A stretch of 64,000 nucleotides of DNA from Scenedesmus sp. PABB004 (taxonomy: Eukaryota), in assembly GCA_014905635.1 (NCBI GenBank), contig CM026547.1, positions 496,001 through 560,000 on the forward strand, read 5' to 3'. The notes beneath the pieces were generated by a model, which was not told where the DNA came from, searched no databases, and saw only the letters and a program-made list of their open reading frames with translations. A program made the translations under genes and the position numbers. Of the stretch, positions 1-64,000 are shown piece by piece. Position 1 is the stretch's first letter. Each line of letters begins with the position of its first letter.

Positions 1-3000
1 CTTGATGGCCATGCGCCCGACGCAGTTGGTGCAGGTCGCGACCACGCTGCCGGGCTGCAGGAACCACGCGCGGGCCACGCTGGCGGACGGGCACTCGCCC
101 TTGCCCGCGCACGCCGCCTCCACCTGCGGCACGTGCGTGCGTGCGTGCGGCGGGCGGCGAGGGTTGGCGGCGCGGCACGCTGAGCGTGCGCCCCAGCCAC
201 GGGGCTGCCGCGGCCAGCACAGCAGGCGCGACGCCGCCGCCGCCGCGCCCACCTGGCAGGGAATGGTGAGCGCGTCGGTGTCGCTCGCCGTCTTGCCGCC
301 GGACGTCACGACCGACACGCCCACGGTCGCGCCGACAGACGCGCCCACGCCGCAGATGCCCGCGGGCAGCGCGACGCTGGCTGTGCACGTCACGCTCGCG
401 CCGGGGGCCAGCGGGCCGAGGGTGGCGCATGTCATTGGCACCGCCGCGAGGGTGCCCACGTTGAGGCTGGGCGGCGATGAGGCGGTCCAGGCGGTGTTGG
501 CGCCGGCCGGGTTGGTCACGAGCGCAGAGTAAACAACCGTCCCTGCGCGGCGCGGCCGGCGGGGCGCGCGTGAGTGGGCGCGGGGCCTCGCGGCGCAGCG
601 CCAGCGCGGGGGCGCGCGGCGGGCACGCCCGCGTCAGCCCTGCAAGCGCACCCGGTGCGGCGGCAGAGATGCTCGTGGTGGTGGAGGTGAGTGCAATGTC
701 CACCTGCGGCCGCACGTCCATGGTCACAGTCTGGCTGACCGGCCGCTCCAGAGTCACGTCGCCCGTCTGGCCAGGTGTCAACGACGTGGCCGCGGCGACG
801 ACGGAGCAGCCGGCCGCGGCGCCGCTGATGGTGAGGTCGACCGACAGCGGGCTGCCCGACTCAAACGCCGCGGCGCTGACCGTCGTGGCGATCTTGCAGC
901 TCACGCTGCCGCCGGGCGCGGCCGCGCCGGCGAGGCTGCAGCCGGTCAGCGTGCGCGAGGCGGTCAGGCCGGTGAGGCGCCAGTTGCCATTGTTGGTCAC
1001 CGTGACGTCGCACTCGACCGGGCCGGCTGCGGCAGCGGGGGCGGCGGACGGCGGGCGGCCGTGCGTGAGCGAGCGGGCCCCCCGGCGCGCAGCCGCGAAG
1101 CGCCGCCAGCCCTCGCTGAAGCTCGAGCCCCTGGTGCCAGGCGCCCGAGCCCCTGGCAGTGCACGCGCGCGCCGCACCCGCGCTGATGGAGGTCGGGCAG
1201 ACCATCGACACCGCGAGCCCGGTGGCGCAGGTCGCGGTCACCGTCTCGGCCGCCGTGACGGGCGCGGGCAGCGTGGGGCTGGTGGCGGTCGCGGTGTTGA
1301 TGTGCCCCGCGGCGGCGCCCTCCATCGCCGCCTGGTCAAACGTGATGGACCCGGTGCACGTCAGCACCGCGCCAGGCGCGAGCGCGGCCGGCTGCGCGGG
1401 CGTGCAGGCGAGGCTGGGCACGCGCGGGTCGGCGATCGCCACGCTGGTGAGGCCCACGTTGCCCACGTTGGTCGCGACGATGGTGTAGGACACGACGCCT
1501 GCGCGCGGCGGCGGGCGGCGCGGAGCGACGCGGGCGCATGGGCGGCGGCGCGGGCACCGAGCGCGCGGGCGGCAACGCAGGCGCGGGCGGCCGCGCACGC
1601 GCGCGCGCGCGCGCGCGCGCGCGCACCTGGCGCCGAGAGCGTGGTGGTGTTGGCGGTCTTCTCCAGCTGCAGCGCGGGCGACTGCGCGGCGGCGGCCACT
1701 GCGTTGTCGGTGTCGAACACGGAGGGGCCGGCGTCGCCGCCCTCGGCGCCGCCCTCGGGCCGGGGCGGCTGCGCCCAGCTCGGCTCCGAGCCGGACACGC
1801 TGCCGGTGTTGACGATGCTGCCGGCGTCGATGTCGGCCTGCGCCACCGTGTAGCTGCCGCCGCACGTGAGCGTGGCGCCCACGGCGAGGTCCACGCCCGC
1901 CGCGCTCTCGCCGCACGCCGCGCCGGTCAGGTCAGGGATCATGGAGTCGGTCGGTGATCTTCACGCCAAAGAGCCTGAGAGGCAGGACGAGAGGAGGCAG
2001 TTAGTAGTAGGGTTTAGAGGGAGGGGAGGGGTTCAGCGCTGGGCGCGCGGAGGCCCCGCCCGGCGGGCCAGCCGCCGGCCGCGCGCACTTGATGTTGCCC
2101 GTGTTGTTGGCTACCAGCTCAAAGACCACCACGTTGCCGGGGCGCGAGAAGTTGCTGCCGCTGACGACCCGCTTGGCCAGCGAGAGCCTCTGCGCCGCAC
2201 GCGATCGATGGGAGATGGCGGGGAGGTGAGCGCGTGGCGGCGGGCGGCGTCGCAGGGGTGAGCCGCCGGGCCGGCGGCGGCGGGGTGGCGGCGCGGTGCG
2301 GCCCCGCGTGCGGCCAGCGAGCCGCCCGCCCGTGCACTCACGCCGGCCAGGGCAGGGCCTGAAGCGCGAGGGTGGTGCTGGCGCCCGTGGTCTGCTGGAC
2401 CTCCGTGTTGGTGGCCTGGCCGTTGACCACGACGCTGATGCTGCCCGCGTCCAGGTCGGCCTGGGTGATCACGTACGGCGCGGTGGTGCACGACACGGTG
2501 GCTCCGGGGGCCACGGCCGTGGACGGGGTGCAGCCAACGATCGTGACCGGCTCCCCGCCGACGCGCACCGACGTGAGCGAGAGCAGCTCGAGGACGTTGC
2601 CTGCCGCGGCGCGGCGCGGCGCGGCGGCGTGAGCTGCCGCAGCAGGCCGGCGCGGGTGCCCCGCGCCTGTGCGCCCCGCGCCGTGCCGCGTCACAGCAAG
2701 GGCGCCCACCCGTGTTGGTGAGCTCAACAGCCAGCGTGACGGCGTCGCCGACGGCATCATACTTGCCGGCCTCCACGCCGTCCACGGCCGCCACGCCGGT
2801 GAAGGTCAGCTTCACCTCGGGCGCGGTCGTGCGGATGGCGTCGTCAAAGGACTGCTCGGGCGCCTCGCCGCCGCCCGCGGTCGTGAGGTTGGCCGACACC
2901 GTCACGCTCTGGTCGGCGGAGCTGCGCGCGGCGCACGGGGGCGGCGCGGGTCAGCGCGGCGCAGCGGCAGCGCACGCGCGCGCATGTGCCCGCCATGCGC

Positions 3001-6000
3001 ACCCGATGTCCTGCAGTGTGAAGACGTAGGTCACGTTGCAGGTGACAGAGGCGCCCACGGCGAGCGACGCGGGCAGGCCGCCGGGCGCGCCGGCGGGCGA
3101 GCAGCCGCCGAGGACGGGCGCCGCGCCGGTGCCGTCCGAGGCGAGGACCAGGTTGCTCAGGGCGAGGTCGACGTTGCCGGTGTTGCGGACGGTCAGCTCG
3201 TAGCGGACTGGGCCTGCGCGGGAGAAGGTGTGTGTGTGGGGGGGGGGGTCGGCCGCCGCGCGCCGGCGGGGCGCGGCGGGGCGCGGCGGGCACCGGCGCG
3301 GCAGGGGCGCGCGCGCGCGCGCGAGCGGCGCCGGCGCAGCGCCCGCGCACCAGCCGCATTGACAGGTGTCTCGGCGGTGTTCTCGAGCAGCAGCTGCGCG
3401 GTCGCGAGGATGGAGGGGACCGACTCGGCGCTGTCGGGCACGGGGCCGACGGTCAGCACGCCCTGAGGGAGGGAGCGGGCACGGGGCGCGGGGTGGGCGT
3501 CAGAGAGGAGCCGAGGCGGCCGCACAGCGGCGGCAGCTGCGGCGCGCGCGGCGCGCGGCCGCGCGGAGAGGGGCGCACGTTGGGTCCGGACGCGGTCGCG
3601 GTGCCGGCCAGGACGATGGTGTTGGCGTTGTTCAGGTCCGCTTGCGTCGCGGCGTAAGTGACCTGGCACGCGAACGACGCGCCGACGGCGAGGCTGGCCA
3701 GGGGCCAGGTCACCGGGGCGCCGTTGACGGTGCAGGCAGCGGCGCCGCCCTCGAGCTGGAGGTTGACCACCACGTTTGTCAGCGCCGCCTCGCCCGTGTT
3801 TGTGGCGGTGACGGTGAAGTGAACGGTGCCTTTTGCAGCAGGGAGGGAGCACGCGCGGGGGTGGCCAGCGGCAGGCAGGCGCCCGTCAGCAACCAGGCGC
3901 GGCGCAGCGGGGCCGGCCCGCGGCCCGCGCGTGCGCGGCGGGGGCGCAGGCGCGTGCGCGGGCTGCGCAGGGCGGCGGCGCGCGCGGGGGCCCTCACTCG
4001 GCGTGCTGAACCGTGTCTCCTCGGCGGTGATGTCGAGGGACAGGCCGAGAGCGCTGCCGGAGCTGGAGGTCAAGTCGCTCACAGACCCGCTCTTGCCGCC
4101 GGGCGTCGTCCACGCGAGCGTTGCCGTGTTGGTGAGCGTCGAAGTGGACGCCTCGGCCCGCGTCACGGTGTGCGCGCCCGTGCAGGTCATCGTGGCGAGC
4201 GAGGCCAGCGGCGCCGAGAGCGACGGCGTGCAGGCCAGGCTGCCCGCGTTGAGCATCGCGTCCTGGAGGTTGAGCGTGAGGGCCACGTTGCCGGTGTTGA
4301 TGATGGTGAAGGAGTAGCGCAGCACGTCGCCTGCGCGCGCGCGCGCGGGGCGGCAGGCGGCGGTGGTGAGGCGCTGCCGCCTTGCCCGGCAGGTGCGGGC
4401 GGGGGCAGCCGGCAGCTGCTGGCCAGCAAAAGGGACAACGACAATGCAGCAGCTGGCCGCCGCGCGCGGCCGGTGGCTGCAGGGCAGACCGCGCCGGCGG
4501 CGGCGCGGGCGCACCACCCGCGCACCAGCATCGGCGTAGCGCGGCGTGGAGGTTGACTTGTCAAAGCTCACGGACGGCAGCTCGTTCAGGGTCCACCTGA
4601 TGCTGGCGGTGTCGTTCACCTGCCGCGCGCACGGCAGACGGGTGCGACGCGCTTGGGCGCCCGCGCTGTGCGCCAATGCGCTGCGGCCAGGGCCCGCCCG
4701 CGCCGCGCAGCGCCGAGCCTCACCGTCGTGCGCGCCCCGGTGTAGGTCGACGTGTAGACGCCGCTCGCCGTGGCCGTGAGGCTGGCGGCGGGGGCGACGG
4801 GCGGCAGCCGGGCGCCGGCGGCCGGGCGTGAGCGGCGGGTGCGCCGCGCCCGGCGCCCGCGCTGCGCCGGACGCGGCGCGCGCACCTCGCGTCGCCGTCG
4901 GCCATGTCGGCGGGTGTGACCGTGTACGCCAGGTTGGAGGCCGTGCACGTCACCCACTCGAGGCTGACAGGGAGGTTGGGGCAGGTCAGGGTCTGGCCGG
5001 CGTACGTGACGGTCACGCTGGTCAGCGGGACGTTGCCCGTGTTTTTGACTTGCGCGCTCGCATAGCGCAGTTGGCCCACGCTGGTGTACTGCGGCTCGTT
5101 GGTGCTTAGCTGCACGTCGATCGAGGGGTTGCCAACCGGCACGGTCGTGTTGATGACCAGACCTGCGGCGGCGCGGCGCGGCGCGGCCCCGGCGGTCGGC
5201 GGCGGGCGCGCGCGCCGCCGCGGCGCACGCCCAGCAGCGCGCCGTCCGCACGGCGCGGCCCGCGCCGGCGCGGTCCGCCCGCCGTGCAGCTGTGGCTGCA
5301 CCCCGGGGGCTGCTGCGCACGGGTCGCGAGGCAGTCGCACTTTGACGGCGAGCTGGGGCCCGTCTGCGTCAACTTGCTGGGCCCCGGGCCCGTGCAGGGC
5401 TGCTCACTCCCGGAGTTGCGCGCGTTCTGGGAGTAGGCAAAGCAGGTCGGGATGACCAGCTTGTTGTCGCCAGGCTGGGCAGGCGCGCGGGCGAGCGAGC
5501 AGTGCGGCGGGGTGGGCTTGTGCGGTGGGGCGGCGCGGCGCACGCCGCCGCGCGCGTGGCTGCGCGGCGCAGGCCGTGCGGCCGGCGCTCACCAGGGGCA
5601 CGCACTTCACCGTCAGTCGGGACGGCAGGTCGCAGGTGACGCCGGGGTTGTCGCCGCTACCCTGGGGCTTGGTCAGGTCGCCGCAGACGTCGCCGTCAAA
5701 GTCCTTGAGGTTGGACCCGCACCCCGTGGCGTTGGCGGAGCCGAGCTTGGGCAGGGCGCTGATGGCGCAGCTCGAGCCGACTGCAAGGGGCGACAGGCCG
5801 TTGGTGCTGAGGAAGGTGCCTGGATGGTGCGGAGCGGTGCGGCAGCGGTAGACACGCGGTCGTCACGGCAAAGCAGCGGCGGCGGCGGCGCCCGCCGGCC
5901 GCGCTGCGCAGGGCCTGCAGGCGGCGAGCTTCGTGCTGTTGGCGAGCAGCACTACGTAGTAAACCCACCGATGGCATAGCGCTCGTTCCCCATGGTCTTG

Positions 6001-6368
6001 ATGTTGACCGTGAGCGCCAGCGTGACATAAGACTCGGGGCTGGTGCAGGTCGGGCCGATGATCTGGAACGACGTAGCGACGAGCTGCATGTCGCCGGCCG
6101 TGCACTGCAGGGAGTCGGTCGCCAGTCCATTGTCGAGGCACCGCCGGTCAGCGACCGGCCCGAACGACACCGCCGGCGTGCACTGGCACGTGGTCTGCGC
6201 CAGCTTGCGGCCTGCGCCTGCCGCGGCGCCGCCCGCCCACGCGGGCCAGGCCGCCGCCGAGGAGCCGGCCGGCGTCAACGACTGCAGGTGGCGCGCCTGT
6301 GCGACGCCGGCCAACAGCAGCAGCGCGCCCAGCGCCCAGGGCCAGCGGCCCGTCGGGGAGCGCGGCAT
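1..6368 (-). CDS. Large secreted multi-exon protein with ~9 DUF11/DUF7507-like Ig-fold repeats; 3' end runs off the window
   Basis: ATG at 6368 gives the signal peptide MPRSPTGRWPWALGALLLLAGVAQA. A Cys-rich N-terminal region follows, then recurring units such as YSFTIINTGNVAL, FTVTATNTGEAAL, YELTVRNTGNVDL and YTIVATNVGNVGL with 'LAxGASxTC..Y.VTQAD.D.G' motifs, separated by short introns. Apparent frameshift near 1950. Confidence 0.75.
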
Positions 6369-7074
6369 GGCGGGCGGGCGGCGTCGGGGAGGGCGCTCGC
6401 GGGCGGGGAGCTCGCCAGATGATGTGGACGGCGACTGCCCTGTGAACGGCGTCTCACGGCCACCAGCGCCGCCTGCGCGCGGCGAAGCGCAGCCGTCGGC
6501 TCGCCGTGACTGCGGACCCCGCGCGAGCGCGGCGCGGGCCCAGCGCTCGCGCTGCTGGCCCGGCCCCGGCGGCCGGCACGCGCACCTCGGCTCCTGCTGC
6601 TGGGGGACGGTGCGTGAGCGGCGCGAGGTCGGGGCGGACGGCCGGTCAATGGAGCGGGAGCGGAGGCGCGGCGTTGACGCCGGGCCGCAGCACGCCGCCG
6701 TCACCCAGCAGCGCCCGCGCCGCCGCGGCGACGCGCGTTAGGCGGCGCTCGTGTGCGGCGCCGCCGCCGGCACACCGTCACACGCAGGGCGAGACATTGA
6801 CGCCGGCAGCAAGGGATGCCGGCGCGGTGGCATCACGCGCTCGCTTCAACCCTGCGGCGCGCGGCGGCCGACCGTTCGTCCGCTCGCCCGCTCGCCACGG
6901 CGGCCCACGCACACAGCCTCTGCGTTGGCTCCTCACGCACTCATCTCTGCTCGAGGCCTGCGCCGCTCCCGCACGCCGCAGCCCGCGCGCCGTCATCGCG
7001 CGCCGCGCTCGGCGGCGGCCGCGCTGGAGTGGCTGTCCGGCGTGGGGAGGGGCCCCTGGGACGCGCCGGCCGCC

Positions 7075-7985
7075 ATGGAGGGCGGCAGGGGCGCGCGGGA
7101 CGGCGCGGCGGCGCCGCTGGAAGCGATGAGGCACGAGCTGGCCGAGCTGCTAAACGCCTGCCTGAGCTCGTTCCAGGGCTGGATCGGCGAGAGCGGCGAG
7201 CTGGCGCTGGCGGCCGCGCTGGGGGCCGCCGACGCCGCGGCGCGCGGCGACGGCGGCGCGCTCGCGAAGCGCGAGCGGGCAGAGGCGGACATGATCGCGG
7301 TCCTCTCGGCGGGCCTGGCGGAGCGGCTGCGCCACCTCGAGGGCGAGCTGCGCCGCGCCGCCGGCGGCGGCGCGGGCGGGGAGGGCGACGCCGACGCCGG
7401 CGGGCGGCGCGAGCGCGAGGCGGTGCGGCGCGCGCTGCAGGCGGAGCTCGACCGCCTCGTCGCCGTGCCGCTGGGGCCGCCGCTGCTGCACGAGATCGGC
7501 CGCAGCTACCGCCGCGTGGCCGAGACCTGGCGCGGCAACCTGGTGGCGCAGGGGCTGGTGCGCGCGCGCGTTCACTTGCGCGCACGCCGCGCCCGCCGCC
7601 GCCGTGCTCCCCACACGCTGCCGCTGCCGCCGCCCGCGTAGGTCAACCTGGGGGAGGCCATCAGCCACAAGGCGAGGCGCGGCGGCGCCGCGGCAGCCCG
7701 TCGTGCGGCGCGCGGCGCGCGGCGCGCCCAGCGCGCGCGCGCGCGAGCGCCCGCATGCGCGCAGGTGTCGGCGGTCGCCGGCGCAGTGAGCCTGGGGCTC
7801 ATGGCTCAAGACCTGGAGGCCACCGCGGCGCTGGCAGCGGAGCGCGCCGGCACGCAGGCAGGTCGCGCGGGGGGCTTCCGCCACCACCTGCTGCAGGCAG
7901 GTCGCGCCCGCCCGCACGGCCCAGCCGCGGGCGGCGCGGCGCCGGCGTGTGGCCCTGGGTCCCGCCTCACGCGCCCGCGCGCGCC

Positions 7986-8037
<52 letters not shown>

Positions 8038-11000
8038 GCAGCCGCAGCCAGAGGTCGGCGACGCGGCGACCACGACGCCCGCCGGCGCGGCGGCGGCGGC
8101 CGCGATCGACGCCGCCGCGGCGCGGGCGGTCTATGCCGAGGAGCACCTGGCGAGTGTTGTCAACGCAGTCTGGCGCGTGCTCTCGCACAACCTGGACCGC
8201 GTCCTGCGCGGCGCCGCCGACGGCGCGCTGCGCGCGATACGCGACGACGGGGGCGCGCCCGCCGCCGACGAGGCAGCGCGCGTGCTGGCGCTGGTGGCCG
8301 ACGTGCTGCAGGTGGGCCCGCGACGCGCCCGCGGGCGGAACCGCTGCGCGCGCGGCGCTGAGTGCTGACCGCCGCGCGGCGCGCCCGGCGCCCCTGCGCG
8401 CGGCGCGCAGGGCGCGCTGCGGCCCTTTGCGCCCGGCGCGCCGGCGGCAGCCGCGTACGCGCAGGACGCGGCCACGGTGAGCCACGGCGCGCTCGCGCTG
8501 GCGGCCGCGGGCGCCGTGGGCGGCCGCGGCAGGCACCTTCTGCCGCTCGACGCGTACGGCGAGGTGGTGGACACCGCCCGGCCGGGCGAGGAGCCCCGCG
8601 CGCCCAGCCGGAGCGCGGCGCGGCCGCGGCCGGCAGGGCGGCGGGCGAGGCGGCGTCGGCGGCGGGCGAGGTGGCCGGCGACGCGGCTGAGGGCGGCGCC
8701 GCGCGCGCCGGGCGCCTGGCCGGCGCCGCCGGGCGCGCAGCCGCCGCGGGCGCCGACGCCGCCAAGGGCATGTTCGCGGCCGGGGACGAGGCGCTGGCCG
8801 GCGGCGCAGAGGCCAGCCGCGGCGCGGCGCGGGCCGCGCAGCAGGCGCTCGACGAGGGCGCCTCGGCGGCGGACGCCGCGCTCGACGCGGCCGCGCCCGC
8901 GGCGGCCGACGCCGTGGGCGCGACCGCAGCCGAGGCGGCGCGCGCTGTGCGCGAGGCGGCGGGCCAGGCGGCGCGCGTGGCGCGCGTGGCGGCGGAGGGC
9001 GCGGACCAGCTGAGCGCCGACGTCGCGGCGGGCGCAGGTTCGGTGGGCGGCGTGGCCGCGGAGCAGGCGCAGCGCCTGCTCGCGCTCGGCTCCGCGGGCG
9101 GCGAGGCAGGCATTGCGTCGCTGCAGGACTCAGCGGAGGGCGCGGTGTCGCGCCTGCCGGCCGCGAGCGACGCGGCGGCACGCGCGGCCGCGGGCGCGGC
9201 GGCCCCGGCCGCGGCGGCGGCGGCGGCGGCCGGCCTGACGTCCGCGGCGGAGCGCCTGCGCGGCGCGGGCGAGGCGCCCCGCCGCGTGCGGGCGCTGGGC
9301 GAGTCGGCGGCGCGGGACGTCGGCGGGCAGGGCCACGCCGCCGTGGACCGCGTGGCGGGGCAGGCGGCGGCGGCGGCAGCGGCGGCCGGCGAGCAGGTCG
9401 AGGCGGCGGGCCGGGCCGGCGCTGCGGCCGTCCAGGGCGCGGCGGAGGGCGCGGCCGAGGCGCTGCCGCGCGCGGCGGCCGAGGTCGAGCGCGAGGCGGT
9501 GGCGGTGCGGGACACGCTGGCGCCGCAGGTGTGTGCGCAAGGCGCGCGCAGCCGCCCCCCAGCGCGCTCCGCTGCGGGGGCACGCCTGGGCGCGGCCTGC
9601 ACGCCAGCCGCTGCCGCCCGCACCGCCCCCGCCGCCCTCCACACACATGCAGATCATCGCGCCCGCCGGCGCGCAGGCGGCGGCGGCGCTGCAGCAGGCC
9701 GGCGCCGGAGCGGGTGCGGCCACGTCGGCCGCCGCGTCCCAGGTCGCGCAGGGCCTGCCCGAGCTGGCCGCCGGCTTTGTCGAGGGCAGCCTGCAGCCGG
9801 CGGCGGAGGCGGCGGCGGCGGCGCTGCCGCGCGTGGCGGAGGAGGTTGGCGGCCAGCTCATCAAGAGCGAGGGTGGGCCGCCGCTGCCGGTGCCGCCGCT
9901 GCCGCTGCCATTATTGATGCGTTGACGCTGGCGGTGCCGCTGCCGCTGCCCACTGCCGCTGCCGCTGCCGCCGCTGCCGCGGACGTGCTGCTGCTGCGGT
10001 CTCCGCCGCCCGCCGACAGCTGAGACCGCGGCCGGCGGCATCGAGACCGTGACCGCGCAGCTGGGCGCGGGCGCGCCAGGCGCAGGTCCCGGCGCGCTCG
10101 TGGCGGCGGCGGAGGTCGTGTCGGCCCTGCCGGCGGCGGTGCAGGAGGCGGTCGAGCGCATCGTGCTGCCAGCCGTGCAGGGCGCGGCGTCCGACGCCGG
10201 CGCGCTGGCCAAGCGCGCGCAGGTCCAGGTGCTCTGCTCCACCCAGCTTCCGCAAGCCTGCAGGCTCAGCGCCGCGACGCTCGCTTGCGCGACGCCGCCG
10301 CCACTGCCCACCGCCGCTGCCGCCACCGGCAGGCGGACGTGGTGCTGTCGCGCCTGGCCAGCAGCTGCCGCCAGGCAGACCCGGAGCTGCTGGCGCCGCT
10401 GCGCGGAGAGCTGCTCTATCTGGCCCGCGTGCTGGAGGGCCCGGTGGGTGCACGCACCGCGCACCGCCGCGCCGGCGCTGGGTGCAGCGAGGGCGCGGCG
10501 CGGCCGCGCCGCTGCGCCGGTCACGCTGGTGCGACTCGCGGCAGCCGAGCGGCGGCGCCCTGGCGGCGCGCGCGCCGCCGCTCCGCAGGCGGCGTCCGCG
10601 CGCGCGGCGCTGGCCACCGCCGACCTGGCGGGCCGCGTGGGGGAGCTCCAGGGCGGGCTGGTGCCGGCGGCCGAGGCGGTGGGCGCTGCGCGGCGCGGGC
10701 CGGGGCGCGCGCCTGTCCTGCAGCGCCGCACGCCGCGAGCACCCACCGCGAGCCGCGCCGCGCGCAGGCGGCCACCGCGGTGCAGGAGGGGGTGGCAGCC
10801 GCCGCCCCAGGCATCGCCTCTCACCTTGCCGAGGCCGGCGAGCTGGTCAGCCGCGCCGGCAAGGAGGCCGCGCGGGGTGTGGAGGTGCGCCGCGTGCGCC
10901 GCCGCGGCATGCGTGCAGCCGTGCGCGCGGCTCACGCGTCTCGCTGCCCCTCTGCGTCGCACCCCCGCAATGCAGGCCCAGGCGGGCGGGCTGCGCTCGG

Positions 11001-12007
11001 CGCTCGCCGCGTCGGCCGACGACGCGGCCGCCCAGATCCCCAACGCGGCGGCGCAGGCGGGCGACGCGCTGCAGGCCGGCGCGCGGCAGCTGGCGGAGGC
11101 GGCGGAGGGCGAGGGCGGCGCGCTGGCGGCCGGCGTCGAGCAGGCCGGGGGCGCGATGGGTGCGGCGACGAGCACTGCTGCGGCGCACGCCGCGGACGCC
11201 GTCGTCGCCGCTGCAGACGCGGCCGCGGCCGCCGCCGGCGCCGCGGGCGGCGAGGCGGCGCGCCAGGCGGAGGCGGGCAGCGGTGTGGCGGGCGCCGGGC
11301 GGGCCGCCGCCGGCGCGCTCGAGGCAGCTGGGCGCGGCGGCGAGGCGGGCCTGCGCGAGGCGGCCGCGCAGGTTGCCCCGGCTGGGCACGCCGCCGTTGA
11401 CGCGGCGCAGCGCGGGGCGGCGGCGGTCGCGGAGGACGCCGGCGTCGCCGCGGAGCGCGTGGCGAGCGCGGGCGCGGGCCTGTCCGAGGCCGCGCTCGGG
11501 GCGGCGGCGGGGCTGCAGGACGCCGCCGCCGCGTCCGGCGGCGACCGGGCGAACGCCGAGAGCGCGGCCGCCGGCGCGGGCAGGGCGGCCGGCGCGCTCG
11601 GCGCGGCGGGCGAGCGCGGCGCGGCCGCGGCCGGCGGCGCCGCCGTGGGCCTGCGCGCGCCCGCCGTGCACGCGGCGGGCGCGCTCGGCGCGGCGGCCGG
11701 CAGCATCGAGGCGCGGGGCGCTGAGGCCGCGGGCGCGGCGGCGCGCGCGGCACGCGACGGCGCGGCGCGCGAGGGCGCCGACGCGGCGCGGCCGCGCCTG
11801 GACGCGGCGCGGCGCGAGGCGGGCCGCGCCGCGGCGGCGCTCGCGGGCGGCGCCAGGCGCGCGGCGGCGGCCCTGTCCGCCGGCCCCGCGGCGCGGGACG
11901 GGCCGGCGGCAGAGCAGGCGGAGGAGGGCAAGCAGGCGGGCGGCGGCGGCCGCGGTCGCGCCACCAGCGCGGCGGCGGGTGCGCCCGCCGGCTCGGTCGA
12001 GGCGTGA
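7075..12007 (+). CDS. DnaJ-X-domain-like protein with a long Ala/Gly/Glu-rich helical tail (multi-exon)
   Basis: Segments FQGWIGESGELALAAAL, LAERLRHL, LGPPLLHEIGRSYRRVA, VSAVAGAVSL, VVNAVWRVLSHNLDRVLRG and RVLALVADVLQ follow the order of DnaJ X-domain helices (recognised by eye). Stop at 12007. Exact exon structure is uncertain. Confidence 0.5.
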
Positions 12008-12290
12008 GTTGCGTTGCGAGCGGTTTTGAGTTGCGCCCCCGCGTGCCTGCTGGGCGGCGAGTTGTCAGGACCAGGGCGAGGTGACCCCGTCCTCGCTGCG
12101 CACACCGCACCACGAGCCGGTTCGGCGCGCGGCGACGCGGCAGCGGCGGCGAGCAACGGCGGCGCGACGCTGCGCAGGCACTGCTCCGCGGGGTGTCCGC
12201 GGCCTCCGTGGCGTCCGCGGCCTCCGGCTGGTGGAAAGCCCGCGCAGCAGGCGGGCGTGGAGGCCTTGGTCGCGGCGGGGGTCGGGGGCG

Positions 12291-13673
12291 ATGCCCGCCA
12301 GGCGCCGCCCGAGCGAGGGCGGCGGCGATTCGAGCGAGGAGGCCGCGGAGCGCGATGAGTCGGACAAGCTCGCGCTGCGGCGGCAGCGCAACCGGGAGGC
12401 CGCACGGCGCGTGCGGGAGCGGCGGATCAACGCCATCGCGAGCCTCAGCGAGCAGGTGGAGGCGCTGGTGGCCGAGAACGAGGCGCTGCGGGCCCAGCTG
12501 GGCGAGGCCGCGCCGCACACGCCCTCGCCCGCGGCGTCGGGATCGACCACGCAGCAGGCGGGCGCCCGCGCCCACGGCGGTCGGCGACCGGAGCTGGCGG
12601 ACGCCGCGACGCAGACCGACTCCCCGGCGCCGTCGCCGCAGCAGCAGCCCACGGCCTGGCCGGGCGCCGGCGCCGCGGGCGGCGCGCCGGCAGCGGCAGC
12701 GGCGCTGCTGCAGCCGTTTGCGGCGTGGCCGGGCGGCACCGACGCGTCGCAGCAGCTGCTGAACCTGCAGCAGATGCAGGCGCTGGTGCAGATGCAGATG
12801 CAGATGCTGCAGGTCGCCGTCCCGGGCATGGCCGACCTGGGGCGCGAAGGCGGGGCAGAGCTGCGGCCCACCGGGACCAGCGCCCCCGCGGCGGCGGCGG
12901 CGGCGGTGAAGCAGGAGCAGCAGCACCAGCACCACCAGCAGCACCACCAGCACCACCAGCAGCAGCACGACGCCTGGGGGGCGTACGGCGGCGGCGGCGA
13001 CCCCGGCGCCGGCAGCAGCGCTGGCGCGGCCGGGGCCTCCAAGCCCGCGGCCGCCGCGGCCGCCGCTGCCGCGGTGGCGCAGGCGGCGTCGCGCGCGGCG
13101 GCCGGGCCGCGGCAGCAGGCGGAGGGCGCGAGCTCGCCGCAGCCGCAGCAGGCGCCGCAGCAGCAGCCCGCGGTGGCACAGTTTTACGATAAGGCGCGCC
13201 GCGACATGCAGCGACAGGCGGCTGTGTTCCACGCGCAGCAGTCGCAGCACCAGCAGCACCAGCAGCACCAGCAGCACCAGCAGCACCAGCAGCACCAGCA
13301 GCACCAGCACCAGCAGCAGCAGCGCTCGGCGGCGGCGGCGGCGGCCCCGCAGCAGGGCGTCGGCCAGGCGCCCGCGCCGCCGCGCGCCGCGCCGCTCCGC
13401 GCCGGCGCCGCCGCGCCGGCGCCCGCGGCGGCTGGGTCGCGCTTTGCGGCCGTGCCCGACGTGCCGGGCGTGTGCCAGCTGGGCACGCTGGACGACGACG
13501 CGCTGATGTTCACGAGCGCCGACATGAACGTGAGCATGAACTTCAATACCGCCGACATGAGCGCGCTCAATACCGCAGACATGAACGCGCTGATGCTGCC
13601 GAGCGAGGAGCTGCTGCGCCACGTGCCCACGCCCGAGGAGGCGACCGAGTCACGCTCGACCGCGTGGCTGTGA
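12291..13673 (+). CDS. bZIP transcription factor with Gln/His-rich regions
   Basis: Basic region RRQRNREAARRVRERR (N-x7-R) followed by heptad repeats IASLSEQVEALVAENEALRAQL, then QH repeats. Confidence 0.85.
   Translation: MPARRRPSEGGGDSSEEAAERDESDKLALRRQRNREAARRVRERRINAIASLSEQVEALVAENEALRAQLGEAAPHTPSPAASGSTTQQAGARAHGGRRPELADAATQTDSPAPSPQQQPTAWPGAGAAGGAPAAAAALLQPFAAWPGGTDASQQLLNLQQMQALVQMQMQMLQVAVPGMADLGREGGAELRPTGTSAPAAAAAAVKQEQQHQHHQQHHQHHQQQHDAWGAYGGGGDPGAGSSAGAAGASKPAAAAAAAAAVAQAASRAAAGPRQQAEGASSPQPQQAPQQQPAVAQFYDKARRDMQRQAAVFHAQQSQHQQHQQHQQHQQHQQHQQHQHQQQQRSAAAAAAPQQGVGQAPAPPRAAPLRAGAAAPAPAAAGSRFAAVPDVPGVCQLGTLDDDALMFTSADMNVSMNFNTADMSALNTADMNALMLPSEELLRHVPTPEEATESRSTAWL
13246..13322 (+). 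repeat. Coding (CAGCACCAG)n repeat encoding QHQ
   Basis: Direct tandem repeat inside the bZIP ORF. Confidence 0.9.
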
Positions 13674-14581
13674 GGCGCGCGCGCGCACGCGCGGCGCGGG
13701 GCGCGGGCTGGCGGCGGCATCACCCACGGGCAACAAGGTGCAGCGTGTGCTGGGGGTCGCGTGTTGCTTTTTCGTTGCTGTTGTGAGAGCTGCGGCCTTC
13801 AAGCTCGGGAGATGAGCAGGGGAGGTCGAGGGGCGACGACGGGGCGCCGCATGCTTTGAGGACGCCACTATTAGCTCATGCTGCGTCGCCCGCGACTGGG
13901 CACGGCCGGCCGCCGGCGGGCCGGGCGCCGGGCAGGCGCCCCGGGGCGGCGCCGGCCGCCCGCGTCTGGCGCCGCAACGCACGCACCGCCGCCTGCTTCG
14001 CGGGGGCGGCCGCTGTCTGTCGTTGTCGTCGGGCCTGGAACTGTCTGGCCTCTGGCGGAGCCCCATCTCGGTCAATCAAACCATTGCTGGCGCGTGCTGC
14101 TGCGCACGCCAGTTCCTGGCGCGCACAGCGCGCTGTTTGCGCGGCGCCGCGCTGGTCGCGCGGCGCCGCGAACTCTGCCCCTGGTGCCGCCTCGCGTGGC
14201 CGCACCGTGTGTGTGCCGCGCCCTGACGGGCGTCGATTGGGACTTGCAAAGTGTTTGCGCTTTGGGACGGCGCATCTGTCGTGGAACCCAGAATGACTGC
14301 TGAAATGCTGTCAAACATTGCCAGACTGCCCATGACCTGATGTCGATGTCACTACCATTGCTGCGCAGCCTGTGTGTGTGTGGGGGGGGGGGGGGGACCT
14401 GGCGGCCGATGATCGCGCACCGCGCGGTGGCTGCCTGCCGCTCGGGCGGCGCGTGCGGCGGCAAGCTGCAGCCGCTGCTGCCACGGCGCCGCGCTGCAGC
14501 GGCGCCGCGCTTGACGCGGGGGAGCGGGCAACGCACGTGCGCGGGGGGTTGAAGTAACACGGCGGCCGCGCTCCCGCAGCC

Positions 14582-15425
14582 TCACAGCCCGCGCTTGAGG
14601 CGCTTGCGTGCCGGCCCGCCCGCCTCGCCGCCGGCGTCGCCGTCGTCGCCCGCGTAGCGCGCCGCCGTCTTGGCGCGCAGCGCGTCGACCCCGCCGCCGC
14701 CGGCCTCGTCCTCCTCGGCCTGCGCGTACTCGACGACGAGGCGCCGGCCGTAGAGGTGCGTGCCGCCGACGCCCGCGAGCGCGTTGGCCGCCTCCTGCTT
14801 GGTCGTGAGCTCCACAAACGCAAAGCCGCGGTGGTGGCCGTCAAACTTCTTGGGCAGCCTGGCGGACGTGCCGGCGGACGCGGCGCGTGAGGCGTTCGGC
14901 CGTGCCCACGAGCGCAGGGGCCGCGCAGCTCCCCCCCCCCCCCCCCCCCGTGCGCGCCCCCGCCTGCGCGCCTGCAGCTCTTGATGTGGCCAAACGGCCC
15001 GAAGAGGCCCGTGATGTCGGCGCGCGTCGCCTCGAATGCGACGTTGCGCACGACCAGCTTGGCGCCGGCGGCCTTGGACGCTGCGTCGTCCTTGGCCTTG
15101 GCCTTGGCCTTGCCCTTGGCCGCGGCCGCGCCCGGCGCGCCGCCCTTGCTGAGCTGCAGCTGCACCTTGTGCTTGTCCAGCGTGGAGCCCTGCGGCCGCG
15201 GGCGCGCGGCGCCGCGTCGGGCGGTGGCGCTATAGCACGGCGCATGCGCGTGCGGACTGCGCGCGCGGCGCCACGCAGCGCCCGGCTCCGCGGCGCGCCT
15301 GCAGCGCCTTGATCGCGGCCTTGGCCGCGCCCTCGGCGTCGCACTCGACGAAGCCAAAGCCCATGGACAGCAGCTTGCCGTCGGGGCCCTTGCGCCGCGC
15401 GACCTGCGCGCGCGCGCGCGCGCGC

Positions 15426-15459
<34 letters not shown>

Positions 15460-18400
15460 GGGTGAGCCGGCCGCGGCGCCGCGCGGGCGCGCGAGCGGGT
15501 GCGTGCGCGGCGCGGCGCGGGTGCACACCTTGGCGCTGTGGATCTGGCCGCCCGCGGCGGAGACCGCCTTGTCAAAGTGGCGCCGCAGCGCCGCGTCGGT
15601 GGTGCCAAAGTTGAGGTTCTTCACGTAGATGCACGCCACCGGCGCGCCGCCCTCCTCCTCAGCGCCCGCCGCCGCGCCGGCCTCCGCGCCCGCCGCCGCG
15701 CCCGCCGCCGCGCCCGCCGCCGCGCCGGCCTCCGCGCCCGCCGCCGCCGCCGGCCTCGCCTGCCGCGCCGGCGCGCGGCGCGGTCGCCGCCGCCGCCGCG
15801 GCCGCGGGCGGGGGCGCGTCCCAGATGTCGCGGGGCGCCCACTCGAGGTAGAGGGGCACCTGCTGGTACTTTTTGTACGCGAGGGCCTTGAACGCCGACC
15901 TGCGCGGCGAGCGCGAGCACGAGCGCGAGAGCGGCGGGAGGGTCGGCGGGCAGGGTCGGCGGCGCGGCGGCGGCGCGCGGCGGCAGCGCGGCGGCGGCGC
16001 GGCGACGGCGGCGGCCGCGCTCACCGCGCCTCCTGGGGCTCGGCAAACTCGACGAGCGCGAGCGTGCGCGTCGGCGGCAGCACGAGGCGCACCACGGTGC
16101 GCCCCGCGCCCGCGAGCAGCGCGCGCAGCTCCTCCTCGTCGGCCGAGTAGGGCAGGTTCTTCACCAGCAGGCTCGTGGGGCTGCGCGGCACGCTCACCGA
16201 CCCGCTCGCCTTGCCCGCCGCCGCGGCGGCCGCCTCGAGCGCGGACGTGTTAATGCCCGCGTCGGCGAGCGCCGCCTTGGTCTGCGCGATGACCTGCGCA
16301 GGGGCACGGCGGCGGCGGCGGCGCGGCGTGAGCACGGTGCGGCGCGGCGCGGCGCGGCGTGGGCGGCGGCGCGGCGGGGCGCAGCGCGGCGTGGGCGCGG
16401 CCCGCGCGTGCCGTGCCTGCGCCTCGCCGAGCGCCATGCGCAGCGGCAGGTCGCTCGCGCCGGCGTCGAGCAGCTGCGCCTTTGAGAGGCCGTAGTGCGC
16501 CGCGACAGCGGCGGCCACGGTGTCGGGGCGCATGAACAGGCTGCTCCACGCCGCGCGGTTGCCCGCATCGCCGCGGCGCTGCGCGTCGCGCTGCGCCTTG
16601 AAGCCGCCGGGGCCCTGCGCCGGTGGGCGAGCGTGCGCGTGCGGGCCGCGACGGCGGCCGCGTGAGCGCGCGGCGCCGTGCGCGCGCGCGTGGGCGGCGC
16701 AGTGCAGCGCAGCGCAGCGCGCGCGGGGCAGCGCACCCCGTCCTCGCCGCCGGCCGGCGCCGCCGGCGCGTCCTCGCCCGGCCTGCGCTGCCCCGGCAGC
16801 ACGTGCACCAGCCGGCCCTGCGCGTGCGGGGCGGGCGGCTGGGCGCGGCCGCGGCGCGCAGCCAGCTCCTTGGCGCACGCCCCAGCGCTCCCACGCCGTC
16901 GCGGCGCGCCCGCGCCGCTGCGGTGCTGACCTGGAACGGCGTCATATCCAGCGCGCGCAGCGCGCGCAGCGCGTCCTCGGGCACCACAAACTTGACGTGC
17001 GCGATGCCGCGCGAGCGCTTGGTCTCCCTGCCGGCGGAGCGCAGCGCGTAGCAGCGGCGTGGGCCAGGCGCAGCGGGCGCAGAGCGCTCTGCGCGGCGCG
17101 CCGCCGCGCCGCCGCGCGCTGCGCGTCGCCGCACCGGTCGAGCACGACGTGCACCTCCTCCAGCGCGCCAAACGCGCCGAAGAGCTCGCTCAGCTCCGCC
17201 TCGCCCGCGCCGTACGCGAGGTTGCGCACAAAGAGCCGCCCCGTGTCCAGGACCACGGCCTCTGCAGCCGCGTCGCCGCCGCCGCCGCTGCCGCCGCCGC
17301 TGCTGCCCACGCCCGCCTGGTCGCCGCGCGCGGACGCGTCGAGCTCGCCCGGCGGCGCGTCGGGCATGGCGGCGTCGCCGCCGTCCTCGTCGCTGCCGCT
17401 GCCGCCCTCGACGCCCTCGCTGCCGCTGCCGCTGCCGCCCTCGTCGCCGCTGCCGTCCTCGTCGCTGCCGCTGTCGCTGCTGCCCTCATCCTCGTCGCTG
17501 CTGCTCGCGCCGCCGCCGTTGCCGTCCCCGTCGCTGCTGCCGTCGTCGTCGCTCCACCCGGGCACGCGCTCGCCGGCGCCGCCGCGCCGCGGCGCCATGC
17601 GCGCGCGCAGGTACTCGAGGTCTGACACGCCCTCGTCCACCACCACCGCGTCCTTGCCCGCCAGCGCGGCGGCGCCGTCGTCGTCCTCGTCAGACGCCTC
17701 GTCAGACGCCTCATCTGACTCCCCCTCCTCCTCCTCGCCTGACGACGCGGCAGCGGCGGCGCCGCGCCCCCGCCGCTGCTGCTGTCGCTGCTGCTGTTGC
17801 TGGCCGAGCGGGAGGTCGACGTACAGCTCGTCCGCCTCGTCCTCGCCGCCGCCGCCGGCGCCGCCGCCGGCCGCCGCGGGCGCGGGCGGCGCGCCGTCGG
17901 CGGGCAGCAGCTCGTCGTTGCTCCAGATGCGCGCCTTGGCGCGGCGCTGCATGAGGGCCAGGAACTCAGCCAGCTTGGGATCGGCGGCCTCGGCCGCGCC
18001 CAGCCCGCGCGCCGCCTTGGCCGCCGCGCGCGCGGCCTTGTCCGCCGCGCGCGCCGCCTTTGCCGCGCGCGCGCGTCGCCCGGCGCGGCCGCGGCGGCCG
18101 CCGCCGCCGCGTCGGCCGCCGCCGCCTTGGCGAGCAGCGCCTGGTGGCGGCTGCTGCCGGCCGAGTACTTGCTCCAGGGGCGGTGCGCCTTGTCGGCCGC
18201 GGCCGCCGCGGCGGCCGCGGCCGCCGCCGACGCGTCCGCCGCGGCGCCGGCGGGCGCGCGGTAGCGCCGCGCAAACTCGATGCTCAGCTTGCTCGTGTCG
18301 ATGTAGGTGTGTTGAAAGTACTTCAGCGCCGCCGCCGCGTCGTCGACGCTGCGGTAGCCGACAAAGGCCATCTGGCGCGAGTGCCCGTCCCTGCGGCGCG

Positions 18401-18695
18401 CGCGCGCGCGGGCCCGGGCGCGGTCGCGGCGCACCCGCTGCCGTCGCGGCCGGCGCCGCGGCGCGGCGGCGCATGGCCCGCCGCGGGCGGCGGCGCGGAC
18501 GCGCGCTGCTGCTGCGCACCGCGTGAGCAGTATCTTCACGTCCGTCACCTGGCCCTTTGCGCCGAAGTGGGCCTTCAGGCGGTCCTCCTTGAGGTACTTG
18601 GGGATGTTCTTCACGCACAGGCGCGACGTCGCGCCCTCGAGCTCGGCCGCCGGCGCAGCGGACGCGCCGCCGCCGCCCGCCGGCGGCTGCGCCAT
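14582..18695 (-). CDS. MRD1: Multiple-RRM pre-rRNA processing protein MRD1/RBM19
   Basis: [41 protein letters not shown]...[81 protein letters not shown]. One frameshift near 18070. Confidence 0.92.
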
Positions 18696-19124
18696 GGCGG
18701 CGCCGCGGCGCAGCGCGCCCGGGGGCGTGGTGGGGAGGCGCACGACCGCGGGGGCCGCGCCGGGACGGCGCTGGTGCGGCGGGGGCGTCGCTCGCGCCGC
18801 GGCGCGCGCGAGGGGTGCGTGGCGGGACGCGCTGGCGGGCGCGGTCGGAGGCGTGGGCGGCGCTGGATTGTGGGAGCAGCGGCGCGGCGCGGTTGGACGC
18901 CCGCTCGCGGCGGTGTCACTGACAACGCGAGCAAAACCGCCCGCCGCGGCGCACACGGGGCTCGTCTGCGCGCCGCGCCGGCGCCAACGCACAGCCCCCG
19001 ACCTCGCGCACCGCCCGCGACGCAGCTGCGGGCCCCGCCGCGCCGCCAGTGCCCAGCAGCAGCAGCGCCAGCCGCCGCGGCCGCCGCGGGCCGCCGCGCA
19101 GCCCGGCGCGCGTGCGGCCGCGCC

Positions 19125-20713
19125 ATGGGCAAGGCCAAGAAGACCCGCAAGTTTGCAGAGGTCAAGCGCCTGCTGCACCCCAAGGACGCCGCGTGCGTGC
19201 CGCCGCGGCGCCCGGCGGCCGCCGCTGCTCGCGCGCCGCCGCTGCCTGCGCGGCGTGCGGCGCCTCCGCCCGACGCCGCGCCCGCGCCCGCGCCGCAGGC
19301 CGCCCAAGGCCAAGCAGCAGCAGCAGGCGCAGCAGGCGAAGAAGAAGAAGGAGGCGGAAGTGCGCCACGTGTGAGCGCGCCGCTGCGCCGCCTGCGCCGC
19401 GCGGCCGCCGCACGGCCGCCGCACCACCACCACGACTGTGCACGCCGCACCACCACCAACGCGCGCCTCCGCCGCACCACCACCACTGCGCAGCGAGAAG
19501 GTGTCGTCGGCGCTGTTCTTCAAGTACAACACGCAGCTCGGCCCGCCCTACCAGGTGCTGGTCGACACCAACTTCATAAACTTCTCCATCAAAAACAAGG
19601 CGCGCCCGGGCACACAGCACGCGGCGTGGTTGACCGCTGGCGCAGCAAACCGCCGCCGGCGCCGCGCCGGCGCTGCGCCGGCCCGCCGCGCGGCGCGGAG
19701 CGCGCTCACACGCGCATGCAAGCTTTGTCTGACAAACGCCACGCCCGCGCACGCACGCCCAGATTGACCTCGTGAAGGGCATGATGGACTGCCTCTACGC
19801 CGAGTGCACGCCAGTGATCACCGACTGCGTGATGGCGGAGCTGGAGAAGCTCGGCCAGAAGTACCGCGTCGCGCTCAAGGTCGCAAAGGTGCGGCGATGG
19901 GGGCCAGGCCGGCGGGAACCGCGCCCGGGGGGCTGCGGCGGCGGCGGGGCGGAGGCCGCCGCGCGGGTGGGGCCTGCGCTGAGGGGGGCAGAGGCGGCGG
20001 GGAGCGGGCTCGCGCCAGCAGCGCCCCCATGCCGCCCCGCCGCCGCGCCCCGCCGCCGCCGCCGCGCCCGCCGCCGGCAGGACCCGCGCATCGAGCGCCT
20101 GCCGTGCACGCACCGCGGCACGTACGCCGACGACTGCCTCTGCGAGCGCGTGCGGCAGCACAAGTGCTACATCGTGGCGACGTGCGACAAGGACCTGCGG
20201 CGCCGCATCCGCAAGGTGCGCACTCGAAGGGCGCGGTGTGCGCGCGCGCGCGTGTGTGTGTGTCGCGGTCAGCGTGTGTGCGTGTGCGTGTCATGTCAGC
20301 GCGTGTGCGCGGGGCCCTGGGGCGCGGCGAGGATTATAACCTCTTGTGTCGAGAGCACGCGCGGCGCACGCGCCGCCGGCGCTGATTGCCAACGGTGAAC
20401 AATCGCTGAGCCGCGCCCCGGGGAGGCCCCCTCCCCCCGCCCACCTGCTTTCTTTGTCGTTGTGGCGGCGTGTGTGCGCGGCGCGCGTGTGTGCGGCTGC
20501 CCCGGGCCCCCAACCCCTGCCTGCCAGCCCGGCCGGGGCGGCCGCCGCCGCGTCGCGCGGCGCGCCTGCTCGCTGGCCTCGCCCCCCGCCGCTCACACCC
20601 CCGCCCCACCGCGCCACCAGATCCCCGGTGTGCCCATCATGTACCTCAGCCAGCACCGCTACAGCATCGAGCGCCTGCCCGAGGCCACCATCGGCGGCGC
20701 GCCGCGCACGTGA
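19125..20713 (+). CDS. FCF1: rRNA-processing PIN-domain protein FCF1/UTP24 (6 exons)
   Basis: [110 protein letters not shown]. Confidence 0.96.
20319..20419 (+). ncRNA. Candidate intronic box C/D snoRNA guiding LSU rRNA 2'-O-methylation at the Um2921-equivalent position
   Basis: Lies in the last FCF1 intron. Perfect 10-bp terminal stem GGGGCGCGGC/GCCGCGCCCC; degenerate box C AGGATTA (20330-20336); box D CTGA (20406-20409); 11-nt guide GGTGAACAATC complementary to conserved LSU GAUUGUUCACC. Confidence 0.7.
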
Positions 20714-21136
20714 GCGCACGCGCGCCGAGTGCGAGAGACCACACCCGACTCAAGCACACGCCCACGCGACGTGGCTGGTGCCTGCATGCCCATGCCCCCC
20801 AGCGCGTCCGCGCCGCCGCCACCCTGGTCCGGACCCCGCCCGGCGCGCTGCCACAGTGCGCGCCGGGCGCGCTGCAATACGCGCGCGGTGGCCGGCCGGG
20901 TCCCGGCGCGCCGCCCCCGCGGCTCCCCGCGGGTGCACTCACGGCGCAGTGCAGCCCCTTTGCAACGCCGCAGCGCCGATTCGGTCCCGGCCGGCCGCGT
21001 TTCAACGAATGCGTCTCAACGACGTCGCCGCCCGCTCGCGTGTGCCTGCGCCCCGCCCGCCGCGCCGCTCGCACAGCCCGCCTCCGCCCCCCTCCCAGCC
21101 ACGCCGTGCTGCTCCTCTCCTCGCACCGCCGGCACG

Positions 21137-21833
21137 ATGCAGCTCAGCGCGCGCCCCGCGCTCCGCGCCGCCGCCGCGCTGCCGGCCGCCCGCACCGCTG
21201 CGCGCCCCGTTGCCCGCCCCAGCGCCCAGAACGGCCCGCGCCGTGCGCCCCTGCGCGGCGGGCTGGGCGTGCGCCGCGCGGCCGAGCCCAGCAGCGGGGG
21301 CGCCGCCGAGGCCGACGCGGGCCAGGCGCGCCGCGCGGCCGAGCCCAGCGACGCGGTGGCGGAGGAGGAGCAGCCGTTCGAGGTGCCCTCGACCGGCCGC
21401 AAGGCGCCGATGGGCACCGAAATGCACGCCGACACGCCGGAGCAGTCGGCCGCGCCCGAGGGCGACCGTGCGATCGAGGGTCAGCGGTGGCAGCCCACGG
21501 GCGAGTCGGACGAGACGCCGGCAGACCGGGTGCGCGCCGCTGCGCGCCGCTGCGCGCCGCTGCGCGCCGCTGCGCGCCGCGCGCGCCCAACCGCCCAAGC
21601 CCCGCCCGTGCGTCTGAGCGGCCCCCCTGCGCTGCCTCCACGCGCCTGCGGCCTTGGCGCGTCGACCGCCCGCGCCACCCGCCCGCCCGCGCGCGCAGTA
21701 CGGCAGCGACGAGGCGGCGGCCGAGGCGATGGAGGAGGCCAAGGACCGCACGCGCGGTTCGGAGCTGCAGACCGGGGACCTGAACACCTCGGTCCCCGGC
21801 GGCGGCATGACCGGCGAGGGAAGCTCGGCGTGA
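21137..21833 (+). CDS. Small acidic, probably disordered protein with a plastid transit peptide-like N-terminus (2 exons)
   Basis: N-terminus MQLSARPALRAAAALPAARTAARPVARPSA...VRRA. Removing the GT-AG intron 21530-21698 gives an open frame to TGA at 21833. Confidence 0.6.
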
Positions 21834-21978
21834 GCTCAGGGCAGCGCGAGGCGTGCGCAACGCGTGCTGTGGCGCGCGCGCGCGGCGCGGTGGGGCGCGG
21901 CTGCCGCGCGGCGCCGGTCCGTTGCGTTGGCCGCTGCGGCGCGCCTGGTAAGAGGAGCAGTTGTGTGGGCCGCCGAGG

Positions 21979-21983
21979 TTACA
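21979..21983 (-). promoter_or_regulatory. TGTAA polyadenylation signal of the two-RRM gene
   Basis: TTACA on + strand, ~335 nt downstream of the stop. UGUAA is the established chlorophyte poly(A) signal. Confidence 0.55.
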
Positions 21984-22316
21984 CCGCCGCTCGCTCTCAC
22001 AGCCGCGCTCGCGGCCGCCGCCGCCGCCGCCGCCGCGTCCAGCCGCGGGGTGCCACCAGCGGGCAGGTGCTCGCGTGCACGCAGGTGCAGCTGCTGCCGT
22101 GCGCGCGCGCGTGCGGTGGTGCGTGCTGTGCTCGTGCTCTGCATGTGGAGTGCGTGTGGGGTGTGCGTGTGGAGGGAGGGGGAGGGGGAGGCGCGCCGGC
22201 GGTCAACGTGCGGTGCGGGCGTGCAACCTCGCGCGTGCGACGGCCCCCCGCCCGCCGCGGCCGCCGCGCCCGCCGCTCGGCCAATGTGTGAACTCACCTC
22301 GGACGCGCTGGCCGCC

Positions 22317-24509
22317 TCACATCTGGCCGCCGGGGTGCTGCTGCAGCTGCTGCTGCTGCAGAGCCCCGAAGCCGTCGCCATTGCTGCCGTCGACGCCGCG
22401 CCCGGCCATGCCGCCGCCATCGCCGCTGCCGTAGCCGCCGGCCATGCCGCCGCCGCCGGCCACGCCGCCGCCGCCGGCCATGCCGCCGCCGCCGGCCATG
22501 CCGCCGCCGCCGGCCATGCCGCCGCCGCCGGCCATGCCGCCGCGCATGCTTCCGCGGCCGCGCATGCCGCCGCCGCCGCCGCGCATGCCGCCGCCGCGCA
22601 TGCCGCCGCCGGCCATGCCGCCCCCGCCGCCGGCCATGCCGCCGCCGCCGCCGGCCATGCCGCCCCCGACCATGTACGGCGCCTGCTGCTGCGCCGCGCC
22701 CTGCCCGCCCTGCCCGGCCTGCCCAGCCTGCCCGCCGCCGCCGCCACCGCCGACGGGGGCGCCCTGCGCGTCGCGCTTCCTGCCGAGCGGGTTTTGCTAA
22801 ACTGCACGCGGATGGGCCCCCGCTCGCTGGAGCGCAGCACCGCGCCCTGCGTGCGGCGCGCGGCGCGCGGCGCGCGGCGCGGGCGGGCTCACGGGCGGGG
22901 CTCGCGGCCGGGGCTCGCGCGCGGGGCTTTGCTGGGCGGTGGGCCCGGCGCGGCGCGGCGCGGCGCGGCGCGGCGCGGCGCGGCGCGCGCCTGCTGCGAG
23001 GCGTGGCAGGCGGCCGCGCTGTCGATGGAGTCGAACTCGACGAAGCAGTTCATCGCCCGCGCGGTGCGCATCAGCTTGAGCTGAAGGTAGCCCTGCGGCG
23101 CGCGGCGGGGGGCGCGCGGGGACAGAGCGCGAGCGGACGTCGGCGGCTGCGGGGAGGCGGCCGTGGCGCGCCGCGCCGCGGCGCGGCGGCCGCCGCGCCG
23201 CGCACCGGCTGCGCCGAGAAGAGCGCCTGCAGCTCGCCCTCGTCCACGCCGTCGCTGAGGTTGCCCACGAAGAGCGTGTTGCAGGGCGGGTTGTCCTTGT
23301 TGTTCTGCACGGGCGCGTACGTCGTGCCGCCAGGCGCCTGCGCATGCACACCGCCGCGCGGCGGCGACGGCGGCTGAGCGGCGCGGCCCGGCCGCAAGGC
23401 GCGGCGCGGCCTGGCCGTAGGGCGCAGCGCAGCGCGGCCGCGGCGCAGCGCAGCGCGGCCGCGGCGACGGCGCGGCGACCGCACGTTGGGCCCGCCGCCG
23501 GCCATGCCGCCGCCGCCGCTGAAGCCGCCCGCCATGCCGCCGCCGCCGCCGGCCATGCCGCCGCCGCCGGCCATGCCGCCGCCGTAGGCGCCGGTGGTGC
23601 GCGGGCGTTTGGGCGCCGTGAGCGCCGCCTCGTCCCGGATGTGCATGTTCTGCGGCCCCCGCGGCGCGGCGGCGCGGCGGCGGTGAGCGCTTCGGCAGGC
23701 GCGGGCCGCGCGCCGGGGCGCTGGCGGCGCGGCCGCGCGGCGCGCGCCCCGCGGCACTTGCATTGCGCGCCATCTCTGCTCGCAGGAAAATGCCGTCATC
23801 AAAGCTGCGCGCGGCGGGCGGCGGCGGCGTGGGCGTGCGGCGCACGCGGCCGCCGGCGCGCTGCCGGCGCGCCGCTGCTGCCGCGGGCCCGCCGGCCGCG
23901 CGCACCAGAGGCCGCCCATCTGCCCGCACGCCGCGCGCGCCGCGGCGCCGGTGCAGAAGAGCGCGAAGCCCTGCGCCTGCGGCGCGGGCAGCGCGCGGGG
24001 CGGCCGGCCGCAGAGGCCATGTTGGCAGCGACAGCAGGAGCGGCAGCAGGAGCAGTGGCAGCGGCAGAAGCGGCGGCAGGAGCAGCAGCAGCAGCGGCAG
24101 CGGCAGCAGCGGCAAGAGCAGCGGCAGCGGCAGCGGCAGGAGCAGCGGCAGCAGCGGCAGCAGCAGCGGTCCGCGCCTGGCCGTTCTTCCAGTTCATCTG
24201 GCTCGCCTCGTAGCCCGGTATGAATCGCAGCAGGTTGTTGAGCTCCCGCTCCTTCACGTCGGGCGGGAAGCCCGTGATGAAGACCGTGCGCTGCTCGTCC
24301 TGCCCGCCCGGCGGCGCGCCGGCGGGCATCACTACGCCGCCGCCGCCGGCGCCGGGCATCCCGAAGCCGCCGCCCATCATGCCGGGCGCGCCGGCGAAGG
24401 GTATGCCCTGGAACCCGAAGCCCGGCGCCATGCCGGGCGCGGCGTAGAGGGCGTCGACCATGGGGAAGGCCGGGTCCATCGGAGGCCCCCCGTAGCCCGT
24501 GAACGCCAT
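22317..24509 (-). CDS. Two-RRM RNA-binding protein of the RBPMS/Scw1/plant U1A-like group with Gly/Met-rich tails
   Basis: RTVFITGFPPDVKERELNNLLRFIPGYE, LRAEMARKNMH, YAPVQNNKDNPPCNTLFVGNL, CFVEF, IRVQFSKNPLG (needs +1 nt near 22793). Confidence 0.85.
24024..24170. repeat. Intronic (CAGCGG/CAGGAG)-type simple repeat
   Basis: Imperfect trinucleotide/hexanucleotide repeat filling most of intron 1 of the RRM gene. Confidence 0.8.
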
Positions 24510-24846
24510 GTCTGCCGCTGCGAGCGGTCCTGGGGGGCGGAAAGCACCAGGCGCGGCGTCTCGGGCGAGCGGGAGGTCCAGAAAGTCGGCGGCGCGGCGG
24601 CGCAGCGCGCCGCCGGGGCTCAGCCCGCCGCTGCTGCCGCGCCGCCGCACGCCAACGTATCGCCCTGCCGGCGCAGCGCGTAAGCAGAGCCGATAGATCC
24701 CTCCTCAACCGCGCCAGCAGCAAGGCCCGTGACGCCAGCGAGCGCGCGCGCGCGCGCGACAGCAGCAGCGGCGCCGCGCCACCCCGCCGCCGCTGCTTGC
24801 CTGCGGCCCCTGCGACTGCCTGCGGGCCCACCCGCGCCGCCGGCCC

Positions 24847-25571
24847 ATGGCGGCGCCGCCCGGGAGCTCCCTGGCGGCGCCGGCGCAGGCGGAGGCGGAG
24901 GGCGAGGCGGCGGCGCTCAAGGCGCTGCGCGCAGCGGAGCTCGCGAGCCTGCGCGAGTCGCTCGCGGGGCTCAAGTCGCGCTTCTACGACCGCCAGGAGG
25001 CGCGGCACAAGCTCAGCGAGCCGTGGCCGCTGCTGGACGCGGCGCTGGGCCCGCCCGAGCCGAGCGGCGGGCCGGCGGAGGCAGAGGCGCTGCGGGCGCT
25101 CGGCGCGCTCGCGGCGGCAGAGCTGCTCGACCCGGCGGTCAGCCTGCCGATGGCGGTGGACGCGCTGCACAAGCGGGTGCGCTTGCGCGCTCGCGCGCGC
25201 GGCGCCGCGCGCCTGCGCCGCCCGCGCGCGGGCCCACGCCGCGCCGCGCCGCGCCGCGCCGCGCCGCGCCGCAGCTGCTCGCGGGCGGCGCCGCGCCGGC
25301 GTACCGGCGCGCGCTGTCGGCGCTGCGCCACCCCGACCTGGGCCGGCTGGTGCGGGCGCTCGCGCTCGACCGGCGGCTGCTCACGGCGCGGGCGCTGGAC
25401 CTCAACGGCAGCGGCGGGCTGGTCATCACTCAGTTGCAGCGCGCCGCACTCGCCGAGTATGCCGGCGTGCCAGACCCGCTCGCCGACGCGCCGGCGGCGG
25501 CCGCGGCGGCGAGCCGCCGGCGGCCAAGTGCGCGCGCACGGGCGGCGGCGGGAGCGGCAGCGGCGGCGGCG

Positions 25572-25603
<32 letters not shown>

Positions 25604-28109
25604 GAGCTCGGCCAGCTGCTGACGCAGAGGTCTGTCAGGGAGAGGTGCGCTGCCGCGGGTGGCCGGCACCCCCAGCGAGGAGAGGGGGCGCACGAGGCGC
25701 GCCGCGCGCGCGCGCCTGCGCCGCTGCGCCGGGCGACACCGCCGCGCGCCGCACCGCCACGTCCCCGCGCCGCGGCAGGGACCGGCAGGAGAAGGGTGAG
25801 GAGCTGCTGGCGCTGCTTGAGCGCAAGACGGCGCGGCAGCAGGAGGCGCTGCAGTGCTTCCAGACCGGTGCGCGCCGGCGCCGCGCCGGCCCGCCCGCCG
25901 GCGGCATGCCGGCCGCCGCTGAGCGCGCCCGCCCCCGCGCCGCGCCGCGCACCGTCCGTGCGCGCAGGCGGCACCGCCGTGCGCGAGCACTGCCCCCACC
26001 TCACCAAGGAGGACTGCCGGAGGGCGCGGCGGCGCGAGCACGCCTGCCACCGCCTGCACCAGCGGTGCGCCGGCGCCGCCAGCCTGTGCTCCGCACCGCG
26101 CGGCGGCCCACGTGCGCCCCTCCCTGCGCCGGCACCCACGCGCGCTCCCTGTGCCCCCCCCCCATCCCATCCCGCGCAGCAAGATTGTGTTCGACTGGAC
26201 CGACCCAAAGCTCGGCAACTGCACCTGGACGCGCGCCGACGCGTGCAGGCGCGCCGCCGCTGCCTCCGCCGCGCCGCCGCCCGCCCGCCCCGACCCGAAG
26301 CGGGGCCGGCCCGGCGGCCCGCGTGCCACGCCCCCGCGCTGCCACACTCCCCAAACTGCTGCCCCGCGCCGCAGGGACATCCGGCGCTGCCGGTACGTGC
26401 ACTACGAGCTGGACACCTCCCTGGACCTGCCCGACGACGACGCCGCGCCGCCCGGCGCGGGCGGCGCGCCGCTCGGCGCCGGCGGGCTGGCCGTCCCGCA
26501 GTACCTGCAGGCGCGCCCCCGCGCCGCGCCCGCCCCCGCGCGCGCCCGAGCGCGTGGCGCGGCACGGCGCCGCCCGCCGACGCGCGCCCGCCGACGCGCG
26601 CCCGCCGGCGCGCCCGCCGACGCGCGCCCGCCGCGCCGCCACGCAGGCGCTGCCGGAACCGCAGTGGATCAACTGCGACATTCGAAACTTTGAGTTTCCC
26701 CTGCTCGGCAAGTTTGGCGTCATCATGACCGACCCGCCGTGGGAGATCCACCAGGCGCGCACGCGCCCGGGCGAGGCCGAGGGCGCCGCCAAGCGCCGTC
26801 GAACGCAGCCGCCCGCCGCGCCGCCGCCGCCCCGCCCACTCGCCGCACGCCCCTCTCTCCACCGCCGCGCCGCCTCTCCCCACGGCCGCCCACGCGCATC
26901 GCCTCTCCCTCGCTCCTCGCCCCCAAACCCTGAACCCTGAACCCTGAACCCTGACCCCCTCCCACACACACACACGCACGCGCACAGGACGTGCCGTACG
27001 GCACCATGAGCGACCAGGAGCTGCTCAACATGGGCATCGCGGAGCTGCAGGACGACGGCGTCATCTTCATGTGGGTCACAGGTGAGCCGGGCGGCCAAAG
27101 GGGGTCGTGGTGGTTCATGGTTTAGTGGCGGCGGCGGCGGCGTGCGGCGCGGCCGCGGCCGCACGCGCGGTACTGCCGCGGCGGCGGCCGACCCCGGGAC
27201 CCGAGCCCCACCCCGCAGGGCGCGCGCTGGAGCTCGGGCGCGAGCTGCTGGCGCAGTGGGGCTACCGGCGCGTGGACGAGCTCATCTGGGTCAAGACCAA
27301 CGCGCTGCAGAGCCTCCAGCGCAGCGGCCGCACCGGGCACTGGCTCAACCACACCAAGGAGCACTGCCTCGTCGGCTACAAGGGCGCCCCCAACATCAAC
27401 CGGTGCGGGCCACAACCCGAAAGCGACGAGGGCGCCGCTCTCACGCCACAACGCCGGCCGCTTGGAGCGCCTCCGCCGGGCGGGCAGCCGGGCCCGGCGC
27501 GCCCTACAGCGCGCCCACACGACACCGCACCGCGCCGTCGCGGCCGCAGGTTTGTTGACTGCGACGTGCTGGTCAGCGAGGTGCGCGAGACGAGCCGCAA
27601 GCCGGACGAGATGTACCCCCTGCTCGAGCGCCTCTCCCCGGGTGAGCCGCGGCCGTGATCGGGATGCGCTGCGTGGTCGCGTGGGCCGCGCGGCGCCCAG
27701 GCAGCGAAGCGAGTCCGCGGAGGGAGCGCGCGCGCGCCTACCCGCGCCGCCGCCCGCGCCGCCCGCGCCGCCGCCGCGCCAGGCACGCGCAAGCTCGAGA
27801 TTTTCGCGCGCAAGCACAACGTGCGCCCCGGGTGGGTGAGCCTGGGCAACCAGCTGGACGGCACGTACCTCACCGACCCGGAGTTGCTGGCGCGCTACAC
27901 CGCGCGGTGAGCTCGAGGGGCGACGCGCGGGCGGCGCGCTGCGGGCGCAAGGGGTGGCCGGCCCGGCCCAGCGCGCGCCCGCGCCGACGCCGGCGCCCGC
28001 CGCGGACCGCGCGGCGCGCAGGTACGGGCAGCCCGTGCCGCCCAAGGAGCCGCCGCCGCGCGCCACCAACGCCAGCGCCTGGCTGCCCAAGTATGGCGGC
28101 GACTGGTGA
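24847..28109 (+). CDS. METTL3: mRNA N6-adenosine methyltransferase catalytic subunit (MT-A70 family)
   Basis: Two CCCH-type fingers, then PQWINCDIR, LGKFGVIMTDPPWEIH, PYGTMSD, ELIWVKTN, GRTGHWLNHTKEHCLVG, VRETSRKPDEMY, RKLEIFAR, GWVSLGNQL. About 12 exons; frameshift near 25500. Confidence 0.96.
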
Positions 28110-28621
28110 CGGGCGCTGCTGAGGGCGGCGGTGCGGAGCAGAGCGGCGGCGGGGCGCGGGATCGGCGCGCGCTGACGCGCGCGAGGTGCAACGCCGGCGC
28201 TGCGGCAGCTGCCCGCGTGTGGGCCCCGCGTGCTCCGCGCGACCTCGTTGACCTGCTCAGCGCCGTGCGAGCTCGTCAGGCGCGCGCCAGCCCGGACAGG
28301 CAGCTCAGGCGCGCCGGCCAGGCCGCGCCGCGCGCCGCCGCGCCCGCCATGCCCCGCCCGCCCCGGCCCGGCCGTGCGGCTCGCCGCGAGGCGACGCAGC
28401 TGGAAGTGCCTTTTCGCAGCCTCACGCGCGCTCGCGCAGGCTGGCGGGGCCGCGCCAGGACGTTCGTCGCATCTGCCGGGACCCGGGCAGGCGCCGGCAG
28501 ATGGCGGCCTCGTTTCTCGCCGGCGCCCCGCCTGCGCGCACGCCCACACCCGAACTCCTCCACGCCCCCCGGTTCACCCCGCAAAACTCACCCCACGCCT
28601 CACGCGCGCCCCTCACGCAAG

Positions 28622-30644
28622 ATGAAGGCCGTGGCCGTGCTCGCGCTGCTGGCGCTGGGCGCGTTCTGTGAGTGCCGCTCGCGCGCCCAGCTTAAAGCGC
28701 GACGTTGCGGCGCCCGCTCGAGCTCGCGGCGCGCCCTGGCGGGCGCAGCAGATGCGGGCGGCCTGGCACGGCGCCCCGGGGCGCCGCGCCGCGTCACGTC
28801 GGCCGCGGTCGAGCTGCTCCCCCCTCACCCGAGCTCGTACGCTGCCGGCGCGCGCTCGCAGGCGTCCAGGCGCAGCTGCCGGACGGCCTGCAGCAGGTGC
28901 TCAGCGACATCGGTGGCAAGGCCGCTGAGTCGGTGAGCATTCGGCCGAGAGACGCCACGCAGCCGCGCCAGCTCACCGCGCCCGGCAGCGACGCCAGCGG
29001 AGGCCGCGCGCGCGGGGCCGAGTGGGGCTCGCGATGCCGCTCGGCGGGAGCCTTGCCGGACGCGCGGCGCGGTGCCGCAGCCTCCGCGCAGCCGACGAGC
29101 GTGTTTGACAGGGCTCAGAGCACTCTGTGTCGGCGCGGCGCGGCCCGAGGCGGCTCCGCCGCCGCACGCCGCCGACGCGCTCGCGGCCGCCGCTGCCGCC
29201 GCGCGCGCCTGGCAGGTGATCAAGAACAGTGGCGACCAGGGCGCCGCCAACCTGGCCGCCAAGAATGCCGCCGAGGCCGCGCGCAACGCCGCCACCAAGA
29301 CGCTGAGCGACGGCGGGTCCACCCAGGCCGCCATCGACGCCGCCAAGCGCGCCGGCAACGACGCCGCCGCGTCGGTGCGCGCGCGCGCGCGTCCGCATCC
29401 GCGCACGGCCGGCCGTGCTGCGCCGCCCCCGCGGCTCACTGCCCCCCTCACCCGCCGCCCGCCGACCCCTCCCGCGCCCGCCAGGCCGCCGCGAGCGTGC
29501 CCCAGCTCGCCAAGCAGTCCAACCCGTCCGGCGTGACCGGCATCGCGCCCCAGGTCCAGGACGCCGTCAGCCAGGCCGCGCAGAAGGCCAGCGAGGCCGT
29601 GGTGAAGCAGGGCGGCAACAAGGCCGAGGCCAACGCCGCCGCGCAGAAGGCCGCCGCCGCCGCCGTCGCCGCTGCCAACAAGCTGCAGCGCGAGAACCCC
29701 AACACCCCCGCCGCCACCCTCGCCCAGGTGCGCGCGGCCGCCGCGCGGCCGCGGCGCCGCCGCCCTTCCCCCCTGCCCCCTCCCTCCTCTTCCATCCGCG
29801 TCGCTCAGGCCGAACCCCCCCCCCCCCCCCCAACCCTAAACCCCAACGCGCACGCCGCCGCAGGTCGCGAGCGACGCGTCCACCCCCGTCGTGAACGCCT
29901 TCTCCAAGGACAAGGACGCCAAGGTGGCCGCTGCACTGCGCCGCACCGCCCCGCGCCGCCGGCCAGCCGCCCGCGCCCGGCCCGCGCTCCGTCGCGCTGC
30001 GCGCCGGCGCCGCCCGCTGACGCCCCTCCCGCCTGTGCCCCCGGTGCCCCCGCCCTCCCAGGTCGACGACCTCGTCGCCAAGGCCGGCGGCGCCCCCGCC
30101 AAGACCACCGAGGCCGGCCCCGCCCCCGCGGCCGTGCCCGCCGCCGCCGAGCCCGCGCCCGCTGCGGAGCCCGCCGCCGCCGAGCCCGCGGAGCCCGCCG
30201 CCGGCAGCATGGGCCCCGGCGCCGGCGCCGCCGCCGCCGCCGCGGCCGGCACTGCCGCGGCCGCGCCCGCGGAGCTGCCGCCCCTGGCCAACGTGACCGC
30301 CGAGACCACCGCCGAGAGCCTGCCCAAGCAGGCCGAGGCCCCCGGTGCGCGCTGCCGCCGCCCAGCCGCCAGCGCGACCCGCAGCGGCCAGCGCCGCCGC
30401 CGCCGCCGCGAGGCGCGCGCCGCTCCGCGCTCACCCTCGCCCCCGCCCCCGCACGGCCGCCGCGCCCGCAGCGGCCAAGGAGGAGAAGCCTGCCGCCGCC
30501 GCCGCCGCCGCGCCAGCGCCCGCGGCCGCGGCCGCGGCCGCGCCCGCGGTGCCCCCGACGCCCGCGCCGACCAGCGCCGCCGCGACCGCGGTCGCGAGCG
30601 TGGCCAGCCTGGCCGCCGCCGGCCTCGCCGCGCTCCTGCTGTGA
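28622..30644 (+). CDS. Secreted Ala/Pro-rich, probably GPI-anchored cell-surface protein
   Basis: Signal peptide MKAVAVLALLALGAF, Ala-rich helical region, AP/PA-rich stalk, hydrophobic C-terminus TSAAATAVASVASLAAAGLAALLL*. Codon-biased exons with GT-AG introns. Confidence 0.7.
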
Positions 30645-31398
30645 GCGGCCGCGACCGGCTGAGTGAGAGCGCGGCGCTGCGCTGCTGCCCCTCCTGGGCT
30701 GCACGCGCCCGCGCGCCGCCGGGCGCGCTGCGAAGCGCGCCGGCCCCGCGCGGCGGCCGCGGCGGCGGCGCCCGCCGCCGCACGCGCGCCTGCGCGCCCG
30801 GGCGCGGCGGGCTTTTTTGGGCTCTTGTGAATTAACGCGGCGGGATTTCACGGAGCCGTAAGCGGGAGCTGCCGGTGCGCGCCGTCGGCGCACCACGGCG
30901 CGCGCCGTCGGCCGCCGTGCGGGCGGCAACAACGAACGCGCTCCTGCACACCCTGCACCCACGCGCACAGCACCCCGGCTTGTTGTTGGTGTCCGGCCGG
31001 CCGCCGGAGGAGGCGGCGGCTTGCTCGGCGCCGCCGTCGAGGCGCTTTTTGCAACGCAGCACAGGCCGCACGGCGCCCCCCTCGAGCCGCGCCAGGGCAC
31101 AGGGGGCAGGGCTCGGCCCACAGGGCTCTGGCGCCGCCGTGCCGCGCCGCCCCCTGGGGCCAGCGCCCACCCCACCCCGCCACACTGCCTCGGGGCCCCA
31201 CCACGGCCAGCGCGCAGACGACCGCGGCGCAGCAGCAGCAGCAGCGACCGGCAGCCGCGGCGGCAGCGGCGCAGCGCCGACGCCCGGGGCCGCCCTCACT
31301 TCCGCGCGGGGCGGGATCGGAGACGCACACCGCGCGCGCAGGGCGGGCCGCGCCCCCGCTCGCCCGGGCCTGCCGGCCCCGGGCGCCCGCGCGCAGCC

Positions 31399-40902
<9,504 letters not shown>

Positions 40903-41551
40903 GCTGTCGGCTGGGCGGCGGGAGCGGCGGCGGCGCGCAGCGGCGGGCGGCGCAGCGGCGGCAGCGGCGGCGGCGGCGCAGCGGCGGCGGGGGTGGTCGC
41001 CGGCTGGGCGGTCTCTGGACGGTTCGGGGCGGCCGGGGGCGCGCGCGCTGGCGCAGGCGCGGCCGCGGCGCGCGGCGGCGGGAGTTCGCGGCGCGGCGCG
41101 CGCGCCGCCGGCAACTTTGTCTGGCGAGCCGCGATCCGGCCTGCGCCGCGCCCCTCAGCACGCTGCTGGTATCGGACGCGCGTGGCCGCGCCGGCGGCGC
41201 CGCTCTGCAGCAGCTTATCAAATCGGTGCCTTTGCCCGTCCCGCAGCCGCTGCCCTGGCGTCGCGCCGCCGCGCAGGCATCCCCATTGCATTCTACGTCC
41301 CTCAAACACCGTCCCCGGGTCCTCGCCCCTCACACGCGCGCGGTCGCACCCGCGCGCCTTGCTGCTGCAGCGCCGATACCGGCCGCGCGCCGCCCGCGCG
41401 CCGCCGCGCGCCCACCCGGAGCGTGCTTACCGTGATCAACTGCCTCCTCCAGCTGCGCGCGGTCACCCGGTACGGCGCCGTGCCGGGCGGGACGTTTGAC
41501 GGCGCCTCGATCGAGCGGGCGCCCCACGCGCTCCGGCGCAGGTCGCTCGCA

Positions 41552-43071
41552 ATGTCGCCCAAGATCGCGATGCTCCTGGCGGGGGCGCTGACGGCGGCGC
41601 TGCTGCTCGCGGCGGCGGCACCCGCAGCCGCCGCTGACGGGGCCGATGGCGCCGCGCCCGCGGCGGCGGCACCCGCGCACTGGCACAAGCGCCCCGGGTG
41701 GCACGACCGCCACCCCGTAGTCCCCTGCGTCGGCACCACCGAGCGCCCCGTGCGCGAGCTGGCGCTCCCGGACGGCTCCACCTACTGCCTCCACCTCCCG
41801 CGGCGCGCGCGCGCCGCAGCCGCAGCCGCCGCCGCCGGGCGTGGCCCCGCCCGGCCCTCCCTCCCTCCCCGCCCACCGTATCTGCCGACGCGTGCGGCCG
41901 CCCCCTCTCCGCCCAGGTTTCTGAAGAACCCGGAGCTCGACGTGCTGGGGAACAAGAAATTCGTCCGCACCTACAACGACACCTGCGGCCTCTACGGCAT
42001 CGTCTTCTCCTCCTTTGTCCTCGCCGGCGGCGGCCCGCCGCCGCACATCCACTTTGCGGGTGCGCGCGCCCCGGGGCCGCGGGCCTGCGCCAGCTGCTCC
42101 GCGCGCGCCCAGCGCCCCCCTCTCTGTCTCCCTCTCCCTCCCTCTCTCTCCGTCCCTTTCTCTCGCCCTCTCTCGTCCACCACCACCAACAGCCATCCTT
42201 CTATCCCCCTCCCCCCCCCTCCCCCAGACGAGGAGTACTTCATGCCCAGCGCCGCGGTGCCCGGCGCGGCGGCGCAGGTCGCGCGCGTCTTTGCGCAGGC
42301 CGCCGGCGCGCCGCTCAAGACCTACGTCGCCGGCCAGGCGCGCGCCCCACGCAGCGCTGCGCCGCGCCGCCGCCGGGCCAGCCGGCAGCAGACTGGACCC
42401 CGTGCAGCGCCGCGCCGCGCCGTGATTGTGAGCGACGCGCCCGCGCCGCCGCGTGCCGCCGCCAGGTGCCCGCGTTCAACATGCCGCCCGTGTCGCCGAT
42501 CGGCGCCGTCAACGTCCCAAGCGGCGCGGTCGCCTACTCCCCCAAGGGCGTGCCGCACACCTGGAAGGCGTGAGTGCGCGCGGGGCCGCCCGCGCCGCCG
42601 GCGGGATGGGGCAGCGCTCGCGGCAGACGTGACAGCGCTCCCTGCCGGCCGGCGCGCGTGCCGCTCCCTCGCCACGCCCCCTCGCCACGCACCATCCCCC
42701 CTCCCTTGTAGAGCCACCAACCTCACGGACTTCATGGCCATCTGGGTCAATGGATGGGCGATGATTCCCGGTGCGCCGCCGCCGCGAGGCTCGGCTGGGC
42801 CTGCCCCGCGCGCCGCCGGCTGCCTGGAGCTTTCCCCGCCAGCCAGGCCGCGCTGCCCCGCGCTGCTCATGCCACCGCCGCCGCCGCCCCCTGCCCTGCC
42901 GCCCGCCGGCCAGGCGTGAACATCCCGGAGGCAAACTCCAACGCCGAAGAGGTGCTGCTGCAGACCGGCCTCTGGGGCTTGCCCACCGACCTCACGGCGG
43001 CCATGTTTGGCGGTGCGCACGGGCCCCCGCGCCAGCGCCAGAGCGCCGCTGGCCGCCGGGCGACCGCCCCA

Positions 43072-43108
<37 letters not shown>

Positions 43109-43262
43109 CCTGCTCTGCACGCCACACTTTGCAGGCCCCAACTTTGTGACCACCTACCAGCCCGGCGTCGCCATCCCCGCCGTCACGCGCGCCGACATGG
43201 ACCGCCTGCAGCGTGTCCTCGACGCCGGCGAGGCATGCTACCCGCCCGGCGGGCGGCGCTAG
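41552..43262 (+). CDS. Secreted cupin-domain metalloprotein
   Basis: Signal peptide MSPKIAMLLAGALTAALLLAAAAPAAA; cupin motif 1 GPPPHIHFA|DEEYF and motif 2 YSPKGVPHTW; about 7 exons. Confidence 0.75.
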
Positions 43263-43496
43263 GCGCCCCAACACCACCAGACACCACCAGACGCGCGGCG
43301 CCGCCGGCCGCGCGGCGCCCGGGCGCAGCGCCGGCTGCTGCGCGGGCGCGGGCGGTCGGGCGGGCGCGAAGAAGTTGCTCGCACGTGTGTGGGTTCAGGC
43401 CTGCGTGAACCGTTGTCTATAGTGCTTTGAGGCAGCCCGGTGCAGGCCCAGCGCGCTGAAGCGAGCCAATTGCCAAGGAGCAGGGGGGCCAAGGCG

Positions 43497-43501
43497 TGTA
43501 A
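43497..43501 (+). promoter_or_regulatory. TGTAA poly(A) signal of the cupin gene
   Basis: TGTAA 235 nt after the stop codon. Confidence 0.55.
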
Positions 43502-43504
43502 TAG

Positions 43505-44070
43505 CGCGCCGCTCGGCGTTCAAGCGACCGCTCCGCCGCCGTTGCTGACGACGTCGCAGCCCAGTCGGCTGGGCCTGGAGGGATGGCGGCCCTGTTCCAG
43601 AGCGTCGGCCGCCGCGCCCGCGCCCGCGCACGCCGCCGGCACCGCGCGCGCGCAGCGCTGCCGCTGCCGCCGGTGCCACCGGCGTGGGGGCGCAGTACCG
43701 GCGGCCGCCCGGCCGGGACGTCCCGGTCGACGACGTTTGAGACCAAATGGCGGCACCCCGGGCGCCCGCGCGGCGCCTGAGCGGCGACTCGCGCTGGGGG
43801 CGCGGCGGGCCAGCACAGTCCCGGGTCCCTCTCGGGCCGCGCACGCCGCTGGCACCGCTCCGCCCGCCGCGCCGCGCGCGGCGAGTTGCGAACGCGACGG
43901 GGCGCGCGGAGCGCGTGCACGCTGCATCGCCGGGGGCCTGTGCTTAATTCCAGTTGAGTGTTGAAGCGCAAGACCCTCGAGAGCGTTGTGGTGTGCGGGC
44001 CCCCCGCGCCGCCCGCCCGCCCAGCGCTGTCACTGCTCGCCGCACCATCGATCGGCGACCGCGTCGGTCA
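43505..44070 (+). repeat. Left arm of a ~560-bp inverted repeat
   Basis: Colinear with the reverse complement of ~47905-48470; both share, for example, GTTGAGTGTTGAAGCGCAAGACCCTCGAGAGCGTTGTGG and ACGACGTTTGAGACCAAATGGCGGCACCCCGGGCGCCCGCG. Boundaries approximate. Confidence 0.9.
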
Positions 44071-45189
44071 GGTCAAGCGGCTGCGGTCGCAGCCGGCGTG
44101 CGGACGCGGCGGCGCACTGCGCGGGAGGGGGCCGCGTCAGCAAGGCACGTTACAGTCAGATGGTGGTCGGTCACGACGGTGTCAGCCGGAACGGTCACGG
44201 CGGCCGGGCGGCATCTGAGTCAAGTCAAGCGCGGCGCCCGCACGTCCGAGGGTCGAGTCGCGAGCGCGCAGGCAGGGCCGCCGCAGCGCGGAAAAGGCCG
44301 CGAGCCATGTACAGTCAAGCCAGTCGTGGTGGTTGTGCGCGGCGCGGCGGTGCATCATCACGCGGGGCGCCGCCGGTGCATGTGCAGCGGGCGCCCTGCC
44401 GGGGGCGCCGCCCGCGGTCAGCAGCAGGCCGGCCCCAAGTTTGGCCCCAGCGCTTGCTCGGCAGGACAGCGCGCGCCGGGATCATGCCCGAGGCGAAACA
44501 ACAAGAACAGAGCGGCAGCGACAGCGAGAGCAGCCGCGCGCGGCCAAGGCGCCGCGCGCGCCGCGGCCTGCGGTGGGTCCCTGCTGGGCCAAGGGGGGTT
44601 GAAAGAACTGCGGCGCTGCCTGGGGCGCGCACGCAACTCGGCCATCCCACGGCCGCAGACGCCGCCGCCAACAGCTGGATGAGCGAGAGAGAGCTGCAGC
44701 AGCGCGGCACCCGCCGCGGCGCGCGGGGCGCCAGGGTGGCGGGCTCGCCGACACCTGCACGCCCCTCCCCGAGCCACACCCCTCTCGTCGTCGCGTGCGC
44801 GTGCGCTTTCCTACTGGTGGTGACAACACCGGCGGGCCGGCCGCGCGCTGTGTCCGCAGCGACGCGGCGCGGCAGCGCCTTCCCGTCGCCCGCCCGCCCT
44901 GCCCACCCCTCCCATCCCCCTCCCCTGCCCGCCGCCGGACTGCCTACCCTCAGAGCCATGGGCGTGCACAGGCAATGCAGTCGCTGCCCCCCGCACCCCT
45001 GCGGCTGCACACTAGCGCGCATTGATATCGCGCGGCGCCGCCGATCAGGGCGCGCCCGCCAGGCCGCAGCCTGGCAACTGGATGCGCCTCACCGCCCGTG
45101 GCACGCCGCGGACCCATGCAGCCCACACGGGGATCACGCGCAGCATGCATCCGCTGCGTGTTCTCGCTGCTGGGGCGCCCCGGGCGCCC

Positions 45190-47726
45190 TCACTGCCGCT
45201 GGTGGTGGCCGTCCGCCTGGCCCGCCCAGGCGGCGAGCATGTGGTGGCCGTCGCCGCCGGGGGCGAGCTTGCCGCCCTCGCCGCGCACGCGCGGCGCCGG
45301 CAGCACCAGCAGCGGGGGCTGCGGCGTGCCCTCCTGCAGCACGCGCCGCTCCAGCAGCATGCCCTCAGCCGCGGCCGCGCGCGTGGTGCGGCCGACGGGC
45401 GCCACCGCGGGCGCGCATGCGCCCGCAAACAGCGCCGCGAGGCCGCGCTGGCCGGCCGCCGCGGCGGCGTGCTTGGGGCTCGCGGGCGTGGTGCTGCCCG
45501 CCGGCTGCGCCGCGGGAGCGGCGGCCGCCGAGCTGCTGCTGCCGGCGCCGCCGGCGCCCGCGGCGGCGCTGCTGCCCGCGACGCCGGCGCCGCTCGGGCC
45601 CGCCGCGCTGCGGCAGGCCGAGGGCATGCTGCCGTAGCGGCTGCTCGCCACGGCGCGCCGCGCGGGCAGCTCGCGCGTGGGGCAGCGCCGCGCGCTGCCG
45701 CCGCCGCCGGCCGCGGCCGCCGCGCTGCTGCTGCCGGCGTCGCCGCCGCCGGCGTCGCCGCCGCCCGACAGCAGGCCGCCCATGATGGGCGGCGCGCCCG
45801 CCGTGTCCAGCAGCATCGACGCAAACGGCGTGAGCGTCGTGCGCTGCGGCGTGGGCAGCAGCACGTCCGACGACTGCGGGAGCGCCTGCGCCGCGCTGCC
45901 GGCGCCCGCGCCGGCCGCCGCCGCAGCGCTGCTGCTGCCGGCCGCCGCGGCGGGCGTGCTCGCCCCCAGCGGCGGCGACGTCGCCGCCGCGGCAGCTGCC
46001 GCCGCGGCCGCCTGCTGCTGGCGCGTCTGCAGGTGGCTGCGCGTGACGCGGCCCACGGGCGCCGCGGCCGCCGCCGCCGCCGCCGGCACGACGCCGACCA
46101 CGACGCTGCCATCCGCCGGCCCGGCCGGCGCCGCCGCGGCGGCCGCCGGGGGCGCGCTCGCCGCGGCCGCGGCCGCCGCTGCCGCCGCCGCGGCCGCGGC
46201 AGCCGCCGCGCCGCCGGCGGGCAGCAGGTCCTGCAGGTGCGCCAGGCGGCCGCGCGCCGAGACGATGAGCTGCAGGTGGCTGTACGCGGGCTGCTGCAGC
46301 GGGTTGGTGCCGATGTAGCTGTAGCTGTGCACCCACAGCGCGCGCAGCTGCTTCGCCGGCAGCTCCTCCTGCGCGCGCCGCAGGCCGGCCTGGACCTCGG
46401 CGAGCTCGTCGGGGGCGTACAGCAGGTGCTCCTCGAGCGCGCGCGGCGCGGGCGGGAAGCCAAACACGCGCAGCGCGAGCGAGAGCGCCGCGCCGGCGAG
46501 CAGGCTGGGCGTCGCGGCGGTGAGCCGCGCGTCGAGCAGGCTGAGGTGGAGCAGGAAGGAGGCGAGCATGTAGGCGTAGACGTGCTCCTGCGCCACCACG
46601 CCGCCGTCGTAGAGGCGGTACCAGAGGAAGCGGAGGCGCTGCTTCGCGGTCGGGTGTGCGCGCGCCGCCGGCGGGATGAGGCGCTCGAGCTTGCTGCACG
46701 TCGACCGCACCTCCGCCTCGGTGCACGCGCCGTCGGTGACCTCGGCCCAGTGCTTGTACGGCAGGCGCGCGCGCTCGCGCTCCGCGAGCTTGCTGCTGTG
46801 CTTCAGCGCAGTGCGCAGGCTCGAGATCGCGAGCATCTGGAACTTGCTCAGCGCCGGCACGGGGTAGGCCGCGAGGTAGTGGTCCAGGTACTGCGTGCCG
46901 CGGTAGACCACGGTCGACTCGAGCTGCCAGTCCCACGCGACCTGCGCGCAGCGGCGGCGGCGGCAGCGGGCGGCGGCGGCAGCGGCGGCGGCTCAACAAC
47001 GCGCGCCGGCGTGGCGCGGGCCCAAGTACCGGCCCCGGCGCGCCGAGTACAGCGGGGCGCGTCCGGGGCGCGCCGCGGCGCAGGGCGCCGGCGGCCGCGC
47101 GGCGCGCGGGGGCGAGGGGGGTCCGCCGGCATGCGGTCAACCGCCCGTTCAAGCGCACCCCGCGCGCTGCACGCCGCGGCGGCGCCCCGATCGGTGCCGT
47201 CGCGCCCCGAGCCGGCGCGGGGACGCCCGCGGGGGCGCTGCGGCCGCCGCGCCGCCCGGGAGGGGCGCGCGGGGGGCGCGCTCGCTGCTTCGCCGGCCCG
47301 CAACAACGCGCACGCGCGCCGCGGCGGCCCACGGCGCCGGGCGGGGCGCCGTGCACGCAGGGGGCGCACCTCGATGAGCCACTCCACCGCGATCTGGCGG
47401 TGCTCCGGCAGCACGAGGCGCTGCAGCTGCGTCGCCTTGCCGAAGTCCGGGTGCGCGCTGGCCTCCGCCTCATGCTGCGCGATGAGCGCCAGGACGCGCC
47501 GGACGCCGAGGGCCGCCAGCTTGGGGCCCAGCCGCGCGCCGTGGTGCGGCCAGAGGCGCGCCACGGCCCGCCGCTGTGCCGATGCGCTCACACCCGCGAA
47601 CTCGCTGCACACGGCCGCCGCCGCGGCCGCCTGCTGCGGCGACAGGAAGGAGAGGATGGCGCCCCACAGCTCCGCGGGCAGGGCCCGCGCGCGGGCGCCC
47701 GACTGGCGCCTGGCGCGCGTCTCCAT
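45190..47726 (-). CDS. F-box + cyclin-box protein with a long low-complexity C-terminus (2 exons)
   Basis: F-box-like LPAELWGAILSFLSPQQAAAAAAVCSEF; cyclin box HRQIAVEWLIE|VAWDWQLESTVVYRGTQYLDHYL...FQMLAISSL and EVTDGACTEAEVRS, PTAKQRLRFL, PSLLAGAALSLA. GT-AG intron 47369-46942. Confidence 0.85.
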
Positions 47727-47904
47727 CACGCCCCGAGCTGCCGCTGCGCCGAGGGCTGCCGCAGGGGGACCGCTGCCCCGCCGGGCGCTAGGCAGCCATG
47801 CCGCCGCGCCCGGGGCCGCGCAGCGGGCAGCGAGGCCCCCGGAGCAGGCCGGCCGGGGCGGGCGAAGGGGAGGGCGGGCGCTGGCGGGCGCTGCCGCTGG
47901 CCGG

Positions 47905-48470
47905 CGCGGCCTACGCGGTCGCCGATCGATGGGGCGGCGAGCAGTGTCAGCGCCGGGCGGGCGGGCGGCGCGGGGGGCCCACGCGCCACAACGCTCTCGA
48001 GGGTCTTGCGCTTCAACACTCAACTCGAATTGAACACAGGCCCCCGGCAATGCAGCGTGCACGTGCTCCGCGCGCCCCGTCGCGGTCGCAATTCGCTGCG
48101 TGCGGCGCGGCGGGCGCAGCGGTGCCAGCGGCGTGCGCGGCCCGAGAGGGACCCGGGACTGTGCTGGCCCGCCGCGCCCCCTGCGCGAGTCGCCGCTGAG
48201 GCGCCTCGCGGGCGCCCGGGGTGCCGCCATTTGGTCTCAAACGTCGTCCCGGCCGGGCGGCCGCCGGTACTGCGCCCCCACGCCGCGGCCGCCCGGCGGC
48301 AGCGGCAGCGCTGTGCGCGCGCGGTGCCGTTGGCGCGCGCGGGCGCGGGCGCGGCCGCCGCTCTGGACCAGGGCCGCCATCTTTCCAGGCCCAGCCGACC
48401 GGGCTGCGACGGCGTCAGCAACGGCGGCAGAGACGCCGCGCGGCCGCTTTGACCGCCGGCAGCGCGGCTG
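47905..48470 (-). repeat. Right arm of the ~560-bp inverted repeat; also the upstream region of the cyclin gene
   Basis: Reverse complement of 43505-44070 with scattered substitutions and short indels. Confidence 0.9.
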
Positions 48471-48533
48471 CAGCCGCGTGACCTGACCGACCGTCGCGCA
48501 CCCGGCGGCAGGGTCAGGGTCAGGGCAGCCCCT

Positions 48534-48538
48534 TTACA
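48534..48538 (-). promoter_or_regulatory. TGTAA poly(A) signal of the SDN gene
   Basis: TTACA on + strand, ~37 nt downstream of the stop. Confidence 0.5.
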
Positions 48539-48574
48539 CCCAGCTCGGGCCGCCCCCTCAAGCCGCCGCGGCGC

Positions 48575-50361
48575 TCAGCCCGCCTTCTGCTTCTTGCCGC
48601 CCTTCTGCTTCTTGCCGCCCTTGGCCTTGCCCTTCTTCTGGCCCTTCTTTTTCTTCGCCCCGCCCGCCGCCTTGAGTGTGGCCGCCTTGCGCGCCATGCC
48701 CGCCGCCGCGGCGAGCTTGCGCTTCGACTTGATGCCCTTCTTCTCGTGCGGCACCTTCGGCCCGCCCGCGCCGCCGGCGCCGATGCGGGCGCCGCCGCCC
48801 CCGGCCGCGCGCTTGCCGCCGCCGCCGCCGCCGCCGCCACCCTTGGCCTGCGCGGGCCGCGGGCGCTTGGCGCCGCGGTCCTGTGGCTTGTCCTTGCCAA
48901 ACGCCAGCCCGCCGTGGCAGGCCATGCGCCGCACGACCGCGTGCGGCGCCTGCGCGGGCTGCTGCCCAGACCCCGCAGCGTCGCCCCCGCCCAGCGTCAG
49001 GCGCTTGCTGTGGCGGCCGACGCTATCGGTGAAGGTGTCGCCTGCAGCCGGCGGCGGTCGCGCGGCGTCGGCGGGGCGCGCCCTCCCTGCGCGGGCGCGG
49101 GCGGCCCCAAACGCGCCCGCGCGCCGCAGCTCGCCCCCGCGATCCCGCTCGCGGGCCCACCTGGCAGCGCGCCAAACGCGGCGTCGGCGTGGCCCGCGTG
49201 CTGGAACACGAGCAGCACCTGCCGCTTGCCCCCGCCCCCGCCAGCGACCTCCTCGGTCCCGGCCGCCTCAGCGCGGCGCGCCGCCTCCGCGTCCGCGCCG
49301 CCGGCGCGCAGCGCGGCCGCAAACGCGGCGCGCACGGCCTCCGCGCTGGCGCCCGGGGGCAGGCGGTGCACGCAGAGCTTGCACAGCTCCTGCTTGTCGA
49401 CCTGCGGGCCGGGCGGGCGGGCCGGCGGCGGCGTGGTGTGAGGTGGTGGCGGCCACGGCGCTGCGCGCGCAAGTCACGCGCAGCCCCCGCGCGCCGGCGC
49501 ACCTTGACGGCCGGCGGCGCGAGGGGCGGCGTGGGGCCCTCGCCCGCGCGCGGCGCGCGGCCTCGTGGCGCGCGAGCGCGAGCGCCGCGCCGGCGTCCTC
49601 GACGCAGTCGTGCGGCACCACCGCCGCGGGCTGCTGCCCACCCGCCTCGGCGCCCCCGCCGCGCAGCGTGCGCCCGAGCAGCGCCTGGGCGAGGTGCGCC
49701 AGCGACGGCGTCGCGGTCGTCAGGCCCCTGTCGCGGCGGCGGCGGCGGTGGCGGGGCTCGGCGCTGCCCCGCGCCCCTCGCTGCGCCCTTGTCCTCCCCG
49801 CGCACCCCGCCCCCGTCTCCCCCTGTCCCTCCCTCCTCCTGTGCTCACTCACTCGTATGAGAAGAGCAGCGCGGTGTCGATGACGGGCTGGTGGTCCAGA
49901 CGCAGCGCCTCGAGGTCAAACTGCAGCGAGTGCCCCACCAGCACGGTGCCCGGCGTCAGCAGCGCCGCGAGCCGCGCCGCCGCGTCGGCGCGCGTCGTCT
50001 CAACGTCCTCGAGGTCCGCCGCGCCCAGGCCGGTCAGTTCGGTGCGGTAGTCAAGCACCGCGCCCGCGGGCTTCACCAGCTCCTGCGCGCCGGCGTGGGC
50101 GGGGCGCGTGAGCGGGTGCGCGCGGCGCCGGCGCGGCGTGTGAGAGCGGCTGCGCGCAAGCGGGCGAGGAGCTCCCGCCGGCACCGGTGCCGCGCCTTGA
50201 GCAGCGTCTTGCCCGCCGAGTCCACGACCGCGACCTGCAGCAGCTCCTTGTCGCTCCCCTCGCTCACACACATCTCGCAGTCGAGCCCCAGCAGCACCAG
50301 CGGCGCGCCGTCGCGCGGCGGCAGCGGCGCCCTGCCGGCGCGCGTGCGACGCGGGGGTCAA

Positions 50362-50401
<40 letters not shown>

Positions 50402-51189
50402 GCCCGAGCGGCGGCGCGCGCTGCGCGGCCACCTGTCCGTGCGCAGCCAGCCCTTTTCGTACGAGGGAAAGTCGTAGCGCTGCCGGAAGCGCGGGTGCTC
50501 GCGCGTGGCCTGCACCAGCTGCAGCACCGCCGCCTGCGCGCGGGCACGGGCGGGCGTGGGCGCGGGGCGGGCGCCGGGGGGGGGGGGGGCACGCTGCGTA
50601 CAGGGCGCGGAGGGGCGCCCGCGCCGCGGTCGCGCCCACCTGCTCCGCGCTGAGCGCCTTCACCGCCTCCGCAGCGCCCTTGGCGGCGGCGGCGAGCTCC
50701 CGCTCCTCCTGCGGCGGCCACGTCGGCTCGGGGGGGGGGGGGGGGGGTGCCGCGCCACGCGCTGGCCTGCGGCGGGCGCGGCCAGCCGGCGCGCACCTGC
50801 TGGCCCTGCTTCAGCCACGGCAGCAGGCGCTTGAGAAGCTTCTTGGGCTTGACCGGCTTGGCCCCCGGCGCGCCGCCCGGCTTCTGGCCCGTGAGGCCGC
50901 TGAGGAACGCGGCGAGGCGCTCCACGCTCTGGCGCTTGGGGTCGGTGAACGTGTTGTCATCGGGCTGCGCCTGGTGATGGCGGCGGAGCGGCGGCGGTGA
51001 GCTGGCAGTGCGCCGGGGCAGCGGGCGGCGGCGGCGGATGCGGCGGCGGCGGCAGCAGTGCCGTCGGCCGCGCACCGCGACGAACTCCGCCCAGACGCCG
51101 TGCTCGCCCACGAGCTGCTTGCGCTGCGCGATTTTCACCGCCGCCACGAGCACGGGCTTGTCATACTCCTGCAGCTTGGAGAGCTTCAT
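48575..51189 (-). CDS. SDN: DEDDh 3'-5' exoribonuclease of the SMALL RNA DEGRADING NUCLEASE/REX1 family with a Lys-rich tail
   Basis: Plant SDN-type N-terminus (KPVLVAAVKIAQRKQLVGEHGVWAEF, TDPKRQS), LGLDCEMC, VLDYRTELTG, LVGHSLQFDLEALRLDH, VIDTALLF, HDCVEDA. Confidence 0.88.
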
Positions 51190-51702
51190 AGCGGCTGCGA
51201 CGGCTGCTGGCGCGGCGGCAGACCGAGCTGCGGCGGCTGCTGCCGGCGGCCGCTCCCGGGCTATTGCCTGCTGCGCGCGGCGCGGCGCGGCGCGCGTGGA
51301 TAGCCTGTAGGTGCGGCGGTTCGAGGGAAGCGGCCGCGGGACCGGGGGCGCGTGGCTGGGCTGGGCGGGCCGGCACCAGCGAGCAGCGGCGGCGGCTGCG
51401 CGGCGAGGGGCGCGCGAGCGGGTGCGCCGCTGGCCGCTGGCCGCTGGCCGCGAATGAGCGGTGGCGGTCAGCCCGCGGCGCGGGTGCAGCGGGCGGGGCT
51501 GTGGCGGCGTGCCGCGCCCAGTGACGGCTGCTCTCCCGGGCGCGCAGAACGATCGGCGGCCGGTCGGGGGTCACCCGTCATCGCACGCTGCCGATGCTAC
51601 TACTGCTCGAGCCGCCAGGCCGGCGGGCCGCTGCCGCAGCTGCGCCCGCGCCGCCGCCTCGCCGCTGCACGCTGCAGCGGCAGGTCTCCGCAGCCGCGTC
51701 CG

Positions 51703-52448
51703 TCACTCCCCAGACCTGCGCGGCGGGCGGGAGCGGCGGCGGCGCCACGGGCCGGCGTCGTCGCCCGGACCCCCCGCGCGGGCCGCAGCGCTGCCGCCGC
51801 GCGCCCCGCCGCGCACCTGGGCAGCCCCTCGCCCGCTTTCACGAGCTCCTGCAGCTTGCTGCCCACGCCCGCGGCGTCCAGGCCCTGCACCGACACGCTC
51901 TTCTCCACCCCAAAGTCTGGCGGGGCGGGGGCCGCCGCGGGCGGCGCGTGAGCCGGCCACACCCGCACCCCTCGCCGCGCGCCGTGCGCCGCCCGTGCGC
52001 ACAGGCGGGCTGTCCCGGCTGCGCGCCGCGCAGAGCCCCGCCGCTGCGGCGCGCACCAAAGCGGGCGATCAGCTTCGCCTCGGCGCCTTCGCACTCGCGC
52101 ACGAGGATCGGCAGCTCCGGGTTGGCCTTCTTCAGCTCCGCGTAGCTGCCCAGCACGAAGTCCCTGCGCGCGCGGGGCCACGCGCGGTGTGGGGCCGCCG
52201 CCGCCGCGGGCGCGGCGCGGCGGGTGTGGGGCCGCCGCCGCCGCGGCCGCGCCGCGCCCGCCGCTGCTGCGCGGGCAGCGCCGCACCTGACGCCCTTGCT
52301 CGCGGGCGAGTTCTGGCACAGGTGTATCCTGCGCGCGTCGAGCGAGCGCGTGAGGCGGCGCGCGACGGGCGCCGGGGCCGCAGGGGGGCGCTGCGGGGCC
52401 GCACCTCAGCTCCTGCATCGCCTTGCTCAGGCTCGTCTTCAGCGCCAT
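51703..52448 (-). CDS. NDUFA2: Mitochondrial complex I B8 subunit (5 exons)
   Basis: [74 protein letters not shown]...GEGLPRSGE*. Confidence 0.95.
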
Positions 52449-52772
52449 GGCGCCGGCCGCCTGCTGCCGCCCGCGACCTAGACCGCCTCGGGGACCGCCC
52501 GCGCGCGCCAACGCCGGTGCGCGGGAGCGGGCGGGCTCGGCGAGCGCTGGGGCCGCCTCCTGCGCTCTGCCGAGGGGCTGATCGGGCGGCGCAGCGGGCG
52601 TGGCTGGCGGAGCGCCAGGCGGCGCGCACGGAGCCGGGGCCCGCCGCGGCGGCGGCGCTCGCGGCGGGCTGGGCCCTGGCGGCGCAGCGCACTGCGCTCG
52701 GCCGGCGCGGGCGCGGCGAGCTGCGCGCGGCCGGTAGCTTGCTCTCCCGCTCACGGCTCGCTCACGGCTCGC

Positions 52773-53976
52773 TCACAGCTCCGCGTGCAGCTCGTCCGCG
52801 ACGAGCGCCACGCCGCTGGGCTCCGCCTCGACGGGCGGGCGCGGCGGCGCGCCGTCGAGCGGCGCAGGGCCGGCCTGCGCGCCCATCATGTCGGCCGCCG
52901 CCGCCGCGCTCGCCGCGGCCAGCGCGAGCGCGGCGACGTGGTCGCTCGTCACGGAGTCCAGGCGCTCGCCGAGCGCGGCGCTCGCGCCCGGCAGCAGTGC
53001 GCGCCAGAGCCAGTGGCGCAGCCAGAGCGCCGACACGCTCTCCAGCGGCACCTTGGCGGTCTCGGGCACCAGCAGCAGCGACACCAGCTGCGGCGCCGAC
53101 GCGCGCGCGCGGTCGGGCGCGGCGCGCCGGTGGCTCCCCGCTGCGTGCGCGCGCGCGCGTGCCCACCCCGCGCCTCGCGCGCGGCCGGACCCCGCGCGCA
53201 CCAGGCCGAGCACGGCGAGGCCGAGCACCACCGGGTAATAGTTCAGCCCCAGCTTGCACAGCAGGTTGGTCTCAAACAGGGACTGCACCAGGCCCCAGGC
53301 CGCGATGCAGAGCGCAAACCCCGCCGGCCGGATCGTGAGCGCCTGCGACTCGATGATCACCACCCACACCACAGACGCCCAGGCCAGGCCGTTGACCGCC
53401 TGCGGCGCGGCGTGGCGCCACGCGGCAGACCGCCGTCGGCGTCGGGCGACCGGGCGGGCGTGCGCCGCCGGCCGCCGGCGGCCGCCGGACGCATGCGGCG
53501 CGGCGCGCGCGCGCGCGGGCCTTCGCTGCAGCCGCGGCGCACCGAGAGCACCGAGAGCAGCGCGAGCTGGACCCACGCCCACTTGAGCATCTCGCGCGCG
53601 ATCAGCGCCTTAGTGGTGAGGTCTGCCACGTGCGCCGCGCGGTACACCGCGGTGAGGGCGACCATGGAGGCGAGTGTGGCGATGCACAGCAGGCTGCTCA
53701 GCCGCAGCAGCGGCAGCCGCCCCGCGCGGTCGACCAGCAGCGCCGCCGCGATCATGCCTGCGCCGGCGGGCGGCGACAGCGGCGGGCGTCGCGTGCGCCC
53801 CTGCCGGCGTGCGCGCGCCGCGGCCTCGTGCGCGCCGCGGCCTCCTGCGCGTCGCGGCCTCCCGTGCGCGCCGCGCACCGATGCCAAACGCCGACGACAT
53901 GAAGAAGTTGGCCAGGAACACCGCCATCTTCAGCCGCACCCCGCCAGTCCTAAACCCCGAGTAGCACACGTCTGCC

Positions 53977-54019
<43 letters not shown>

Positions 54020-55980
54020 TCGTTTGGTGCGGCGCAGCGCGTTGCGCGCGGCGGCGGCGGCGGCGGCGGCGCGGCGGGCGCACGTGGCCCGGCAGCGCTC
54101 ACAGCTCATGCTCATCGGGTTGAGCAGCGCGCTCACGACCGCCATGAGCAGGCCCGTGATGAGGGCGGGGCGGTGCAGCGGCCGCGTGAGCAGCTCGCGG
54201 TACATCGAGATGCTCTGCGCGCGCGGGGGGCAGGCGGGGGCAGGCGCGTCGCATGGGATGTGTGGCGCGGTGCGGGCGCCGGCGCGGCGGCGCCGGGGTC
54301 GGCGCGCGCGCGCGCAGCCGGCCGGCGCGCGTGCGTGCGGCGCAGCGCGGCGCAGCGCGGGCGGCCCCGCGCCGCGCGGCTGGCGGCGCACGCACGTGCT
54401 GCATCGCGGCGGTCGACCCCACGATGGCCTTGAACTCTGGGTACGCATCGTGGAAGGGGCCCCGCACCTCGCGCAGCGCCGCCCAGCCGCGCGCAAACTC
54501 GCCGCGCTGGATGAGGCTGTTGGGCGTCTCCCAGAGCCACGGCAGCACGACGAGCACCGCCGCGGCGGGGAGCACGCCGACGCCGAAGAGCAGGCGCCAG
54601 CCGAGGGGGCCCTGGTCGGCAATGAAGAAGCCCAGCATGGCTGCGGTTGGTTGGTTGATTGGGCGGTTGGTTGGGCGGTTGGTTGGGCGGTTGGTTGGGC
54701 GGTTGGTTGGCGACGCGTCAGTCAGGTTCGGTGGTCCCGTGCGGTGGCCGCGGCGGCAGGCGCGCGGGCGGGCGTGAGCGTGCGCGCCGCCGGTGGCGCC
54801 GCGCGCGGGCGGGCGTCCACCCCCGGCGGCGCGCACCCGCGAGCATCATGCCCGCCGCGACGCCGAGCATGTGGAGCAGCAGGTACGTCCCGCGCGCGCT
54901 GCGCGGCGCGATCTCAATGACCTGCATGCCGGTGCTCTGGGCGCGCGGGGTTTAGGGGGGAGGGGTAGGACCAGGGTTTAGGGGTGGTGGTGGTGGTGGT
55001 GGCCGCGGCGGCCCACGCCGGCCGCGCGAGGCCGCCCGCCGCAGCGCCGTGCCGCCGTGCCGTGCGAGGCCGCCCGCCGCTGGGCCGCCGTGCCGCGCCG
55101 TGCCGCGCCGCGCCGCCGTTCCGTGCCGCGCACCAGGTAGAGCAGGTCGCCGCCTGACCGCACAAACGCGCCGCCAATGAACAGCATGATCACGTTCACC
55201 GCCGACGCCAGCAGCACCTGGCGGCGGCGCGCGCGGTCGGCATGGCGCCCGCCCGCGCCGCGCCACGCCGCGCTGCGCCCCGCGCGGCGCTGCGAGCCCC
55301 CGGCCGCCGCCGCGCGGCCGCCGCGCCTGTCCCACGATGGCGAGCAGGCAGCCGACCATGACGCCGCACTTGCGCCCGTGCTGGCGCAGCAGGCCGGCGC
55401 CGAGGATGGGCGCGAGCAGCGGCAGGAGGTCGATCAGGGTCTCGTACCAGGACAGGCCGGGCAGGCCGTCGATGCCGGTCGCGCAAAACGGCGACGCGTG
55501 CGCGTGCGCCGCCGCCTCGGCGCGGCCGACAAACGTGCGCACGTAGCTCGGCGCCTGCCGCGCGGTGAGCGTGCCGGCCATGATGTAGCCACGCAGCACG
55601 CCGACCGCGACCGCCGTCCACAGCACCTGGCGGGGAACGGCGGCGCGGCGGGCGGCCTCGGGCGGTGGCCGCCGCGGTGGCCGCGCGCGGTGGCCGCGCT
55701 GGAGGCTGGCAGCGGGTTGGCCGCGCTGGCCGCAAGCTGGCCGCGGCGGGCCGCTGCCCCGGCAGCAGCGGCGGCGGCGGCGGCGGCGGCGCACCAGGTA
55801 GACCACGGGCGTCATGGGCGCGTCGGCGGCGTCGCCGCCCGGCGGCGCGGCGCCCGAGCCGCAGCAGGTGGGCCGTCCGCTTGGCGCGCCGTCGTCCAGC
55901 GCGCCGTCCAGAGCGCCGCAGGCCGCCAGCTCCGTCACGGCGCGCGACCGCGCCCGCGTGGCGGCCGGCGGCGCGGGCAT
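52773..55980 (-). CDS. Divergent MFS sugar porter (STP/HUP-like)
   Basis: RQHGRK, EIAPRSARG, GWRLLFG, LWETPNSLIQRG, LVDRAGR, VPETAKVPLE and multiple hydrophobic helices. Start codon uncertain. Confidence 0.8.
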
Positions 55981-56377
55981 GGCGCCCGCGAGCAGCGGCG
56001 GCACCGCTGGCGCGCCCCGGGCGCGGGCCCGGGGCGCGCGGGCGCCCCGGCGATCACGCGCTGCCGGTCATGCCCGGTTCCGTCGGCTCAGCGGCACGGC
56101 GGCGGGAGTTCAGGCGAGCCAGCGGGCGCTGCTGCTGCCGTGTTGGTGAGGCAGCGAGCCGGCGCGGCGAGCCAGGGTTCCGGAGTTCTCACGAGACGCC
56201 ACGCCTGGCGCTAGTGGTGAGCAGCGAGAGGGCGAGAGGTGGCGGGCGCCGCCAGGGCTTCGGCGGCGCGAGCCCTGGCGCCAACCGACCGCGGTCGGCG
56301 CGCGGCGGCCGGCCTGGCGAGCGGGGAGCGGGCCCCAGCTGGTCGGTCACCCAGGCGCGCCGCCGCCCCGCCGCGCG

Positions 56378-58165
56378 TCAGCTGGCGCCGTGGGGGCCGA
56401 GCCAGATGCTGCGCGAGAGCGAGTGCTGGCGGAGCGTGACGCCCGCCATCGTCAGCAGGCGCTGCGAGGCGACGTAGCTCGCCTCCAGGTCGGACGACGC
56501 GCCGACCGCAAACGACGCGCCGCCGCCCTTGGCCGCGCCCTGCTGCGCGCGCGCGCAGCGCTGGTCGGCGCCGCCGCCGCCCGCGTCTGCGGCCCCGCCC
56601 TCGCTGCCGCCGCCGCCGCCGCCGCCGCCGCTGCCGCCGCCGCCGCAGTGCGCGCAGCCGGGCGCGCCGCAGGCCGCCTCGGCCGCGTCGTCCGCCGCGC
56701 GCTCGGCCGCCGCCGTCGCCTCCATCGTGCCCGGCCGGCAGCCCGTCGGCTCCAGCTTCGCCTGCGCGCGCGCCGCGGCGCCGCGGAAACACACCCTCGG
56801 CCGGCGGCGCACAGCGCACAGCGCACAGCGCACAGCGTGGCGCCCCGCCCGCGCACACCGCGGCGCCCCGCCCGCGCCCGCCCGGCGCCGCCTCTGGCGG
56901 GCAACGCAGTCCCGCGCCCCGCCAGCCCCGCCCCCCCCCCCCCCCCCCCGCTCGCCTCGTGGTAGACCACCTCCCGTATGCCCGCCTGGATGAGCAGCTT
57001 GGCGCACTCGTTGCAGGGGAAGAGCGTGACGTACACGCGCTGCGGCGGCGCGGCAGGGTTTAGCGGCGCGCGAGCGAGGGCCAGGGTTTTAGGGCGTTGT
57101 TGGGCCAGGTTGTGTGGTTTAGGGCGGGGCCGACAGGCGCGCAGCGCGGCGGCGGCGGCGCGGGGCGTGCGTCACGCCGCATCGCGCGCGCACCGCGCCG
57201 TGCACGTGGGCCTGGTTCTTGTTGAGCAGCGCGTTGGCCTCCGCGTGCACCACCTGCGGCCGCGCGGCGCGCGCGCGCCTCGGCCCACCAGCAAACAACC
57301 CTGGGCCGGCCTGAACCCCGCCGCCGGCCTGAGCCCCCCAGCCTGGACCCCGCCCTGCCGGGCCCACACACGCGCGCGCGCGCGCGCGCCTCACGTATGG
57401 GTACTTGGTGTCTAGGATCGTGCCGCTGCGCGCGCGCTTGGCCCAGGGCAGGCGGCTGTCGGCGCAGCCGCGGGGGAAGCCGTTGTAGCCGATCGACAGG
57501 ATGATGTGCGCGTCGTCCACGATCACCGCGCCGACCTGCGCGCGGCGCGGCGTCAGTGATTTGCGCTCGTCACTTTGTTGTTCGGTCTGAAACGCCGCCG
57601 CCGAGGCGGCGCGCGGGGCCCGCCCGTCGCGCGAGGGGGTCAGGGCGTGAGGGCGCGGCGAGGGCGCGCCTGCTTGTTGGGGTCCTTGGAGCGCTGCGCG
57701 CTGAGGAAGGCGACCGCCATGAAGTAGTCGTCCCAGGTGAGGTGCCTGCGTGCGGTGTGTGTGTGTGTGTTGTGTGAATTGCGTGGGGCGTGGGTGCGTG
57801 GCGGGCGGGCCGGCGTCGGGCGCGGGCGGCGGCCGCGGCGGCGCGCACGTGTCGCGCGGCGCGGCGTCGTAGGGGTCGGGCCGCCGCGCCGCGTCGACGG
57901 GGCTGAACAGCGGCGGCGCCGACAGCGCGCCGCCGCCGCTGATGGCGGCCAGCGATGGCTCGGGCGTCGCCGCCGCGTCCGCGCGCGGCGGGCGGCCGCC
58001 GGCGGGCTGCTCGCGCGCCGGCGCCGGCGCGCCGCGCCGGCCCGCCAGGCGGACTGCCGCCAGCGTGAGCGCGCACGCCGCCGCCGCGCCGGCCGCGCCG
58101 GCCGCCGCCGCCAGCCAGGCGGGCGGCTGCGCGGCGGCGGCGGCGCTGCCGCCGGGTGGTGCCAT
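56378..58165 (-). CDS. DCTD: dCMP deaminase with an N-terminal hydrophobic extension
   Basis: [76 protein letters not shown]. Confidence 0.95.
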
Positions 58166-58572
58166 GCGTTCAAAACACGCGCGCGCGCCGCCGCTGCGCC
58201 TGGCTGTGCGGCGGGCGCTGCGGGCGCGGGCGCTGGCAGCGCTGTGGGTGGCCGGGGCAGGAGGGCGCGCGGGTGGGGCAGCGGGGCGCCTGCGGCGCCA
58301 GGCAGCGGCGGCGGGCGAAGGCAGCTGCGCGCGCGGCGCGCGCGTGTGTGTGCTGGCCGGCGGCGATGCTGGTGTGTGCGGGGATCTGGGGCTGATGGCG
58401 AGGTCTGCAGCGCTTACAGCTGCGCCGCCCGTTCTGCTGCCGCCGCCGCGTTTCTTGCCGCCACACGCCGCGCCGCCGCCGCGACAAGGCCCCCGCCGCC
58501 CCCCGCCCGGTGCACCACTCCCCCGTTCCACCGTACAGCCGGGACGCGCCCCGCGGCGCGCAGTCAGCCAGG

Positions 58573-61011
58573 ATGCGGGGCCCCAGCGTGCTGTATGTGG
58601 GCAACCTGCCCAATGACATCAAGGAGCGCGAGCTGCAGGAGCTGTTCGAGAAGGTGGGCCCGCCGGGTGCCCGCACGGCGGCGCGCCGGGCGCGGCGGGC
58701 CCGCAGGCGGCGCGCGGGGCGGCCATCACCGCGCGGGCCGCCCCGCCTCGCGCCCTCACGCGCCCGCAGTTTGGCACCATCCGCGCGATCGACATCAAGA
58801 TCCCCCCGCGCCCGCCTCCCTTTGCGTTCGTGGAGTTTGAGTCCCCCAGGTGCGCGCGGGCCGGGTTGGCGCGGGCGTCTGCTGCTCCCGCGCCGCCCCC
58901 GCCCGCCGGCACCGGCGCCGGCCCCGGGGCGCCGCCTCACGCGCCCGTCCCGCGCCCGTGCCGCCCCAGGGACGCCGAGGACGCCGCGGCGGCGCGCGAC
59001 GGCTACGATTTCTACGGCACGACGCTGCGCGTGGAGATTGCGCGCGGCGGCAACGCCGCGCGCGGCGGCCCGCCCGCCGGCTTCATGGGCGGCGGCGGCC
59101 CGGGCCGCGGCGGCCCCCGATGATGGGCGGGGGCGCGCCGCGCCGCGGCGGCGGCTCCGCGTTCCGCGTGCTCGTGCGCGGCCTGCCGCCGTCGGCGAGC
59201 TGGCAGGACCTCAAGGCGCGCGCGCGCGGCGCGCGGCGCGCGGCGCTGCGGCGGCGGCGCCCGGGCGCGCCCCCCGCCCAGCGCGCGCGGCCCCCGCCCC
59301 CGCCCCCGCCCGCGCGCGCGGACTTGCAGGACTTTTTCCGGCAGGTCGTGAAGCCGTCGTTCACCGAGGTCACGCGCGACCGCGGCGAGGCGGTCGGCGT
59401 CGCCGAGTTTGAGACCGCCGACGACATGGACTACGCCATCCGCAAGCTCAACGACACGGAGTTCAAGAACCCCTTTGAGAAGGCCTTCGTCCGCATCGTC
59501 GAGGTGCGCGCCGGCGCCGGCGGCGGCGCGGCGCGGCGCGGGGCAAGCGCCCGGCGGGGAGGGCCGGCCCGCCGACGCCCGCCCGCCCGCCCGGTTGCAG
59601 GACACGGGGCCCCGCGGCGGCGGCGGCGGCGGCTATGGCGGCGGCGGCGGCTACGGCGGCGGCGGCGGCGGCTACGGCGGCGGCGGCGGCGGCTACGGAG
59701 GTGCGGGATACGGCGGCGGCGGCGGCGGCTACGGCGGTGGCTATGGCGGCGGCGGCTATGGCGGCGGCGGCTATGGTGGGTCCCACCCCAGCACAGCAGC
59801 CTGCTCAGGCAGCCGCTCAGCGCAGGCAGCCGCCCAGCTCGGGCAGCCGCCCGGCAGGCCGCGCGGGCCGCAGCCGCGTGCGCCTGCACCGCATCGCCGC
59901 CGCGCGCGCTGGCTTCCTGCCTGGCGCGTCGCCCGCCGCTCAGCATGCTGCCTGCTGCCGTGCAGGTGGGGGCGGCGGCGGCTATGTCAGCCGCCGGGAC
60001 GACTACGGCCGCGGCCCCCCTGGCGGCGGCGACTACGGCCGCGGCGGCGGCGACTACGGCCGCGGCGGCGGCGGCCCCGGCGGCGACTACGGCCGCGGCG
60101 GCCGCGACAGCGGCCGGGACGGCGGTCGGGACGGTGGCCGCGACGCCGAGCGCGCGCGCGGGCGCAGCCCGAGCCGGAGCCGCAGCAGGAGCCGGTCGCG
60201 CAGCCGGAGCAGGTGCGCCGGGCGGGCGGGCGGGATGGTGCGGCGGGCCGGGTGCGAGGCGGTGAAGCAGCGAGTCATCATCGGGCAGGGGGGCGGCAGC
60301 GCGGGCGACAGCGCCCGCGCCGCCGCCTGCCGCGGCACGCGCCGCTTGAGCACGCGCCGCCCTCGCCCGCACGCCTGTCCAGCCGGCGCGGCGGCCGGCG
60401 CGGCGGCGGCGGCGACCACCGCCCGCCAGCTGGGTGGGCGCGGGCGGCTGGCGGGAGCGTGGGAGCGCGGCAGCGCGGCGCCCGGCCATGTGGCGGCTTG
60501 GGAGCCGGACTGGCGTCGTGCTTGCTGGGGCTGGAGCGGCGCTGTGGGCGCGCTGGCACTGGCGCTCGCTGGCACTGGCGCTCATTTGGTCATGCACGGG
60601 CTGGCGGGCGCGGCGGCAGCTGGCGCTCCCTGCAGGCGGCCGCGTCGCTCGGAGCGCTTCCCCGGCCCCGCCGCCGCCCCGCACGCATTGAATCGCCGCG
60701 TTGACTGCCTGCGTGCTGCCCTGGCGTGCCGCCCGTTTTGCGCCGCCCCGCCGCCCACACTGCACGACGGGGGAGCGCCGCCGTCAGGGCGGGGGCGTGT
60801 GCACGCATGGGCGCGCCGCCAGCCTCGGCGCACGCTGACGCTGCCGCGCTGCCCGCCGCGCGCCCCGCTGCGCCCCGCGCCCCGCAGGTCCCGCAGCAAG
60901 TCGCCCGGGGCGCGCCCGGGCAGCCCCGGCGGCGCGGCGCCCGTCGCGCCGCGCGAGCGCTCGGCCTCGCGCAGCCGCAGCCGCTCCAGGTCCCGCTCCA
61001 AGTCCAAGTGA
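58573..61011 (+). CDS. SR splicing factor of the SRSF1/ASF (plant SR30/SR34) subfamily
   Basis: RRM1 LYVGNLP...FAFVEF, pseudo-RRM with LPPSASWQDLKDF, GY/RGG repeats, RS domain. Frameshift near 59117. Confidence 0.93.
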
Positions 61012-61066
61012 TGCCGCACCGGCGGCGTGCGGGTCCGGGGGCGCGCGAGTGGTCGGGGCGGGGCGT

Positions 61067-61071
61067 TGTAA
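61067..61071 (+). promoter_or_regulatory. TGTAA poly(A) signal of the SR gene
   Basis: TGTAA 56 nt after the stop codon. Confidence 0.5.
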
Positions 61072-61417
61072 CGGCGGCGACGACCGCAGAGCGGTGGCTG
61101 CGCAAGCGCCCAGGCCTCGCCAGGAGAGCCCCGCAGCAGCAGGCACACGACCCAGCAGCAGCAGGAACCCGCGGCAGCGAGCTGCTGCAGCTCGCCGCAG
61201 CCGCTCGCGCCCGGCCGGCCGCGCTTGCTGCACCGCTGCCGCCGAACCGCGCCTGACGCGGCATGGCGCCGTGATCGCTGAGCTGGAGCGGGCGGCATGG
61301 CGGGTGCGGCATCGGCGGCGGCGGGGCCCCGGGCTGGCAGCGGCTTTTGAACGGCGCCGCGCGCGCGCGCGCGCGGGTTCGCCGCCACGCCACGCCCCGG
61401 ATGCGGGCACCACCACT

Positions 61418-63822
61418 ATGCCGCATCCCGCAGGCGAGTGCAGCAGCAGCATCGGCGACGGCAGCGACGGCGGCAGCACGGCGGCGGCGGGCGCGCCCGG
61501 CGCGCCGCTGCCGCAGGCTGCCGCCGCTGCGCTGGGCCGGCTGCTGCGCGCCCTGGGCGACGACGGCAGCGAACCGGAGCTGCAGGCCGCCGCGGCGCAC
61601 GCGCTAGGGCGGGCGGTGGCGCGGGCCGGCCCCTCAGCGCGCGCAGCGCTCGCCGCCGCCGGCGTGGCCGATGCGCTCTCGGCCCGCCTGGGCTCGCCGG
61701 ACTGGCAGGTCGCAGCCCAGGCCGCGCTGGCGCTGGGCCGGCTTGCGCTGGGCAGCCGCGCGGTGGCGCGTCGGGCGCCGGCAGCGCGGCTCGTGGCGCT
61801 GGCAGCCGACGGCCCCACCGACGTCGCGGCCTGCTCTGCGCTCGCGCTGGCGTGCGTGGTGTCGAGCGCCGACGCGGCCCTGGCGGGCGAGGTGGCGGCG
61901 CTCGGCGGCGGGGGCGCCCTGGTCGGCCTGCTGTCGCGCGCGGAGCGCGAGCAGCACCCGGAGGCGGCCGGCCACGCCGCGCTCGCCGCGCTCGCGCACC
62001 TGGCCGCGTGCGGCGAGCCGGGGGTGGAGGCGGCACTCGTGGCGCCAGGTGGGCAGCGGGTGGCGGGGCTGGGGACCGCCGCCACGTCGGCGCGCGCGTG
62101 CTGAGCCCGCCCGCGCGCCGGGCCGCCGCAGGCACCGTAGCGGGCATGGTCGACCTGGCCTGCAGCTGCGGCCCTCACGGCGGCGGCGCCCCGCGCGGCG
62201 CGGCCGCCGCGCTGGTGCTGCTTGCCGAGCGCAGCGTCGAGTGCGCGGCGGCCGTGGCGGCGGCGCGCGGAGGCGCGTGGGCGCCGCGGCTGCTGGAGAG
62301 CGGCAGCGCGCAGGTGCGCCTGCACGCGTCCCTGGCGCTCGCGGCGCTGGCGGTGGAGCGGCCCGAGCTGGTGCCGGGGCTCGTGGCGGGCGGCGCGGTG
62401 GAGGGCCTGCTGCCGCTGCTGGGCGACGGCGAGCCCGCCTTGCAGGAGGGCGGCGCCGCCGCGCTGGCCAACATGGCAGCGGCGCACGCGGCCGCGCCCG
62501 CCGCGATCGTCGCCCGTGGCGGCGCCGCGCAGCTCGCGGCGCTGCTGCGACGCGGCGCGGCGGCGACGCGCGGCGGCCCGCCCGACGCTGCGGCGCTCGA
62601 GTGGGCGGCGTGCGCGGTCGCGCACGTTGCGCGGGGCGGCCAGCGCCTGCAGGCCGCGCTCTGTGCCGACGGCGTGCTGCTGCCCCTGATCGCGCTGCTG
62701 GGCCCGGCGCACGGCAGCGGTGTGCGCGCGGCCGCCGCGCACGCGCTTGGAAACGCCTGCGCCGGCAGCGCCCGCGCGGAGCCGGCGGTGCTGCGCGCCG
62801 GCGTGCCGGCGCTGCTTGCCCTGCTGGCGCCGGGCGCGGGCGTGGGGGCGCAGGCGGCGGCGGCGGCGGCGGCGGCGCTTGGCAACCTCGCGGCCGGCGA
62901 CCCGGACGCGCGCGCGGCGGTCGCCGCCACCGGCGCCCCGGCGCGGCTCGCCGCGCTGCTGGCCGACGCCGCCGCGCCGCCCACGGTGCGGGAGGGCGCT
63001 GCGTACGCGCTCGGCCACCTGGCCAAGGGGCAGCCGGGCGTGCAGGACGCGGTGCTCGGCGCGCGCGGCGCGGTGGCGGGCCTGGTCGGCCTGCTCGCGC
63101 CGGGCGGCGCGCCCGAGACGCAGCAGTCGGCGGCCTGCGCGCTGGCCAACCTGTCGGCCGACGCGCCGCGCGTGCAGGCGGCTGTCGCGCGCGCGGGCGG
63201 CGTGGGCGCGCTGCTGGCCCTGCTGTCGCCGCCGGCCGCCGACGGCGCCGTCCGCCGCGGCGCGGCGGCGGCGCTGTGGGAGCTGGTGCGGCACTGCCCG
63301 CAGACCACGCACGCGCTGGCCGCGGCCGGGGGCACGCGGCACCTGCTGGAGCAGCTCGAGGCGGCTGGCGGCCGCACCGCGCACGAGGCGCGCGAGTGGG
63401 CCGCCCACGCGTGTGCGGCGGCGCCGTGCGATGCGGTCGGCAGCAGCAGTAGCAGCAGCGGCAGCGGCAGGAGGTGTTTCGCGGCACGGCAGGGCAGCTG
63501 GCAGCTGGCCCGCAGCACCTCGCTGCCGGGCGCCGACGACTTGGCAGACGCGCCCGCGCCTGCGCGCACGGCGTCAGGCAGCCGCGACCAGGGCCCGCCG
63601 AGCCTCCCCGGCCCCGCCGGGGGCTGCGGCGCTGTCGGCTGGCTGCCCAAGCGTGAGCGCAGCGACGGCGTGGCACCGCCGCCGTGTCAGCCGGCGGGCG
63701 CTGGCAGCGAGCTAGACCCTGCCAGCAACGGCTGCAGCCGCTGCGGGAGCAGCTGTAGCGACGCGGGCGGCGGAGTTCGCTGCAGCTGGAGCTCTAGCAG
63801 CGCGAGCCTGGCGGAGGCGTGA
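61418..63822 (+). CDS. Armadillo-repeat protein (2 exons)
   Basis: About 42-aa repeats such as GAVEGLLPLL...LQEGGAAALANM, GVPALLALL...AAAALGNLA, GAVAGLVGLL...QQSAACALANLS. Intron ~62049-62131. Confidence 0.8.
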
Positions 63823-64000
63823 GCTGCGTGCCGGGGGGCGCCCGTGCTGCAAGTCGGCCGATCAGTCACAGTCTCACGCGCGCCGCACTTGCAGCGGCCC
63901 CGGGCGCTCGATCCCGCGTCCAATCCTCCACAGTGTACCAAGCCCAACAGAGCCCTTATCGCCGGCCCCCTCAGCCGCAGCAGCGTGCTCCGCTGCCGCT

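Follow-up and report, generated by a model that had tools for sequence, protein, structure and literature searches.

Results

A long last intron in an FCF1/UTP24 homologue

The window, by which we mean the whole 64,000-nucleotide stretch of Scenedesmus sp. PABB004 DNA analysed here, contains a homologue of FCF1/UTP24 whose six exons, joined according to the exon model and translated, give 199 amino acids without stops, with matches to the Pfam family Fcf1 (PF04900) in exons 4 and 5. An initial annotation of this DNA had placed a candidate box C/D snoRNA inside the last intron of this gene, and the translated exon model and the Pfam Fcf1 match confirm both the identity of the host and the placement of the element, in sense orientation, within the last intron (Table 1). 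The homologues of this gene include Chlamydomonas reinhardtii FCF1, CHLRE_16g679450v5. As had also been remarked, this intron is longer than its siblings, at 405 nt versus 106, 123, 163 and 192 nt. The element had been described as an “AT-richer island”, which holds true, albeit modestly: measured in 60-nt windows, the GC fraction is 0.65-0.72 over the element versus 0.80-0.92 in the 3' half of the intron. A six-frame listing for the whole window gives 288 open reading frames of at least 150 aa, most of them spurious, in DNA that is rich in GC.

Table 1. Features of the last FCF1 intron, its flanking exons and the candidate snoRNA (positions are those of the window)
Feature	Position	Strand	Description
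Exon flanking the last intron on the 5' side	20081-20215		Pfam Fcf1, E = 1.3e-12
Last (fifth) FCF1 intron, snoRNA host	20216..20620	+	405 nt, GT-AG; from the exon model
Element with outer stem extension	20311..20430	+	Coordinates of the initial annotation; 20311-16 pairs with 20425-30 (fold)
Candidate box C/D snoRNA core, terminal stem to terminal stem	20319..20419	+	101 nt; 5' half, UAACCUCUUGUGU...
Terminal stem, 5' strand	20319..20328	+	GGGGCGCGGC; pairs perfectly over 10 bp with 20410-20419 (-24.1 kcal/mol)
Variant box C	20330..20336	+	AGGAUUA (DNA AGGATTA); consensus RUGAUGA; GA core intact
Internal GC hairpin	20361..20376	+	GCGGCG-CACG-CGCCGC; 20361-66 pairs with 20371-76 (fold)
Possible box C'	20382..20388	+	CUGAUUG (CTGATTG); read from sequence, function putative
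Guide (antisense element)	20394..20404	+	GGUGAACAAUC (DNA GGTGAACAATC), 11 nt; complementary to LSU GAUUGUUCACC, helix 92/A-loop
Box D	20406..20409	+	CUGA (CTGA); after 1-nt spacer G 20405, directly followed by 3' stem strand
Terminal stem, 3' strand	20410..20419	+	GCCGCGCCCC; pairs with 20319-20328
Final FCF1 exon, flanking the last intron on the 3' side	20621-20713		

Anatomy of the candidate snoRNA

All the parts that had been read from this interval (the perfect 10-bp stem and its extension, AGGATTA, the GC stem, CTGATTG and CTGA) were recovered at the positions given for them, together with a detail that had been only implicit, the single spacer G between the guide and box D. The parts are laid out as in a kink-turn, with the 10-bp perfect stem followed by the bulged bases G, A and G and then by a GA lying opposite the GA of box D; box C starts one nucleotide after the stem, which yields the 3-nt bulge. 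A repeat search returns the two strands of the terminal stem as an inverted repeat of 14 nt with 93% identity, the extended stem cofolds at -41 kcal/mol, and the 120-nt element as a whole has a minimum free energy of -71 kcal/mol (z = -4.26), with none of 200 shuffled sequences folding as well. When the guide, one free base and CTGA were searched for together, allowing up to two mismatches, a single match was found in the window versus 0.01 expected, and 1 of 100 shuffles matched. The structural frame, comprising a stem of at least 8 bp, three nucleotides and GA, and CTGA continued by the stem, appears no more than 0.25 times per shuffled window, a figure that is an upper bound derived from 40 shuffles.

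The predicted target in the A-loop of LSU rRNA

The target motif, as given in the initial annotation, is found in the Rfam LSU_rRNA_eukarya consensus, in capitals, printed uGUuGGAUUGUUCACCCaC, where it contributes to a hairpin with the stem uGGAU/ACCCa and the loop UGUUC. Over 11 bp the guide pairs with GAUUGUUCACC of this consensus, which is a general eukaryotic one. The D+5 position is the first loop U of the LSU helix 92 hairpin, in agreement with the earlier assignment to the second U of GAUUG and to the equivalent of yeast Um2921; the register is exact on the eukaryotic consensus, and the 1-nt spacer G 20405 is what brings D+5 onto this U, as it does so only with the spacer.

We take the target U to be U2921 of yeast, U2552 of E. 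coli and U2922 of Arabidopsis. Its 2'-O-methylation is one of a small number of ribose methylations conserved between bacteria and eukaryotes, and its maker in E. coli is RlmE. Three publications record this modification in yeast, human, Arabidopsis and Dictyostelium (PMC8053127, PMC11542601, PMC8817022). The precedent invoked at the outset, yeast snR52 together with Spb1, agrees with the literature, which assigns Um2921 to snR52 and gives Spb1 the role of a back-up (PMC11121408, PMC8053127); a 2024 review credits FTSJ3 with the human modification. For Arabidopsis Um2922, the corresponding sections report no reliable snoRNA guide (PMC8053127, PMC11542601).

Orthologous introns and same-guide relatives

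Metagenome contigs were scanned for the guide joined to box D and preceded at 35-65 nt by GATKA, a pattern in which the host gene plays no part, and at least 116 loci were returned. A tblastn search with the FCF1 of the window matched 2 of the 116 loci listed, L029 and L022, both of which carry Pfam Fcf1. At both loci the element has the orientation of the gene and is flanked by an exon ending in ...RRRLRK and by the last exon, IPGVPIMY..., and these are the two orthologous FCF1 introns, both metagenomic, among the loci listed. The lack of conserved guide and boxes in relatives had been named beforehand as an outcome that would speak against the annotation; what was found instead is that two other FCF1 genes carry this guide RNA, and do so in the corresponding intron.

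The three last FCF1 introns can be aligned only at two invariant blocks, CGGCGA.GATTA (20325-36 in the window), which contains box C, and GGTGAACAATC.CTGAGCC.CG (20394-20415), which comprises guide, box D and stem. Between L029 and L022, identity reaches 87% over the snoRNA and falls to 54% and 43% in flanks of 100 nt. Across the region of guide and box D, the window matches both at 15 of 16 positions, the free spacer being the sole difference.

The order of the parts, namely stem, one nucleotide, box C, then guide, one nucleotide, box D and stem, is the same in every relative. When the terminal stems of six family members are aligned, pairing is seen in 65% of cells, compared with 30-39% when the partner strand is slid, and two-sided changes affect 9 of the 10 pairs; these values were reached by none of 500 shuffles. 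The inner three pairs are kept in all six members, with two-sided changes in one member each (the innermost pair in L035, the second in L020). The stem of the window copy is considerably stronger than that of its relatives, at -24.1 versus -4.1 kcal/mol.

Between box C and the guide the picture is different. A D' guide, CCAATTTGCTT-CTGA, is conserved between L029 and L022 and is not present in the window copy, in which no convincing box D' was found either, the candidates being UCGA at 20349-52 and GAGA at 20351-54. Because the window copy has neither this D' guide nor a clear D' box, part of the RNA is lost or remodelled relative to L029 and L022. The internal GC hairpin separates the two halves of the element and fills the place that the D' guide and spacer take up in the relatives; the intron alignment shows no conservation of this hairpin in L029 or L022. 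Boxes C' of UGAUU type occur in L035 and L020 at places similar to that of the possible C' of the window. Reading the CTGA at 20383-86 as a box D' was rejected, as it leaves 7 nt before the guide and no room for a C' box.

RNAs with the same guide are also encoded outside FCF1. L048 adjoins an exon of Nrap/UTP22, L035 lies in a snoRNA cluster that includes a U14 match of 61.8 bits, and the L006 group lies in a SecA intron. In five viral-contig loci no rRNA was found.

A variant box C

The initial annotation had regarded box C as its weak point, given two deviations from RUGAUGA. Both are present, in that AGGAUUA fits the consensus at 5 of 7 positions with the GA core and U5 kept, but the objection is softened by the relatives: ATGATTA stands at the aligned position in five distinct ones (L029, L022, L048/L095, L035 and L020), so that U at position 6 belongs to the family, and the change of U to G at position 2 alone is private to the window copy. 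Position 2 of box C is the flipped-out U of the kink-turn, and position 6 normally pairs with the C of box D. The base preceding box D in the window is a G, which leaves stem II without a Watson-Crick pair beyond U.U, while L029 and L022 can form A-U. An alternative frame for box C, GCGAGGA (20327-33), was discarded: it leaves just 2 bp of stem in kink-turn register, and L048, L035 and L020 have no such alternative.

G at position 2 was also seen in a green-algal snoRNA with RNA-seq support, Ot-CDsno13, the Ostreococcus tauri U14 homologue, which reads ...CTCC G AGGATGA in the supplement of PMC7671301 (boxes read in this analysis). SnoBIRD, as outlined in sections of PMC12309372, applies heuristics to distinguish expressed from pseudogene snoRNAs, among them a terminal-stem threshold of -25 below which expression is favoured. 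With C = 2, D = 0 and a terminal-stem score of about 10 x -24.1, far below -25, the window copy lies outside the pseudogene rule.

Discussion

A probable intronic guide RNA for the A-loop

We propose, with a probability of roughly 75%, that 20319-20419 on the forward strand encodes a working C/D snoRNA within the intron, the functional counterpart of the D guide of yeast snR52. The anatomy, the complementarity and register to the eukaryotic LSU consensus, and the conservation are direct observations. We view conservation in the last FCF1 intron of L029 and L022 as the decisive support for a functional reading; boxes, guide and host intron are kept in both of these FCF1 genes. Taken together with anatomy and target register, it favours the original idea of a guide RNA hosted by a ribosome-biogenesis gene.

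Expression of the RNA, assembly of a snoRNP and methylation of the target are the predicted steps of the following model. The snoRNA would be transcribed within the FCF1/UTP24 pre-mRNA of this core chlorophyte green alga and, after splicing, would be trimmed from the excised last intron, with the GC-rich terminal stem stopping the exonucleases. The stem would set box C (AGGAUUA) beside box D (CUGA) in kink-turn geometry, consisting of the stem, a 3-nt bulge, tandem G.A and U.U, on which Snu13, Nop56, Nop58 and fibrillarin could assemble. The 11 nt upstream of box D would then open LSU helix 92 by pairing with GAUUGUUCACC, and methylation would fall on the first U of the A-loop. The window copy seems to have one guide only, with the GC hairpin in place of the D' guide of its orthologues.

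The main rival explanation is that the FCF1-intron snoRNA has recently been disabled in this copy, which keeps the look of a guide RNA but no longer forms a stable snoRNP, and that the A-loop U is methylated by an enzyme of the Spb1/FTSJ3 type alone. We consider this rather unlikely, although several features of the window copy point in its direction: the U-to-G change at position 2, found here alone and adding a second deviation to the family U at position 6, a stem II without a Watson-Crick pair, and the loss of the D' guide still present in L029 and L022. Loss of the guide would moreover be tolerable, since the yeast site has Spb1 as a protein back-up (PMC11121408) and the Arabidopsis site is listed, in the portion of the study available, without an assigned guide (PMC8053127). 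Decay is difficult to reconcile, however, with a guide and box D that are intact but for the free spacer, the one difference from L029 and L022 in 16 positions, and with the survival of guide, box D and the AT-rich box C block in an intron that is otherwise unalignable and 76-90% GC. The strengthened terminal stem, some 20 kcal/mol below that of the relatives, looks like compensation and not decay; the G at position 2 recurs in the expressed O. tauri snoRNA (PMC7671301, supplement as cited above), and the pseudogene rule of SnoBIRD, in its published outline, does not apply (PMC12309372).

Two further readings carry much less weight. A role mainly in cis or of another kind, for example as a structure regulating the splicing or expression of FCF1 or as a snoRNA acting as a helix 92 chaperone during assembly without methylation, appears quite improbable: three genomes retain the host intron, which makes a link with FCF1 expression conceivable, and box C is non-canonical family-wide, but RNAs of the same guide and layout outside FCF1 (L048, L035 and the L006 group) indicate that it is the guide RNA and not the host that is conserved, and the exact D+5 register falls on a known methylated position. 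Least probable of all is a chance resemblance, with CTGA and an 11-mer complementary to rRNA falling by accident inside a GC-rich inverted repeat of a long intron. Inverted repeats are indeed common in GC-rich introns, with 52 pairs in the last FCF1 intron alone, and the target was picked in the initial annotation after the sequence had been seen. Against this, the combined pattern is expected only 0.01 times per window, the same RNA was found in the same intron of two FCF1 genes by a search that ignored the host gene, and within the intron only boxes, guide and stem form invariant blocks; on the strength of the FCF1-intron orthologues and the intron alignment, we would regard chance as already refuted.

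Wider implications

Lineages differ in what makes the A-loop Um (RlmE, snR52 with Spb1, or FTSJ3), and a conserved green-algal guide for this U would imply that an RNA-guided route exists in the green lineage. We suggest, far more tentatively, that the window element may be the green-lineage member of a widespread, uncatalogued family of A-loop-U guides with a UGAUUA-type box C (or C', if the guide lies upstream of D'), possibly supplying the guide that is “missing” for 25S Um2922 of plants, which in land plants would have escaped notice since box-C-based predictors reject it, and kept in the last FCF1 intron of core chlorophytes over deep divergence. On this tentative reading, a modification of the peptidyl-transferase centre would be coupled to the expression of FCF1, the SSU-processome nuclease and a small-subunit biogenesis factor. 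The search pattern gained here, a UGAUUA-type box C, an 11-nt guide, one nucleotide and CUGA, can be applied to land-plant genomes. A natural test of the deviation tolerated by the snoRNP kink-turn is also offered by the U that recurs at position 6 of box C, and in terms of annotation one snoRNA gene would be added to FCF1 of Scenedesmus sp. PABB004 and its relatives.

Comparison with known systems and catalogues

An Rfam check had been recommended in the initial annotation. None of the families reached its gathering score in a scan of the window, which weighs against the proposed reading, and the best of the sub-threshold matches was to RF02786 (snoTBR2), a trypanosomatid C/D snoRNA, through guide and box D. 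The consensus of this family ends at its 3' end in ggugAACAAUCuCUGA, with the same guide, 1-nt spacer and box D, a likeness that speaks in favour of the reading. In a 501-nt search (20150-20650) the match scored 16.8 bits versus a gathering score of 62 (E = 1.7), with guide and box D the only parts aligned; membership in RF02786 was rejected, the score being far under gathering and the rest unaligned. Same-guide elements with a canonical box C were found at L003, L061 and L100. L003 and L100 lie in clusters that match trypanosomatid TBR17, TBR7 and TBR5 (L061 was not in that scan), and the elements at L003 and L100 themselves gave no RF02786 match at E up to 1.

The guide, searched for as GTGAACAATC, was not found in the O. 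tauri snoRNA supplement, and neither GTGAACAATC nor GGTGAACAA was found in the searched parts of a compendium of plant and Chlamydomonas snoRNAs, of which coverage was incomplete. In full-text literature, 10-mers of the guide or target returned only primers and similar sequences, and no publications were found on algal rRNA methylation for Chlamydomonas RiboMeth-seq or snoRNA, nor on the trypanosome TBR2 snoRNA. No plant or algal catalogue searched has this guide, and the window element would represent a new snoRNA of a well-known class.

The metagenomic relatives L029, L022, L048/L095, L035 and L020, which are not in Rfam, have in common with it the layout in which stem, one nucleotide and box C stand on the 5' side and the 11-nt guide, a single nucleotide, CUGA and stem on the 3' side. 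They differ in box C (AUGAUUA versus AGGAUUA in the window), in the terminal stem, which is 3-7 bp long versus at least 10 bp, and in an internal sequence unrelated to that of the window copy; a canonical D' box with a second guide is present in L029 and L022.

Yeast snR52 is an independent gene and not an intronic one. It guides, in addition, a small-subunit site, which we take to be 18S A420, whereas the window copy shows no second guide. RNA class and D+5 logic are common to both, and the target of snR52, 25S Um2921, is the equivalent of the target predicted for the window element (PMC11121408, PMC8053127, in the parts cited); the former also says of its three snoRNAs that they cover one SSU residue (PMC11121408). 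In the accessible sections of a comparative study from 2012, snR52 could not be placed in the last eukaryotic common ancestor (PMC3511168). The D guide of the window would match snR52 in its A-loop target, which is an equivalence of function only, sequence homology aside. A third system, compared by target assignment only, is CD25 of Dictyostelium discoideum, the guide assigned in excerpts of PMC8817022 to 26S Um3254, the equivalent of yeast Um2921; CD25 comes from an amoebozoan, the element described here from a green alga.

Host gene and structure of the element

The predicted box C/D snoRNA at 20319-20419 (+), hereafter the window copy, lies on the sense strand of the last FCF1 intron. Six joined exons encode an uninterrupted protein of 199 amino acids, with Pfam Fcf1 (PF04900) matches in exon 4 (E = 3.8e-09) and exon 5 (E = 1.3e-12); among named proteins, exon 5 is closest to FCF1 of core chlorophytes, with 96% identity in Scenedesmus and 84-91% in Asterochloris, Trebouxia, Micractinium, Coccomyxa and Chlamydomonas, which places the organism among the green algae. 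At 405 nt the last intron is longer than its four siblings (106-192 nt), and its GC content in 60-nt windows is 0.65-0.72 over the element vs 0.80-0.92 in its 3' half. The third intron (19600-19762) has an apparent GC donor (AAG/GCGCGC, 19599/19600) instead of GT, a junction required by both the reading frame and the FCF1 alignment. Head-to-head with FCF1, a minus-strand gene at 16942-19100 has ORF pieces with RRM-like motifs and resembles by eye the multi-RRM ribosome-biogenesis factor MRD1/RBM19.

Features of the FCF1 gene and its intronic element (window positions)
Feature	Position	Strand	Remark
FCF1 exons 1-6	19125-19192, 19299-19370, 19494-19599, 19763-19888, 20081-20215, 20621-20713	+	
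Last FCF1 intron	20216-20620	+	
Outer stem extension	20311-16 with 20425-30	+	fold
5' terminal stem strand GGGGCGCGGC	20319-28	+	then one G
Invariant block CGGCGA.GATTA	20325-36		three-intron alignment
Box C AGGATTA	20330-36	+	then AT-richer stretch
Internal GC hairpin	20361-66 with 20371-76	+	read from sequence/fold
CTGATTG	20382-88	+	read from sequence
Guide 11-mer GGTGAACAATC	20394-20404	+	then one G spacer
Invariant block GGTGAACAATC.CTGAGCC.CG	20394-20415		three-intron alignment
Box D CTGA	20406-09	+	directly before 3' stem strand
3' terminal stem strand GCCGCGCCCC	20410-19	+	pairs with 20319-28

The initial annotation had both the host (the last FCF1 intron, longer than its siblings) and the features of the element right, all of them lying where it had placed them. 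The layout matches the requirements of a box C/D kink-turn exactly: stem, 3-nt bulge and GA make up the 5' strand, while in the 3' strand GA leads directly into the stem. The perfect 10-bp terminal stem has a free energy of -24.1 kcal/mol, or -41 kcal/mol with the outer extension, and the fold of the whole 120 nt reaches -71 kcal/mol (z = -4.26; equally good shuffles 0/200). An 11-mer, GCGTGTGTGCG, occurs twice around the snoRNA, ~45 nt upstream (20272-20282) and ~50 nt downstream (20468-20478); both copies lie within TG/CG-rich low-complexity DNA, where the repeat may be due to chance.

Conservation in FCF1 introns

When up to 2 mismatches are allowed, the guide followed by one nucleotide and CTGA is found once in the window vs 0.01 expected; for a stem of at least 8 bp in kink-turn register around CTGA, the frequency is no more than 0.25 per shuffled window, an upper bound whose count includes artefacts. 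The combination of features is unlikely to arise by chance, even given the free pick of rRNA site in the initial annotation, and the question is settled by the recurrence of the same element in the last FCF1 intron of relatives.

These relatives came from a scan of metagenome contigs, made with no use of the host gene, for the guide, any nucleotide and box D, preceded by GATKA at a distance of 35-65 nt. It returned at least 116 loci, those listed representing 55 distinct local sequences; one recurrent sequence, mainly from gut assemblies, makes up 48 of the matches listed, and most others resemble chance matches. By manual reading, 18 of the 116 listed loci (13 distinct sequences) are snoRNA-like. 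Just two of the 116 match the window FCF1 in tblastn, L029 and L022, both with Pfam Fcf1. In each of them the element has the orientation of the gene and occupies the last intron, flanked by ...RRRLRK and a C-terminal peptide identical to that of the window. Conservation of guide and boxes in relatives, proposed initially as a check, is thus present in the same intron. When the last intron is aligned across all three genes (lengths of 405, ~395 and ~332 nt), only two blocks are invariant and the rest is unalignable; L029 and L022 share 87% identity over the snoRNA vs 54% and 43% in its flanks.

Across six family members (the window copy and the distinct same-guide relatives L029, L022, L048/L095, L035 and L020), 65% of terminal-stem cells are paired vs 30-39% with a slid register, and two-sided changes affect 9/10 pairs (shuffles doing as well, 0/500); the predicted stem register is supported across the family. 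We regard the window element as a genuine box C/D snoRNA that is conserved and encoded within an intron.

Predicted target in LSU rRNA

A scan of viral contigs with a 15-nt version of the LSU motif gave 46 loci, among them L136, identified as the 3' end of an LSU rRNA of eukaryotic type (RF02543, 126.8 bits). The Rfam consensus for this match is uGUuGGAUUGUUCACCCaC (motif in capitals), a hairpin in which a uGGAU/ACCCa stem closes the loop UGUUC. The motif named in the initial annotation is thus present in the eukaryotic consensus. With GAUUGUUCACC of that consensus the guide can form 11 bp, and the D+5 rule then points to the first loop U. Very probably, the element guides methylation of this A-loop U, the first loop U of helix 92; from splicing to methylation, the steps would be those of established intronic C/D snoRNPs. 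PMC11121408 and PMC8053127 equate this U with yeast Um2921, E. coli Um2552 and Arabidopsis Um2922 and attribute Um2921 to snR52, with Spb1 as back-up, in agreement with the site originally named.

Variant box C and status of the window copy

Box C is ATGATTA in L029, L022, L048/L095, L035 and L020, with 1 nt between it and a 3-7-bp terminal stem. Since five distinct relatives carry it, U at position 6 is, on these sequences, a family trait. The scan pattern admitted GATGA or GATTA alone, which makes the share of GATTA among the matches listed a biased frequency. One instance of the box was not selected by this pattern: in the L006 group the guide precedes a D' box, and the partner C' downstream is again ATGATTA (CTGATTA in L072).

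In L029 and L022 a canonical D' box CTGA directly follows a second guide, CCAATTTGCTT (L029:1509-1523), conserved between both. If this guide fits the second target of yeast snR52, which we take to be the small-subunit site 18S A420, there would be an argument for deep orthology with snR52. In the window copy no clear D' box was found on reading, a GC hairpin occupies the place of the D' guide, and box C is a single base apart from its orthologues (U to G at position 2), features that a recently disabled copy might display. Such decay is unlikely: the terminal stem is far stronger than in L029 or L022, and with a C score of 2, a D score of 0 and a terminal-stem score far below -25, the window copy would not count as a pseudogene by the published SnoBIRD filters (PMC12309372). 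A green-algal, RNA-seq-supported U14 homologue from O. tauri likewise has G at position 2 (AGGATGA, boxes read by eye; PMC7671301), and several further sequences seem to be without U there in our own reading of 13 C/D sequences from the same part of that supplement, where colour marking is lost. Our reading is that the window copy is a snoRNA with one guide, in which the long stem would buttress a weakened kink-turn.

Other loci with the same guide

L006, L065, L080, L106 and L072 (near L006:1490-1600, minus strand) carry the same 11-nt guide in a different snoRNA architecture: stem GATGG, box C GTGATGC, A-loop guide, D' CTGA, hairpin, C', second guide CAAACTTTTGCAC, box D CTGA and stem CCATC. 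A UGAUUA-type box again partners this guide's D-type box. Pfam SecA domains flank the element on both sides and the same strand; it appears to lie in a SecA gene intron, a location that would point to a photosynthetic eukaryote as its source. At L048:1488-1585 (+), duplicated as L095, the guide occurs in a snoRNA that has ATGATTA as box C and is closed by 7 bp of terminal stem (GTTGGC.../...GCCAAC); about 250 nt further downstream, an ORF piece matches Nrap (UTP22) domain 4 (E = 1.1e-05), which would make this gene another ribosome-biogenesis host. L035:860-2420 holds a one-strand snoRNA gene cluster comprising a SNORD31-like match, U14 (its 61.8 bits fall slightly short of the gathering score, 64), the ATGATTA snoRNA with the same guide (1488-1585) and a SNORD49-like match, the SNORD49 and SNORD31 matches being weaker. 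A candidate snoRNA in L067, on the minus strand at about 1500-1620 when the locus is reversed, has the guide twice, as D'-like GTGAACAATCTGTGA and, 8 nt on, GGTGAACAATCTCTGA (D), and would be a double guide to one site.

Comparison with known guides

No A-loop guide was found in the O. tauri snoRNA supplement (PMC7671301), nor in the portion covered of a plant and Chlamydomonas snoRNA compendium; a guide of this kind may have been described in algae before. For Arabidopsis Um2922, two papers (PMC8053127, PMC11542601) report no identified snoRNA guide, a gap on which L035 bears if its lineage is land plant or streptophyte. Identical guide, spacer and box D also close snoTBR2, a trypanosomatid family in Rfam; membership of the window element in it was rejected (16.8 bits vs a gathering score of 62). 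The wider interest of the element lies in the family-typical non-canonical box C and the stable home in the FCF1 gene, and its guide would target the same A-loop U as the described guides yeast snR52 and Dictyostelium CD25 (the latter in PMC8817022).
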